Shown one piece after another: positions 1 through 64,000 of a stretch of DNA of 64,000 nucleotides. The notes beneath the pieces are model-generated. The model was not told the DNA's origin, searched no databases, and saw only the letters and a list, made by a program, of their open reading frames with translations. Source of the DNA: Alphaproteobacteria bacterium. GTDB taxonomy: Bacteria > Pseudomonadota > Alphaproteobacteria > UBA828. The position numbers and the translations under genes were made by a program. How positions within the stretch are numbered: the stretch's first letter is position 1; every line of letters begins with the position of its first letter. Where the stretch lies: NCBI GenBank assembly GCA_965221125.1, contig CBDCRW010000006.1, forward strand, positions 96,001-160,000, in the 5' to 3' direction.

Positions 1-1
1 C

Positions 2-853
2 GAGAAGGAGTCGATCACCTGCGTCATCCCGGCGAACGCGCCGGGGCTGAGCCTCTGGTCGCGCAAGCCCTTCGAGCGCTACGCCGTCAGCGAGGTCGAC
101 AACCCGATGGCCTACCGCTTCGACGAGAGCGACTGCATCGTCGTCTGTGACGGGGTCAAGGTGCCCTGGGAGCACGTCTTCACCCTCGACGACATCGAGC
201 TCTCCCGCCAGATCTACTTCCGCACCCCCGCGCACACGCTGTCGAACCACCAGGCCTGCGTCCGCTACCGCTCGAAGCTGCGGCTGCTGCTCGGTCTCGC
301 ACGGCGCATGACGGAATCGTCGGGCATCGACGGCGTGCCCGCGGTGAGGGACGAGATCGGCCACCTTGCCGCGCAGTACGGCATGATCGACGGCATGATC
401 CAGGGCCAGATCCACGACTTCCTGGACCTCGGCAACGGCTACGTGAACTACAACCGGCACATGATGTACGCGGCCATCTACTGGTGCACCCAGAACTACG
501 ACCACATCTGCTCCAAGGTGCGCGAGCTTTCGGGCGGCGGCGTGCTGCAGATGCCGGCGGACATCTCGGTGATGGAGAACGAGGACACCCGGGAGACGTT
601 CGAGGCGCTGTGGCGGATGCCGGGGCACGGCGCGCTCGACCGCTTCAAGCTCTACAAGCTGGCGTGGGACCTCTTGGGAAGCGACTTCGCCGGCCGCCAC
701 GCGCAATACGAGCGCTTCTACATGGGGCCGGCCTACGTCGTCCGCAGCCACAACCACCGCGAATGCGACTGGGGAGCGGTGCTGGATTACGTGGACGAAC
801 TGCTGCAGAGTTACGGACCCGGCCCCATGCTCGACAAGGGTGCGGCCGGATAA
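2..853 (+). CDS. 4-hydroxyphenylacetate 3-hydroxylase (HpaB)-family flavin-dependent monooxygenase, 5' end outside the window
   Basis: Frame is open from base 2 (EKESITCVIPANAPGLSLWSRK...DNPMAYRFDESD), matching the HpaB-family D-P---RFDE-D motif. The C-terminal AWDLLGSDFAGRHAQYERFY is also typical. Confidence 0.85.
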   Translation, partial: EKESITCVIPANAPGLSLWSRKPFERYAVSEVDNPMAYRFDESDCIVVCDGVKVPWEHVFTLDDIELSRQIYFRTPAHTLSNHQACVRYRSKLRLLLGLARRMTESSGIDGVPAVRDEIGHLAAQYGMIDGMIQGQIHDFLDLGNGYVNYNRHMMYAAIYWCTQNYDHICSKVRELSGGGVLQMPADISVMENEDTRETFEALWRMPGHGALDRFKLYKLAWDLLGSDFAGRHAQYERFYMGPAYVVRSHNHRECDWGAVLDYVDELLQSYGPGPMLDKGAAG

Positions 854-871
854 CGCGCCCGCAATGCGGTC

Positions 872-2962
872 ATGGGAGGGCAGCCGGTGCGACTTTCCGT
901 CGATGTGGGGGGGACCTTCACCGACCTCGTGCAGGAGGCCGGGGACGGGACCTTCCGCCTCTTCAAGTCGCCGACGCGGCCGGACGATCCGGTTCAGGGC
1001 TGCCTCGAGGTGCTGCAGCGGGCGGCGGATGCCGACGGGCGCGACCGCGCCGCCCTGCTCGGCGCGTGCGAGCTTTTCCTCCACGCCACCACGCGCGCGA
1101 CCAATGCCGTGCTGACCGGGCGGACGGCACGGACCGCCTTCCTCACCACCGAGGGGCACCCGGATATCTTCCTGCTGCGCGAGGGCGGCCGGGTCGATCC
1201 CTTCGACAACACCGTGCCGTTCCCGGACCCGCTGGTGCCGCGCCGGCTCACCTTCGAGGTGCCGGAACGCATGCGCGCCGACGGCGTGGTCCACAAGCCG
1301 CTGGACGAAGACGCCGTCCTTACTGTGATCGAGCGGCTCAAGGGGGCGGAAGTCGAGGCCGTCGGGGTCTGCCTGCTCTGGTCGATCGTCAATCCGGACC
1401 ACGAGGAGAGGGTCGGCGCGCTCCTGGACGCCCATCTGCCGGGCGTGCCCTACACGCTCTCCCACCGCCTCAACCCCTCGCTCAGGGAGTACCGGCGGGC
1501 GTCCAGCGCCTGCATCGACGCATCCCTGAAGCCGGTCATGACCGGCTACCTGTCGTCGCTGGAAGAGCGGCTGCGCAATGCCGGCTTCAGCGGCCGGCTG
1601 CTCACCGTGACCTCGCAGGGCGGCGTGGTCGATGCGGCCGACCTGGCGGCGACGCCCATCCACTCGCTCAACTCCGGCCCGGCAATGGCGCCCGTCGCCG
1701 GTCGCAACCTGGCTGCCGCCGAGGGCGCCGAGGACATGGCCATCGTGGCTGATACCGGCGGCACCAGCTACGACGTCTCGCTGGTGCGCAAGGGGCGCAT
1801 TCCCTGGACCCGGGAGACCTGGCTCGGCTCGCGCATCCGCGGCCACATGACGGGCTTCCCCTCCGTCGACGTCCGCAGCGTCGGCGCCGGCGGCGGCTCC
1901 ATAGCCTGGGTCGATCCGGGCGGCATGCTGCATGTCGGCCCGGACAGCGCGGGCTCCGTGCCGGGTCCGGCCTGCTACGGCCAGGGCGGCACCGAGCCGA
2001 CCGTGACCGACGCGGCGCTCGCCCTCGGCTATATCGATGCCGACTTCTTCCTCGGCGGCGCCATCGCGCTGGATACGGAGCGCGCGACGGCGGCCATCGC
2101 GGACAGGATCGGCGCCCCACTCGGCGTGGGCGCGCACGAGGCTGCGGCCGCGATCCTCGACGTCGTCAGCCAGAACATGGTTCACGCCATCGAGGACATC
2201 ACGATCAACCAGGGCGTCGATCCGCGCGAGGCGGTGCTGATCGGCGGCGGCGGCGCGGCGGGCCTCAACTCGGTCCAGATCGCGCGGCGGCTCGGCTGCA
2301 AGCGGCTGGTGATTCCCGAAGTGGGCACGACGCTGAGCGCCGCCGGCGCGCTGATGTCCGACCTCAGCACCGAGTTCAGCCGCACCACGTTCACCACCAG
2401 CGACCGCTTCGATGCGGACGCGGTCAACGCGACCCTTTCAGCGCTGGAGGCGCAGTGCCGCGCCTTCCTCGAAGGGCGCGGCACCGCCGGGATGGAGCAG
2501 AGCGTCGAGTTCTCGGTCGAGGCCCGCTACCCGCACCAGGTCTGGGAGATCGAGGTACCGCTCAGCAAAAGCCGCTTCGACGGTCCTGCGGACGTCGAGC
2601 GGGTGGTGGCGGACCTCCACGACCTGCACGAAGAAATGTTCGCCGTGGCCGACCGGGATTCGCACGTGGAAGCGGTGACGTGGCGCGCGCGGGCGCGCTG
2701 CGCCATCGGCCGGCTGGCCGACGCCCGCGCCGTCGAGCCTGCGGCGGACGGCGAGGAGCGCTGGCTTCGCGCCGCCTACTTCCCCGGCGCAGGGCTTGTG
2801 GACGCCCACGTGCATCGCCTTCAGGCGATGGCCGCAGGCGAGCGCGTGGATGGGCCGGCGATCGTCGAATCGAGCTTCACCACCGTGGTCATCGATCCGG
2901 GCGCCTCGGTGGTCCGCTCGGCGAACGGCAACCTGATCGTCGAAATGAACGGGCAGACGTAG
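872..2962 (+). CDS. Hydantoinase/oxoprolinase family protein, subunit A (ATP-binding)
   Basis: DVGGTFTD, HATTRATNA, SGPA, DTGGTSYD, GAGGGSIA and GPACYG..GTEPTVTDA motifs. Confidence 0.92.
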   Translation: MGGQPVRLSVDVGGTFTDLVQEAGDGTFRLFKSPTRPDDPVQGCLEVLQRAADADGRDRAALLGACELFLHATTRATNAVLTGRTARTAFLTTEGHPDIFLLREGGRVDPFDNTVPFPDPLVPRRLTFEVPERMRADGVVHKPLDEDAVLTVIERLKGAEVEAVGVCLLWSIVNPDHEERVGALLDAHLPGVPYTLSHRLNPSLREYRRASSACIDASLKPVMTGYLSSLEERLRNAGFSGRLLTVTSQGGVVDAADLAATPIHSLNSGPAMAPVAGRNLAAAEGAEDMAIVADTGGTSYDVSLVRKGRIPWTRETWLGSRIRGHMTGFPSVDVRSVGAGGGSIAWVDPGGMLHVGPDSAGSVPGPACYGQGGTEPTVTDAALALGYIDADFFLGGAIALDTERATAAIADRIGAPLGVGAHEAAAAILDVVSQNMVHAIEDITINQGVDPREAVLIGGGGAAGLNSVQIARRLGCKRLVIPEVGTTLSAAGALMSDLSTEFSRTTFTTSDRFDADAVNATLSALEAQCRAFLEGRGTAGMEQSVEFSVEARYPHQVWEIEVPLSKSRFDGPADVERVVADLHDLHEEMFAVADRDSHVEAVTWRARARCAIGRLADARAVEPAADGEERWLRAAYFPGAGLVDAHVHRLQAMAAGERVDGPAIVESSFTTVVIDPGASVVRSANGNLIVEMNGQT

Positions 2963-2977
2963 AGGGAGACCGGGACC

Positions 2978-4777
2978 GTGGCCAGGAACGACACGGCAAG
3001 GAGCGCGGAGCGGACCTTTGATGGCGTCCGGCTCGCGGTGCTCTCCAAGCGCTTCGAGAGCGTGGCCTCGAAGATGGCCAACACGCTGCTGCGCACGGGG
3101 CGCTCCGGCGTGCTGAACATGGCGCGCGACTTCTCGTGCTGCATCGTCACGGCCGATTGCGAGCTGATCTCGGCGGCCGAGTGCTACCCGATCCACGTGC
3201 TGCGCGGCGCCGACATCATGGCGGCCGCGATGAAGGAGTTTCACCCCGAGCTGAGGCGGGGCGACGCCTTCCTCCACAACTCGCCCTACCACGGCAATTC
3301 GCACGCGGCCGACCACGTGATCCTGGTGCCGGTCATCGACGACGACGGCGTGCACCGCTTCACCGTGCTCGCCAAGGCCCATCAGGCGGACTGCGGCAAC
3401 TCCATGGCCACCACCTACATGGGCGCGGCGCGGGACGTGTACGAGGAGGGCGCGCTGATCTTCCCAGCCGTGCAGGTGCAGCGGGACTACGCGGACATCG
3501 GCGACATCATCCGCATGTGCGAGCTGCGCATCCGCGTGCCGTCGCAGTGGCGGGGCGACTACCTGGCCATGCTGGGCGCGGCGCGGATCGGCGAGCGCGC
3601 CATGCTGGAGATGGGCCGCGACGTGGGCTGGGAGACGCTGGAGCAGTACACCCGCGAGTACTTCGACTACGGCGAGTACCTGATGATCCAGGCGGTCGGC
3701 GAGATGCCGAGCGGCCGGGCGAGCGCCACCGCGACCCACGACCCGGTGCCGGGGACGCCGGAGCACGGCATCACGGTCAGGGCCGACGTCAGCGTGGACA
3801 GCGAGAACGCGCGGATCACCGTCGATCTGCGCGACAACCCGCAGGCCTATCCCTGCGGCCTCAATCTGTCGCAGGCGTGCGCGCTCTCCGCCTGCATGGT
3901 GGGCGTCTTCAACACCGTGGGCCACAAGGTGCCGCCCAATGCCGGCAGCTACCGGCGAATCGACGTGCTGCTGGGGGAGGGCACCGTCTGCGGCGTGCCC
4001 CGCCATCCCACCAGCACCTCGGTGGCGACCACCAACCTCGGCGACCGGGTGACCTGCGCGGTACAGCGCGCGCTCGCGGACATCGGCGACGGCATCGGCA
4101 TGGCCGACGGCGGCGCCGCGATCCCGGCGACCGGCGCGGTCATCTCGGGCAAGGATCCGCGCCACGGCGGCGCGCCCTTCTGCAACGAGGTGATCCTGCT
4201 CGGCGGCAGCGGCCCCGGCACGCCCTACACCGACGGCTGGCTCACCATGCTCACCATGGGCAATGCCGGCATGCCGCTTGTCGACAGCATCGAGGTGGAC
4301 GAGATCCATCACCCCATGCTGATCAACGAGCGCCGCCTGATACCGGATTCGGAGGGCGAGGGGCGCTTTCGCGGCGGGCCGGGCTTCCGGGTGGAATATG
4401 GCCCGGTCGACTGCGACATGGAGCTCGGCTACGTCTGCGACGGCAGCCTGAACCCGGCCAAGGGCGCGCGCGGCGGCGGCATCGGCTGCCCCGCGCGTCA
4501 CTACAAGCGGGTGGCAGGCAACGGCGACCTGGTCGAGGTGCCGGATACCAGCGCCCAGTACGTGCTGAAGCAGGGCGAGACGATCATTTCCTACACGCCC
4601 GGCGGCGGGGGCTACGGCCCGCCGCTGGAGCGCGAGCCCGCGCATGTGCAGAAGGACGTGGCCGAGGGCTGGATCACGCGCGAGCGCGCCCGCGACATCT
4701 ACGGCGTCATCATCGATGCGGACGGCGCGGTCGATGCCGACGCCACGGCAGTGCGCCGCGCCGAGATGGCCGGCTGA
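2978..4777 (+). CDS. Hydantoinase B/oxoprolinase family protein
   Basis: [37 protein letters not shown] and TPGGGGYG motifs. GTG start with GGGAG upstream; directly follows subunit A. Confidence 0.92.
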
Positions 4778-4863
4778 ATGGGGGAATCTGCGCGCGACGC
4801 GGGCCGTGACAGTGGCAAGACAACCGGGCTAGGCTCAACAACACCGACACAGGGAGGGACGTA

Positions 4864-5730
4864 ATGAATAAGCTGGCACTCGTTTCCATGGCAATTGGCG
4901 CCGCGTTGGCGGGCTGGACGATGATCGGCACCGCGCAGGCCGCCGACCCGGCGTGCGAGCCCGACATGGTGGCCGAGAAGTATCCCGGCATCGCGGGCAA
5001 GACCATCAAGATTGGCGCGGACCCACAGACTCCGCCCTACGTGTTCCGCGACGCCGAGAATTTCGACAACGTGATCGGATACGACGCCGACCTCTCGCGT
5101 GCGGTCTTCGCGTGCGCGGGCGTCGATGTCGAGTTCGAGCTGGGCGGCTGGTCCGGCCTTCTGCCGGCGCTCGTTGCCGGGCAGATCGACGTGATGTGGG
5201 ACACCCTCTATTACACAGCCGAGCGGGCCGAGCAGGTGGACTACGTCATCTACATGCAGGCCGGCACCGGCGGCATGACCCAGAAGGGCAACCCGAAGGG
5301 CATCGGCGGCCTCGACGATGCCTGCGGCAACGTGTTCTCGGTCGGCCTCGGCACGGTCGAGGAAGCGGCCATGCGCGCCAAGAGCGAGGAGTGCACGGCG
5401 GCCGGCATGGAAGGCGTCGAGATCATGACCTATCCGGACGTCGCCGCCGGCTTCCGGCAGGTCGAGAACCAGCGCGCCGACATCATGCTCTCGGATCTCA
5501 GCCTGCTGACCAAGTACACGCTCGACAATTCGGACACCACCGAGATGGCGTTCAAGATCCTCACCGGCTTCAAGATCGGCGTGGCCGTGGTCAACGGCGC
5601 GGACGATCTGCTGCGGGCCATCGAGGACGGGCTGCGTATCATGGAGGCGAACGGCACCAAGCACGACACGTTCGTCAAGTACCAGATGGACCCCGACCTC
5701 GCGTTGCCCACAGAGGTTTTGCGCGACTAA
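4864..5730 (+). CDS. Polar amino acid ABC transporter substrate-binding protein (family 3)
   Basis: Signal peptide ending AQA-A; PPY..GYDADL, WSGLLPALVAGQID and YTAERAEQVDY motifs; GGAGGG RBS. Confidence 0.88.
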   Translation: MNKLALVSMAIGAALAGWTMIGTAQAADPACEPDMVAEKYPGIAGKTIKIGADPQTPPYVFRDAENFDNVIGYDADLSRAVFACAGVDVEFELGGWSGLLPALVAGQIDVMWDTLYYTAERAEQVDYVIYMQAGTGGMTQKGNPKGIGGLDDACGNVFSVGLGTVEEAAMRAKSEECTAAGMEGVEIMTYPDVAAGFRQVENQRADIMLSDLSLLTKYTLDNSDTTEMAFKILTGFKIGVAVVNGADDLLRAIEDGLRIMEANGTKHDTFVKYQMDPDLALPTEVLRD

Positions 5731-5780
5731 GTGGCGATGGGGCGCCCGGCACCGGCGCGCCCTGACACGCCGTAGCGGAG

Positions 5781-7583
5781 ATGTCGTTCGCCGAGCGTTT
5801 CGGCTGGACCCTGCTCGTCTCGTGCGTACTCGGGGTCCTGCTGATTCTCATCGGCAACGGCATCCCCGATGCCTGGGGCATCACGCTCCAGGAACTGGCG
5901 CAAGGCGAAAAGCGCGAGAAGGCCGAGACCGGCACCTTCCTCGCGTGGCTCCGCGAGTTCCTGGGCTATGTCACGTCGTCCTTCCTGCTGGAAGGCGCGT
6001 GGCTCGCCGTCAAGATCACCGTGCTCGCCATGGCGATCGGCCTGTTCCTGGGCCTTGTGCTGGCGCTCATGCGGCTTTCCGGCATCTGGCCGCTGAGTGC
6101 GACGGCCTGGTTCTACATCTGGTTCATGCGGGGCACGCCGCAGCTCCTGCAGCTGGTCTTCATCTTCGACGCGCTGCCGCTCATCGGGCTCAGGTTCGAC
6201 ACCTTCACCACCGCCGTCATCGGCTTCGCGCTGAACGAGGCGGCGTTCAGCGGCGAGATCATCCGGGGCGGCATCATCTCGGTCGACCGCAACCAGAATA
6301 TCGCCGCCAAGTCGCTCGGCATGGGCCCGACGCTGACGCTGCGCCGCATCATCATGCCGCAGGCGCTCCGCCCCATCCTGCCGGCGATCACCAACGACAC
6401 CATCAGCATGCTGAAGCTGACGTCGATCGCGTCCGTGATCTTCGTCAACGAGCTGACCTTCCGCGCCCAGCAGATCGTGGGCCAGAACTTCAAGTTCTTC
6501 ACCGTCTTCGCGGCGGCTGCGGTGATCTATCTGGTGATGACCAGCGCGATCTCGATCGTGCAGGCGATCCTCGAGCGGCGTTTCAGCCTGGAGAAGGAGC
6601 CGCTTCCGATCCCCGGCAGCGTCAACGCGCTCGGGCGCTTCTTCGGCTTCCGCGGAATGGAGAAGCCGGTGTTCCAGCCGCGGCAGCAGGCGCCGGCCGA
6701 GCCTTCGCCGCCGGAGCCGCCCACCGTGCGGGAGCAGGTGGCGGATACCAGCGACTGGATCGAGCTCCTGGCCGAGCAGCAGCGCGAGACCCGGGAGCAC
6801 AAGGACGAGCCCTTCGTGGTCTGCGGGAACGTCCACAAGTCCTATGGGCCCAACCACGTGCTGCGCGGCATCGACTTGACCGTGAAGCGGGGCGAGGTCG
6901 TGACCATCATGGGGCCGAGCGGCTCGGGCAAGAGCACCCTTCTCAGGATGGTGAACCACCTGGAGGCCATCGACGACGGCGAGATCACGGTGGACGGCAA
7001 GTACGTCGGCTACGAGATCGTGAAGGGCGAGCTGAAGCCGAGCCGCGACCTCTCCCGAGCCAGGGCCGAGGCCAGGATCGGCATGGTCTTCCAGCACTTC
7101 AACCTGTTCCACCACTTCTCGGCGCTCGAGAACGTCATGGAAGCGCCCACGCATGTCTACGGCGTGAGCAAGCAGCAGGCTGAGGAGACGGCGCGCCGCC
7201 TGCTCGTCGGCGTCGGCCTCGGCGGCCACCTGGACCACCTGCCGCATCGTCTCTCCGGCGGGCAGCAGCAGCGGGTTGCGATCTCGCGGGCGCTCGCCAT
7301 CTCGCCCCGGCTGATGCTGTTCGACGAGCCGACCTCGGCGCTCGATCCCGAGCTAGTCTCCGAGGTGCTGGCCGTGATCCGACGCCTCGCCGAAGCGGGC
7401 ATGACGCTCATCGTCGTCACCCACGAGGTCCGCTTCGCCAAGGAGGTGGCGGACCGGGTGATCTTCATGGACGAAGGGCGGATCGTGGAGGAGGGGCCGC
7501 CCTCCCAGGTCCTCGGCAATCCCAAGGAGCCGCGCACCCGGCGCTTCCTGCAGCTCGTGGAGCGCGAGGAAGGAACATTCTAG
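5781..7583 (+). CDS. Fused amino acid ABC transporter permease / ATP-binding protein
   Basis: N-half is a HisM-like permease ([22 protein letters not shown]). C-half is an ABC ATPase ([31 protein letters not shown]). Confidence 0.92.
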
Positions 7584-7594
7584 GGAGACGCGGC

Positions 7595-8515
7595 GTGGCC
7601 CAATCGGAGGCACCCTATCCACGCGACATGGCAGGCTACGGCGCGAGGCCGCCCGACCCCCAATGGCCGGGCGGCGCCAACGTCTGCCTCACCATCGCCG
7701 TCAACTACGAGGCCGGCGGCGAGAACAGCATCCTCCATGGCGACACCCATTCCGAAGGCATGCTGACGGATACCGGCTTCCCGCCCTACGAGGGCGCGCG
7801 CAACATGATAGTGGAAAGCGCCTTCGAGTACGGCAGCCGGCGCGGCTTCTGGCGGATCATGCGCATCCTCGACGAGCGCGACATCAAGACCAGTGTCTGG
7901 GCCGTGGTCATGGGGCTGGAGCGCAATCCGGAAGCAGCCCGCGCCATCGTCGACGGCGGCCACGAGGTCGTGAGCCACGGCTGGCGCTGGTTCGACTACC
8001 AGCACGTGCCGGAGGACGTCGAACGCCAGCACATCCGCCGCGCCGTGGACGGGCTGGAGCGGCTGACCGGCGAGCGCCCCGTCGGCTGGATGACCGGCCG
8101 GCCGAGCCCCAACACCCGGCGCCTGTTGGTGGAGGAGGGCGGCTTCCTCTACGACCGCGATTCGCTCGGCGACGAGCTGCCCTACTGGGTCCGGGTCGGC
8201 GACACGCCCCACCTGGTCATCCCGATCTCCTACGAGACCAACGACAACCGCTTCAACGAGCATTCCGGCTTCGTCACGGCGGACGGCTTCTTCACCTATC
8301 TGAAGGATGCGTTCGACGTGCTCTACCGGGAGGGCGAGCGGGGCGAGCCCAAGATGATGATGCTGGGCCTGCACGACCGGATCGTCGGCCGGCCTGCACG
8401 CGCTGCCGGGCTCGAGCGCTTCCTCGACTACGTGCTGGAGCACGACAAGGTGTGGTTCGCCCGCGGCGTCGACATCGCCCGGCACTGGATGGCGGTGCAC
8501 CCGGCCGGCCGATAG
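7595..8515 (+). CDS. Polysaccharide deacetylase family protein, PuuE/allantoinase-like
   Basis: YPRDMAGYG..PPDPQWPG, VNYEAGGE, ESAFEYGSRRG, SHGWRW, DELPYW and LHDRIVGRP, all typical of the PuuE subfamily. Confidence 0.85.
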   Translation: MAQSEAPYPRDMAGYGARPPDPQWPGGANVCLTIAVNYEAGGENSILHGDTHSEGMLTDTGFPPYEGARNMIVESAFEYGSRRGFWRIMRILDERDIKTSVWAVVMGLERNPEAARAIVDGGHEVVSHGWRWFDYQHVPEDVERQHIRRAVDGLERLTGERPVGWMTGRPSPNTRRLLVEEGGFLYDRDSLGDELPYWVRVGDTPHLVIPISYETNDNRFNEHSGFVTADGFFTYLKDAFDVLYREGERGEPKMMMLGLHDRIVGRPARAAGLERFLDYVLEHDKVWFARGVDIARHWMAVHPAGR

Positions 8516-8551
8516 CGAAGCCCGGCGCCCGCGCTGCAAAGAGGTGACACG

Positions 8552-9919
8552 ATGGACGCATGGCTGAAGGCGGCGGTGGACTACATCCCGGCGTGGCTCG
8601 ACTACCAGATGCGGCTGAGCGGGCAGCCGGGCTGCGTCCTCGCCATCGCGCACAAGGGGCGGGTCGTCCTGGAGAAGGCGTTCGGCGTTGCCGATCTCTC
8701 CACGGGGCAGGCGCTGACGCCGAGGCATCGCCTCCGCGCGGCGTCCCACACGAAGAGCTTCACCGCGGCAGGGGTGATAAAGCTCCGCGAAGCCGGCGTG
8801 CTTCGGCTGGACGATGCGGCGGGCCGCTACGTCGACGGGCTGCATCCGAGCGTGGCGGAGACGACGCTCGCGCAGCTGCTGTCGCACACCGCCGGCGTCA
8901 TTCGCGACGGCGCAGAGGGCGAGCAGTTCCTCGATCGCCGGCCCTACACGAGCGAGAAGGAGCTGCGCGCGGCGCTCGCCGAGCCGCTGACCATCGCACC
9001 CAGCACCCGCTTCAAGTACTCGAACCACGCCTTCGGGCTCGTCGGCCTCGTCATGGAGGCCGTGACCGGGGAGCCCTACCGCGCGTGGATCGCGCGCGAG
9101 ATCGTCGAACCGAGCGGGCTGCGCGAGACCACGCCCGACGCGCCGGCGCCGCCGCGCGCGCCGGTGGCGCGGGGGCACACGCGCAAGCTGCCGCTCGGAC
9201 ACAGGCTCGTCGTCCCCGGCGACAACCCGACCCATGCCATCGCGCCGGCGGGCGGCTTCGTCTCGACGGCGGGCGATCTCGCGCGCTTCTTCGCGAGCCT
9301 CGATCCTGCGGCGAAGCGGAGCGTGCTGTCGCCCGCAAGCCGGCGCGAGATGATCCGCAAGCAGTGGCACGACGAGCACGGCAGCATGAAGGGCCACTAC
9401 GGGCTCGGCATCATGGGGGGCAGGGCCGGCGCGTGGGAGTGGTTCGGCCATGCCGGCGGATTCCAGAGCTGTCTCAGCCGGACCGTCGTGCTGCCCGGCC
9501 GCGACATCGCGGTGTCGATCTTGACCAATGCGCTGGACGGGCCCGCCTGGGCCTGGTCGGACGCCGCCATCCACATCCTGCAGGCGTTCGAGAAGCGCGG
9601 CGGGCCAAGCGCCAGGACGCGTGATTGGGCCGGCCGCTGGTGGAGCATGTGGCGCACGGTCGACCTCGTGCCGATGCGCGATCACGTCCTGGTCGACGAT
9701 CCGGGCCTCGCGGTTCCGTTCTCGGACGCGAGCGAGATCGCGGTCACGGGCCGCGACGCGGGGACCATCCGTTTCGCCCCCGGTATCGCCAACTTCGGCG
9801 AGGACGCGCGCCTGGTGCGCGCCAAGAACGGCCGTGTCCGCGAGGTCTGGCTCGCCGGGACCAAGTACCTGCCGGAGCGCCGCCTCGCGACCGAGCTCAA
9901 GCGCCGCTACGGCGGCTAG
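8552..9919 (+). CDS. Serine hydrolase, beta-lactamase/D-aminopeptidase-like amidase
   Basis: SxxK (ASHTKS), LLSHTAG, YSN and GHAGG motifs. Confidence 0.88.
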   Translation: MDAWLKAAVDYIPAWLDYQMRLSGQPGCVLAIAHKGRVVLEKAFGVADLSTGQALTPRHRLRAASHTKSFTAAGVIKLREAGVLRLDDAAGRYVDGLHPSVAETTLAQLLSHTAGVIRDGAEGEQFLDRRPYTSEKELRAALAEPLTIAPSTRFKYSNHAFGLVGLVMEAVTGEPYRAWIAREIVEPSGLRETTPDAPAPPRAPVARGHTRKLPLGHRLVVPGDNPTHAIAPAGGFVSTAGDLARFFASLDPAAKRSVLSPASRREMIRKQWHDEHGSMKGHYGLGIMGGRAGAWEWFGHAGGFQSCLSRTVVLPGRDIAVSILTNALDGPAWAWSDAAIHILQAFEKRGGPSARTRDWAGRWWSMWRTVDLVPMRDHVLVDDPGLAVPFSDASEIAVTGRDAGTIRFAPGIANFGEDARLVRAKNGRVREVWLAGTKYLPERRLATELKRRYGG

Positions 9920-10009
9920 GGAGTTTCCGTGTAAAGCGGAAATGCTCTAAGGTCGCGGCCGCCGCACGTGGGCGGCGATGGAACGGGGCAATCGGGGAGG
10001 CATCGAGCC

Positions 10010-10528
10010 ATGGCCGTGGTGCGCAAGGAGGTGGCCGAGCAGCGCTACCGCGAATCCTACGGGCGCTATTTCGAGGACTTCGTGGTAGGCGATGTCTACG
10101 AGCACCGGCCGGGCCGGACGCTCACCGAGTACGACAACATCTCGTTCACGCTGCTCACCATGAACACCCACCCGATCCACTTCGACAGCCACTACGCATC
10201 GCACAGCGAGTTCGGCAAGCCGCTGGTCAACAGCGCGCTGACGCTGGCCATCGTCGCCGGCATGTCGGTGAGCGACATCAGCCAGAAGGCGATCGCGAAC
10301 CTCGGCTGGAACGACATCAAGCTGACGGCGCCGGTCTACGCGGGCGACACGATCTACGCCGAATCGGAGGTGCTGGAGACACGGGAATCGCGCTCCCGCC
10401 CCACCCAGGGCATCGTGACCGTCAAGACCACGGGCAAGAAGTCCGACGGCACGGTGTTCATGACCTACGAGCGCACGGTACTGGTGCCGAAGCGCGGCCA
10501 CGCCGTGGACGACCGCGCCGAGTACTGA
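10010..10528 (+). CDS. MaoC-family (hot-dog) dehydratase, RipB/itaconyl-CoA hydratase-like
   Basis: ATG at 10010 after GGGGAGG; YGRYFEDF.VGDVYEHRPGRT, MNTHPIHFD, ANLGW and PVYAGDT motifs. Confidence 0.8.
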   Translation: MAVVRKEVAEQRYRESYGRYFEDFVVGDVYEHRPGRTLTEYDNISFTLLTMNTHPIHFDSHYASHSEFGKPLVNSALTLAIVAGMSVSDISQKAIANLGWNDIKLTAPVYAGDTIYAESEVLETRESRSRPTQGIVTVKTTGKKSDGTVFMTYERTVLVPKRGHAVDDRAEY

Positions 10529-10628
10529 GCCGCACGGGCGCCCAAGGCGGCACTCGCGGATTGGAAGCGCTGAAAGCCGCTCGGCAGGCGAGGCGCGGTA
10601 CGGTATAATCGCGCGAGCGGAGGTACGC

Positions 10629-12080
10629 ATGCGCACACGAATCATCCACCTCATCAATCCCCAGACCAACCAGTTCACCACGCGCCCGATGTACTTCAAC
10701 CGGGCGCTCTACTCGCCGCTGGCGGGTCTGCTGGCGGTCGCGGCGGTAATTCCGCAGGACAAGTACGAAGTCGTGATGACCGACGAGAACATCGAGGACA
10801 TCGACTTCGACCTGAAGGTCGACATGGTCGGCATCTCGGCCATGACGAGCTACGTGAAGCGCGGCTACGAGATCGCCGACCGCTACCGCGCGCAAGGCGT
10901 GCCCGTGGTCATGGGTGGCGTGCATGCGAGCTTCATGCCGCAGGAAGCGCTCGAGCACTGCGACGCCGTGGTGATCGGCGAGGCGGAGCTGGTCATGCCC
11001 AAGCTGCTCGACGACCTGGATCGCGGCGAGGTCAAGGGCATCTACCGCGCCGACACGCTGCATCCCATGGTCGACGTGCCGATTCCCCGCTACGACCTGG
11101 TGAAGAAGAACCGCTACGTCAACCGCACCTTCGTCCAGACCTCGCGCGGCTGCCACCAGGGCTGCACCTTCTGCGCCGAGCCGCTGATGAACGGGCTCAA
11201 GTTCCGCTACCGGCCGGTCGACGAGGTGATCCGCGAGATCGAGATGTGCGGGCAGCGCACGATCTCCCTCAACGACGCCGATTTCTTCGGCACCGAGGAG
11301 CGGCCCAAGGAAGTGATGCGGGCGCTCCGGGGGCGCGGCATCCGCTGGCAGGCCGCCGCCACCAGCAAGCTCGCGCAGAAGGACGAGATGCTGGAGCTCG
11401 CGGCCGAGAGCGGCTGCTACATGCTGAGCATCGGCTTCGAATCGATCTCGCGCGAGACGCTCAAGCGCGTCCACAAGTACGTCAACCGGCCTGAGCAATT
11501 CGCCGCCCTGGTGGAGAAGATCCACAGCTACGGGATCATGGTCTTCGGGCTCTTCATGTTCGGCTTCGGCGGCGACGACGAGACCGTCTTCGACGAGACG
11601 ACGAAGTTCAACATCGACGCCAAGTACGACGCCTGCGCCTACTCGGTGCTGACCCCCTATCCCGGCACGCTCACCTGGTACGAGATGAAGAAGGCCGGGC
11701 AGATCGTCTCCTACGACTGGGACCTCTACGACCAGGGGCACATCGTCTACCAGCCGGAGAAGCTCTCCACCCAGGTGCTGCGCGAAGGCCACATGCGGGC
11801 CTACCGGAACTTCTACTCGCTCCCCTCGATCGCCAAGCGCTTCCCGCTCACCGGCTCGCGCAACCGGCTGCACTGGAGCATTTACAATGGCTTCTTCCGC
11901 CGGGGCGAGGTGACGGGACGCGAGATGGAGAAGCCCATCGCCGACGCGACGCCCGAGCCCAAGACCATCCCGGTGCCGCCGATCATGCCGCAGAAGCGCG
12001 AGTGGCGTGAGATGGTGGCCGAGGGCATCGGCCCCATGCCGGCGCCTCAGACCGAGCGGGAGCTGCGCAGCCAGGCGTAA
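10629..12080 (+). CDS. B12-binding radical SAM protein
   Basis: N-terminal cobalamin-binding-like domain (VGIS..., VVMGGVHAS, VIGEAE); SRGCHQGCTFC cluster motif; GFES and TPYPGT. Confidence 0.88.
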   Translation: MRTRIIHLINPQTNQFTTRPMYFNRALYSPLAGLLAVAAVIPQDKYEVVMTDENIEDIDFDLKVDMVGISAMTSYVKRGYEIADRYRAQGVPVVMGGVHASFMPQEALEHCDAVVIGEAELVMPKLLDDLDRGEVKGIYRADTLHPMVDVPIPRYDLVKKNRYVNRTFVQTSRGCHQGCTFCAEPLMNGLKFRYRPVDEVIREIEMCGQRTISLNDADFFGTEERPKEVMRALRGRGIRWQAAATSKLAQKDEMLELAAESGCYMLSIGFESISRETLKRVHKYVNRPEQFAALVEKIHSYGIMVFGLFMFGFGGDDETVFDETTKFNIDAKYDACAYSVLTPYPGTLTWYEMKKAGQIVSYDWDLYDQGHIVYQPEKLSTQVLREGHMRAYRNFYSLPSIAKRFPLTGSRNRLHWSIYNGFFRRGEVTGREMEKPIADATPEPKTIPVPPIMPQKREWREMVAEGIGPMPAPQTERELRSQA

Positions 12081-12211
12081 GCCGCGCGCCGCTGGCGCCC
12101 CAAAAGCTTTTTTTGCAAAACGAAGCCAATTCTCGGTAATGGACTGATTCAGCTAAATTATTCGCCCAATTCGGGGAACCACCGATCGCGGCCGGTGCTC
12201 GAAACGGCGGC

Positions 12212-15200
12212 TTATTCCGCGGTGGCCGCTTCCTTCGGCGCTGCCGCGAAGCTCGGGTCGCGGCCGTAGGCGCCTAGCCCGTCGAGACTGACGAAGCCGT
12301 CCGCGAGGTCGGCGCGGAGTGCGTCGTCCGCCCGCTCGCGCGGGTCGCCGTAGCCGCCGCCGCCCGGCACGCGCACGAGGATCTGATCGCCCCGGTGCAG
12401 CCGGATGTTCACGAACTTCGTCGGGCTCACTGTGCCGTAGACCTCCTTGAAGGTGCGGAAGTCCTCGTCTTCCACGCGCTTGACGAAGAAGCCCGTGGGC
12501 GCGCCCGCCTGTCCCTTCATCAGCCCGTAGGGCCCCTCGGTGATGCGGTCGGTGAGTGCGCTCACGCTGATGGCGTCGGCGATCACCTCGAACTGCCGCC
12601 AGCAGCCGAGCCCGCCGCGCCACTTGCCGGCGCCCCCTGAATCCGGGCGGATCTCGTACTTGAGGACGCGGAGCGGAAAGCGCGTCTCGAACACCTCGAT
12701 CGGCGTCGCCCGGATGGTGCTCGCGTGCGCGCAGCAGAGCGCCGTGTTGCCGTCCTTGCCGAGCCGCCCGCCCCAGCCGCCGCCTTCGAGCTGATAGTGG
12801 GTCCAGTACTCGTCCGTATCGGGGTGGATGCCGCCCAAGAGCAGGTTGCACGCGGTGCCCCCCTCGGCGGCGCTCACCATCTCCGGCACGGCCTTCGACA
12901 GCGCGTGCTGCACCGCCGCGATGATGCGGGGCTGGCCCTCGGTGTTGCCGGCGACGCTGGGCGCGGGGAACACCGGGTTCGCCACCGTGCCGGGCGGTGC
13001 GACCACGCGGAGCGGCTTGAAGCAGCCGCTGTTCAGCGGCACGTCGCGGGCGCAGAGGGTCTGCAGCACGGCCGTGCAGCCGGCCGCCGCCGTCGCCACG
13101 TAGGTGACGTTGATCGGGCCCTGCGCCTGCTCGTCCGATTCCGAGAGATCGACCACGATCTCCTCGTCCCGGATGTGCACGGTGGGGCGGAAGTAGTAGC
13201 GCCGGGCGGTGACCCCGTCGTCCTCGAAATAGTCCTCGGCCTTGTAGATGCCGTTGGGGAGCTTCCTGATCTCGTTCCGCATCCAGTGCTCGGCGTGGTC
13301 GACGAGGGCGTCGCAGATATTCTCGAACGTATCCACGCCGAGCCTCTTGACCAGCGCGCCCAGCCGCTGCTCGGCGGTGTTCAGCGAGCCGATCATCGCG
13401 TGGAAGTCGCCCCAGGTGGTGTTCGGCGTGCGGTGGTTGGCGAGCGTGATGCGCCAGACGTCCTTCACGTACTCGCCGCGCGAGAGCAGCTTCACGGGCG
13501 GCAGCCGGAGCCCTTCCTGAAACACCTCCGTGGCGGTGCTGGCGAAGGAGCCCACCGCCATGCCGCCGATCTCGGCGATATGGGCGATGTTGGCGGCGTA
13601 GCCGATCAGCGTGCCGTCGACGAAGACCGGCTTCATCAGCAGGTGCTCCGGCATGTGGCACTGGCCGCGGTAGGGATCGTTGTGGACGATCACGTCGCCC
13701 GGCTCGATCGGCTCCTCCATCTCTTTTACGCAAAGCGGCACCGTGTGCAGGCCGGCGCAGATGATCGCGGGGTTCATCTCCGCCTGCCCCACCATGCGCA
13801 GGCGGCGGTCGAACAGGCAGCACGAGAAGTCCCGCGACTCGCTGAAGATCGGCGAGTACGCGGTGCGCACCATGGCGCTTTCCATCTCGTTGCAGATGTT
13901 GCTGAGCGCGTTGTTGACCACGGTGAGCGTGACCGGGTCCTTCTCCGGCGCGAGCCGCCCGGTGCCGACTGTTGCTTCCGCCGCCCTGGGCAGGCTCACG
14001 ATGAGGCTGCCGTCGGCGCCGATCTCGACCTCGCTCCCCGGCGGCACGAGGGTGGTCGAATCCATCTCGTCGATGATCGCAGGCCCTGCGACCGCGCTGC
14101 CGGCGGGCAGTTCCGCCCGGCGGTAGATCGGCGTCTCCAGCGGCGCCTCGCCGTCGAAATAGACCTCGCGGTGGGCGTGCGCCCGGCCTGTGCCCGAGGC
14201 CGGCGCGCGCAGCGTCGCGTCGGTGCGCTCCTCGCCGACCGCGATCACGCGCACCTCGGTCATCTCGACGACCTTGTCGCGGAGCGCGTAGCCGTAGAGC
14301 TCCTCGTGCTGGCGGTGGAGGCTCTCCAGCGCCCGCGCGAAGCTCTCCGCATCGAGCTCCAGCGTCTCGAGCTGCACGAGTTCGCCGAAGTTCTGGCCCA
14401 TGTAGCGCATGCTGAGGTAGCCGGTAACCCGCGCTTCGCCCTCCAGCCCCTCGCGTCGCAGCTCCTCCACCGCCGCGCGGGCGAGCGCCCGCAGCTGGCC
14501 GTTGAGCGCGTCGAGGTCCGCCGAGTCCGAGCGGTGATTGACCGTCCGCGCGCGGTCGACGCGGAGGTCGGTGAGCAGCGTGCCGAGCGCCGAGCAGAGC
14601 CCCGGATGGGGCGGAACGACGACCTTCTTCATCTCGAGCGGCGCCGCCACGTCGACCGCATGGAGCGGGCCCGCGCCGCCGAAGGCGATCAGCGCATAGT
14701 CGCGGTGGTCGATGCCGCGCTCGACCGTCATCAGGCGGATCGCGTCCGCCATGTTCTCGGCCGCGGTCTCCAGGATCGCGCGCGCCGTCTCCACCGCCGT
14801 CAGCCCGAGCGTCTCTCCGAGCCCGGCCACCGCCGCGTGCGCGCTCGCGGCGTCGAGCGCCATCCCGCCGCCGAGGAAGTAATCGGGGTCGAGCCGGCCC
14901 AGCACCACGTTGGCGTCGGTCACCGTGGGTTCCGTGCCCCCCTTGCCGTAGCAGGCGGGGCCGGGGTCGGCACCGGCGCTGCGCGGTCCCACGCGCAGCA
15001 GGCCGCCCGCGTCGACGTAGGCGATGGACCCCCCGCCCGCGCCGATGGTGGTGTAGTCGATGAAGAGCGCGCTCACCGGCACGCCCCATTCCACCTCGTA
15101 CTCGGTGGTGGAGCCGAAGGCGCCGTCGGTGACGAGGCCCACATCGCAGCTCGTGCCCCCCATGTCGAGGGTGACGCCGTTGCCGTCCGCGTGGTCGCGG

Positions 15201-16027
15201 GCGAAGCGGGCGCCGGCGATGACGCCGCCGGCGAGGCCGGACAGCAGGAGCTGCACCGGCGCGTCGCCGGCGGACTCCGCCTGCAGGTGGCCGCCGTTGG
15301 ACTTCATGATTGAGAGCGGCGCTTCGATCCCCGCCGTCTGCAGGTCGGCCGAGACCCGGCCCACGAAGCGGTCGATGATGCGCTTGATGAAGGCGTCGGT
15401 GATGACCGTGGCGCTCCGCTCAAACTCGCGCCAGATCGGGCAGACGTGGCAGGAGAGCGAGACCGGCAGGTCGGGGAAGCGCTCGGCGAGGTAGGCGCCG
15501 ATGGCCTCCTCGTGGGCCGGATCGACGTAGGAGAAGAGCAGGTTGACCGCCACCGCCCACTCCTGCGCGGGCGCGCTCACGAGCCATCCGTCGATCCAGT
15601 CGCCGAGGCGTTCCAGCTCCGCCCGCTCCAGCGCGATCAGGATGTTGCCCTTGTGATCGACGCGCTCCTTGATGCCGAACACGTGGCGGCGCAGCACGCC
15701 CGCCGAGGGCTTCTCCCAGGCCGGGTTGTAGGCCTCCTTGCGGGCGATGATGCCGATGATGGGGACGTCCTGCACGCCGTCGGTCCCGACGTAGAGCACG
15801 GTCGCGCCCTTCTTCTGCAGGCGCGCGTTGGTGGCGATGGTGGTGCCGAGCACGATGCGGCCGATCTCGTCCGGCGTGAGCGCGCTCTGGCCGATGGCGT
15901 CGAGCGGCGCGGCGGCGGGCTGCTGCGGCGTCGACGGGACCTTGACCGTGCGGATCCGCCCGCTCCGGTCGTCCAGCGCCACGAGGTCGGTGAAGGTGCC
16001 GCCGGTGTCGATGCCGACCCTATACAT
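12212..16027 (-). CDS. Fused hydantoinase A+B / 5-oxoprolinase-like ATP-dependent amidohydrolase (1271 aa)
   Basis: A-domain motifs DTGGTFTD, GTTIATNA, DMGGTSCD and GAGGGSIA, then B-domain motifs ESRDFSC, NDPYRGQCHMPE, HIAEIGG, EGLRLPP and PGGGGYG. Confidence 0.92.
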   Translation of the reverse strand: MYRVGIDTGGTFTDLVALDDRSGRIRTVKVPSTPQQPAAAPLDAIGQSALTPDEIGRIVLGTTIATNARLQKKGATVLYVGTDGVQDVPIIGIIARKEAYNPAWEKPSAGVLRRHVFGIKERVDHKGNILIALERAELERLGDWIDGWLVSAPAQEWAVAVNLLFSYVDPAHEEAIGAYLAERFPDLPVSLSCHVCPIWREFERSATVITDAFIKRIIDRFVGRVSADLQTAGIEAPLSIMKSNGGHLQAESAGDAPVQLLLSGLAGGVIAGARFARDHADGNGVTLDMGGTSCDVGLVTDGAFGSTTEYEVEWGVPVSALFIDYTTIGAGGGSIAYVDAGGLLRVGPRSAGADPGPACYGKGGTEPTVTDANVVLGRLDPDYFLGGGMALDAASAHAAVAGLGETLGLTAVETARAILETAAENMADAIRLMTVERGIDHRDYALIAFGGAGPLHAVDVAAPLEMKKVVVPPHPGLCSALGTLLTDLRVDRARTVNHRSDSADLDALNGQLRALARAAVEELRREGLEGEARVTGYLSMRYMGQNFGELVQLETLELDAESFARALESLHRQHEELYGYALRDKVVEMTEVRVIAVGEERTDATLRAPASGTGRAHAHREVYFDGEAPLETPIYRRAELPAGSAVAGPAIIDEMDSTTLVPPGSEVEIGADGSLIVSLPRAAEATVGTGRLAPEKDPVTLTVVNNALSNICNEMESAMVRTAYSPIFSESRDFSCCLFDRRLRMVGQAEMNPAIICAGLHTVPLCVKEMEEPIEPGDVIVHNDPYRGQCHMPEHLLMKPVFVDGTLIGYAANIAHIAEIGGMAVGSFASTATEVFQEGLRLPPVKLLSRGEYVKDVWRITLANHRTPNTTWGDFHAMIGSLNTAEQRLGALVKRLGVDTFENICDALVDHAEHWMRNEIRKLPNGIYKAEDYFEDDGVTARRYYFRPTVHIRDEEIVVDLSESDEQAQGPINVTYVATAAAGCTAVLQTLCARDVPLNSGCFKPLRVVAPPGTVANPVFPAPSVAGNTEGQPRIIAAVQHALSKAVPEMVSAAEGGTACNLLLGGIHPDTDEYWTHYQLEGGGWGGRLGKDGNTALCCAHASTIRATPIEVFETRFPLRVLKYEIRPDSGGAGKWRGGLGCWRQFEVIADAISVSALTDRITEGPYGLMKGQAGAPTGFFVKRVEDEDFRTFKEVYGTVSPTKFVNIRLHRGDQILVRVPGGGGYGDPRERADDALRADLADGFVSLDGLGAYGRDPSFAAAPKEAATAE

Positions 16028-16259
16028 CCTTGGCCTCCCCGGCCTGGCCTGCGTCCTCGACGCGGCCGGCGGCCTTCGCCGCGGCGAACTCCGCCCGGAC
16101 GCGCCGCTTCACGTCGGCGCACCTGTCCTCGCAGTACATCTCGCCGGGAAACTCGTCGTCCGCCCAGTATTCCCGCGCCATCATGATGCCGCAGAAGGAG
16201 CAGTTGAAAATCCGCGTGTCGTACCAGGCAAGGTCGAACGGGACCCACTTGCCGCTCAT
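16020..16259 (-). CDS. Small Cys-rich, putative zinc-binding protein (79 aa) overlapping the start of the oxoprolinase-like gene
   Basis: ATG at 16259 preceded by GGGAGG; CSFC-x19-CEDRC; stop overlaps the downstream ATG by 8 nt; codon usage matches the host. Confidence 0.7.
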   Translation of the reverse strand: MSGKWVPFDLAWYDTRIFNCSFCGIMMAREYWADDEFPGEMYCEDRCADVKRRVRAEFAAAKAAGRVEDAGQAGEAKDV

Positions 16260-16350
16260 CTCAGGCCGCCTCCCACCAGTCTCGGACGGCCGAGACACTT
16301 TCACGAGAGGGCAGGAGGGTCAACGGCGGCTGTCTTGCCGCCCGGCGCAC

Positions 16351-17319
16351 TTACCAGCCGCGCGCCTGCTCGATGACGCGCACGTTGCGGAGCCCGTCCT
16401 CGGCGCTGACCGCGAGCGGCTCGGCGCGGGCTATGGCGCGGGTGACGCTCTCCACCTGCGCCTTGTAGGTGTCGTGACCCTTGAGCGGCGCGGTGCGCGC
16501 CTCGCCGCCCTTGCGCACCGTGGTGACGGTGCCGGGGAGGCCGACGAAGCCGCCTTCGATCCGGCAGTAGCCTTCGCTGCCGAGCAGCTCGATGCCGCCG
16601 CCGCTGGTGACCGCAGTCGACGCCGAGATGGTGCCGACGGCGCCGTTCTCGAAGCCGATGGTGAGGAAGGCGGTGTCGGCGGAGCGCCCATACGCCTTGT
16701 TGGAGAGATGGGCGTGCACCGACTTCGCTTCCCCGTTGAACCAGCGCAGCAGGTCGATGAAATGCGTGCCGACGTCGCCCAGCACCCAGCAGCCGGAGGT
16801 TTCGTCGTCGAGCCGCCACCAGTCGTCCGGCACGTGCGGGTAGCGGTAGTGGAACTGGCCGTGCATGCGCACCGGCGCGCCGAAGCGGCCCGCCTGCCAC
16901 TGCTCGCGGAATCTGCTGAGCCTCGGGTGGTGGCGGCTGTTGTAGCCGATGGTGAGCAGGCGCCCGGCCTTGCGCGCGGCCCGGATCATGGAGCGGCACT
17001 CGGCCTGGCTCATCGCCATGGGCTTCTCGCAGAGCACGTGCTTGCCGGCATTGAGCGCCGCGATGGCCTGCTCCTTGTGCAGGTGGTTGGGGCTCGCGAT
17101 CCACACCACGTCGATCGCGTCGTCAGCGAGGAAGGCGCGGATGTCGGTGTAGCCCCGTGCTGCGCCGTGGCGCGCGCAGTAGCGCTCCGCGCCCTCCGGC
17201 GAGGACGAGAGCACGGCGTTGAGCCGGGCGCCCCGCGCCGCATTCACCGCCGGGCCCAGGACCATGTCGCTCCAGCCCCGCGTGCCGATCATGCCCCAGC
17301 CGACCGCCTTCGCCGCCAT
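16351..17319 (-). CDS. Gfo/Idh/MocA family oxidoreductase
   Basis: DVVWIASPNHLH, GKHVLCEKP and DVGTH motifs; start chosen at the ATG after GGGAGGGAG. Confidence 0.9.
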   Translation of the reverse strand: MAAKAVGWGMIGTRGWSDMVLGPAVNAARGARLNAVLSSSPEGAERYCARHGAARGYTDIRAFLADDAIDVVWIASPNHLHKEQAIAALNAGKHVLCEKPMAMSQAECRSMIRAARKAGRLLTIGYNSRHHPRLSRFREQWQAGRFGAPVRMHGQFHYRYPHVPDDWWRLDDETSGCWVLGDVGTHFIDLLRWFNGEAKSVHAHLSNKAYGRSADTAFLTIGFENGAVGTISASTAVTSGGGIELLGSEGYCRIEGGFVGLPGTVTTVRKGGEARTAPLKGHDTYKAQVESVTRAIARAEPLAVSAEDGLRNVRVIEQARGW

Positions 17320-17453
17320 GCTCCCCTCCCGCATGCCTGCTGCCGCCGGGCGATGGTATCACGGCGCGTCCTGCCGGACCGGCCGCATTGACCGCTCGCG
17401 GCGGCTACCCATACAGTGTGCGCCCTTCCCACCAGCGCACGCCCGACGCCCCG

Positions 17454-18653
17454 ATGAAAGCCCTCTCGGACATCGTGATGCTCGACCTGACGCACATGCT
17501 GTCGGGCCCCTTCGCAGGCATGCTGCTGGCCGACCTCGGCGCGCAGACGATCAAGGTGGAGCCGCCCGGCACCGGGGAGATGACCCGCGGCCTGCTGGGG
17601 GACGACCCCCGCTACTCCTACAAGGGCATGGGCCCCTACTTCCTCACCCTCAACCGCAACAAGAAGAGCGTCTGCATCGACCTCAAGCGCACGCAGGGGC
17701 GCGCCCTCTTCCACGAGCTGGCAGTCAGGGCCGACATCGTCGTCAACAACTTCCGCCCCGGCGTGACCGAGCGCCTCGGCATCGACCACGCGACGCTCAG
17801 CGCGATCAACCCCCGCATCGTCACCTGCAGCGTGACCGGATTCGGCGAGGAGGGCCCGGACTGCGACCGCACCGCCTTCGACGTGGTGGCGCAGGGCTAC
17901 GGCGGCGGCATGTCGATCACCGGGGAGGCCGGCGGCCCGCCCATCCGCGCCGGCGTGCCCATGGGCGACCTCACCAGCGGGCTCTTCGGCGCCGTCGCCA
18001 TGCTGGCGGCGCTGCACGCGCGCAACGTGACCGGGCAGGGCCAGCACGTCGACCTCTCCATGCAGGACTGCCAGGTCTCGCTCTTGAGCTACATCGCGGC
18101 GATGCACCTGCTCTCGGGCGAGGTGCCGCGCCAGTTCGGCAACGCGCATCCGATCTATGTCCCCTACAACGCGTTCCCGACTGCGGACCGCTGGCTCATC
18201 ATCGCGGTGGTGAAGGACGACCAGTGGGCGCGGCTGCGGGGCGTGTTGGGGAGCCCGGCGCTCGAGGATGCGCGCTTCGACGGCTACGAGGGCCGGCGCG
18301 ACAACCGTGAAGCGGTGGACGGCGCCATCACGCAGGCGCTGGCGGCGCGCGGCTGCGACGAGTGGCTGGAGCTGATGCGCGCGGCCAGGGTGCCCTGCGG
18401 CCCCGTGAACGACGTGGCCCGCGCGCTCACCGACGTTCAGGTGCAGGCCCGCGACATGGTGGTCGAGATCGCGCACCCGGAGGGCGGCTCGTTCCGCACC
18501 ACGGGCAATCCGATCAAGCTGAGCGGCTCGCCCGGCGAGAGCTACGGCCCGCCGCCGCTCCTCGGCCAGCACACGGACGAGGTGCTGGCGGGCCTCTGCG
18601 GCAAGAGCGACGCCGATCTCGCGCGTCTGCGCGAGGCCGGTGTGATAGCCTGA
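17454..18653 (+). CDS. CaiB/BaiF family (class III) CoA-transferase
   Basis: LDLTHMLSGPFAGMLLADLGA, NRNKKS, NFRPG, catalytic Asp in MGDLTSG, and PPLLGQHT. Confidence 0.92.
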   Translation: MKALSDIVMLDLTHMLSGPFAGMLLADLGAQTIKVEPPGTGEMTRGLLGDDPRYSYKGMGPYFLTLNRNKKSVCIDLKRTQGRALFHELAVRADIVVNNFRPGVTERLGIDHATLSAINPRIVTCSVTGFGEEGPDCDRTAFDVVAQGYGGGMSITGEAGGPPIRAGVPMGDLTSGLFGAVAMLAALHARNVTGQGQHVDLSMQDCQVSLLSYIAAMHLLSGEVPRQFGNAHPIYVPYNAFPTADRWLIIAVVKDDQWARLRGVLGSPALEDARFDGYEGRRDNREAVDGAITQALAARGCDEWLELMRAARVPCGPVNDVARALTDVQVQARDMVVEIAHPEGGSFRTTGNPIKLSGSPGESYGPPPLLGQHTDEVLAGLCGKSDADLARLREAGVIA

Positions 18654-18680
18654 GCCGCAGGCAGGACGGAAGGAAGAGAG

Positions 18681-19595
18681 ATGGGCGACGCGATCACCGT
18701 GCACGAGGTGGGGCTCCGCGACGGGCTCCAGAACCAGCCGCGCGTCGTGCCGACCGAGGGCAAGCTCAGGCTGCTCGACGCCCTGCTCGATGCGGGACTC
18801 CGCTCCGTCGAGGCCGCGAGCTTCGTCTCGCCCAAGGCGGTGCCGCAGATGGCGGACGCGGCGGATATCTTCGCCCGGCTGCCGGAAGACCGGGATGTCG
18901 GCTACGAGGCGCTGGTGCCCAACGAGAAGGGATACGAGCGCGCGGTGGATGCCGGGGTCACCACTGTGGCGCTGGTGCTCGCTACCACGGACACTTTCAA
19001 CCGGCGCAACATCAACATGTCGCTGGCGGAGGCGATCCGCGTCAACGAGACGGTGATCCGCCGCGCGAAGGCGGACGGCATCCGCGCCCGCTCCTACCTC
19101 TCCGTGGTCGCCGCCTGCCCCTACGAGGGCGTGGTGCCGCCGGAGACGGTGCTCGATCTCGCAGCCCGCATGTTCGACGCCGGCGCCGACGAGCTTGCGC
19201 TGGGCGATTCCACCGGGGCGGGCACGCCGCCGCAGATGGCGCACCTCTTCGAGACGCTGGCGCACCGCTACGGGCCGGAGCGCTTGGCCGGCCACTTCCA
19301 CGACACCCGCGCCATGGGTCTCACGCTCACCTGGGTCGCCATCGAGTGCGGCATCCGCAAGTTCGACAGCTCCATCGGCGGCCTCGGCGGCTGCCCCTTC
19401 GCGCCCGGCGCCACCGGCAACCTCGCCACCGAGGACCTGGTGTTCATGCTGAGCGAGGCCGGCTTCGAGACCGGCATCGACGTGGGTGGCCTGCGCCGCG
19501 CCGTCGCTATCGCCGAGGAGCTGACCGGCCAGAGCCTGGGCGGCCGGATCACGCCCTTCCTGGACTCGCAGCAGAAGCGCGCTTTAGCGAGTTAA
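18681..19595 (+). CDS. Hydroxymethylglutaryl-CoA lyase family (DRE-TIM) protein
   Basis: [28 protein letters not shown] and [21 protein letters not shown]. Confidence 0.9.
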
Positions 19596-20239
19596 TCCGT
19601 ACCAAAGAGCCGGTCGCCGGCGTCCCCTAAACCCGGCACGATATAGGCCTTCTCGTTCAGGCAGTCGTCGAGGGAGGCCGCCCACACCTCGACACGCGCG
19701 TGCTTCTCGTTGAAGGCGCGCATGCCCTCGGGCGATGCGACCATGGCCATGAAGCGGACGTTGCCGTCGTCGATGCCGTTCCGGTTGAGCAGGTCGACCG
19801 CGTAGGAGGCGGAGTAGCCGGTCGCCAGCATCGGGTCGACCAGGATGAAGAGGCGGTTCGTGTCCGCCGGCAGCCTCACGTAGTACTCCACGGGGCGGTG
19901 CGTCTTGGGGTCGCGGTAGAGCCCGATGTGGCCGAGCGGCGCGGTCGGCAGCAGTTCCGCCAGCCCTTCCGCCATGCCGAGGCCGGCGCGCAGGATGGGG
20001 ACGATGGCGGGCTTGTGGCCGCGCAGGAAAGGGGCCTCCATCTCCGTCAGCGGCGTCTCGATGGTCCGCGAGTCCATCGGCAGGCCGCGCGTGATCTCGT
20101 AGCCGATGAGCAGCGCGATCTCGCGCAAGAGCGCGCGGAACAGCGGGGTCCACGTCGTCCTGTCGCGCAGGTGGCTCAGCTTGTGCTGCACCAGCGGGTG
20201 GTCGACCAGGTGGAGGTTGGGAAACGGGTTCTCGCTCAT
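19592..20239 (-). CDS. upp: Uracil phosphoribosyltransferase
   Basis: [25 protein letters not shown] and [16 protein letters not shown]. Confidence 0.97.
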
Positions 20240-20243
20240 GGGC

Positions 20244-20828
20244 TTATCGGCTCGCTTGCGTTTGGGGGTCGTTGTAGAGCGACGGGACGATCCAGGGCAT
20301 CAGCAGCCGGAAGGGGATCAGCAGCACCGCCGCCATGCCGACCTTGACCCCGAAGTCGCCGAGCGCCCAGGTCACCCACGGCAGTCCGGTCAGCGCGAAG
20401 GCCGCGCTGAAGAAGATGGCGGTATCGAGCGCCGACGCCGACAGCGAGGAGACCAGCGGCGCCCGCCACCAGAGGCCCCGCCTCAGCCGGTGGAAGAGCG
20501 CGATGTCGAAGAGCTGCGCGCAGATGAAGGCGAAGCCCGACGCCAATGCCACGCGCACGCCTTCCCACAGCGGAATGTCCGCCGCCACGGCGAGCACGAT
20601 GGAGAGCCCCATCCCGAACGGGAAGCCCACGTAGGCCACCGTGCGCGCCCGCGCTGGCCCCCACGCCCGGTTGGTGAGGTCGGTCACCAGGAACGCCAGC
20701 GGGTAGGTGAACGCGCCCCAGGTCAGCCAGTCGTTGATCGCGTGCTGGACGGCGACGTTGGAGACCCCGATCACCGCCATCATCGCGGCGATGGGGAGCC
20801 ACAGCGCCGCGGGCACGCTCGCCTTCAT
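20244..20828 (-). CDS. VUT/YhhQ family queuosine-precursor transporter
   Basis: [31 protein letters not shown] and [16 protein letters not shown] motifs; sits next to rpmB as in many alphaproteobacteria. Confidence 0.85.
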
Positions 20829-21054
20829 GGCCGCGGACTATACGGCGCAGGCCCTGCGCGGCCAACGCGCGCGGACACACGGGGGGCTAACGTGCATTGG
20901 GGCCGGGCCGCAGGCCCGGACGGCGCGACCGTGCGTCGCACGGTCACGTGCGCAGGCGCACGATGCGCCGAAGGCGCGTAGCGTCGCGCGTCCACGCGCG
21001 CGGAGCGCACGATCGAGCGGAGTGAGCGCCCGGCGCCTGAGGGAACGACTAAAG

Positions 21055-21345
21055 CTACTCGCTCGCCGCGCGCGCGCTCTTCACCTGGCGCTTGATGCGC
21101 CGCGCACCCTGGGAGAGCCGGTCGTCCGAGGTCCTGAGCAGGTAGTTGTCGAGCCCGCCGTGGCGCTCCACCGTGCGGATCGCGCTGGTCGACACCTTGA
21201 GCCGCACCATCCGCCCGAGCGATTCGCTGTGCAGCGCCTTGTCGTGCAGATTGGGCAGGAACCGCCGGCGGGTCTTGTTGTGGGCGTGGCTCACGTTGTT
21301 GCCGGTCAGGACGCCCTTGCCGGTCAGCTCGCAGCGGCGTGCCAT
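21055..21345 (-). CDS. rpmB: 50S ribosomal protein L28
   Basis: [33 protein letters not shown]. Confidence 0.98.
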
Positions 21346-21375
21346 GGGTCTCGCTCCGTGCAGGAAAGAGCGGGC

Positions 21376-21404
21376 TATTTAGAGGGTGCACGCGAGTCCG
21401 TCAA
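21376..21404 (-). promoter_or_regulatory. Putative sigma70 promoter of rpmB
   Basis: Minus strand TTGACG-N17-TAAATA about 30 nt upstream of the rpmB ATG. Confidence 0.55.
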
Positions 21405-21456
21405 GCGCGCGCACCAGCGCGCCACCAGCGTTCGCGCGACGCATTCCCGCCCCGCC

Positions 21457-21484
21457 CTTGACCGTGCGCGCGGAATACCCACAT
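21457..21484 (+). promoter_or_regulatory. Putative RpoH (sigma32) promoter of hslVU
   Basis: CTTGAC-N15-CCCACAT, close to the CTTGAA-N15/16-CC(T/C)ATAT heat-shock consensus, upstream of hslV. Confidence 0.6.
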
Positions 21485-21519
21485 GGTGCGGCGCGGCACA
21501 GCGGCTTCGGCAGGAGGAC

Positions 21520-22083
21520 ATGAGCGAGGACGAACGACGCGGCGGGGCGGTGTGGCACGGGACGACCGTGCTTTCCGTCCGCAAGGGGGGCCAGGTGGTC
21601 GTCGCGGGCGACGGCCAGGTCACGCTCGGGCAGACGGTCATCAAGGCGAACGCCCGCAAGGTCCGGCGCCTCGGCGAGGGCAACATCGTCGCGGGCTTCG
21701 CGGGTGCGACGGCGGACGCCTTCACCCTCTTCGAGCGGCTCGAGGCCAAGCTGGAGCAGCACCCCGGCCAGCTCACCCGTGCCTGCGTCGAGCTTGCGAA
21801 GGACTGGCGCACGGACCGCTACCTGCGCCGGCTGGAGGCGATGATGGCGGTCGCCGACGCCGAGGCCTCGCTCGTGCTCACCGGCACCGGCGACGTGCTG
21901 GAGCCGGCGGACGGGCTGATCGGCATCGGCTCCGGCGGCTCGTACGCGCTGGCCGCCGCGCGGGCGCTGATCGATGTGGAAGGCCTCGACGCCGAGGCGG
22001 TCGCGCGCCGCGCCATGGCCATCGCCGCCGACATCTGCATCTACACCAACACCGAGATCGTGCTGGAGAAGATCGGGTCATGA
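21520..22083 (+). CDS. hslV: ATP-dependent protease subunit HslV
   Basis: AGGAGG RBS; [11 protein letters not shown] with catalytic Thr, [20 protein letters not shown] and ADICIYTN. Confidence 0.97.
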
Positions 22084-23390
22084 CGAGCTTCAGCCCTCGC
22101 GAGATCGTCTCCGAGCTCGACCGCTTCATCATCGGCCAGGACGACGCCAAGCGCTCGGTCGCCATCGCGCTCCGCAACCGCTGGCGCCGCCAGCAGCTCG
22201 CGGACGACCTGCGCGAGGAGGTGCTGCCCAAGAACATCCTGATGATCGGGCCGACCGGCGTCGGCAAGACCGAGATCGCGCGGCGCCTCGCGCGCCTCGC
22301 CCAGGCACCCTTCATGAAGGTCGAGGCGACCAAGTTCACCGAGGTGGGCTACGTCGGCCGCGACGTGGAGCAGATCGTCCGCGACCTCGTCGAGGTCTCG
22401 ATCCACATGACCCGCGAGCGCATGCGCAAGGAGGTCGCCGCCAGGGCCGAGCTCAACGCGGAGGAGCGGGTGCTGGACGCGCTCGTCGGCAAGAACGCGG
22501 CCAAGGAGACCCGCGGCAAGTTCCGCAAGATGCTCCGCGACGGCTCGCTCGCCGAGAAGGAGGTGGATATCGAGGTGAGCGAATCCGCGGCCTCGTCGCT
22601 GCCGACCTTCGACATTCCCGGCATGCCGGGCGCCCAGATGGGCATGGTCAACCTCGGCGACATGCTCGGCAAGGCTTTTGGCGAGCAGAAGAAGATCAAG
22701 CGCATGTCGGTCGAGGACTCCTACGAGACCCTGATGGCGGAGGAGAGCGACCGCCTGCTGGATCAGGACGTGGTCGTGCGCAGCGCGCTGGAGAGCGCCG
22801 AGAACGACGGCATCGTCTTCATCGACGAGATCGACAAGATTTGCGCCCGCTCGGACCGCCTCGGCGCCGACGTGAGCCGCGAGGGCGTGCAGCGCGACCT
22901 GCTACCGCTGATCGAGGGCACCACGGTCACCACCAAGCACGGCGCGATCACCACCGACCACATCCTCTTCATCGCGTCCGGCGCCTTCCACCTGGCGAAG
23001 CCGGCGGACCTGCTGCCCGAGCTGCAGGGCCGGCTGCCGATCCGGGTCGAGCTCAGCTCGCTCGCCCGCGACGACCTGAAGAAGATCCTGACCGAGCCCG
23101 AGAACAGCCTGATCCGCCAGTACCGCGCGCTGATGGAGACCGAGAACGTCACCCTCGACTTCAGCGACTGCGCCATCGACGCGCTCTCGGACCTCGCCGC
23201 CGAGGTCAACCGCGCGGTCGAGAACATCGGCGCGCGCCGGCTGCACACGGTGATGGAGAAGCTGCTGGAGGAGATCAGCTTCGAGGCCGCCGACCGCTCC
23301 GGCGAGACCATCACCATCGATGCGGCCTACGTGGAGGCTCACGTGGGCGACCTCGCCAAGGACGCGGACCTCAGCAAGTTCATCCTCTGA
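22080..23390 (+). CDS. hslU: ATP-dependent protease ATPase subunit HslU
   Basis: ATGA overlap with hslV; [33 protein letters not shown] and ENIGARRL. Confidence 0.98.
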
Positions 23391-23447
23391 TCCGGCGCGC
23401 CCGCCGCTCCGGGCTGCAGGACGAAAGCGGGATTCGGCGGCGGCGTG

Positions 23448-23711
23448 TTTTTGCTGGAAAAGCCGAGATTTTCCGAGACAAGGCGATATATACCGAGACA
23501 AAGTGGGATATTCGAGGGCAAAGAGGTGGGATAATCCGAGACAGTCTGGGACGTTCCCGGATGCCGCGCGGCCCATGACCTTGGTGAGAAATGCGGCCTG
23601 GGCCGCGAGCGCCTATGCTGTTTCCGCCCGTCGTGGCGTTCTCGTTGCCGTGCTGCATGGCGCGATGATGGCGCACCCGCCGCCCGCCGTGCACCGCACC
23701 ATGGTCCGGGG
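23448..23711. mobile_element. Gene-less (MITE-like) copy A of a putative novel element with conserved ends and a degenerate 10-bp-phased repeat array
   Basis: Left end TTTTTGCTGGAAAAGCCGAGAT is 19/22 identical to 49234-49255. Right end CGCCGTGCACCGCACCATGGTCCGGGG is 25/27 identical to 50077-50103. Both copies are in the same orientation. Confidence 0.6.
23460..23562. repeat. Degenerate 10-bp-period tandem array (about 10 units, NNNCCGAGAY / NNNGTGGGAT)
   Basis: aagccgagat tttccgagac aaggcgatat ataccgagac aaagtgggat attcgagggc, then a 3-nt shift, then gaggtgggat aatccgagac agtctgggac gttcccggat. Confidence 0.7.
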
Positions 23712-24204
23712 AAACTTGGCGGAGTCACCCTTGGAAATGCAGTAGGCGACGCCTCTTACTTGTCTTCCAAGCTCTCTGGAAAGGAGGCTTGATGGCGTCT
23801 AGCTTATCTGCTCCTAGCGGCGATATGCGCCTCCAGCACCGCCAGCGACGCGCCGAGGCAGTAGTGATTGCCGCGCCCGAATGGAGCCTCCTCTCACTCA
23901 AATCCCAGAGTGCTAATCGGCGCGCGAGTTGGACGCCGATCGGCGTGCTAACTCATTGATCTGGCATGACTCGGTAGGGCTAAAATTGGGCGCCGAACAG
24001 CACATTTGACGTGGCCACGCTGGCGACATAGTGCGTGTACCCCGTCGCCAGCTGCCTGCGGTCCGGCTCCATCGCGGCGATGACGTTGCCCTCGGTTCGA
24101 TCCTCGCAGGGGTGAGCGCTTGAAAATTTCGCGCGATCCAGCAGGGCGCTGCACACCTGCGCGAGCACTGAGCTTGCAGGCGGTAGGGTTGAACAGCAGT
24201 ATCT

Positions 24205-26685
24205 GTGCACGGCTGGATGCCGCGCGTCGCGTGTGCCGTGAGACCGAAAGAGAGCGGAACGATCGACACCTTCTACGCCGATCTCGGCGAGGTCATCGAG
24301 TTCGACGAGCGCCTGGCGGCGCTTTCCGGGCTGATCGAATCGGTGTCCCGGCCCGGCGACTACTGCGTTCATGGGCGCCTGTTCGCCCCGATGCCGCGCA
24401 TCGAGGCCGGCACGGCCGGCGTTCTCTCGTTCCCGATTCCGCAGTCGCAGGCGCAGGCCCTGGTCGCCGATGCGGACCGCGCGCCCTACGGCAGAGGCCA
24501 GGAGACCATCGTCGACCCGTCGGTGCGCGATTGCTGGCAGCTTGCGCCCGCAAGAGTGCGCATAGGAGGCCGGGCCTGGGCCGACACATTCGGCGACATT
24601 CTCGACCGGACCACCGTCGGCCTCGGCTGCCCTGAGGGCGCCGTCACGGCGGAGTTGTACAAGCTCCTGATCTATGAGCCGGGCGGCTTCTTCGCGCCCC
24701 ACCGCGACACGGAGAAGGCGGACGGCATGGTGGCGACGCTGGTCATCTCGCTGCCCGTGCCCGGCGCAGGAGGTGAGCTGGTCATTCGCCACCAGGGCCG
24801 CGAAACCGCGGTCGACATGAGGACCGACGAGCCGTCGGAGCTGGTCTACGCCGCCTTCTACGCGGATTGCGAGCACGAAATTCTTCCCGTCACGGACGGC
24901 CATCGCGTTTGCCTCGTCTACAACCTGATGCTGCAGGACGGGAGCGACGCGCCGTTGGACGCGCCCGACTACGGCGCGGAGATCGACCGTATCGCTGCCG
25001 AACTTGGCGCCAGATGCCGCGATCCCGGCGCAAGCGGGAAGCTGGTCTGGCTCCTGGAGCACGATTACAGCGCGGCGGGCCTCTCGTTCGGCGCGCTGAA
25101 GAACGTGGATGCGGCGATCGGGCGCGTGCTGACGGCGGCGGCGGAGCGCGCCGGTTGCGCCTTGCACGCGGCGATCGTGCGCGTGGAGGAGACGGGTGCG
25201 GGTTGGTACGACGGTCACGCAGACGTGGTCGAGGACGTCGCCGACGACGCGTTCGAGCTCTACGATATCGTCGACGTCGATTGCCGGCTCGACGGTTGGG
25301 CGCGCCCGGACGGTGCTCCTGCTGACTATGGCGATCTCCCGTTGCTGCCGGGGGAGCTGATGCCGGCGGGCCGGCTCGATCCCGGGCGGCCCGACAGCCA
25401 GCGGCTGTTCGAGGCGAGCGGCAACGAGGGCGCGACGATCGAGCGGTTCTACCGCCGCGCGGCCCTGGTCGTCTGGCCGAAGGCGGACAGCGCGCGCCTT
25501 CTGGCGCAGGGCGGTGCAGGCTCTCTTGCGGCGTTTCTTGCGGAAGAGTGGCAGCGGGCCTCGGAGGGCGCGCCGACGTGCGGTCCGATCCGGAACCTGG
25601 CATCCCAGGCGGTGGACCTCTGGCCCTCGTGCGAGTCGCGCCTGAGGCGGTCGGAAGGAGACAGCTGGGAAGGACACAGCGCGCGAGCCCTGGAACTGCT
25701 GTGCTCCATCGGCAACCGGGAGGCCACGGCTCGCTTCCTGAGCGACGTGGTGCTGCCCAACTACGACGGCGAGATGAACCGTGCGCTGGTGGCCGCTGCG
25801 GCCGAAATGGGCGTCGGCGAGACGGGGGCGTTCCTCAGCGCGCTTGCTGCATCCAGGACTTCGCTGCAGCCCGAGGGCATCGTCGACCTCGCGAGCCGGC
25901 TCTGCGAGAGGCTGGACGACGGCAATGACGGAGCCTGGCACGATGCGCTGCGGCAGATGGTCGCGACCGTCTGCACCCGGATGCCCTCGGTTCACCGCCC
26001 GTCGAAGCGCGACGACTACGACGGCTACGTCGACCCGTACCATTGGCACGCGCCCGTCGAGCCCGTCCCCCTGCCGACGGCCACGCTACGGCATTTCTTC
26101 CTCCTGCTTCGACGCTTCGACATGGAACGCGAGGCCGACGCCGCGGCGTCGCTGTTCATAGAACGCGCGGATCTGGTGCCGCCGGACCGCACGATTCCGG
26201 CCCTCATGGAGGCGCTGAGCGCGGAGCGGGGAGAGCCGTTCCGGGCCAGTCCCGCCGTCGGCGCGCTCTGGCTTCACGGCGCGCGGGTCCTGCTGTCGCG
26301 CAGCCGGCTCCCGCCCGCTCCTCCGACGGACTGGATCATCTCGGCGGAAGGCCTGTCCTGCGATTGCGAGCATTGTGCCGAGCTTCGCCGGTTCTGTGCG
26401 GACCCTGGCTCCCAGACCCTGCGCATACCCGTCCGCAAGGAGCTCAGGCGGCACCTGCGGCGTGAAATCGAGCAGGGCAAGATCGACATCGTCTGCGAGA
26501 CCGAGAGGTGCGGCAGGCCGTTCACGCTCGTGTGCGCGAAGACCCGCGGGGCGTTCGAGAGGCGGCTTCGGCAATACGAAGGAGACGTCGCCGCGATGCG
26601 CCGACTGCACGATGCTTGCGGGTCCGTCCCGGGCTCTGCCGACACGGAGCGCGCACTTCGAGACGCGATTGCGAGAACCCACTGA
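24205..26685 (+). CDS. 2OG-Fe(II) oxygenase domain protein with long C-terminal extension (start codon uncertain)
   Basis: APYGRG.ET.VD.SVR..WQ, LYKLLIYEPGGFFAPHRDTEK (HxD), GGEL.IRH and FYADCEHE..PV..GHR..LVYNL; C-terminal CDCEHC motif. Confidence 0.82.
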   Translation: MHGWMPRVACAVRPKESGTIDTFYADLGEVIEFDERLAALSGLIESVSRPGDYCVHGRLFAPMPRIEAGTAGVLSFPIPQSQAQALVADADRAPYGRGQETIVDPSVRDCWQLAPARVRIGGRAWADTFGDILDRTTVGLGCPEGAVTAELYKLLIYEPGGFFAPHRDTEKADGMVATLVISLPVPGAGGELVIRHQGRETAVDMRTDEPSELVYAAFYADCEHEILPVTDGHRVCLVYNLMLQDGSDAPLDAPDYGAEIDRIAAELGARCRDPGASGKLVWLLEHDYSAAGLSFGALKNVDAAIGRVLTAAAERAGCALHAAIVRVEETGAGWYDGHADVVEDVADDAFELYDIVDVDCRLDGWARPDGAPADYGDLPLLPGELMPAGRLDPGRPDSQRLFEASGNEGATIERFYRRAALVVWPKADSARLLAQGGAGSLAAFLAEEWQRASEGAPTCGPIRNLASQAVDLWPSCESRLRRSEGDSWEGHSARALELLCSIGNREATARFLSDVVLPNYDGEMNRALVAAAAEMGVGETGAFLSALAASRTSLQPEGIVDLASRLCERLDDGNDGAWHDALRQMVATVCTRMPSVHRPSKRDDYDGYVDPYHWHAPVEPVPLPTATLRHFFLLLRRFDMEREADAAASLFIERADLVPPDRTIPALMEALSAERGEPFRASPAVGALWLHGARVLLSRSRLPPAPPTDWIISAEGLSCDCEHCAELRRFCADPGSQTLRIPVRKELRRHLRREIEQGKIDIVCETERCGRPFTLVCAKTRGAFERRLRQYEGDVAAMRRLHDACGSVPGSADTERALRDAIARTH

Positions 26686-27005
26686 CCGAGAAGCGCCATG
26701 CTCCCAACGTCATTCGAGCTGCTCCAGGGATCAACCACGACAGAAGTGTCCACTGATCAGGCGTGGCGCGGGGCAGGAGGGTAAGGATTGCGCTTACCCT
26801 TGAGAGCACCGCGTCTACTGTCAGAACGACACTGGATTGACCGAATGCCAGGCGAGGAGAAAACGACGGAGGAGCTGGCTCGCCATGGCCGACCGACCAA
26901 TCGTCTCCCAAGTGCAACAGGCCGGGTGAGCGGGGCAAGGCTCTCTTCGACCTGCTCGACCGTCATGCGGAGGCGAATGCTGTCGAACCCGTAGCGGAGA
27001 GGCGT

Positions 27006-27659
27006 TCAACCCTCGTGTGGCGCACTCCCCGGAGCGCCGATCATCGACAGGAACTCCCGCCGCGTCGTCGGGTCGTCGCGGAAGCAGCCGAGCATGCGGC
27101 TGGTTACCAGACTGACCCCCGGCTTGCGGATACCGCGCGTGGTCATGCACTGGTGCGCCGCATCGATGACCACGCCGACGCCACGTGGCATGAGCACGTC
27201 CTGGATCGTGTCCGCGATCTGCGATGTCAGCGCTTCCTGGATCTGCATCCGCTTCGCGAAGACCTCGACAACGCGCACGAGCTTGGAGATGCCCACGACC
27301 CGTTCCGCCGGCAAGTACCCGACATGCGCTTTTCCCAGGATGGGAACGATGTGGTGCTCGCAGTGGGATTCGAGGCGAATGTCGCGCAGGACGATCATCT
27401 GGTCACAGGCGGCCGTCTTCTGGAGCGTCGTGGCCAACAGAGCGGCCGGGTCTTCGCCGTATCCGGCGAAGAATTCCTCGTAGGCGCGCACGACACGATC
27501 GGGCGTTCCCTTCAGCCCCTCCCGGTCGGGATCGTCCCCGGCCCACTCGATCAGCGTGCGAACGGCGGCCTCCGCCTCGGCGCGGCGCGGCCGACGACGT
27601 GCTGCCGACCCGCCGCGCGATGGGGTCGAGGTTCGATGCTCGACAACTGTACTGTCCAT
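27006..27659 (-). CDS. folE: GTP cyclohydrolase I (Zn-dependent type IA)
   Basis: REGL..TP.RV, SHCEHH, VVGISK, QIQEALT and HQCMTTRG. Confidence 0.95.
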
Positions 27660-27719
27660 ATCCCGGCCTTTCGTCGATGTCGGGCCGCCCCGGATAGCGG
27701 CTTTTTTGCGAAATACTGC

Positions 27720-27742
27720 GGAATGTTATAATGTATCTTTTC
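27720..27742. promoter_or_regulatory. Zur box between the divergent folE and zur genes
   Basis: GGAATGTTATAATGTATCTTTTC matches 18 of 22 defined positions of GAAATGTTATAnTATAACATTTC; AT-rich patch in GC-rich DNA. Confidence 0.75.
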
Positions 27743-27766
27743 TGCACCGCAAGGTTGAGACAAGCG

Positions 27767-28273
27767 ATGACGAAGCCGCCGACCCGACCCCGGCTCTGCA
27801 CCGATACGGACCGCCGCGGGCGGCGCCCGGCGCGCGAAAGGGTCGCGCTGGCGGTATCGATTTGCGAGAGACGCGGCGTACAGATGACGGCGTTGCGGAG
27901 GCGTGTGCTGGAGCTGCTTTGGGCGAGCGGTCGGCCGACGGGCGCCTACGAGTTGATCGAGGCGATCAAGCCCAGGAATTCGCGTCCGGTCGGGCCGCCG
28001 ACCGTGTACCGGGCACTGGAGTTTCTGATCGCGCAGGGCCTCGTTGCCAGGATCGAAAGCCTGAACGCCTACGTCCCCTGCGCCCATCCCGAGCGAGACC
28101 ACGACTGCCTGTTCTTCATCTGCGGCGGCTGCCGGGTATCGGTCGAGCTCGAGGATCCGCGGATCGGAGGGCTGCTTGCCGAGGATGCCGCCGCGCTCGG
28201 GTTCGTCGCGACACGTCGCACGGTCGAGATCCAGGGCATGTGCGCGCGCTGCGCGGCAGCCGGGGCGGCCTAG
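27767..28273 (+). CDS. zur: Fur-family regulator, Zur-like
   Basis: T.LRRRVLELL, GAYEL, PPTVYRALEFL..GLV.RIESLNAYVPC, FFICGGC and C-terminal GMCARC. Confidence 0.85.
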   Translation: MTKPPTRPRLCTDTDRRGRRPARERVALAVSICERRGVQMTALRRRVLELLWASGRPTGAYELIEAIKPRNSRPVGPPTVYRALEFLIAQGLVARIESLNAYVPCAHPERDHDCLFFICGGCRVSVELEDPRIGGLLAEDAAALGFVATRRTVEIQGMCARCAAAGAA

Positions 28274-28369
28274 GCGGGAGCGAGGGGCTCCACCCATGGA
28301 GTGCCGGTATCGGGAGGGACCGTCGCGGCGGCCGGGCGTGAGCGCCACCGCTCGGCAGGGAGCGCCGGC

Positions 28370-28504
28370 ATGAAGGCGCGGCACACGCCCTCGATCCGGC
28401 TGCTGCCGCTCGGCGCCAGCGCCCGGCTGCTCGGCGCGGCCCTGATCGTCGCCGCGCTCTGGGGCGCGTTCTTCTGGGCGACGTCCACGCCGGGTGGGCC
28501 ATGA
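28370..28504 (+). CDS. Small membrane protein (44 aa) preceding the zinc ABC ATPase
   Basis: MKARHTPSIRLLPLGASARLLGAALIVAALWGAFFWATSTPGGP; one TM helix; GGGAG RBS; ATGA overlap with the next gene. Confidence 0.6.
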   Translation: MKARHTPSIRLLPLGASARLLGAALIVAALWGAFFWATSTPGGP

Positions 28505-29244
28505 CCTACGCCCTCAAGTTTCAGGACCTGAGCCTCGGCTACGACCGGCAACCGGCCGTGCATCGCCTGCAGGGCGAGATCGCCGAGGGCAGCCTGACGG
28601 CTATCGTCGGACCCAACGGGGCCGGCAAGTCCACGGTGTTGAAGGGGGTGACCGGCTCGCTCCGCCCGCTCGAAGGACGGATCGCCTTCGGCAGGCTCGC
28701 GCGGGATGACATCGCCTACCTGCCGCAGCAATCGGACGTCGATCGTTCTTTCCCGATCGTCGTCTCCGACCTGGTGGCGATGGGCCTCTGGCGGGAGATC
28801 GGCGGCTTTGCCGGCTTGCGCGCCGTTCACCGCGAACGCGTCGCCGAGGCGATTTCCGCGGTCGGCCTCGACGGGTTCGAGGGACGGCCGATCGGCTCGC
28901 TGTCGGGGGGGCAGGTACAGCGCGCGCTCTTTGCCCGCCTGCTGCTGCAGGACGCACGGCTCGTCCTGCTCGACGAGCCCTTCACGGCAATCGACGCGAG
29001 AACGGCGGCGGACCTGATCGGCGTGGTGCGGCGCTGGCACGGCGAAGGCCGCACGGTGCTCGCCGTCCTGCACGACGTCGACACGGTGCGGGCTCACTTC
29101 CCCCGCACGCTGATGCTGGCGCGCGAACTCGTCGCTCATGGACCCACGGCGCAGGTGCTGACGGCCGAAAACCAGTTCCGCGCGCGCCAGATGTGCGAGG
29201 CCTGCGCCGGCCCCCCGCACACATGCGGGCGTGACGCTGCATGA
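28501..29244 (+). CDS. Zn/Mn ABC transporter ATP-binding protein (AztA/ZnuC-like)
   Basis: GPNGAGKST, AYLPQQ, LSGGQVQR, LLDEPF and VLHD. Confidence 0.92.
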   Translation: MTYALKFQDLSLGYDRQPAVHRLQGEIAEGSLTAIVGPNGAGKSTVLKGVTGSLRPLEGRIAFGRLARDDIAYLPQQSDVDRSFPIVVSDLVAMGLWREIGGFAGLRAVHRERVAEAISAVGLDGFEGRPIGSLSGGQVQRALFARLLLQDARLVLLDEPFTAIDARTAADLIGVVRRWHGEGRTVLAVLHDVDTVRAHFPRTLMLARELVAHGPTAQVLTAENQFRARQMCEACAGPPHTCGRDAA

Positions 29245-30110
29245 TCTGGGAGTTCCTCGTCCAGCCCTTCGCCGATTTCGGCTTCATGCGGCGCGCGCTG
29301 ATGGGCTGTATTGCGATCTCGGTCGGCGCGACTCCGGTCGGGGTGTTCCTGATGCTGCGCCGCATGAGCCTGACGGGCGACGCGATGGCCCATGCGATCC
29401 TGCCGGGTGCGGCCGTCGGCTATCTCGTCTCGGGCCTCTCTCTCGGGGCGATGACCATCGGCGGGCTGATCGCGGGCATGGCCGTGGCGCTCCTCGCGGG
29501 CTTCGTGACCCGGGTCACGGCGCTGCGCGAGGACGCGAGCCTCGCGGCCTTCTACCTGATCTCGCTGGCGGTGGGCGTGCTGATCGTGTCTACCCGGGGC
29601 AGCAACGTCGACCTCATGCACGTGCTCTTCGGGACCGTGCTCGCGCTTGACGACGACGCCCTGATCCTGCTCTGTTCCATCGCGAGCATTTCGGTCTTCG
29701 CGCTCGCGGCCCTGTTCCGGCCGCTCGTGCTCGAATGCGCGGACCCGCAGTTCCTGCGCTCGGTGAGCGGGCTCAGCGCCGTGACGCATTTCGCGTTTCT
29801 TGCCCTCGTCGTGGTCAACCTCGTGGCCGGCTTTCACGCGCTCGGCACGCTGATGGCCGTCGGCATCATGATCCTTCCCGCCGCCGCCGCGCGGTTCTGG
29901 GCAGTCGGCATCGGCGCCCTGATCGCCGTCGCGGTCTTGGTCGCGATGCTCTCGAGCCTGACCGGCCTTCTGCTCTCCTACCACTTCAGCCTGCCGTCCG
30001 GGCCGGCGATCATCCTTGTCGCGGGTCTCGCCTACGCGCTGTCGCTGGTCTTCGGACCGGTGGGCGGTCTCGCCACGCGGGCCTTCCCGCGCCGCCATCT
30101 CGAAGCATAA
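29241..30110 (+). CDS. Zn/Mn ABC transporter permease (AztB/ZnuB-like)
   Basis: FMRRAL, LRRMSLTGDAMAHAILPG, DLMHVLFG and PSGPAI. Confidence 0.92.
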   Translation: MIWEFLVQPFADFGFMRRALMGCIAISVGATPVGVFLMLRRMSLTGDAMAHAILPGAAVGYLVSGLSLGAMTIGGLIAGMAVALLAGFVTRVTALREDASLAAFYLISLAVGVLIVSTRGSNVDLMHVLFGTVLALDDDALILLCSIASISVFALAALFRPLVLECADPQFLRSVSGLSAVTHFAFLALVVVNLVAGFHALGTLMAVGIMILPAAAARFWAVGIGALIAVAVLVAMLSSLTGLLLSYHFSLPSGPAIILVAGLAYALSLVFGPVGGLATRAFPRRHLEA

Positions 30111-30290
30111 GTGGCTTGGTTCGGCGCCCGGAACCGCCGTCAGCCTGTGTCCCGGCCGCAGAGCCGCAACACGTGCGGGCATGACGGAGTGGGTGCAAGG
30201 GAGAGGTGAGCCCCTTTATGCGGACGCACTCCGCTTGCCGGGCGCTCCGACCGCTCCCATGTCTCGCCCGACACCGAACCGAGGCCCACG

Positions 30291-30395
30291 ATGGAACGCG
30301 TTGGCGTCACCGAGGCCAGACGGCACCTGCCCCGGCTGCTCGACCGCGCAGCCCAGGGCGAGAGCCTGACCATCACGCGCCACGGCAAGGATATC
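30291..30395 (+). pseudogene. Truncated Phd/YefM-family antitoxin
   Basis: MERVGVTEARRHLPRLLDRAAQGESLTITRHGK is a Phd/YefM N-terminal domain. Similarity and GC-rich composition end at about 30390, and no toxin gene follows. Confidence 0.7.
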
Positions 30396-30535
30396 CCACG
30401 CAGTTTTCCCTCACCGACGAGCGTGACGCTTACTTCAAAGCGCCACATGCAGATAATATGCCTGTTTGCGAGCTTACTAAACGTACTCCGTCAGTACCAA
30501 AATAAATCAAGGCTGTTTTTGTGGCTTACCCTTAT

Positions 30536-32311
30536 TCACTTTCCAAATATTGCTTCTTCCAACATATTCAATGAACTTCGAAAACCCTCAAAGACATCTA
30601 CATTTCTCTCAGTTTCACACAGATACGTACACAGCTTGACCTTATTGAGCTTGCGCACAATGGCGGTGTTTGCGCCTCCCATTCTCTTTTCGCTGCTACT
30701 AAAGAATTTCTCTTCAAACACTCTCTCTGGTAACAGATTCTCGACACCATCGTTACACGTTTTGTTTGCCTCGTTACGTTCTAGTCCCCGAATGCATAAC
30801 ATGCCCTCATCGGAATTCATAACGTTCGCATCACAATCAAAAAGCAATACCACTGTTGACTTGCAGAGACTAGGATTATTGCGAAGCAACGTTTTTGCGT
30901 GTTTCAACCGATCCTTTCCTCCATCAGTTGCCCCCTTGTCTGTCTCTGTTCCCACCCAATCAAAATCTACACCTCCGACAATACGTTCGTATCCCAGCAA
31001 TTGAGCTGCCGCAGAAAAGTATTTTGGATCCGTCTGCCCCTCGAAAAGCACGAGTGGCCGATTTAGTTGCTTCACTTTTTCCGATATGCTCTCATCAAAT
31101 AGCTTCGTTCTCGATACCGCGTCGGCACAACTCATGAACTCCTTGAATCTTTCCGCCTCTATTCGTCTACCCGAAGGCAACTCTACAATCTGCACATTGT
31201 TCTCACCGTACGCATCTTCTAGTCCCAATGGCACGAATGGCGAATGACAAGATAGAATGAACTGAATTCTCGGAAACAGTTGCATCAGATGCGGTAACGT
31301 CCTTAGCTGAAAGTCACTGTGTAAGTGGGCGTCCACTTCATCCACGAGAACAATGCCAGTCATATTCTGGGTGGGACTCGCTGTAACGCCTGTATCGGCA
31401 TATCGAAGAATTGCAAAAAACATTGATAACAGTGTCGCCTGACCCGAGGATAATGCTTCGAGACTTGGCATGATTAGTTCTTTGTCTCGTACAATCTGTA
31501 GCTTTCTATCCCTCATGACCCTCCCTGTGCGCACTAACCGCGCGCTTGGTTCATTAAGGATAATCCTAAGTATGGTATTTATGTTAGCCAGCGCTGTCGA
31601 ATTGGCGGTGACATTCGTCACAATCTTATCTAAATTTGACATGCTTGACCGAAGAGAGAAGGCATCAATAGACTGATCGAGAAAAACATCGATTAGCCAG
31701 GGCTTCAGATCGTGAAACGTGCGATTCAAAACTATCGGTTTGTTTAGCTCATCTGCAAGAAGAATTTCGAAATGTGCCTGCTCTTTAGTACGATCTTCGG
31801 TTGACCAGTACGGCTCCTCTGCTCGACTTGAGGGGAAGAATGCATAACAACCGCGGCGGAATATTCTCGTAATACCATCCTTGGGACCTGTTGTCCTCTT
31901 GAATGGTTCCGATTCATCCCAGCGAAAATTGGTTGGAAACTCTGTGAACCGAGTTCGGGCAAGTTCTGATCCCACAGTGCCAGACTTGCTCACACAAAAA
32001 TAACTTCTTCTTTGGTCGGTGAATTGGGAAATGCAAAGTTCGAATTGAGCGCCAATTCTAGTGGTCGCCGGACCAAGACTACGAAAGTACTTTCGCGATA
32101 GTCCAGTGGTCGATGGCGTGACGTCACTAAATGAGTTGGCAGCAAGTTCAGTCAGCGCGTCGGCGATAATAGAGAGAGCATTTGTTTTGCCACATCCATT
32201 AGTACCGACTAGAAGAAGAGGCTGGGGAGAGTCATCGTCGTTAAATGTTGGCTCAATTTCAAGGTCTGAGGCAATGCCGCTGTTTCGTACCAATAGCTTT
32301 CTCAAATACAT
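30536..32311 (-). CDS. ABC/AAA-ATPase fused to a C-terminal TOPRIM-like domain (OLD-like), AT-rich, probable defence gene
   Basis: Walker A GTNGCGKT, signature LSSGQ, Walker B VLVDEVDAHLH, H-loop SCHSP; TOPRIM-type VLFEGQTD and LFDCD (DxD), then GVENLL. Visibly much lower GC than the flanks. Confidence 0.78.
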   Translation of the reverse strand: MYLRKLLVRNSGIASDLEIEPTFNDDDSPQPLLLVGTNGCGKTNALSIIADALTELAANSFSDVTPSTTGLSRKYFRSLGPATTRIGAQFELCISQFTDQRRSYFCVSKSGTVGSELARTRFTEFPTNFRWDESEPFKRTTGPKDGITRIFRRGCYAFFPSSRAEEPYWSTEDRTKEQAHFEILLADELNKPIVLNRTFHDLKPWLIDVFLDQSIDAFSLRSSMSNLDKIVTNVTANSTALANINTILRIILNEPSARLVRTGRVMRDRKLQIVRDKELIMPSLEALSSGQATLLSMFFAILRYADTGVTASPTQNMTGIVLVDEVDAHLHSDFQLRTLPHLMQLFPRIQFILSCHSPFVPLGLEDAYGENNVQIVELPSGRRIEAERFKEFMSCADAVSRTKLFDESISEKVKQLNRPLVLFEGQTDPKYFSAAAQLLGYERIVGGVDFDWVGTETDKGATDGGKDRLKHAKTLLRNNPSLCKSTVVLLFDCDANVMNSDEGMLCIRGLERNEANKTCNDGVENLLPERVFEEKFFSSSEKRMGGANTAIVRKLNKVKLCTYLCETERNVDVFEGFRSSLNMLEEAIFGK

Positions 32312-32425
32312 TACAGGGGCTTTCTGCTGTATTGCGATTGTTAGTGAGCCGAATGTTAAGGATATGCCGTGAGGATGGCAAAGGGAAAGGTGAAGAAGTG
32401 ACGAGCCTGAGCATGGACCGGTGTG

Positions 32426-34876
32426 TCACCGCGGCTCCAGCACCAGCGTGCCCAGCGCGTCCTCCTCTACCGCCGCCCTGTCGGTGAGCATGGGGAGGTA
32501 CTCCCCGTCGCGCCAGGGCTCGGCGTAGTCCTCGTAGTGGCCGGAGAGCGGATTGCCTGACTGCCCCGTGCTCTGGATGAAGACCGAGCGCGCAGGGTCG
32601 CCCAGGTCATAGATCGCCCGATACCCGGCGCCGTGGTTCTGGGCGAAGGGGCGCTCCGCGTCCGCCACGTCGAAGCCGCCGGCCTTGATCGTCTCCTTCT
32701 CGCCGCCGGACGGCATGTCGATCTCGAACCAGGAGCCGATGGCCGGCACCTCGCCCAGGATGCGGCTCTTCATGCGGACCGCGTGGGCCTCGCCCCAGCG
32801 CCAGTCGTCCATGTCGTGCCCGTAGGTCACGGCGAGGAACTCCAGCGCGATCTTGAGCGCCCGGCTCACCGCGTCTGCGCAGGTCTCTTGGCCGCCCGCG
32901 GTGCTCACGTCGTCGCACCACTGCTGGCGCTCGCCGAGCGCGCGGTGAATCGGCTCGGTGCGGATCTTCCAGTAGTCCTCGAACACGTCGCCGAGTTCGT
33001 CGGCGAAGAGCACGTGCATCAGCTCGCGCACCCACGCCACGTAGATGAGCGCCTCCGTGCTGTCCCGCCCCATGCCGTGGTCCCACGCCGCCAGCATGGC
33101 GAGCGCCGTCCGCATCGTCTCGTTCGCAGGCGCCGCCAGTTCCAGCAGCACCGGCGTGAGCCGGGCGGCGGCGAGCGAGACCAGGTCCTGCTGGATCGCC
33201 GCGAAGCTGGCCACGTCGTGCTTGGGCCTGGCATCCAGCAGGGCCTCGATCCGCTTGGCCCGGTAGGGCGCCGTCCAGTCGTCGGTGAGGTAGTAGGGAT
33301 AGTCGTGCCCCACCATGCGGTTGTTGGCGCTGACGATGCGGCCCGACGCCGGGTTGTGCGCGCCCGGCAGCGCGTCGACGGGCACGCGGTCCACCCAGTC
33401 GTGTTCGCCGGTCCAGCCCGGCGCCGGCAGGTGCCCCTGGCCCGAGGCACGGATCGGCACGCGCCCCGGCGCCACGTAGCCGATGTTGCCCTCGGTGTCC
33501 GCGAAGACGATGGTCTGCTGCGGCACCGCGAGGTCGCCGAGCGCGTCGACGAACGCCTGCCAGTCCTCGGCACCCGTGGCGTTCACCAGCGCCTGGCCGC
33601 TGAGATCGTCGTCGTCCAGCGCAGTCCACGAGAAGGCGAGCACGTGGCCCTCCTCCAGGAACTCCTCGCTCTCCTCCAGCAGGTCGGAGACCACGGGCCC
33701 GTGGCGCGTCACGCGCACCTCCAGCTCGATGGGCTCGCCGCCGCTGACGGCGATCGTCTCGGTGCGGACCTCGAAGGGGAGGCTCCCCTCCGGCGCGAGG
33801 TAGCGGCCGGGGTCGTCGGGGTCGATCCGCTCGATGAAGAGGTCTTGCACGTCCGGCCCGGTGTTGGTGAAGCCCCAGGCGAGCGTCCGCGACTGGCCCA
33901 GCAGCGGGAAGGGCAGCCCCGGCAGCGTCGCGCCCACGACCTCGAATTCCGGCGTCGAGACATGGGCGAGGTACCAGACGCTCGGCACCTCCAGGCGGAG
34001 GTGCGGGTCGTTCGCGAGCAGCGGCTTGCCGGATTCCGTGTGCGCGCCTGAGAGCACCCAGGCGTTGGAGCCGAGCCCGGAGGCACGCAGCGCCGGCATG
34101 GCACCCTGCGCGACCGCGTCGAGCGCCGCAAAGTCGATGCCGCTGCCGTGGACGGCCGGCACCGCCGCGTGCGGCCCCGGCGCAGGGTCGTCGGGATGCT
34201 GCGCCCAAAGGTCCTGAAGCTGCGCCCGGTCGAGTTTGCCGGCGAGGCGCGCGCGCAGCAGCTCGTCGCTGAAATTGTCGCCGAGATCCCAGGCCATGAT
34301 CTTGAGCCAGACGAGGCTGTCGGCGGGCCGCCAGGGCTCGGGCTTGTGGCCGAGCAGCTGGAACTCGAGCGGCAGCAGCTCGGAGTGGGTCTCCAGGTAG
34401 GCGTTCACGCCCTCCGCATAGGCCCCGTAGATCGCCTGCGCCTCGGGCTCCAGCATCTCGAAGTTGCGCTCGGCGACGCGGTAGATACCCAGCGTTCGCA
34501 AGAACTTGTCGGGCTCGACGGCGGGCTCGCCCACCACTTCTGCCAGCCGCGCCTGGCCGATCCGGCGCTGCATCTCGAGCTGCCAGAGCCGGTCCTGCGC
34601 GTGGACGAAGCCCATGGCGAAGGCGACGTCCTTGGGCGACTGCGCGTAGATGTGGGGGACGGCGTTGGCGTCGCGGACGATCTCCACGGCGGCATCGAGG
34701 CCCGGCACCTCCTCGGCCCCGTCGTAGGAGGGGAGCGCGAACCACGAGCACGAGCCCACGGCCAGCAGCAGCGCGAGCAGCGCCGCAGCGCCGAACGCCG
34801 CGCAGTAGGGCCGCAGTCGTCTGAGGCTGAAGCTCTGCCGCCGCCAGCCTCCCCTGCCGGAAGCCGCGGCGCGCAT
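32426..34876 (-). CDS. Penicillin acylase family (Ntn-hydrolase) protein
   Basis: N-terminal TM anchor; RDANAVPHIYA, GFVHAQDRLWQ, nucleophile GSNAW, LANDPHL and GQSGNP.S.HY.D. Confidence 0.93.
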   Translation of the reverse strand: MRAAASGRGGWRRQSFSLRRLRPYCAAFGAAALLALLLAVGSCSWFALPSYDGAEEVPGLDAAVEIVRDANAVPHIYAQSPKDVAFAMGFVHAQDRLWQLEMQRRIGQARLAEVVGEPAVEPDKFLRTLGIYRVAERNFEMLEPEAQAIYGAYAEGVNAYLETHSELLPLEFQLLGHKPEPWRPADSLVWLKIMAWDLGDNFSDELLRARLAGKLDRAQLQDLWAQHPDDPAPGPHAAVPAVHGSGIDFAALDAVAQGAMPALRASGLGSNAWVLSGAHTESGKPLLANDPHLRLEVPSVWYLAHVSTPEFEVVGATLPGLPFPLLGQSRTLAWGFTNTGPDVQDLFIERIDPDDPGRYLAPEGSLPFEVRTETIAVSGGEPIELEVRVTRHGPVVSDLLEESEEFLEEGHVLAFSWTALDDDDLSGQALVNATGAEDWQAFVDALGDLAVPQQTIVFADTEGNIGYVAPGRVPIRASGQGHLPAPGWTGEHDWVDRVPVDALPGAHNPASGRIVSANNRMVGHDYPYYLTDDWTAPYRAKRIEALLDARPKHDVASFAAIQQDLVSLAAARLTPVLLELAAPANETMRTALAMLAAWDHGMGRDSTEALIYVAWVRELMHVLFADELGDVFEDYWKIRTEPIHRALGERQQWCDDVSTAGGQETCADAVSRALKIALEFLAVTYGHDMDDWRWGEAHAVRMKSRILGEVPAIGSWFEIDMPSGGEKETIKAGGFDVADAERPFAQNHGAGYRAIYDLGDPARSVFIQSTGQSGNPLSGHYEDYAEPWRDGEYLPMLTDRAAVEEDALGTLVLEPR

Positions 34877-36024
34877 CACGCGTCTCCGTCCGCGAGCGCG
34901 CGGCGGTGCTGGTCGAGCTCCGGCGCGGGCGGCCGTTCCGCCGGGTCGGGATAGGCCGAGAGCTTGATCGGGTTGCCTGCCATCTTCACCTCCCCTGCCA
35001 CCGGGTCCATCGCCCGGATTATCATGTTGCGCGCCGCCACCTGCGGGTCGGCCAGCACGTCATCCACCCGGTTGATCGGCGAGCACGGCACGCCGGCCTC
35101 CTCCAGCACGGCGAGCCAGTGCCGCGTCGGGTGCGCCGCGAGGATCGCCTCGAACTCCCGCTCCAGCGCGTCGATGTTGGCGTTGCGCGCCGCGTTGTCG
35201 ACGAAGCGCGCGTCCTCGGCGAGCGCGGGCCTGCCCAGCGCGGCGCAGAGCGTCGCGAACAGCGCGTTGTTGCCGGCGGAGATCACCACGTGGCCGTCGG
35301 CGGTCGCGTAGGCCTGGAACGGCGTGATCGAGGGATGGCGCGTGCCCAGCGGCCCCGGCACCTCGCCGGACGCGAAGTAGCGCGCGAGCGCGTTCTCCAG
35401 GATCGCCACCTGGCAATCGAGCATGGAGACGTCGAGCTTCATCCCCTCGCCCGTCATGGTCCGCCGGTAGAGCGCGCCGTTCACGCCGATGGCGGTGAAG
35501 AGGCCGGCGACGATATCGCCGACCGAGCTTCCCACCCGCGCCGGCGGCCCGTCGGGCTGGCCGGTCAGGCTCATGATGCCGCCCATGGCCTGCACCACCA
35601 CGTCGTAGGCCGGCCGCCCGGCGTAGGGCCCGGTGTGGCCGAAGCCCGAGCACGCCGCGTAGATCAGCCGGGGGAAGCGCGCGTGCAGCGCCTCCCAGCC
35701 GTAGCCGAGGCGCTCCATGGTGCCCGCGCGGAAGTTCTCCGCCACCACGTCGGCGCCCGCCAGCAGCTCCTCGAAGACCGCGCGGTCGCCGTCCTCCTTC
35801 AGGTTGAGGGAGACGCTCTCCTTGCCGCGGTTGATCGACATGAAATAGGCGGATTTTCCGCCGACGAACGGGCCGAAGGCGCGGGAATCGTCGCCGCCGC
35901 CCGGCGTCTCCACCTTGATCACGCGGGCGCCGAGATCGGCCAGCACCATGGTGCAGTAGGGGCCAGCCAGGACCCGCGTCAGGTCGATCACAGTGACGCC
36001 GGCGAGCGGTCCGTCCACGGTCAT
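34876..36024 (-). CDS. CaiB/BaiF family CoA-transferase
   Basis: Real start at MTVDGPLAGV (ATG 36024); DLTRVLAGPYC, NRGKES, ENFRAG and VGDIVAG. Confidence 0.92.
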   Translation of the reverse strand: MTVDGPLAGVTVIDLTRVLAGPYCTMVLADLGARVIKVETPGGGDDSRAFGPFVGGKSAYFMSINRGKESVSLNLKEDGDRAVFEELLAGADVVAENFRAGTMERLGYGWEALHARFPRLIYAACSGFGHTGPYAGRPAYDVVVQAMGGIMSLTGQPDGPPARVGSSVGDIVAGLFTAIGVNGALYRRTMTGEGMKLDVSMLDCQVAILENALARYFASGEVPGPLGTRHPSITPFQAYATADGHVVISAGNNALFATLCAALGRPALAEDARFVDNAARNANIDALEREFEAILAAHPTRHWLAVLEEAGVPCSPINRVDDVLADPQVAARNMIIRAMDPVAGEVKMAGNPIKLSAYPDPAERPPAPELDQHRRALADGDA

Positions 36025-36125
36025 GTCGATGCTTCCCCGTCCTGGTATTTGAGTATACACGCACGCGCCGCCGCCGGCCCGGCCGTCGATCGGTGGGCCA
36101 GCCGTGCAGCCGGCCGGCGGGCGGT

Positions 36126-37241
<1,116 letters not shown>

Positions 37242-37351
37242 TCAGGCGGCGCGGGCCGCCATGCTCGGCCGGGCAGCGCGGCCGCTCTCTTGGCATCTAG
37301 GCACAAGCGGGCGGCGGGTCAACCGGGGCGGTGCGGAAACGAGAGGGCGCG

Positions 37352-39730
37352 ATGGCGGCCGAGACGAACATCGAGCGGATTCCGGGCTTCTGCGCGCTCT
37401 GCACCTCCGTCTGCGGCTGCATCTCCGTGGTCGACGACGGCCGCCTCGTCGCCGTCGAGCCCGACCCCGCGCACCCCACCGGCAAGGCGCTCTGCGGCAA
37501 GGGCCGCGCCGCGCCGGAGCTGGTCTACCACGAGGACCGCCTGCTCCATCCGCTCCGCCGCACGAGCCCGAAGGACGAGCCCGGCACGTGGGAGCGCATA
37601 AGCTGGGACGAGGCGCTCGACGAGACCGCCGCGGCTCTCAAGCGCCTCGCCGCCGAGCACGGGCCGGAGAGCGTGGCCTTCGCCATCACCACGCCGTCCG
37701 GCACCGGCATTCAGGACGCCTATCCCTGGATCGAGCGCCTGCGCCACGCCTACGGCAGCCCCAACGCGCCCTACGGCACGGAGATCTGCAACTTCCACCG
37801 GGACGACATCAACCGGCTCACCTTCGGCGTCGACACGCCCGTGCCGGATTTCGAGAACGCCGGGTGCATCATGCTCTGGGGCCACAACCCGAGCACCACC
37901 TGGCTCGCCTATGCCAGCCGCGTCGCCGAGGCCAAGGCGCGGGGCGCCAAGCTCATCGTCGTCGACCCGCGCCGCGCGGGCCTCGCGGTCAAGGCCGACG
38001 TCTGGCTCCGCGTCCGCCCCGGCACCGACGGCGCGCTCGCTTTGGGTCTCGCCAACCTGCTGCTGGAGGCCGGGCACTACGACGCGGCCTTCATGCGGGC
38101 CTGGACCAACGGCCCGCTGCTCTTGCGCGAGGACGACGGCACGCCGCTCCGCGCCGATCACCTGAGCGCGGACGGTGATGCAGCCCACCGCGTCGCCTGG
38201 GACGCGGACGCCGGCGCGGCGATGCTCTACGACCCCGCAGCGGCCCGCTACGAGGGCGGCACGCCCGCGCTCGGCGGCCGCTACGAGGTCGCGGGCGCTG
38301 ACGGCGCGGCGATCCCCTGCCGCACCGCCTTCGACCTCTACCGCGAGCGCTGCCGCGCCTTCACGCCGGAGCGGGTAGAAAAAATCACCTGGGTGCCGGC
38401 GGAGCGGCTTCGCGCAGCCGCGCAACTGCTGGGCGAGGCCGACGCGGTCTCGTCGTATAGCTGGTCCGGCGTGGGCCAGCACACCAACGCGAGCCAGACC
38501 TCGCGCGCGATCTCGCTCCTCTACGCGCTGAGCGGCAGCTTCGATGCGCCGGGCGGCAACGTGCTGTTCGAGACCATTCCCACCAACGACATCCGGGGCC
38601 GCGACATGCTGCCGCCCGCGCAGCTCGCGAAGGCGGTGGGCGGCGCGGGCCGCCCCCTCGGGCCCGAGCAGCAGGGCTGGATCACCAGCGACGACCTCTA
38701 CCGCGCGGTCCTCGAGGGCCGGCCCTATCCAATCAAGGGCCTGGTGAGCTTCGGCACCAACATCCTGGTGAGCCACGCCGACACCGCCCGCGGCGAGGCG
38801 GCGCTGAAGGCGCTGGACTTCGCGGTGCACGTGGACATGTTCATGACGCCGTCCGCCTCCCTCGCCGACATCGTGCTGCCGGTCAACACGCCGTTCGAGC
38901 GCGAAGGGCTGTGCACGGACTTCAAGGTGGGGGCGGACGCGACCTCCTTCGCGCAGCTCCGCCCGCCGGCGGTGGAGCCGCGGGGCGAGTCGCGGAGCGA
39001 CGTCTGGATCGCCTTCGCGCTTGCGAAGCGCCTCGGCCTCGCCAACCAGTTCTGGGGCGGCGACGTCGACGCCTCCTACCGCGAGATGCTGGCCCGCTCC
39101 GGCCTCGACCTGGAGACGCTGCGCCAGTCACCCGGCGGCGTGCGCGTGGACCACGAGACCCGCTACCGCAAGTACGCCGGCGGCGACGGAGAGCCCGCGC
39201 CGGGCTTCGCCACGCCATCGCGCAAGGTCGAGGTTTATTCGGAGCAGCTGCTGGCGGCGGGCCAGTCTCCGATCCCGGACTACGTGGAGCCCGCCGTCGG
39301 GCCGGTGAGCCGGGCCGACCTCGCCGCCGACTACCCCTTGGTGCTCACGTCCGCGAAGTCGCTCCACTACTGCCACAGCCAGCACCGGGGCATGCCCTCG
39401 CTGCGCCGCCGCGAGCCCGACCCCACGGTCGAGATGCACCCGGACGCCGCCGCCGCGCGCGAGATCGGGAACGGCGACTGGGTGCGGCTGGCCACGCCGG
39501 AAGGTGCGGTCCGCGCCCGCGCGGTGCTGCGGCCCACCCTCGACCCCCGCGTGGTCAGCGCCACCCACGGCTGGTGGCAGGCCTGCGAGGCGCTCGGCCT
39601 GCCGGGCTACGACGCCACCAGCGCGGCGGGCGCGAACATGAACGCGCTCATCGGCAACCGCGAGGTCGACCCGATCTCGGGCTCCGTGCCCCACCGCTCC
39701 TACCTCTGCGAGATCACGCGCTTGGGTTAA
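37352..39730 (+). CDS. Molybdopterin (bis-MGD) oxidoreductase with N-terminal 4Fe-4S, acetylene-hydratase-like subgroup
   Basis: CALCTSVC-x26-C, RISWDEAL, LWGHNP, RPGTDGAL, ADIVLP and a C-terminal molydopterin-binding domain; no Tat signal. Confidence 0.88.
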   Translation: MAAETNIERIPGFCALCTSVCGCISVVDDGRLVAVEPDPAHPTGKALCGKGRAAPELVYHEDRLLHPLRRTSPKDEPGTWERISWDEALDETAAALKRLAAEHGPESVAFAITTPSGTGIQDAYPWIERLRHAYGSPNAPYGTEICNFHRDDINRLTFGVDTPVPDFENAGCIMLWGHNPSTTWLAYASRVAEAKARGAKLIVVDPRRAGLAVKADVWLRVRPGTDGALALGLANLLLEAGHYDAAFMRAWTNGPLLLREDDGTPLRADHLSADGDAAHRVAWDADAGAAMLYDPAAARYEGGTPALGGRYEVAGADGAAIPCRTAFDLYRERCRAFTPERVEKITWVPAERLRAAAQLLGEADAVSSYSWSGVGQHTNASQTSRAISLLYALSGSFDAPGGNVLFETIPTNDIRGRDMLPPAQLAKAVGGAGRPLGPEQQGWITSDDLYRAVLEGRPYPIKGLVSFGTNILVSHADTARGEAALKALDFAVHVDMFMTPSASLADIVLPVNTPFEREGLCTDFKVGADATSFAQLRPPAVEPRGESRSDVWIAFALAKRLGLANQFWGGDVDASYREMLARSGLDLETLRQSPGGVRVDHETRYRKYAGGDGEPAPGFATPSRKVEVYSEQLLAAGQSPIPDYVEPAVGPVSRADLAADYPLVLTSAKSLHYCHSQHRGMPSLRRREPDPTVEMHPDAAAAREIGNGDWVRLATPEGAVRARAVLRPTLDPRVVSATHGWWQACEALGLPGYDATSAAGANMNALIGNREVDPISGSVPHRSYLCEITRLG

Positions 39731-39826
39731 TGGGGGTGAAAATGCCGTAGGCGCGGAGCCCAAACTGTTCCGCGCATGCGCTGCGACAGCCGCCGCGCCA
39801 GAATCAAGTTATTGTCGGCTCTCTAG

Positions 39827-41439
39827 CCCGAATTATTCATGGCAGGTCTGGTTTTGGGGTGGCGGACGTAGCGTAAGTCGTTGCCATCGGGTAGGAATTC
39901 GTTGCCGAGGCGTCTTCCTCTCCGAACAACGAAAATGCCACGCCCGCCATGACCGACGATAGTCTTCTTCCCTTCGATCTGCCAAGCGTCCAACGCAAGA
40001 AGGTGAGCGCCGCCTTCGACGGCGGCCTGATCTCGTCTGACGGCGGCCTCGTCCTGCTTCGTGAGGCGGAACGCAGCTTGCGCCTGGCCGAGACCCTGGC
40101 CGGCTGCATCCGCGACCGGCGCAAGCAGGCGCAGGTGATCCACTCGCTCTCGGCCATGCTGCGCTTCCGCATGTTCGCCATTGCGTGTGGCTACGAAGAT
40201 GCCGACGACTGCGACGCGCTGCGCGCGGACCCTCTGTTCAAGCTGGCCTCAGGCAAGGCGCCGGAGAGCGGCCGCGCACTCTGCTCCCAGCCGACCATGA
40301 GCCGCCTGGAGAACGCGCCGTCTCGTATCGAGGTGGCGCGCATGACGGCGGCGCTGGTCGATCTCTTCTGCCGCAGCTTCCAAGCCCCTCCCGCCGCCAT
40401 AACCCTTGACATCGACGACACCTGCGATGCGGTGCACGGCCACCAGCAGCTCTCGCTCTTCAACGCTCATTACGACACGCGCTGCTTCCTGCCCGTCCAC
40501 GTCTACCATGTGGAAAGCGGCAAGCCGGTGGCGGTCCTCCTGCGCCCGGGCAAGACGCCGTCGGGCCCTGAGGTCCGCACCCTCATCAAGCATCTGGTCC
40601 GCCGCATCCGCCGCCACTGGCCGCACACCCGGATCGTCTTCCGCGGAGACAGCCACTACGGCCGCCCGGAAGCCATGGCCTGGTGCGAGGAGAACGGGGT
40701 CGACTACATCTTCGGCCTCGCGGGCAACCGCGCGCTGCACGCGCTCGCATACGAGATGGCCGACGATCTCAAGGTGCGCCGCGCCAAGGCCGGCGCAGAC
40801 AGGATGCGCAGCTTCACCGCCTTCGACTACGCCGCCCGCTCCTGGAGCTGCGAACGCCGGGTCGTCGCCCGGCTCGAGGCGAGCACCCGCGGCTTCGATG
40901 CCCGCTATGTCGTCACCTCACTCAAGGGCGAGCCCCGCCATCTCTACGAAGACATCTACTGCGCCCGCGGCCAGGCCGAGAACCTGATCAAGATGCACAA
41001 GGGCCAGCTCGCCTCGGACCGCACCTCCTGCCAGAGCCCGCTCGCCAATCAGCTCAGGCTGGTCCTCCACACCGCAGCCTACTGGCTCATGCTCGCGCTG
41101 CGCGACGCCATTCCCCGCGCCGCGCCGCTCGCCCGTGCAGAGTTTGCAACCCTCAGGCTGCGCCTCCTCAAGATCGGTGCCCGCGTCATCGAGAAGGCCA
41201 CCCGCATCCGCATCCACTTCGCCTCGGCCTGCCCCGACGCCGCCCTCTTCCGCCTGCTCGCAGGCCGCCTCGCCGCAGCAGGCCCATGAGCGACGGGGCG
41301 GCGTGCCCCAATCACCCAGGCTCCATAAACCATCAACCCGATAACGACCATCCTCAGTTCCCGACGCCAAACCGCGTCAGGCCCCGACGCGCCCAATCAA
41401 CCGAGCATCAAGTGCAAGGCAGTCCATGAATAGGTCGGG
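39827..41439 (+). mobile_element. IS1380-family insertion sequence (1613 bp)
   Basis: Terminal IRs CCCGAATTATTCATGG and CCATGAATAGGTCGGG (14/16 match); flanked by CTAG at 39823-39826 and 41440-41443. Confidence 0.92.
39949..41289 (+). CDS. IS1380-family DDE transposase
   Basis: FDGG.ISSDGG, GYEDADD, SQPTMSRLEN, LDIDDT (D), RGDSHYG (D) and RGQAENLIK (E). Confidence 0.95.
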   Translation: MTDDSLLPFDLPSVQRKKVSAAFDGGLISSDGGLVLLREAERSLRLAETLAGCIRDRRKQAQVIHSLSAMLRFRMFAIACGYEDADDCDALRADPLFKLASGKAPESGRALCSQPTMSRLENAPSRIEVARMTAALVDLFCRSFQAPPAAITLDIDDTCDAVHGHQQLSLFNAHYDTRCFLPVHVYHVESGKPVAVLLRPGKTPSGPEVRTLIKHLVRRIRRHWPHTRIVFRGDSHYGRPEAMAWCEENGVDYIFGLAGNRALHALAYEMADDLKVRRAKAGADRMRSFTAFDYAARSWSCERRVVARLEASTRGFDARYVVTSLKGEPRHLYEDIYCARGQAENLIKMHKGQLASDRTSCQSPLANQLRLVLHTAAYWLMLALRDAIPRAAPLARAEFATLRLRLLKIGARVIEKATRIRIHFASACPDAALFRLLAGRLAAAGP

Positions 41440-41542
41440 CTAGAGTGTGTACAATCTGCCGGCGGCCGAATGCATGGATCAGCTCGCACGTGCAGACAAA
41501 AAATATTCTTTTGATATTACTTTCCGACGATAATGTACGTCC

Positions 41543-41707
41543 TTACTCTTCATCCAGATTTACATCGATTTCCGTCTCGATGCTTATATCGCCGCCAGCT
41601 CCACCCGTGGCACTTCCATATTCGCTTTCCGCATCACCGCCGACCGCACATGCTGCGATTGCCAAGCAACTCGCAAGCACGAATCCAATCTTTGCCAGGC
41701 TGGTCAT
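41543..41707 (-). CDS. Small acidic lipoprotein (54 aa)
   Basis: GGGGAGAGG RBS; lipobox IAA-C at Cys20; mature part CAVGGDAESEYGSATGGAGGDISIETEIDVNLDEE. Confidence 0.62.
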   Translation of the reverse strand: MTSLAKIGFVLASCLAIAACAVGGDAESEYGSATGGAGGDISIETEIDVNLDEE

Positions 41708-41721
41708 GCACCTCTCCCCAC

Positions 41722-42033
41722 TTACATTGCCTGTCCCCACACCTGCGTCCCATAGTAGGGACACCAGCAAGCCGACCCTCTGGGAATTGCGAAACCCAAC
41801 CAACAAGCCCCATACCCAGTTGTACACATGGTCGCCCAAGTGCTCTGATACTGCGGCCAGAGAGTTCCAGTATTTACATTAAAGAAAGACGAGTTACCTG
41901 CATGAATTACATCGACATCGACTGCAGCTCCACCTTGTGCACCGCCAGTAATACTGGATGCATCACCTCCGACACAACCGGATATTAGCAGCAGCGACGC
42001 GGCCGCTATCAGCAGTTTTGTCCGAGTTTTCAT
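41722..42033 (-). CDS. Small lipoprotein (103 aa) with Cys-rich C-terminal domain
   Basis: GAGG RBS; lipobox ISG-C at Cys20; C-terminal CTTGYGACWLGFAIPRGSACWCPYYGTQVWG. Confidence 0.68.
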   Translation of the reverse strand: MKTRTKLLIAAASLLLISGCVGGDASSITGGAQGGAAVDVDVIHAGNSSFFNVNTGTLWPQYQSTWATMCTTGYGACWLGFAIPRGSACWCPYYGTQVWGQAM

Positions 42034-42236
42034 TTTCCTCGCCTAAGCCATTTTCGACAGGGGCCAAGAGTCCCAGTACAAGGCTGCAACGAAGCAAAGC
42101 CAACATCTATATCGCACAGGATATAACATTTACGAGATTACTCAAATTCAGAAAGCGGTTTTCGTGCTGGTGAAAAAATGCGATCAATTCAGTGAGTTAC
42201 GATGCGTCACCAGGCCCCGGCGCGCGGCAGTGGGGA

Positions 42237-43262
42237 TCAGCCGACGAAGTTCGTGAACGTGCGCAGCCAGTTCTGCCCCAGGATTCCCACTACCTCGTCC
42301 TCGTCGTAGCCGCGCGCGAAGAGGCGGCGGGCGAGGTTGGGCAGCTCCGCGATCTCGCTCAGCCCATCCGGGTAGCGTTGGATCACGAAGGCCTCGACGG
42401 GCCCGAAAATGTCGGGGCGGAGCGTGCGCCAGCGAACGGACTCCGGCAGCACGGTCCCGGCCTCCTGGTAGGCCTCGGTGAAGTCGAGCCCGATGCCGAT
42501 GTGCGCCGTGCCCACCAGCGCCTTGAAGTGGTCGATGTGGTCGATCAGGCGGTCCAGCGTCTGGTCCGCCGGGCTCACAGAGAGCGGCAGGCAGCAGGCG
42601 CCCATCATGCCGCCCTTGGCGACGATCGCGCGCACCGTCTCGTCCTTCGTGTTGCGGTCGTTGGCGACGTGGTGCCAGGCGTTGGAGTGGGTGCAGACCG
42701 GCGCGCGGGCGAGCGGCACGGCCTCGGCCCGCGAGCGGTGGCCGGTATGCGACAGGTCGAGGATCATCGGCGTCTCGTTCACCGCCGCGATCAGCTCCTC
42801 GCCGAGGAAGCTGAGCCCGGCATCCCGCTTCTCGCCGCAGCCGTCGGCGAACAGCGTGGCGCCGGTATACGCGAGCCCGAAGAAGCGGAAACCCAGCCTC
42901 GCGAGGATGCCCACCCGCGCCAGCTCCTTCCCGATCATGCTGGAGCCCTGCGTGCCGGGGACCACCGCGAGCCGCCCCGCCGCGAGCGCCGCGTCGATCT
43001 CCGCCCGGTTGCGCGCCAGCGCCAGCACGGGGCTGGCTTCGATCTTGGCGAAGCCCTCGTCCACCGCGCCCATGGTCTGGTCCCACGTGCTCTCCAGCGC
43101 GAAGGTCACGTTGCAGACGTTGACGCCGGCCTCCAGGCAGCGCGTCGCGTAGGGCTCGTCGAGGACGTAGAAGAGCCCGAGGCAGTCGAACACCGTCGTG
43201 CCTTGCGTGAAGGCCCGTGCGTACTCGGCCGCGTCCGTCGTCGCGGTCTCAGCCCCGGCCAT
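42237..43262 (-). CDS. Membrane dipeptidase (M19, renal dipeptidase-like) family amidohydrolase
   Basis: GLS.LG.ELI, LDLSH, CTHSN, RNTKD, HIGIGLDF and ILGQNWLR. Confidence 0.88.
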   Translation of the reverse strand: MAGAETATTDAAEYARAFTQGTTVFDCLGLFYVLDEPYATRCLEAGVNVCNVTFALESTWDQTMGAVDEGFAKIEASPVLALARNRAEIDAALAAGRLAVVPGTQGSSMIGKELARVGILARLGFRFFGLAYTGATLFADGCGEKRDAGLSFLGEELIAAVNETPMILDLSHTGHRSRAEAVPLARAPVCTHSNAWHHVANDRNTKDETVRAIVAKGGMMGACCLPLSVSPADQTLDRLIDHIDHFKALVGTAHIGIGLDFTEAYQEAGTVLPESVRWRTLRPDIFGPVEAFVIQRYPDGLSEIAELPNLARRLFARGYDEDEVVGILGQNWLRTFTNFVG

Positions 43263-44658
43263 GTCCGGCTCCCAGGTGATTGGCGATCGCGCTCAGGTCG
43301 CTGGCCCCGGCGATCCCGTCCAGCGCCTCGAACGCCGCGTCGTGCGCGGCCGCCGGTAGTGCGCGCGCGGCGCAGTCCACGAACTTGGCATGGAGATCGT
43401 TCCGCCCCAGCGGCCGGGCGGGGTGTCCCCTGGGCTCGCGGACCGTTCTCGACCGCGTTTCGCCACCGGCGAGCGTGAGCGTGACCGTCGACCACAGCGG
43501 CGCGGCAGCGGCATTCGCATCGCCGAGCTGCTCCGGGTCCGGGCGCATGCGCACCTTGGGGATCAGCGTGCGCACGGCGGGCCGGGCGAGCGCCTGGGCG
43601 GAGAAGGAGTCCAGTACCAGGTGGCCGTCGACGAGCGCGCTCGCCAGCAGGTAGGGCAGGCTGAAGCGCGCCTGCATCGCGTCCGCCGGCGCGACGTAGG
43701 GCAGGTTGTGCATCTCGATCTCGGGCAGCAGCGTATCGATCCCGGCCACCGCCTGCGGCTGCAGGCCGCCGTCTCCGCGCATTGCGAGCAGGGCATCGAG
43801 GGGGCGATGAACGCTGCCGCAGCAGGGGTAGACCTTCTGCCAGAGCCCGTACCGCTCGATCGCGGGCGGCCCGTCGAAGTCGGCGAGCGCCGCCTCCAGC
43901 CGCTCGCGCGGCACGCCGGCGAAGAGGTCCACGAAGCCGCGCGCGCCCTCGTAGGCGTCCTGCGCGGCGGTGACTCCGGCCTCGGCGAGCGCCGCCGCCA
44001 TGATCCCGTTCTTGGCCGCGAGCCCGGCGTGGAGCGGCTTCGCCATGGTGCCGAACTGCCGCTTGCCGCCGGAGGCGAGGCTGGTGGCGAGGCCGAGCGC
44101 GGCCGTGGCCCTGGCGGCGTCGAGGCCCAGCAGCCGGGCGCAGGCCGCCGCCGCCGCCTGTGCGCCCAGCGTCGACGTGGTGTGCCAGCCCTTGAAGTAG
44201 TGGGTCATGTTGAGCGCCTCGCCGAGCCGCGCCATGACCTCGACGCCGACGATATAGGCATCCACGCAGGCGGCACCGTCGACGCTCCGCTCCTCGCCGA
44301 GCGCCAGCAGGGCCGGCATCAGCACCGCGCTCACGTGGGCGTTGCTGATCTCCAGCACGTCGTCGTAGTCCAAGGCATGGGCCGCCGTGCCGTTGACCAG
44401 CGCGGCCCAGGGTGCGGCGAGCCTATGCGGCGTGCCGGCGACCGTGGCACCCCCCGCGCCCCAGCGCGCAACGCCGGCACGGGCCGCGCGCGGCGCGTCA
44501 TCGTCCGCGCCCGCCAGCATACAGGCGGCGGTATCCACGAAGGCGCTGCCCGCGCGCCGCCCGGCTTCTCCGCTCCAGGCCCGCGGCGCGTCTGCGACCC
44601 AGGCTCCCAGCCGGAGCGTCGCACCCGGCGCGCCGTCCGTCGCTGTCGGGCTCGTCAC
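43249..44658 (-). CDS. MmgE/PrpD family protein
   Basis: [34 protein letters not shown] and QARFSLPY; GTG start after GGAG. Confidence 0.9.
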
Positions 44659-44733
44659 CGTCTTCTCCGCTTGCCCTCTGCCCGGCCGATGGTACACGGT
44701 GGCGGTGCGGCCGCAATCGAGAGGGGATGGCGC

Positions 44734-45027
44734 ATGTCTGTGCTGGTGATGGTGCGAGCCCGCGCGAAGCCCGGCGCGGGGGCGGCGCTGGTCGAGATGC
44801 TGGCGCCCTTCGTGGGCGAGGACACCGGGATGGAGGGCTGTGCGCGCATCGAGATGGCGGTGGACGCCACCGACCCCGACCGCGTCGTGCTGCTGGAGGA
44901 ATGGACCTCGGCCGAGGCGCACAAGGCCAACCTCGCCGCGCTCGAGGAGGCCGGCGGCCTCGACGACTTTCTCGCTCTCCTGGCGGCCCCGCCGGAGCGC
45001 ACTTATTACGCCCCGCTCGGCCGATGA
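44734..45027 (+). CDS. Antibiotic biosynthesis monooxygenase (ABM/Dabb) domain protein
   Basis: AKPG...EGC...[13 protein letters not shown] pattern; GAGGGG RBS. Confidence 0.8.
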
Positions 45028-45467
45028 GGGCGCTAATTCAGCGGGTGGCGGAAGCCCGCGTCGACATCGCCGGCGAGACGGTGGGCGAGGTCGGCAACGG
45101 CATGCTGGTCCTCGTCTGCGCGATGCAGGGAGACGGCGACGAGCAGGCGCTCCTCCTCGCGCGCAAGGTCGCCAACTTGCGCATCTTCGAGAGCGAGCCC
45201 GGCAAGATGAACCTCTCGATCCTGAAGAGCGGCGGCGCGGCGCTGGTCGTGAGCCAGTTCACGCTCGCTGCCGACACGAGCCGGGGCAACCGGCCTGGCT
45301 TCTCCTACGCCGCGCCGCCGGACGAGGGCGAGCGCCTCTACGAGCTTTTCAAGGCCTCCCTCGCCGAGCACGGCGTGCCCGTCGCCGCCGGCCGCTTCGG
45401 CCAGGTGATGCAGGTCCACCTCGTCAACGACGGCCCGGTCACGATCTGGCTGGACACGGCGGGTTAG
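45024..45467 (+). CDS. dtd: D-aminoacyl-tRNA deacylase
   Basis: [12 protein letters not shown]...GKMNLS, VSQFTL, G.RP.F and NDGPVT. Confidence 0.96.
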
Positions 45468-45504
45468 CGCGTTTCCGACCTTACGAGATCACTGCGGCAC
45501 GGTA

Positions 45505-45587
45505 GGGCGGAGGGGGAACGCAAGTTGCACCGGCCTTTTCTCCCTCTCCTCCCCACGGGGGAGGAGAGGGCCGGGGAGAGGTGGGGG
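45505..45587. repeat. REP-like palindromic element (CCCTCTCCTCCCC...GGGGAGGAGAGGG family)
   Basis: Perfect 13-bp stem at 45542-45554/45558-45570, followed by CCGGGGAGAGGTGGGGG and preceded by AGGGCGGAGGGGG; closely similar to 57617-57730. Confidence 0.75.
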
Positions 45588-45623
45588 TGCCCGGACCTTC
45601 CCACACGCGCGACAGGAGCCCCC

Positions 45624-48600
45624 TTACTCCGCGGCGCTGGCCTGGGCGGCGGGGGCGCGGAAGGCGGCGAGCAGGTCGGCCTCGCGCTCCTTCGCGCAGG
45701 CGACGTTGGCCTCCTTCACGTGCCCGAAGCCCCGCATGGCGAGCGGCACCTCGGCGATCTCCACCGCGAGCCCGTGGTTGTCCGAGCCGAGACCCGCGAT
45801 CAGCGCGTCCACCGTCGCCTCGTACTCGCCGATCAGCGCGCGCTCCCGGCGCCGCTCGGCCGCGTAGCCGAACACATCGAGCGGCGTCCCGCGCAGGCCC
45901 TTGAGCTTCGCCAGCAGGCCGAAGGCGGTGAGCATCCAGGGGCCGAAGATGCGCTTCTTCAGGTGCCCGGTCTCGGGGTCGCGCCCGGCGATGAGCGGCG
46001 GCGCCATGCTGAAGCGGAGCCCGAAGCGCCCCTCGAACTGCGCCGCCACCTGCGCCTGGAAGCGGCCGTCGGTGTAGAGCCGGGCGACCTCGTACTCGTC
46101 CTTGTAGGCGAGCAGCTTGTGGTAGGCCCGCGCGACCGCCTCGGCGAAGCCCGCGCGCCCCGGCGCCTGCGCCCGCTCGGCCTCGCGCGCACGCCGCACC
46201 AGGGCGCGGTAGCGCGCGGCCAGCGCCGTGTTCTGGTAGGCCCGCAAATCCGACGCGCGGCGCTCGATCATCGCATCGAGCCCCACAGGCTGCGGCGCCT
46301 GCGGCAGGCCCCCGCTCTCCGCCAGCGCTGCGGCCACCGAGTCCGGATCGTGCGCCGCAGCCCGGCCCCAGCGGAAGGCGCGCACGTTGGACTCGACCGC
46401 GACGCCGTTGAGCGCGATCGCCTGCTCCAGCGCGTCCGCGCTTAGCGGCACCTGGCCCTGTTGATACGCGAAGCCCAAGAGGAACAGGTTGGCGTAGACG
46501 GCATCGCCGATCAGCGCCGTCGCCATGCGGGTGGCGTCCACGACATCCAGCGCCTTCGCCGCCGCGCCCACCGTGCGCTCGAGCTGCGCGACGGGGAACT
46601 CGAGGTCGGGCGCGCGGGTGAAGTCTCCGGTCGTGATCGGGCCGCCATTCACCACGGCGTGCGAGGTGCTGCGGTCGAGCCGCGAGGTCGCCTCGCCGCT
46701 CGCCGCCACCACCAGGTCGACGCCGAGCAGGAGCCGCGCCCCGCCCACGGCGATCCGCACCGCGTGCAGGTCCTCGGGCCGCTCGGCGATGCGCACGTGG
46801 CTGGTCACCGCGCCGTACTTCTGGGCGAGGCCCGCCTTGTCGAGCACCGTGGCCCCCTTGCCCTCGAGCCGCGCCGCGGTGCCGAGCAGCGCGGCCAGCG
46901 TGACGATCCCCGTGCCGCCGACGCCCGCGAGCAGGATGCCGTAGGGCGCGGCGCAGGCGGGGCGCGCGGGCTCCGGCAGGGCGGTGATGGGCCCGTCGGC
47001 GGCGGATGTCTTGGGCTTGCGCCGCTCGCCCCCCTTCACCAGCACGAAGCTCGGGCAGAAACCCTTGATGCACGAAAAATCCTTGTTGCAGGCGGACTGG
47101 TCGATCGCCCGCTTGCGGCCGAACTCGGTCTCCAGCGGCACCACGGAGAGGCAATTCGACTGCACGCCGCAGTCGCCGCAGCCCTCGCACACGTCCGGGT
47201 TGATGACGACGCGCCAGTCCGGGTCCTCCAGCGTGCCGCGCTTGCGCCGGCGCCGCTTCTCGGTCGCGCACATCTGGTCGTAGACGATGGCCGAGACGCC
47301 CTCCCATTCGCGCAGGTCGCGCTGCACGCGGTCGAGCTCGTCGCGGTGGTGGATGGTCACGCCGTCGGCGAACTGCCCGTCGAAGGGGTATTTTTCCGGC
47401 TGGTCGGTGACCACGGCGATGCGGCCCACGCCCTCGGCCTGGATCTGCCGCGTCACGCGCTGCACCGTGAGCGGCCCGTCCATGGGCTGGCCGCCGGTCA
47501 TCGCCACGGCGTCGTTGTAGAGGATCTTGTAGGTCATGTTGACGCCGGCGGCGACGGCAGCGCGGATCGCGAGCGAGCCGGAGTGGAAGTAGGTGCCGTC
47601 GCCGATGTTCTGAAAGATGTGCTTCGTCTCGGTGAACGGCGCCTGGCCGATCCAGTTGGCGCCCTCGCCGCCCATGTGGGTGTAGGTGTCGGTCTCCCGG
47701 TCCATCCACTGCACCATGTAGTGGCAGCCGATGCCGGAGAGCGCGCGGCTCCCTTGCGGCAGCTTCGTCGACGAGTTGTGCGGGCAGCCCGAGCAGAAGT
47801 AGGGCACGCGCTCCATCGCCGCGGGCCGGGCGGCGGCGCTCTCGGCCCGGCGTGCGCGCAGGCGGGCGAGCCGCGCCTCCAGCGCCTCGTCCGGGCCGAA
47901 GCCGAGCAGCCGCGCCGCCAGCGTCTCCGCCACGCCGCCGGGGTCGAGCTCGCCGGAGGCGCGGAGCAGCGGCCGCCCTTCCTCGTCGCAGGTGCCGACG
48001 ACGCGGGGCCGCGCGCTCGCGGCCAGGTTGTAGAGAACGTCCTTGATCTGGTTCTCGATGAAGTCGCGCTTCTCCTCGACCACGAGGATCTCGTCGAGCC
48101 CGCCGGCGAAGCGCCTGATGCCGTCGGGCTCCAGCGGCCAGCTCATGCCGACCTTGTAGAGCGCGATGCCGAGCCGCCTCGCCGCGCCCTCGTCGATGCC
48201 GAGGTCGTCCAGCGCCTGGCGCACGTCGAGGTAGGACTTGCCGGTGGTCACGATGCCGAGCCTGCGCCCCGGCCCGTCGATCACGCTGCGGTCGAGCCCG
48301 TTCGCGCGGGCGTAGGCGCGGGCCGCGTCGAGCTTGTGCTCCAGCAGCCGCTCCTCCATCGCGAGCGGCGTGTCCGGCCAGCGGATGTTGAGACCGCCCT
48401 CGGGCAGGGCGTGGTCCTCCGGCGCAGCGATCGCGACCCGGTGCGGGTCCACCGAGACGATGGCGGAGCTGTCCACCGTCTCGGCAATGCAGATGAAGCC
48501 CACCCAGAGCCCGGCATAGCGCGAGAGCCCCCAGCCGTGCAGCCCGAAGTCCAGGAACTCCTGGACGCCCGCCGGGTTGATCACCGGCATGGTGGCGCTC

Positions 48601-49091
48601 ATGAAGTCGAACTCGCTCTGGTGCGCGGTGGTGGACGAGGCGCAGACGTGGTCGTCGCCCGCCAGCGCGAGCACGCCGCCGTGGGCCGCCGTGCCGGCGA
48701 GGTTGGCGTGCTTGAAGACGTCCATGGTGCGGTCAACGCCCGGCCCCTTGCCGTACCAGATGGCGAAGACGCCGTCGTGCTTGGCGCCTGGGAAGAGCCC
48801 CACCTGCTGCGTGCCCCAGAGCGCGGTCGCCGCCGTGTCCTCGTTCACGCCGGGCTGGAAGTGCACGCGGTGCTTCTCGACGAACCGCTTTGCCTGCCAG
48901 AGCGCGCGGTCGAAGTTGCCGAGCGGCGAGCCGCGGTAGCCCGAGATCATGCAGGCGGTATCCAGCCCCGCCGCCTTGTCGCGCAGGTGCTGCATCATCG
49001 GCAGCCTGACCAGGGCCTGGGTTCCGGTCATGTAGACCTCGCCCGACCAGGCGGCGTACTTGTCGTCGAGTGAGACCGCGGCAAGCGTCAT
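45624..49091 (-). CDS. Indolepyruvate ferredoxin oxidoreductase family protein (fused alpha/beta)
   Basis: SGYRGSPLG, WYGKGPGVDR, FCSGCPHN, TPP motif GDGTYFHSG..N, CEGCGDC and GVGGTG. Confidence 0.95.
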   Translation of the reverse strand: MTLAAVSLDDKYAAWSGEVYMTGTQALVRLPMMQHLRDKAAGLDTACMISGYRGSPLGNFDRALWQAKRFVEKHRVHFQPGVNEDTAATALWGTQQVGLFPGAKHDGVFAIWYGKGPGVDRTMDVFKHANLAGTAAHGGVLALAGDDHVCASSTTAHQSEFDFMSATMPVINPAGVQEFLDFGLHGWGLSRYAGLWVGFICIAETVDSSAIVSVDPHRVAIAAPEDHALPEGGLNIRWPDTPLAMEERLLEHKLDAARAYARANGLDRSVIDGPGRRLGIVTTGKSYLDVRQALDDLGIDEGAARRLGIALYKVGMSWPLEPDGIRRFAGGLDEILVVEEKRDFIENQIKDVLYNLAASARPRVVGTCDEEGRPLLRASGELDPGGVAETLAARLLGFGPDEALEARLARLRARRAESAAARPAAMERVPYFCSGCPHNSSTKLPQGSRALSGIGCHYMVQWMDRETDTYTHMGGEGANWIGQAPFTETKHIFQNIGDGTYFHSGSLAIRAAVAAGVNMTYKILYNDAVAMTGGQPMDGPLTVQRVTRQIQAEGVGRIAVVTDQPEKYPFDGQFADGVTIHHRDELDRVQRDLREWEGVSAIVYDQMCATEKRRRRKRGTLEDPDWRVVINPDVCEGCGDCGVQSNCLSVVPLETEFGRKRAIDQSACNKDFSCIKGFCPSFVLVKGGERRKPKTSAADGPITALPEPARPACAAPYGILLAGVGGTGIVTLAALLGTAARLEGKGATVLDKAGLAQKYGAVTSHVRIAERPEDLHAVRIAVGGARLLLGVDLVVAASGEATSRLDRSTSHAVVNGGPITTGDFTRAPDLEFPVAQLERTVGAAAKALDVVDATRMATALIGDAVYANLFLLGFAYQQGQVPLSADALEQAIALNGVAVESNVRAFRWGRAAAHDPDSVAAALAESGGLPQAPQPVGLDAMIERRASDLRAYQNTALAARYRALVRRAREAERAQAPGRAGFAEAVARAYHKLLAYKDEYEVARLYTDGRFQAQVAAQFEGRFGLRFSMAPPLIAGRDPETGHLKKRIFGPWMLTAFGLLAKLKGLRGTPLDVFGYAAERRRERALIGEYEATVDALIAGLGSDNHGLAVEIAEVPLAMRGFGHVKEANVACAKEREADLLAAFRAPAAQASAAE

Positions 49092-49245
49092 CGCTATTCC
49101 TGTCCTCAGCGTCCGGCTGTTCTTGGCTCTATGCGCCAGGCGGCGGGCGGGGCGCGCACGGCCGCGCCGCCATCATAGCCCAGCCCGCATTTCCGCGCGA
49201 AGCGGCGGCGTATCTCACTTTCATGCCCGCATTTTTTTGCCCAAA

Positions 49246-49315
49246 AAGCCGAGATAAGCCGAGATAAGCCGAGATAAGCCGAGATAAGCCGAGACAAGCC
49301 GAGACAAGGTGAGAT
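49246..49315. repeat. Tandem 10-bp array, 7 units: (AAGCCGAGAT)x4 (AAGCCGAGAC)x2 AAGGTGAGAT
   Basis: Read directly from the sequence. Confidence 0.95.
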
Positions 49316-49361
49316 GGCGGGGAGGCGCCCAGGGCCGCCCACGCGGAGGGTCCCGCCGGCC

Positions 49362-49985
49362 TCATTCGCCCTCCGCATCTTGCGCCTTCAATCGCCAATA
49401 GGCCTCGGCGACGGCTTCTTCGCCCGCGACCGGATCGTGGATGCCCCAGTGGCCCTCCACGGCGGCGCGGATGTGAGCGACGGCGTCGGGCGAGAGTCCC
49501 TTCTTCTGCTCTTCCGCAGACCTGGGCCAGCCTTCGAGCGGGCCGGCGCCGCGCGCGGCAGGCTTGGGCGCGGCGGCGCTCCTGCCGGCCGCGCCGGCCT
49601 TGTCGGCGTTCTCGATGCGCCCGATGGCGAGCGCGAGCGCGCCGATCATGGCGATGTCGGCCGGCTTCTCGCCCCTCTCGATCGCGTCGGCGGCGCGCTT
49701 GACGAGACTCCGGAGCGTCTCGAGCGCGCGCTCCGCGCTGACCTCCTCGGGGGGCTCCCCGGACCTGGCCTGCCGAGGCTCGCCGGGATCGTCGTCCTCG
49801 GCCGAGCGCAGCAGCGCGGCGCGGTTCCGCTTGACGTAGCGGCCGACGGCCGCGCGCGAGCAGGTGCCGCCATGCGCCCGCATCCGCCGGGTGATCTCGT
49901 CGATGGTGGCGCCCTCGCGGATCGCCAGGTTTACCGCCGCCAGAGCATCCGGCGGCAGGCGCTCGACCCGCGAGCGGTCCGCCAT
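49362..49985 (-). CDS. Phage Mu gp27 / DUF3486-like protein (putative HTH, small-terminase-like), solitary
   Basis: GGAGGG RBS; N-terminal MADRSRVERLPPDALAAVNLAIREGATIDEITRRMRAHGGTCSRAAVGRY and C-terminal KGLSPDAVAHIRAAVEG resemble the DUF3486 pattern (S.I..LP.E...T.DEI......SRSA.GRY...GLS......IR). Confidence 0.68.
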   Translation of the reverse strand: MADRSRVERLPPDALAAVNLAIREGATIDEITRRMRAHGGTCSRAAVGRYVKRNRAALLRSAEDDDPGEPRQARSGEPPEEVSAERALETLRSLVKRAADAIERGEKPADIAMIGALALAIGRIENADKAGAAGRSAAAPKPAARGAGPLEGWPRSAEEQKKGLSPDAVAHIRAAVEGHWGIHDPVAGEEAVAEAYWRLKAQDAEGE

Positions 49986-50215
49986 CAGCCGGCCCTCCGC
50001 GAAGGCGCCGCTCCGCCGCTCTCTCGGCGGCCATCGTCCACACACAGCATCCGCCGAGACTGCCCCCACCAACCCACGCCGTGCACCGCACCAATGTCCG
50101 GGGTCACCCCCCCTCACCTTGCTTGGCCTGCGGCCCATGACGCATACTCGCCGGCCGTGAGCCGGCGCCGGCGCGGCGGCGATGCCGCGCGGCGTCCTCC
50201 GAGCCACTCAGGGAG

Positions 50216-51790
50216 ATGACAATGCATCCGAGAGCTGTTCTGGCAGCCGGCGTCCTTGGCACGGTCGGCGTCGCCTTGACGATGCCCGCCTTCGCGGAGA
50301 CCGATTACGTCGCGAAGTACGGGATCAAGGAAGACCATCCGGGCATCTGCTCCTACGCGTCCACCGACGCGAAGGACTACACCGGGCACGAGATCACCAT
50401 CCTGACCCACGCCGTGCCCGTCATGGGCGAGCCCGTGGCGCTGCACTCCAAGCAGTTCGAGGAGCTGACGGGCGGCACGGTCAACGTGGTGCACGCCCCC
50501 TTCGGCGAGCTCTACCAGAAGGTGATGATCCCCTTCCAGACCGGCCAGCACGTCTACGACATCGTCTACGGCGGGTCGTACTGGATCGGCGACTGGGCGC
50601 CCCATCTCGCGCCCGTGCCCCAGAAATACCTCGACACCGACGAGATGAAGGACATCACGCCGGCCTACCAGGGCGTCGCCAGCTGGAACGGCCAGCGCCT
50701 GCAGTACACCTTCGACGGCGACCGCAACTACTTCAAGTACATCCTGCCGCCCTTCGAGGACGCGGAGAACCAGGCCAAGTTCAAGGCCGAGTACGGCCGC
50801 GATCTCGCGGTGCCCACGACCTGGGAGGAATACGCCGAGGTCGCCACCTTCTTCAGCGGCTGGGACTGGGACGGCGACGGCGAGCTGGAGTACGGCTCCA
50901 CCGAGATCGTCAAGCGCGACGACGTGGCCTTCGCCAACTTCATCACCCGCGTCGCCTCCTACGCCAAGAACCCCAACGTCACCGGCGGCTTCTGGTTCGA
51001 TCTCGAGACCATGACCCCGCAGGTCAACAACCCCGGCTTCGTCAAGGGGCTCGAGATGTGGATGGACGCGCTCCGCTACATGCCGCCCGGCGGGATCAAC
51101 TTCGGCATCGGCGAGGAGATCTTCTCCTGGGGCGGCGGCGAGTCGCTCATGAGCGTCACCTGGGACGACGCCTTCATCCAGGCGATGCAGCCGGATTCGC
51201 CGATCCGCAACAAGATCCGCGTCGGCACCCAGTACGGCCCGTCCATGGGCTCGCACAAGGTGTGGAACCGGGTCAGCGGCCAGTGGGACGAGTTCGAGAC
51301 CCCCTCCGTCGCGCCCTACGTCACCTGGGGCTGGGGCGCCGGCGTCTCCAAGTACAGCGAAGAGCAGGAGATGGCGTTCGACTGGTTCTGCTTCTTCTCG
51401 AACTACGCCAACACCAACCACGACCTGCTGATCGGCCGCTTCGGCGTCAATCCCTTCCGTACCAGCCACATGGACCCGGACTACTGGGAGCAGGAGGCCG
51501 GTTGGGACCGCGCGGTGGCCGTGAGCTTCACCGACATGCTCAGGGGCATGGACACGAGCACCAACCGCGTGTTCGACCTCCGCGTGCCGGGCGTCAACCA
51601 GTTCTACACCGCCATGATGGCTGGCGTCGCCAAGGCCATGGCGGGCGAGATGACCGCCCAGGCCGCTTTGGACGAGGTCGCCGAGGAATGGACGCGCATC
51701 GCCGAGCGCATCGGCGTCGACGTCATCCGCGAGGCCTACAAGAACGTGGTCGCGCTGGAGGACAACGTGCCGCTGGATCAGGTCCAGTAA
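50216..51790 (+). CDS. Carbohydrate (CUT1) ABC transporter extracellular solute-binding protein
   Basis: Signal peptide ending AFA-E; FEELTG..V.V...PF.ELY.K and VPTTWEEY; heads a CUT1 operon. Confidence 0.88.
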   Translation: MTMHPRAVLAAGVLGTVGVALTMPAFAETDYVAKYGIKEDHPGICSYASTDAKDYTGHEITILTHAVPVMGEPVALHSKQFEELTGGTVNVVHAPFGELYQKVMIPFQTGQHVYDIVYGGSYWIGDWAPHLAPVPQKYLDTDEMKDITPAYQGVASWNGQRLQYTFDGDRNYFKYILPPFEDAENQAKFKAEYGRDLAVPTTWEEYAEVATFFSGWDWDGDGELEYGSTEIVKRDDVAFANFITRVASYAKNPNVTGGFWFDLETMTPQVNNPGFVKGLEMWMDALRYMPPGGINFGIGEEIFSWGGGESLMSVTWDDAFIQAMQPDSPIRNKIRVGTQYGPSMGSHKVWNRVSGQWDEFETPSVAPYVTWGWGAGVSKYSEEQEMAFDWFCFFSNYANTNHDLLIGRFGVNPFRTSHMDPDYWEQEAGWDRAVAVSFTDMLRGMDTSTNRVFDLRVPGVNQFYTAMMAGVAKAMAGEMTAQAALDEVAEEWTRIAERIGVDVIREAYKNVVALEDNVPLDQVQ

Positions 51791-51831
51791 GGCCGGCGGC
51801 ATCGAGACACACGCAAGACTTCGCTAGAGAA

Positions 51832-51857
51832 GACCGGCGGGCTGAGGCCCGCCGGTC
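51832..51857 (+). terminator. Intercistronic stem-loop after the SBP gene
   Basis: GACCGGCGGGC-TGAG-GCCCGCCGGTC, a perfect 11-bp stem. Confidence 0.6.
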
Positions 51858-51872
51858 GTCCTTTCCCCAGCC

Positions 51873-52757
51873 ATGCTGGACTCGCGCTACAAGCACATCT
51901 TCCTGCTTCCGGCGCTTCTCGCGCTGGTCGCGATCATCATCTTTCCGCTCATCTACACGGTGCGCCTCAGCCTCTCCGGCTGGGACGTGAACTTCCCCGA
52001 GCTCGACTACATCGGCTGGGACAACTACGCCCGCGCCATCGCCGACGGGCGCTTCTGGGATTCCATGGGCACCCTCTACCTGATGGTGCTCTTCTGCGTG
52101 GTCTTCGAGTACCTGCTCGGCTTCGGCCTGGCGCTCCTGCTGTGGAAGGAGGTGAAGGCCGGGCGCTTCTTCCGCGTGCTCTTCATCGTGCCGATGTGCG
52201 TGACCCCGGTGGTGATGGCGGTGGTCTGGCGCACAATCTTCCACGAGACGCTGGGGCCGATGAACGACGTGCTGAGCTGGTTCGGCATCCCCGCCGTGCC
52301 CTGGCTCAGCAAGTCCGGCCCCGCCTTCGCCGCGGTCGTCATCATCGACGTCTGGCAGTGGACCTCGTTCATGTTCATCCTGCTGCTGGCGGGGCTGATG
52401 TCGCTGCCGCGCGAGCCCTACGAGGCGGCGCAGATCGACGGCGCGGGCCCGATCCGCACCTTCGTCCACGTGACCTTCCCGCTGATGGCGCCGATCACGC
52501 TGGGCGCGCTCATCATCCGCCTGATCGAATCGTCGAAGCTGATGGAGACCATCTACGCGCTCACCTCCGGCGGCCCCGGCTCGTCGACCGAGACCACGAG
52601 CTACCTGCTCTACATCCGGGGGCTCCGCGAGTTTCAGATCGGCTACACCGCCTCGCTCTCGATCATCTACCTCGCGATCATGATCATCGCGCTCACCATC
52701 TTCGCCCGCTCGCTGAGCCGGCTCATGATTGGCCGGCAGGGGCCGCTGCGGGCATGA
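51873..52757 (+). CDS. Sugar ABC transporter permease
   Basis: EAA loop PYEAAQIDGA; DVWQWT; TSGGPG..TET. Confidence 0.92.
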   Translation: MLDSRYKHIFLLPALLALVAIIIFPLIYTVRLSLSGWDVNFPELDYIGWDNYARAIADGRFWDSMGTLYLMVLFCVVFEYLLGFGLALLLWKEVKAGRFFRVLFIVPMCVTPVVMAVVWRTIFHETLGPMNDVLSWFGIPAVPWLSKSGPAFAAVVIIDVWQWTSFMFILLLAGLMSLPREPYEAAQIDGAGPIRTFVHVTFPLMAPITLGALIIRLIESSKLMETIYALTSGGPGSSTETTSYLLYIRGLREFQIGYTASLSIIYLAIMIIALTIFARSLSRLMIGRQGPLRA

Positions 52758-53665
52758 GCCGGGCAGAGGAGGCCGTGCAGGGGCCGGTGCGGGGCGGCAT
52801 CATGACCGGGCGCCGGGCGGACCTCTACCGCGTGCTCAAGTACGCGGCGCTCATCGCCTGGGCGATCTTCGTGGTGGCACCCTTCCTCTGGGCGCTCTCG
52901 ACCTCGTTCAAGAGCGACCCCGGCGTGGTCGGCGGCGCGACCTACATCCCCTTCCTCGAATACGAGCCCACGGTGGACGGCTGGACCGCGCTGTTCCGCG
53001 ACACCAGCTCCGGCGGCATCAGCATGCAGGGGCCGTACCTGTCGAGCCTCGTGGTCAGCCTGATCTCGACCTCCATCGCCCTCTTCCTCGGCACGCTCGC
53101 GGCCTACGGGCTCTCGCGCTTCACCTTCCGCGCAGGCCCCTTGGGCAACAACGACATCACCTTCTTCTTCATCTCCCAGCGCATCATGCCGCCGGCGGTG
53201 CTCGCGATCCCCTACTTCCTGCTGCTCCGCTTCACCGGCCTGCTGGACACCCACCTCGGCCTCATCCTGGTCTACGTCGCGATGCTGCTCCCCATCGTCG
53301 TCTGGGTGATGGTGGATTTCTTCAACACCGTGCCCATCGAGCTGGACGAGGCGGCGCTGATCGACGGCTGCAACCCGATCCAGGCGTTCTACCGAATCAT
53401 CCTGCCCAACTGCGCGCCCGGCATGGTGGTGGCGACGCTGCTCTGCATCATCTTCTCGTGGAGCGACTTCTTCTTCGCGCTGACGCTCACCTTCGCCAAG
53501 GTGCAGCTCTTGCCGCCCACCATCGTGATCCTCAATTCCAACAAGGTGCCGTGGTGGAGTCTGAGCGCGTCCGCGCTCGTCTCGGTGCTGCCGCTCGTCA
53601 TCATCGCCTTCGTGCTGGAGCGCTACCTCGCGCGCGGTACGCTCGCCGGCGTGATCCGGGAGTAG
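52754..53665 (+). CDS. Sugar ABC transporter permease
   Basis: ATGA overlap; AAYGLSRF and ELDEAALIDGC. Confidence 0.92.
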   Translation: MSRAEEAVQGPVRGGIMTGRRADLYRVLKYAALIAWAIFVVAPFLWALSTSFKSDPGVVGGATYIPFLEYEPTVDGWTALFRDTSSGGISMQGPYLSSLVVSLISTSIALFLGTLAAYGLSRFTFRAGPLGNNDITFFFISQRIMPPAVLAIPYFLLLRFTGLLDTHLGLILVYVAMLLPIVVWVMVDFFNTVPIELDEAALIDGCNPIQAFYRIILPNCAPGMVVATLLCIIFSWSDFFFALTLTFAKVQLLPPTIVILNSNKVPWWSLSASALVSVLPLVIIAFVLERYLARGTLAGVIRE

Positions 53666-53669
53666 CCCC

Positions 53670-54728
<1,059 letters not shown>

Positions 54729-54744
54729 CCACTGGAGGAAACCC

Positions 54745-55788
54745 ATGAAGGCAGCGACGCTCCACAGCTACGACGAAGCCCTCACCCAGCCCAAGTTCGT
54801 GACCTACGAGGACGTGGACGACCCCGAGATCACCAAGCCCACGGACGTGGTCGTCCGCATCGGCGGCGCCGGCGTCTGCCGCACCGACCTCCACATCATC
54901 GAGGGCGTGTGGAAGGGCCACGTGGATGTCGCCTTCCCCCACATCATGGGCCACGAGAACGCGGGCTGGGTGGAGGCGGTCGGCTCCGGCGTGGAAAGCG
55001 TCAAGGTCGGCGACCCGGTGATCTGCCACCCGCTGGTGACCAGCGGCCACTGCCTCGCCTGCCGGCGCGGCAACGACATGCACGCGGGCGAGAGCAGCTT
55101 TCCCGGCATCAACGCGCCGGGCGGCTACGCCGACTACCTGCTCACCGGGGAGCGCGCGCTCATCAAGCTGCCCCAGAGCCTCGCGCCCAAGGACGTAGCC
55201 CCCTACACCGATGCCGGGCTCACCGCCTACCGCGTCGCCAAGAAGGCCGCGGGCCACTTGGTGCCGGGCGAGTACGCCGTCGTCATCGGCGCGGGCGGGC
55301 TCGGCCACATCGGCATCCAATCCCTCGCGGCGCTGTGCGCGGCCGAGATCATCGTGCTCGACCACTCCGACCTCGCGCTCGGCCTCGCCAGGGAGTGCGG
55401 CGCCCACCACGTGGTGAGGGCCGGCGACGGCGCGCTCGACGAGGTGATGTCGCTCACCGGCGGCCACGGCGCCGAGGCGGTGATCGACTTCGTCGGCGAG
55501 GGCGACGCCATCGACAAGGGCCTCGCCATGACCCGCAACGACGGCTTCTACTACATCGTGGGCTACGGCGGCCGCGTCCAGATCCCGGCGATCGACATGA
55601 TCGTCTCGGAGAAGACCATCGTCGGCAATCTGGTAGGCACTTACGCCGAGCTGGTGGAGCTGATGGCGCTCGCCGACCGGGGGCTGGTGACGCTGGCCAC
55701 CCGCGAGTACACGCTGGCCGAGGCCAACCGGGCGCTGCACGACCTCCACGCCGGCACGGTCAAGGGCCGCGCGGTGCTGATCCCGTAG
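54745..55788 (+). CDS. Zn-dependent NAD(P) alcohol dehydrogenase (MDR)
   Basis: GVCRTDLH, GHE.AG, HCLAC..G.D.H and GAGGLG. Confidence 0.92.
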   Translation: MKAATLHSYDEALTQPKFVTYEDVDDPEITKPTDVVVRIGGAGVCRTDLHIIEGVWKGHVDVAFPHIMGHENAGWVEAVGSGVESVKVGDPVICHPLVTSGHCLACRRGNDMHAGESSFPGINAPGGYADYLLTGERALIKLPQSLAPKDVAPYTDAGLTAYRVAKKAAGHLVPGEYAVVIGAGGLGHIGIQSLAALCAAEIIVLDHSDLALGLARECGAHHVVRAGDGALDEVMSLTGGHGAEAVIDFVGEGDAIDKGLAMTRNDGFYYIVGYGGRVQIPAIDMIVSEKTIVGNLVGTYAELVELMALADRGLVTLATREYTLAEANRALHDLHAGTVKGRAVLIP

Positions 55789-55810
55789 CGGCGCCGGGGC
55801 GGATCGAGCC

Positions 55811-56221
55811 ATGTCCGACGAAGACGCGGTGCTCGCCGCGAACGAGGCGTTCTACCGCGCCTTCGCGGCGCGCGATTTCGCGGCGATGGATGCGCTCTGG
55901 GCCGCCGAGGCGCCGGTGGCCTGCATCCATCCGGGCTGGGACGCGCTGGTCGGCCGCGAAGCGGTGATGGAGAGCTGGGCCGCCATCCTCGGCGGCCCCG
56001 GCGCACCGCAGATCCGCTGCGAGGCGCCCCGCGCCTTCGTGCTGGGGCCCGGCGCCTTCGTCATCTGCCGCGAGGTGCTGGAGGCGGGCCGGCTGATCGC
56101 CACCAACGTCTTCGCCCAGGAGCAGGGCGGCTGGCGCATGGTCCACCACCAGGCCGGCCCCGCCAGCCAGGCCCGGCCATCGCCGCCCGCTGCTGAGCGC
56201 CCGCCCGGCCCGCTGCACTGA
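55811..56221 (+). CDS. NTF2/SnoaL-like domain protein
   Basis: ANEAFYRAF..RD..AM..LW, CIHPGW, ATNVF and WRMVHHQA. Confidence 0.88.
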   Translation: MSDEDAVLAANEAFYRAFAARDFAAMDALWAAEAPVACIHPGWDALVGREAVMESWAAILGGPGAPQIRCEAPRAFVLGPGAFVICREVLEAGRLIATNVFAQEQGGWRMVHHQAGPASQARPSPPAAERPPGPLH

Positions 56222-56265
56222 CCGCCGGCGTTCTGCCCGGCCCACCTCTGGTGTATCGTGCGGCC

Positions 56266-57582
56266 ATGACCCTGAACACGCCGAGCCCCACCTTCCCCGC
56301 CATCGCGCTGCCGCAGTTCGAGAACGAGGCGCTGCCGCCGGTCATGCCGGTGGCGCTGCGCCACCCGGACGCACCCGCGCTCCCCGACGTCGCCGCCGCC
56401 ACCCAGGGCGCCCTCGACGCCTCGCGCCGGCTCACCGCGCTCCCGCCGGGCGCGCGCGTCGCGATCACCTGCGGCAGCCGCGGCATCCGCAGCAAGCCGG
56501 ACGTGGTCAGGGCGGCGGTCGCCTGGCTCAAGGGGCGCGGGCTCGTCCCCTACATCGTGCCGGCGATGGGCAGCCACGGCGGCGCCGTCGCGTCCGGCCA
56601 GGTGTCGCTGCTGGCCGAGCTCGGCTTCACCGAAGAGGCCATGGGGTGCCCCATCGAGGCCGGCATGGAGGTCGTGCGCCTGAGCGAGACCCGCGCCGGC
56701 ATCCCGGTCCACTTCGACCGCCGCGCCTTCGCGGCCGACGCGGTCCTCGTGGTGGCCCGCGTCAAGTCCCACACCTCCTTCGACCGCGAGGTGGAGAGCG
56801 GGCTCACCAAGATGGTCGCCATCGGCCTCGGCAAGGCGGAGGGCGCGCGCTTCGTCCACCGCCTCGGCGTGCGCGGCTACATGGAGGTGCTGCCCGAGTG
56901 GGCGGCCATCGCCATCCGCGAGGCTCCGGTCGCCTACGGCCTCGCCATCGTCGAGAACGCCCGGCGCGAGGCGGCGGTTATCGAGGGCGCGGAACCGCAG
57001 GACTTCTACGAGACCGACGCCCGCCTGCTGAAGACCGCCAAGGGCTCTATCCCGAAGCTCCCGTTCGAGCAGATCGACGTGCTCGCGGTGGAGCGGCTCG
57101 GCAAGAACATCTCCGGCACCGGCATGGACCCGGCGGTCACGGCGCGCTTCGACATCCGCGGGCGCCCCAACCCGCCGGCGCCGGAGATCGGCAAGCTGGT
57201 GGTCCTCGGGCTCACGCCGGAGACGCATGGCAACGGCCTCGGCGTCGGCAACGCCGACTACACCACCAAGCAGGTTGCCGACAGCCTCGACCTCTACGCC
57301 ATGTACATGAACGCGTGCACGGCGACGTTCACCGAGCGCGTGCGCATCCCCGCGGTCCTCGCTAGCGACAAGGCGGCGCTGCAGGCCGCCGTCGGCACCT
57401 CGTGGCGGCTCGACGGCGCGGACGCCAGGCTCTGCCTGATCCGCTCCACCCTGCACCTGGAGACCGTCCTGGTTTCGCCGCCCTTGGCCGCCGAGCTGAA
57501 CGGCGCAGGCGAGGTCCTCGGCGAGGCCGAGCCGCTGCGCTTCGACGACAACGGCCACCTCCTCACCCGCTGCCCGGTGTAG
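56266..57582 (+). CDS. Lactate racemase (LarA)-like / DUF362 domain protein
   Basis: GSRGI, VPAMGSHGGA, RVKSHT.F, ESGL.KM..IGLGK, GKNISGTGMD and HGN..G.G.AD. Confidence 0.78.
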   Translation: MTLNTPSPTFPAIALPQFENEALPPVMPVALRHPDAPALPDVAAATQGALDASRRLTALPPGARVAITCGSRGIRSKPDVVRAAVAWLKGRGLVPYIVPAMGSHGGAVASGQVSLLAELGFTEEAMGCPIEAGMEVVRLSETRAGIPVHFDRRAFAADAVLVVARVKSHTSFDREVESGLTKMVAIGLGKAEGARFVHRLGVRGYMEVLPEWAAIAIREAPVAYGLAIVENARREAAVIEGAEPQDFYETDARLLKTAKGSIPKLPFEQIDVLAVERLGKNISGTGMDPAVTARFDIRGRPNPPAPEIGKLVVLGLTPETHGNGLGVGNADYTTKQVADSLDLYAMYMNACTATFTERVRIPAVLASDKAALQAAVGTSWRLDGADARLCLIRSTLHLETVLVSPPLAAELNGAGEVLGEAEPLRFDDNGHLLTRCPV

Positions 57583-57616
57583 GCGGAGCGGCGCGGCAAA
57601 CGCGACCCAAGAAAAA

Positions 57617-57730
57617 ACCCACCTCCCCCTGTCCCCCTCCCCCCGGAGGGCGGAGGGGGGACGCTGTCGCCGATGGAGGAGTCCCCCTCTCCTCCTCCCG
57701 GGGGAGGAGAGGGTCGGGGTGAGGTGGGGG
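57617..57730. repeat. Composite REP-like element (two inverted palindromic units)
   Basis: CCCACCTCCCCCTGTCCCCCTCC...GGAGGGGG followed by CCCTCTCCTCC...GGAGGAGAGGGTCGGGGTGAGGTGGGGG; same family as 45505-45587. Confidence 0.75.
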
Positions 57731-57800
57731 CGCACGCAGGGACTCGTCGACACCGGGCCGCTATACTCCCTCCGTCGGCAACCAGGGGGGACGCTGCGCG

Positions 57801-59069
57801 ATGCGGAAGCGGGGCATCACGCTCGACGAGAGCATTCTCGAAGCGATCAGGGAGACGCGGCGGGACTTGAGCCAGGCGCGGCACCTGCCGGGCTTCCTCT
57901 ACACCGCGCCCGAGATCTTCGACTACGAGGTCGGCGCCATCTTCATGAAGGAGTGGCTCTGCGTCGGCCGCGTCGAAGAGTTCGAGAACGAGGGCGACTA
58001 CCGCGCCATGCGGATCGCGGGCGAGCCCCTGCTGGTCTGCCGCGACGCGAGCGGCCAACTCAACGCCTTCAACAACGTCTGCCAGCACCGGGGCGTCGAG
58101 GTCGCGACCGGCGAAGGCAATCGCAAGAGCTTCCGCTGCCCCTACCATTCCTGGGTCTACGACCTGGAGGGCAAGCTGCTCGGCGCGCCGCACACGAAGG
58201 AGGTCAAAGGCTTCGACTTCGCCGCTTGCGCGCTGCCGCGGGTCAACCTCGACACCTGGGGCGGCTACATCTTCGTCAACTTCGATCCCGACTGCCCGAG
58301 CCTCGCCGACTACCTGGACGAGGACGGGATCAGGCAGTTCGCCGCCTTCCTGCAGCCGGAGAACACGCGGACCTCGGATACTTACGACTTCGAGGTGCCG
58401 TGCAACTGGAAGTTCATCCCCGAGAACCTGATGGACATGTACCACGTGGGCGTGATTCACAAGGACTCCTTCGGCGGGCACTTCCCGGTCAACGACTTCC
58501 GCTTCAACCTCGAGCGCAACGGATACAACGCCGCCTACGAGAGCTTCACCATGGCGCCGAAGGGGGTCACGCTGTTCGACACCATGCCCTGGCTCCGGGG
58601 CAAGGTGACGGACAGGTTCGCGTGCACCACCTGGGTCCGGCCCACCATGAACATCTTCGGGCGGCACGACCTCATCCAGCCCTGGGTGGCGCTCCCCGTC
58701 GACCACGCGACGACGCGGATCGTCATCTACACCCAGTTGCCGGCCGCCTACTTCGACGAGCCCGGCTTCGAGGAGAAGAACCGGATCTACGCCGACTTCA
58801 TCCGGCTGGTGGCGAACGAGGACCGGGCGATGCTGGAATCGCTGCAGAACGGGGTCGGCTCGCGCGCCTTCCGGCCGGGGCCGACGGTGAAGCTGGAGCG
58901 CGCCATCCACCACCTTCTCAACTATTATCTCGACAGGCTGTTGAGCGACGACGACGAGGCCCGCGCCAGGCGCCGCCAGGACGGCGAGGACGCGCTGCGC
59001 GAGAGCGCCTCGCGCAACGGGGAGCCGCGCGACGGCGGCTACACGGCGCTGGTGAGCGCCGCCGAATAG
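57801..59069 (+). CDS. Rieske non-heme iron oxygenase alpha subunit (choline monooxygenase-like)
   Basis: Rieske CQH-x17-CPYH motif; catalytic NWK...EN..D.YH....H and NED. Confidence 0.92.
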   Translation: MRKRGITLDESILEAIRETRRDLSQARHLPGFLYTAPEIFDYEVGAIFMKEWLCVGRVEEFENEGDYRAMRIAGEPLLVCRDASGQLNAFNNVCQHRGVEVATGEGNRKSFRCPYHSWVYDLEGKLLGAPHTKEVKGFDFAACALPRVNLDTWGGYIFVNFDPDCPSLADYLDEDGIRQFAAFLQPENTRTSDTYDFEVPCNWKFIPENLMDMYHVGVIHKDSFGGHFPVNDFRFNLERNGYNAAYESFTMAPKGVTLFDTMPWLRGKVTDRFACTTWVRPTMNIFGRHDLIQPWVALPVDHATTRIVIYTQLPAAYFDEPGFEEKNRIYADFIRLVANEDRAMLESLQNGVGSRAFRPGPTVKLERAIHHLLNYYLDRLLSDDDEARARRRQDGEDALRESASRNGEPRDGGYTALVSAAE

Positions 59070-59093
59070 GCGCTGGCGAGCGCCGCCGAATAG
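59046..59093. repeat. 24-bp tandem duplication of the Rieske gene 3' end, including its stop codon
   Basis: gcgctggtgagcgccgccgaatag followed by gcgctggcgagcgccgccgaatag (1 mismatch). Confidence 0.9.
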
Positions 59094-59104
59094 GAGCCGG
59101 ACTC

Positions 59105-60145
59105 ATGGGCACACGGCAGGATCAGGCACGACTGACGGAACTGTTCAGGCGCAACCTGGAGCTTTGCGAGGTGGGACCGGGGGAGACGGTCGCCGTCCTC
59201 TCGGAAGGCGACCAGCTCGACCACTACCGCAAGGCCTCGCTCGCCGCCGCGCGCGACCTCGGCGCCGACGTGGCGGACGTCCACCTCGCCGCCGACGGCG
59301 CGGAGGACCCGGCGGTGAGGATCGCCAACATCGGCCAGAACGCGCTCGGCAAGCACCCGGAGGCGATGCAGACCTGCCTCGACGCCGACATGGTCGTCGA
59401 CCACATGCTCCTGCTCTTCTCCCACGAGCAGATCGCGATGCAGGAGGCAGGCAGCCGCATCCTGCTCGTCGTCGAGCCGCAAGAAATCCTGGAGCGCCTG
59501 TTCCCCACCGCCGAGATGCGGGCCCGCGTCGAGGCCGGGGAGAAGCGCCTCAGGGCGGCGGAGCGGCTCCGCTTCACCAACGACGCCGGCACCGACGTCA
59601 CGTATGCGCTCGGCGACAAGTTCATCCTGACGGAATACGGCTTCACCACGGAAGCGGGCCGCTGGGACCACTGGCCGGGCGGCTTCCTCGCGACGCTCGC
59701 GGCCGAGCGCGGCGTGAACGGCCGCGTGGTGATGGAGGCCGACGACATCGTCTTTCCGCTCCGCGAGTTCACCGGCGAGCGCATCGCCTTCGACATCAGC
59801 GACGGCATGGTGACGCAGATCTCGGGCGGCGACCGCGCCCGGCACCTGCAGGGCTTCATCGAGGGCTACGACGACCCCCGCGCCTACGCGGTCTCGCACA
59901 TCGGCTGGGGGCTCAACCACCACTGCATCTGGCGGCCCGACCTGCCGGGCATCGGCATGGACGGCCGCGCGCACTACGGCAACGTGCTGTTCTCCCTCGG
60001 CCCCGACACCGAGTTCGGCGGCGAGAACGATACCCCCTGCCACCTCGACCTGCCGATGCGGGGCTGCTCGCTCTGGCTCGACGATGAGCTGATCGTGGAG
60101 AACGGCGCGGTCGTGCCCGACGACATGCGCGCCCCCGCTCACTAG
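59105..60145 (+). CDS. NicX-like 2,5-dihydroxypyridine dioxygenase / M29-peptidase-fold protein
   Basis: AGGAG RBS; LLFSHEQ, EYGF...GRWDHWPGGF, YAVSHIGWG, GMDGRA..GN.LFSLGP and CHLDLPMR (His/His/Asp triad as in NicX). Confidence 0.8.
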   Translation: MGTRQDQARLTELFRRNLELCEVGPGETVAVLSEGDQLDHYRKASLAAARDLGADVADVHLAADGAEDPAVRIANIGQNALGKHPEAMQTCLDADMVVDHMLLLFSHEQIAMQEAGSRILLVVEPQEILERLFPTAEMRARVEAGEKRLRAAERLRFTNDAGTDVTYALGDKFILTEYGFTTEAGRWDHWPGGFLATLAAERGVNGRVVMEADDIVFPLREFTGERIAFDISDGMVTQISGGDRARHLQGFIEGYDDPRAYAVSHIGWGLNHHCIWRPDLPGIGMDGRAHYGNVLFSLGPDTEFGGENDTPCHLDLPMRGCSLWLDDELIVENGAVVPDDMRAPAH

Positions 60146-61137
60146 GCGAAGGGGAGAAGCACCGTCGAGCCGGTGGTGCGCCGCTCCTCGATGGCGCGGT
60201 GCACCTGGGCGGCCTCGCGCAAGGGATAGCGGTTGCGCACGGTGACCGTCACCGCGCCTGACGCGACGGCCTCGAACAATTCTTGCGCCGACGCCAGCAG
60301 GTCTGCGCGCTCCTCGACGTAGTGCATCAGCGCCGGGCGGGTGACGAAGAGCGAGCCGCGCGCGCCCAGCTCCACCACGTCCACCGGGTCCGGCGCGCCC
60401 GACGCATGGCCGTAGCAGGCCAGGATGCCGAGCGGGCGCAGGCAGTCGAGCGAGCGGGTGAAGGTGTCCTTGCCGATGCTCTCGTAGACCACCGGGCAGC
60501 CCTTGCCGTCGGTCACCTCCATCACCAGCGGCACGAAGTCCTCGCGCGAGTAGACGGCGACGTGGTCGGCGCCGTGGGCCTTCGCGAGTTCCGCCTTCTC
60601 GTCGGTCGACACCGTGCCGATCACGGTGGCACCCAAGTGCCTGGCCCACTGGCAGAGGATCAGCCCCATGCCGCCGGCCGCCGCATGGACCAGCACCGGA
60701 TCGCCCGGCTCGACCCGGTAGGTCCGGCGCAGCAGGTACTGGGCGGTGAGCCCCTTGAGCGTGATGCCGGCTGCGTCCTCTTCCGTGATGCCGTCCGGCA
60801 GCGTGACCAGCCGCTTCGCCGGCATGACGCGGCGCTGCGCGTAGGCGCCGTGCGGCGGGCTCGCGTAGGTGACGCGGTCGCCGACCGCGCATTCCGTGAC
60901 GCCTTCACCGACCGCCTCGACCGTGCCCGCGCCCTCGATGCCGACGACGAAGGGCAGCGGCGGCACCGGCCACGGATGCGGCATGCCGCGCCGGTTGTAG
61001 GTGTCGATGTAGTTCACCCCGACGGCGCCGTGCCGGATCAGCGCTTCGCCCGGCCCCGGCTCGCCGACCGGCCAGTCTTCCCAGCGGAAGACGTCGGGCG
61101 TGCCCTTCTCGTGGATGACGGCGGCCTTGTTGCTCAT
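60142..61137 (-). CDS. NADPH:quinone oxidoreductase (Qor, zeta-crystallin type)
   Basis: GVNYID, GIEGAG, KGLTAQYL, HAAAGGMG, GSLFVTRP and TTGSTVL. Confidence 0.92.
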   Translation of the reverse strand: MSNKAAVIHEKGTPDVFRWEDWPVGEPGPGEALIRHGAVGVNYIDTYNRRGMPHPWPVPPLPFVVGIEGAGTVEAVGEGVTECAVGDRVTYASPPHGAYAQRRVMPAKRLVTLPDGITEEDAAGITLKGLTAQYLLRRTYRVEPGDPVLVHAAAGGMGLILCQWARHLGATVIGTVSTDEKAELAKAHGADHVAVYSREDFVPLVMEVTDGKGCPVVYESIGKDTFTRSLDCLRPLGILACYGHASGAPDPVDVVELGARGSLFVTRPALMHYVEERADLLASAQELFEAVASGAVTVTVRNRYPLREAAQVHRAIEERRTTGSTVLLPFA

Positions 61138-61412
61138 GGTTTCTCCCGGTGCGCGCTGCGGCGTGACGCCGAACTCCCGGCCTTCCTTACCACGTTGCCG
61201 CGAACGACAGGAGACAGGCGCGCCGCCGGACGGTGACCCCTCCTCCATTGCGTTCAAGTATTTCTTACACCGATAGCAGAGCGGGTATAGGATTGAGCCA
61301 ACGACGTGCCGGCTGCGGCGGGGGGCCGGTCCCTGCGCTGCGAGGCGGGACCGCCCCGCCGCACGGAGCCGGTCGTAACGAATGTCGATGTCACCGAGAG
61401 AGGGAGAAGGAG

Positions 61413-62624
61413 ATGTTGGATAGCAAGCTAGTCAGGCTCGGCGCCGTCGCGGCGCTTGCCGTGGCCGGGAGCTTCGGCGCCCATACCGAGGCGTTCTCCG
61501 CGGAGAAGACCGTGCAGATCGCGGGCTTCGGCGCCAAGTCCGGCGTCGTCCGCTCGTTCGGCATCAACACGGAGGCGGTGTTGAGCGGCGCGATCGAAGC
61601 AGTGAATGCAGGAGGCGGCGTGAAGCTCGGCGACGGCTCCATGGCGATGCTGGAGCTCTCGTTCTACGACGACCGCTGCAACGCCGAGGAAGGCATTTCG
61701 GTGCTGCGGCGCATCGCCGGCAGCGATGCGGTCGTCGCCATCGGCCCGACCTGCTCGAACGTGGCCGAGCCGCTCTTCGGCATCCTGCAGAAGAACGTCG
61801 GCGACGAGGGCGATTCCGGGCTGCAGATCCCGGTCTTCACCGACACCGCCATCAAGGGCGGGCTGGCGAAGATCTCGCAGTGGGCGTTCCGCAACGTCCC
61901 CAACGAGAACGAGATGTACCGGGCGCTGTTCGCGTGGATCAGCACCGAGCACCCGGACCTCAAGACCGTCTACGGCGGCGTCGAGGAGGATTTCGCGCAC
62001 TCCCGCTTCACCTGGCACAAGGTGATGAAGGAGCGCTCGCCCGAGGCCGGCTACGAGGTTCTCGGCGAGTCCAAGTGGCTGCTCAACGACACCAACTTCA
62101 CCACGCAAGTGCGCCAGATGAAGAAGGCGAAGGCCGACATCGTCGCGATCTCGGCCCATCCCTTCACCACCTGCGGCGTGCTGAAGGAGATGAAGCGCCA
62201 GCGCGTGAAGCCGAAGCTGATCGTCGGCCTCACCAGCTCGTCGAGCATGGAGACGCTGCAGGGCTGCGCCGAGCAGGCCGAGGGCATCATCATCCCGACC
62301 AGCTTCGCGCCTGTCACCGAGGCCGCCAAGGCGGCAGCCGACGCGGCGGCGAAGCACGAAGGCAGCGCCGACCTGCACAGCGCCGCCGCCTGGGAGATCG
62401 TGATGATCCTCAAGGAGGTCATGGAAGCGCAGGGCATCTCGGCGGACGGCGATTCGGTGGATGCCGACCGGCGGAAGATCCGTGACGGCCTGGCGAACCT
62501 GAAGGAGACCGACGGGCTCCTCGGCAAGATCCAGCGCACGGACGAGGGCGAGGCGGTCAAGCCCTACCTCTACGTGCACGCCCAAGCCGGCGAGTGGGCC
62601 ATCCTCCACGACCCCTCGCAGTAA
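61413..62624 (+). CDS. Branched-chain amino acid (HAAT) ABC transporter substrate-binding protein
   Basis: AAGGAG RBS; signal peptide; N..GG, DDRC..EEG, IGPTCS, FRN.P and DTNFTTQV. Confidence 0.88.
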   Translation: MLDSKLVRLGAVAALAVAGSFGAHTEAFSAEKTVQIAGFGAKSGVVRSFGINTEAVLSGAIEAVNAGGGVKLGDGSMAMLELSFYDDRCNAEEGISVLRRIAGSDAVVAIGPTCSNVAEPLFGILQKNVGDEGDSGLQIPVFTDTAIKGGLAKISQWAFRNVPNENEMYRALFAWISTEHPDLKTVYGGVEEDFAHSRFTWHKVMKERSPEAGYEVLGESKWLLNDTNFTTQVRQMKKAKADIVAISAHPFTTCGVLKEMKRQRVKPKLIVGLTSSSSMETLQGCAEQAEGIIIPTSFAPVTEAAKAAADAAAKHEGSADLHSAAAWEIVMILKEVMEAQGISADGDSVDADRRKIRDGLANLKETDGLLGKIQRTDEGEAVKPYLYVHAQAGEWAILHDPSQ

Positions 62625-62631
62625 CCCTTAT

Positions 62632-62672
62632 CGGGCGGGTGCGCGCCGCAGCCATCGGCGCACGCCCGCCCG
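62632..62672 (+). terminator. Intercistronic stem-loop after the SBP gene
   Basis: cgggcgggtgcgcgccg / cggcgcacgcccgcccg imperfect inverted repeat. Confidence 0.5.
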
Positions 62673-62708
62673 CATTTCGCCGACGCCTCTTCAGCGGGGG
62701 ATGATCGG

Positions 62709-63590
62709 GTGGACTGGCTCGACTTCTTTCAGTCGATCACGGACGGCTTGCTGTTCGGCTCCATCTACGCGCTCATTGGCATCGGTTTCACCCTCATCTT
62801 CGGGGTGATGCACAAGATCAACCTGGCCTACGGCGCGGCCTCCATCGCCGGCGCCTACGCCAGCATCGCCGTGGCGGCCTACGTGCCGCTGCCGGCGCTC
62901 GTCACCTTCCTCATCGCCGCCATCGCCTCCGGCGGCATCGCGTTCCTCATCTACCTCGCCAACTTCCGCTTCATTCCGCTGGCGAGCCCGCTGGCGACGC
63001 TGATGGCGACCGTCGGCATGCTGATCCTGATCGACGAGATCGTGGTCCACGCGACCGACGGCATGCCCCAGCCCTACCCGGCGCTGTTCGCGGATATCTA
63101 CATCGAGTGGGGCGATTTCGGCCTGCGCGGTGACTTGGTCTTCATCTTCGTGCTTTCGCTGATCGCCATGGTCGTGCTCATGTTCATGCTCTACCGCACG
63201 CGGCTTGGCGTAGCCACGCGCGCGGTGGCGCAGCAGCCTGTCGCGGCCCAGCTCGCCGGCATCAGCCTGGACCGCACGAACGCGCTCACCTTCGTCATCA
63301 CCGGCCTGCTCGGCGGGCTCGCCGGCGCCATGATCGGCGCCTCGGTCGGCGTGCTCTCGCCGCTGCTCGTCGTGCCGATCACGGTCAAGGGCCTGATCGT
63401 CTGCGTCATCGGCGGCCTCGGCAGCATCCCGGGCGCGATCGTGGCCGGCCTCGCCGTCGGCGCCTTCGAGAACTTCTTCCTGGCCTTCCGGGGCGTCACG
63501 GAGCGCGACATGTACGTCATGCTGCTGCTCTTCGTCTTCCTGGTGTTCCGGCCGGGCGGCATCTTCTCGCGCTCGGTGGCGCGCGACTGA
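62709..63590 (+). CDS. Branched-chain amino acid ABC transporter permease (LivH-like)
   Basis: GSIYALIGIGFTLIFGV...INLAYG, TRLG.ATRAVAQ, GGLGSIPGA and FRPGGIF. Confidence 0.92.
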   Translation: MDWLDFFQSITDGLLFGSIYALIGIGFTLIFGVMHKINLAYGAASIAGAYASIAVAAYVPLPALVTFLIAAIASGGIAFLIYLANFRFIPLASPLATLMATVGMLILIDEIVVHATDGMPQPYPALFADIYIEWGDFGLRGDLVFIFVLSLIAMVVLMFMLYRTRLGVATRAVAQQPVAAQLAGISLDRTNALTFVITGLLGGLAGAMIGASVGVLSPLLVVPITVKGLIVCVIGGLGSIPGAIVAGLAVGAFENFFLAFRGVTERDMYVMLLLFVFLVFRPGGIFSRSVARD

Positions 63591-63605
63591 GCGGGGGAGA
63601 AGGCG

Positions 63606-64000
63606 ATGGACTTCTTCTTCGGCCTGCTCCAGATCATCGGCGTCCACACGATCCTGGGGCTCTCGGCCTACGTCGTCCTGCAGACCGGCCAGGTCTCGCT
63701 GGCGCAGGCGGGCTTCTTCTCCATCGGCGCCTACGTCTCCGCCATGCTCACGGTGCTGGAGGGCTGGCACATCATCCCGGCGCTGCTGGTGGCCGCCACC
63801 ATCGCTGGCATCGTCGCCGGCATCGTCGGCTTCCCGGCGCTCCGGATCAAAGGCCTGATGCTGGTGGTGGCGACCATCGCCTTCGGCGAGTTCATCCGCC
63901 TCTTCTGGTTCAACTTCGACTACCAGATCGAGAAGCAGGGCATCGTCGTCGGCCCGCAGGGCGGCGAAGGCTTCAAGCAGATCCGCTTCTTCCCCGAGAA
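63606..64000 (+). CDS. Branched-chain amino acid ABC transporter permease (LivM-like), runs off the window end
   Basis: ATG at 63606 after GGAGAAGG; TGQVSLAQAGFFSIGAY and PALRIKG...ATIAFGE; no stop before the end. Confidence 0.88.
   Translation, partial: MDFFFGLLQIIGVHTILGLSAYVVLQTGQVSLAQAGFFSIGAYVSAMLTVLEGWHIIPALLVAATIAGIVAGIVGFPALRIKGLMLVVATIAFGEFIRLFWFNFDYQIEKQGIVVGPQGGEGFKQIRFFPE

Follow-up and report, generated by a model that had tools for sequence, protein, structure and literature searches.

The segment examined here belongs to a dispersed family of small cassettes in which a Mor/C-type late promoter is joined to an array of 10-bp-phased repeats and, in a few copies, to a gene for a Mu gp27-like small terminase (TerS). 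In the best explanation, to which we assign a probability of roughly 0.55 on the strength of sequence comparisons, these cassettes would be the dispersed pac-like sites and the terminase supply of a domesticated, Mu-derived, GTA-like system. Evident in the sequences themselves are the anatomy of the cassettes, the promoter that they have in common with particle genes, their co-occurrence with other parts of that system, and the likeness of their arrays to the left ends of gp27-type phages. The DNA analyzed, hereafter the window, is a stretch of 64,000 nucleotides (G000:C6:96001-160000) from a source genome (G000) of 4.58 Mb with 69% GC and 92% completeness, and the comparison genomes of the genus are alphaproteobacterial MAGs. 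Sequencing-run matches to the window stretch came mainly from sponge metagenomes.

The window cassette is located between a POR/TPP oxidoreductase gene and a solute-binding protein gene, and its content is a leader and gp27 only, with integrase, att sites, and a replication module being absent. Its features, together with those of a second cassette in the window, are as follows.

49232..49247, no strand: T7/A5 tract bordering the array on its outer side, also found in most type-A cassettes.
49246..49315, plus strand: type-A 10-bp array of seven units, a proposed pac-like site for a gp27 ring by analogy.
49362..49985, minus strand: gene for a small terminase of the Mu gp27/DUF3486 family (207 aa), identified from the ORF and from PF11985 and PHROG matches.
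49985..50050, minus strand: 21-codon leader ORF from the inferred +1, the TGA of which overlaps the gp27 ATG.
50057..50062, minus strand: -10-like hexamer CAGTCT, 6 nt upstream of the ATG.
50079..50102, minus strand: Mor/C-type late-promoter block assigned by motif comparison, a near-palindrome centered at -43.5 (formerly called the right end).
23448..23545, plus strand: T/A tract and degenerate mixed A/C array of the second, gene-less cassette, 3' of hslU.
23656..23710, minus strand: ATG, -10 hexamer, and late-promoter block of the second cassette.

The seven tandem 10-mers described in the first-pass annotation are real, as the units at 49250-49315 (CGAGAT four times, CGAGAC twice, and TGAGAT) follow one another at an exact 10-nt spacing, and TRF returned a period of 10 with 98% matches. 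From the overlap between the leader TGA and the gp27 ATG we infer translational coupling; the leaders of the other two gp27 copies in G000 are 29 and 37 codons long. The identities reported for the ends of the second copy (19/22 and 25/27) were reproduced. The description of gp27 as solitary is accurate locally but not genome-wide, since there are two further gp27 genes (three in all in G000) and scattered Mu-like genes on contig C7. Elsewhere in the window, a 55-nt intergenic repeat is present in two copies with 87% identity (45539-45593 and 57682-57736), and similar repeats flank several cassettes.

The minus-strand DUF3486 gene was likewise borne out, with its product matching PF11985 (Phage_Mu_Gp27) over essentially the full length (E=1e-11, 46 bits against a cut-off of 28, profile positions 1-171 of 173) and PHROG 426 ('terminase small subunit') with E=1.3e-10. 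The predicted structure comprises three N-terminal helices (HTH) with pLDDT >90, a helical hairpin, and C-terminal helices, so that in the model the protein has the TerS layout of an N-terminal HTH, a central helical domain, and a C-terminal segment. Together with the PF11985 match, this agrees with the TerS-like, HTH-bearing protein that had been proposed. Fold searches gave nothing specific, and the N-terminal domain scored a Z of only 5.5-6.2 against homeodomain-like HTH folds. At the other end, the tail (GLS..IR..VEG) is near-invariant across 27 sequences and may bind TerL. By a simple pairwise counting method, dN/dS for gp27 is 0.33-1.38 (15 pairs), the value for the window copy and its G020 orthologue being 1.38, compared with 0.13-0.26 for TerL, 0.05-0.13 for Mor, and 0.09-0.17 for the neighboring oxidoreductase. 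Only 4 of 115 gp27 matches have an internal stop, and with the frame mostly kept and dN/dS high, the gp27 sequence is either weakly constrained or diversifying. In the phage collection, the window gp27 (P0001) matched a single record, and weakly so, while a homologue with 55% identity (P0044) is labelled Gemmatimonadota by its source.

What had been taken for the right end of a mobile element is a late promoter common to lysis, portal, and capsid operons, which is the alternative that the first-pass annotation had itself set against its claim. Read on the minus strand, the ATG is exactly 43.5 nt from the palindrome center in 38 of 43 motif copies, and 44.5 nt in one more. Over 36 cassettes, the conserved positions are -52 to -29, -12C (0.89), -11A (0.97), -7T (0.97), and the ATG, while the spacer varies and conservation ends at -52; the palindrome, the -11A/-7T pair, and the ATG keep their exact spacing and reach 92-100% conservation. 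The window copy has one change within the palindrome core. Judged by its shape, the motif is an activator-dependent sigma-70 promoter with an apparently leaderless start at the +1 ATG, and we take the Mor/C sites of Mu to be centered near -43. On contig C7, the genes behind the motif are the DUF5675 lysis cassette, where its ATG is the start codon of the DUF5675 gene, the portal piece, and the protease-capsid-tail operon. Related palindromes are found in a Mu-like prophage of G002 (directly after mor and before the protease gene) and in RcapMu (before lysozyme and protease), and the record of Mu places C-activated promoters at the lysozyme and protease genes. The cassette promoter matches the host lysis, portal, and capsid operons, not the palindrome of the genus prophage, the right half of which differs. 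Small proteins encoded by gene-less cassettes were discarded as a candidate, as the frames of the short ORFs that follow the ATG show no conservation, and a second inverted motif in relative loci proved to be the palindrome matching itself. Among three RNA run assemblies (contigs only), one (X17) has pieces that cover parts of the cassette and come mostly from relatives, and another (X18) has a short piece over the array, none of which demonstrates transcription. No joint skipping the whole cassette was found in the sequencing-run contigs.

Genome-wide, the 16-nt right motif (with one mismatch at most) has 50 matches in G000 as against 2, 3, and 3 in three shuffled genomes, and strict array matches number 18 as against 0, 0, and 0, so neither the motif nor the array family can be put down to chance. 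Removal of seven motif rows (reverse-strand self-matches or chance) left 43, and removal of three more without an ATG near the expected place left 40, among which the arrays are type A at 14, type B at 21, and uncalled at five (the degenerate hslU copy, an IS-split cassette, and the portal, protease, and lysis promoters). This gives about 36 promoter-plus-array cassettes with a median gap of 74 kb, three of them carrying gp27, and the proposed dispersed family with gene-bearing and gene-less members thus holds. Among the strong 10-bp arrays listed for G000, all but three loci are near the motif, these being one with a degenerate motif, the IS-split cassette, and an array that other DNA has cut off. 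Gene-less cassettes reach 84-93% identity in their closest pairs, apart from a single exact duplication; here, a cassette and its neighboring genes occur twice (G000:C5:2907 and C7:85300) with 100% identity over 570 nt, possibly as an assembly duplication. Promoter-side flanks are genomic repeats for 14 of 36 cassettes and for 41 of 200 intergenic controls. We also noticed an IS-like element of 4.6 kb that has the C-terminal domain of Mu transposase (PF09299) and is present in about 20 near-identical copies (e.g., G000:C6:422695-427320), one of which splits a type-B cassette between promoter and array. A replication-orientation bias suggested by the GC-skew signs of G000 was rejected, as G004 gave 12 co-directional and 11 head-on cassettes (counted by hand, with dnaA as origin and one coding match dropped). 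A scan of the genome collection returned six loci only, in five genus members and as one weak Caulobacter match, and the viral contigs gave a single exact motif match in an unrelated context.

Presence/absence polymorphism, which the first-pass annotation had called for, was found at both window sites, each being filled in some relatives and empty in others. At the window site, a cassette or its remains are present in 12 of 18 relatives, as a type-A allele with the gene (G020), a gene-less type-B allele (five), a type-C allele with the gene (three), or promoter remains only (three); four relatives have no cassette and two have another neighbor. The hslU site is filled in nine of 18, including a gp27-bearing cassette in G020, cleanly empty in four (G003, G004, G014, and G019), occupied by other DNA in four, and at a contig edge in one. 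Wherever both parts are seen, the polarity of the cassettes is identical. Inspection of the cassette edges in G000 and G019 revealed neither a target duplication nor terminal inverted repeats nor a TG..CA end, with the empty sites being too diverged to exclude an old target duplication; the terminal CA is present in true genus prophages. B3-like insertions leave a 6-bp duplication, according to an excerpt of PMC8705779. Beyond -52 the flanks are unrelated, and the array-side ends are heterogeneous. Transposon or MITE ends, with their inverted repeats, target duplication, or conserved terminal dinucleotide, were therefore rejected, although the cassettes do share with MITEs a multi-copy distribution over filled and empty sites. 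The earlier proposal that both motifs bound a unit mobilized in trans is not supported, no phage transposase having been found and the right motif being a promoter. The likeliest routes to new sites would be recombination of packaged DNA and cassette-to-cassette conversion.

As for a partner of the cassettes, G000 has an intact TerL, a module with a repressor and Ner-like, Gam-like, and Mor-like proteins, lysis genes, and a head-tail operon. This regulatory module is compact (G000:C7:359663-364296), is followed by the DUF5675 lysis cassette, and has no transposase. At G000:C7:342183-345868 and 424633-438287, TerL is intact, the portal consists of a C-terminal half behind its own promoter, and the protease gene, upstream of the capsid and tail genes, is split. 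What splits this head protease is a 446-aa transposase-like gene. Searches of the 92%-complete G000 with genus prophage queries failed to turn up phage transposases A and B, Mu F, or gp26, and the PF09299 matches there belong to the 4.6-kb IS-like element. Given the broken portal and protease and the missing F and gp26, particles may not form in G000, and the system may be idle there. The Mor-like protein, encoded at G000:C7:359663-359935, matches PHROG 836 ('late transcriptional activator') with E=5.6e-8, with its PF08765 match (E=0.0013) being under the cut-off and missed in one search.

Across the genus, gp27 is found in 18 of 21 genomes (up to 15 matches each), and the motif with its ATG in the same 18 and in none of 16 others; the motif is also absent from 28 other genomes of the order. 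A TerL orthologue (77-92%) is present in 16 of 21 genus genomes and a Mor-like orthologue (80-99%) in 15 of 21, these conserved genes occurring only among the 18 with motif and gp27, though as the genus genomes are kin, the co-occurrence does not amount to 21 independent tests. All four (gp27, motif, TerL, and Mor-like) are absent from G012, G016, and G017, while G007 (67% complete) and G013 are without TerL and Mor-like orthologues and G001 is without the Mor-like one. In G003, gp26, gp27, and TerL form one operon, which is the ancestral order, and G003 excepted, no gp27 adjoins the TerL orthologue in seven TerL loci examined. The partner of the cassettes is likely the conserved Mu-derived system of the genus itself rather than an unspecified phage. 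G002 has cassettes plus two large Mu-like prophages (L048-L049 and L054-L056), which differ in gene order, have near-identical ends, and in one case carry a perfect 20-bp palindrome at both late promoters.

The array words of the genus are of three types, with a GAGAY core (A), a GGCMC/GGYCC core (B), or a GGGAT core (C), and are found in 4, 9, and 22 of 25 genomes, respectively; G000 has no type-C match, and C-like arrays (1-4 matches each) also occur in five genomes without the system. A gp27 tree was built from 61 loci, picked among the better ones of the 115 matches; with two partial rows dropped, it has 62 rows and a prophage outgroup. The motif is upstream of 60 of the 62 gp27 rows, the other two being 3' halves of split genes, and the array calls are 37 C, eight B, two A, and 15 uncalled. 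The A and B calls fall within one gp27 clade (100/99) and C is on basal branches, with one basal G002 copy outside the A/B clade having a B-like array; since the array type is physically linked to the gp27 clade, this covariation does not show recognition. Through the changes of repeat word, the 10-bp phase is preserved. Following hslU in G009 (L178), we observed a very long type-C array of 41 words in 500 nt, and in G019 (L078-L087) a family of recent expansion whose members have the same late promoter in front of a different, widely spaced repeat without the 10-bp period.

Similar arrays are found in phages. The left ends of Mu, B3, BcepMu, Aussie, and ThpS-P1 (L106 1-70, L092 1-85, L094 1-85, L167 1-60, and the last 70 nt of L168 being the five regions) each have four phased GGA-core words with a 10-bp period. 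A phased left-end array is thus seen in 5/5 phages with a PF11985 TerS and in 0/2 with DUF1804 terminases (D3112 and RcapMu), n being small and the p-values (0.002-0.012) optimistic, as the statistic was chosen after the phage ends had been seen. A first periodicity statistic was weak (p 0.09 for Mu and 0.16 for B3). The 'right' record ends of D3112 and ThpS-P1 do not start with TG, and that of ThpS-P1 scored p 0.025. At the Mu left end, GGGAG, TGGAT, GGGAT, and GGGAT stand at positions 33, 43, 53, and 63 after an A7 tract, and no such array is found at the right end; type C, the commonest in the genus, has the GGGAT core of Mu and B3. The pac site of Mu is presumably at about bp 32-54, that is, at the left-end array; our literature search found no publication giving Mu pac coordinates. 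In the genus prophages, phased GGAATC words are present at both ends and could be transposase sites. The pac-like nature ascribed to the arrays is upheld as a best guess, by analogy with the left-end arrays in all five gp27-type phages. PMC4737164 supports a ring of HTHs that binds weakly and cooperatively, showing in the case of SF6 little local sequence specificity, which cautions against assuming word-specific recognition.

In the best explanation, the genus would keep a domesticated Mu/B3-like phage in pieces. These would comprise a single regulatory module that encodes a Mor-like activator, operons for lysis and for head and tail proteins, a portal, and one TerL, but no phage transposase, and the activator would switch on the late genes and every cassette promoter together. 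The few gene-bearing cassettes would supply gp27, whose HTH ring may bind the in-phase repeats, after which TerL would cut just outside the array and package chromosomal DNA by the headful, across the cassette and past it. The approximately 36 arrays would then be fixed packaging starts for a GTA-like particle unable to copy its own genome, with the gene-less cassettes as putative deletion derivatives that use gp27 in trans. Counted against this explanation are that the portal and protease genes are broken in G000, that gene-less copies keep a promoter, that gp27 is weakly constrained, that C-like arrays occur in five genomes without the system, that the G019 promoter family has a non-10-bp repeat, and that the prophage GGAATC words are at both ends.

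The same molecular mechanism could also serve the cassettes themselves. On this account, the main rival but one that we consider unlikely, they are selfish minimal satellites of the host's Mu-derived particles, with their own fast-evolving TerS and private array redirecting TerL, and an over-transmitted cassette would replace empty or rival alleles by recombination through the conserved flanking genes. It would fit the presence of as many as 15 gp27 matches in a genome next to a single conserved TerL, the high gp27 dN/dS with mostly open frames (4/115 with an internal stop), the lineage-specific array types and expansions, and the state of the IOR and hslU sites, where the array may be A, B, or C and the gene present or not, the polarity stays the same, and empty sites are patchily distributed. 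However, the gene-less pairs in G000 (84-93%, with the one exact duplicate maybe an assembly artefact) indicate no recent burst, no integration enzyme or target duplication was found, and as no gp27 is beside TerL outside G003 in the seven loci, it is apparently the cassettes on which the host system depends. Somewhat less doubtful, yet still tentative, is the proposal that the cassettes are the smallest known phage satellites, a 'packaging-drive' composed of a late promoter, a private TerS, and a matching phased address, which may hijack the domesticated Mu-derived GTA, compete via new terminase-address pairs (C, B, and A), and set where the host chromosome is packaged. An absence of any present packaging function is improbable: here, the promoter, gp27, and phage-end fragments would be neutral or decaying debris spread by repeat-mediated recombination, as the broken portal and protease in G000, a gp27 dN/dS near 1 in the G000 lineage, the short ORFs not conserved in frame, and the excess of repeats in promoter-side flanks (14/36 vs 41/200) might suggest. 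Against such decay, the palindrome, -11A/-7T, and ATG are 92-100% conserved while the spacer varies, the 10-bp phase is kept despite the word changes, and the three genomes without TerL and Mor are also those without the motif and gp27.

Two further accounts carry still lower odds. According to the terminase-decoy reading of the first-pass annotation, the activator of an infecting Mu-like phage would fire the cassettes, a variant TerS would poison its terminase, and the arrays would divert packaging to host DNA. Mu-like prophages with a related late palindrome do infect the genus, gp27 evolves fast, and array copies are many, but this reading has been weakened, and we hold it to be quite improbable, because the cassette promoter matches the host operons rather than the prophage palindrome; moreover, the cassettes are accompanied by a conserved, dedicated Mor-like gene, and G002 has both cassettes and two large Mu-like prophages. 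Least probable of all is that the arrays are targets of a ring-forming host protein, for example MraZ, or that the transcripts are regulatory RNAs, either of which would tie late-gene induction to host physiology, e.g., cell division. MraZ is described in an excerpt of PMC12957436 as a ring-shaped oligomer that binds GTG(G/T) boxes at a 10-bp period, the type-B units read AAAGTGG-N3, many type-C units contain GTGG, and C-like arrays are present in genomes without the system. Also in favor of MraZ, the mraZ promoter of G000 (C6, upstream of 904525) carries an array of boxes phased at 10 bp; against it, these boxes differ from the A and B words, to neither of which the promoter has changed. Set against MraZ are also the type-A units, since the commonest of these (six of the seven in the window element) lack a GTGG/ATGG box, and the tracking of gp27-type terminases by left-end arrays across seven phages. 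Unlike MraZ operators, the arrays have phage late promoters upstream of them.

All parts of the cassettes are known, and it is their arrangement that differs from Mu-like phages, known GTAs, MITEs, and PICIs. The packaging module of Mu, B3, and BcepMu is alike in its PF11985 TerS, B3-like TerL family, and 10-bp-period array, but gp27 in these phages lies between gp26 and gp28 and the array at one left end, whereas in the cassettes gp27 is detached, multi-copy, joined directly to the array, and placed behind a late promoter of its own, a transposase and TG..CA ends being absent. The Mu late promoters (Plys, PI, PP, and Pmom; C-activated) and those of RcapMu also have an upstream palindrome, a -10 box, and no canonical -35 before lysis and protease genes; in contrast, the cassette promoter exists in about 40 copies across the chromosome, with an apparently leaderless ATG at +1 and mostly no long gene behind it. 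SaPI/PICI satellites have their own TerS, with pseudo-pac sites and lateral transduction known, and are alike in pairing a small terminase with a packaging site timed by the helper's late program. Unlike these, the cassettes are only 0.3-0.9 kb, carry no integrase, replication genes, or att sites, and have a host-kept system as helper. With its scattered, vertically conserved, domesticated phage genes and no replication module found, the putative particle system recalls the GTAs (RcGTA, DsGTA, CcGTA, and BaGTA), and the TerL and Mor-like orthologues are likewise conserved single-copy particle genes without a replication module, some particle genes being broken in G000. According to PMC11841831, the TerS proteins of known GTAs have no domain for DNA binding, and it appears that GTAs can do without a pac site. 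The cassette system differs in being Mu-derived, with a retained HTH TerS and candidate pac arrays. In a literature search that left out supplements and most subscription papers, we found no publication describing such cassettes.

If true, the best explanation would mean that sponge-associated bacteria have a Mu-derived, GTA-like system that is the opposite of known GTAs, which package host DNA by losing sequence recognition, as here the DNA-binding Mu-type terminase would be kept and its signal scattered. The left-end arrays in five gp27-type phages, and the three natural words paired with different gp27 clades, offer a direct test of Mu gp27 recognition. Should the selfish account be the true one, the cassettes would show how GTA parasites can arise.
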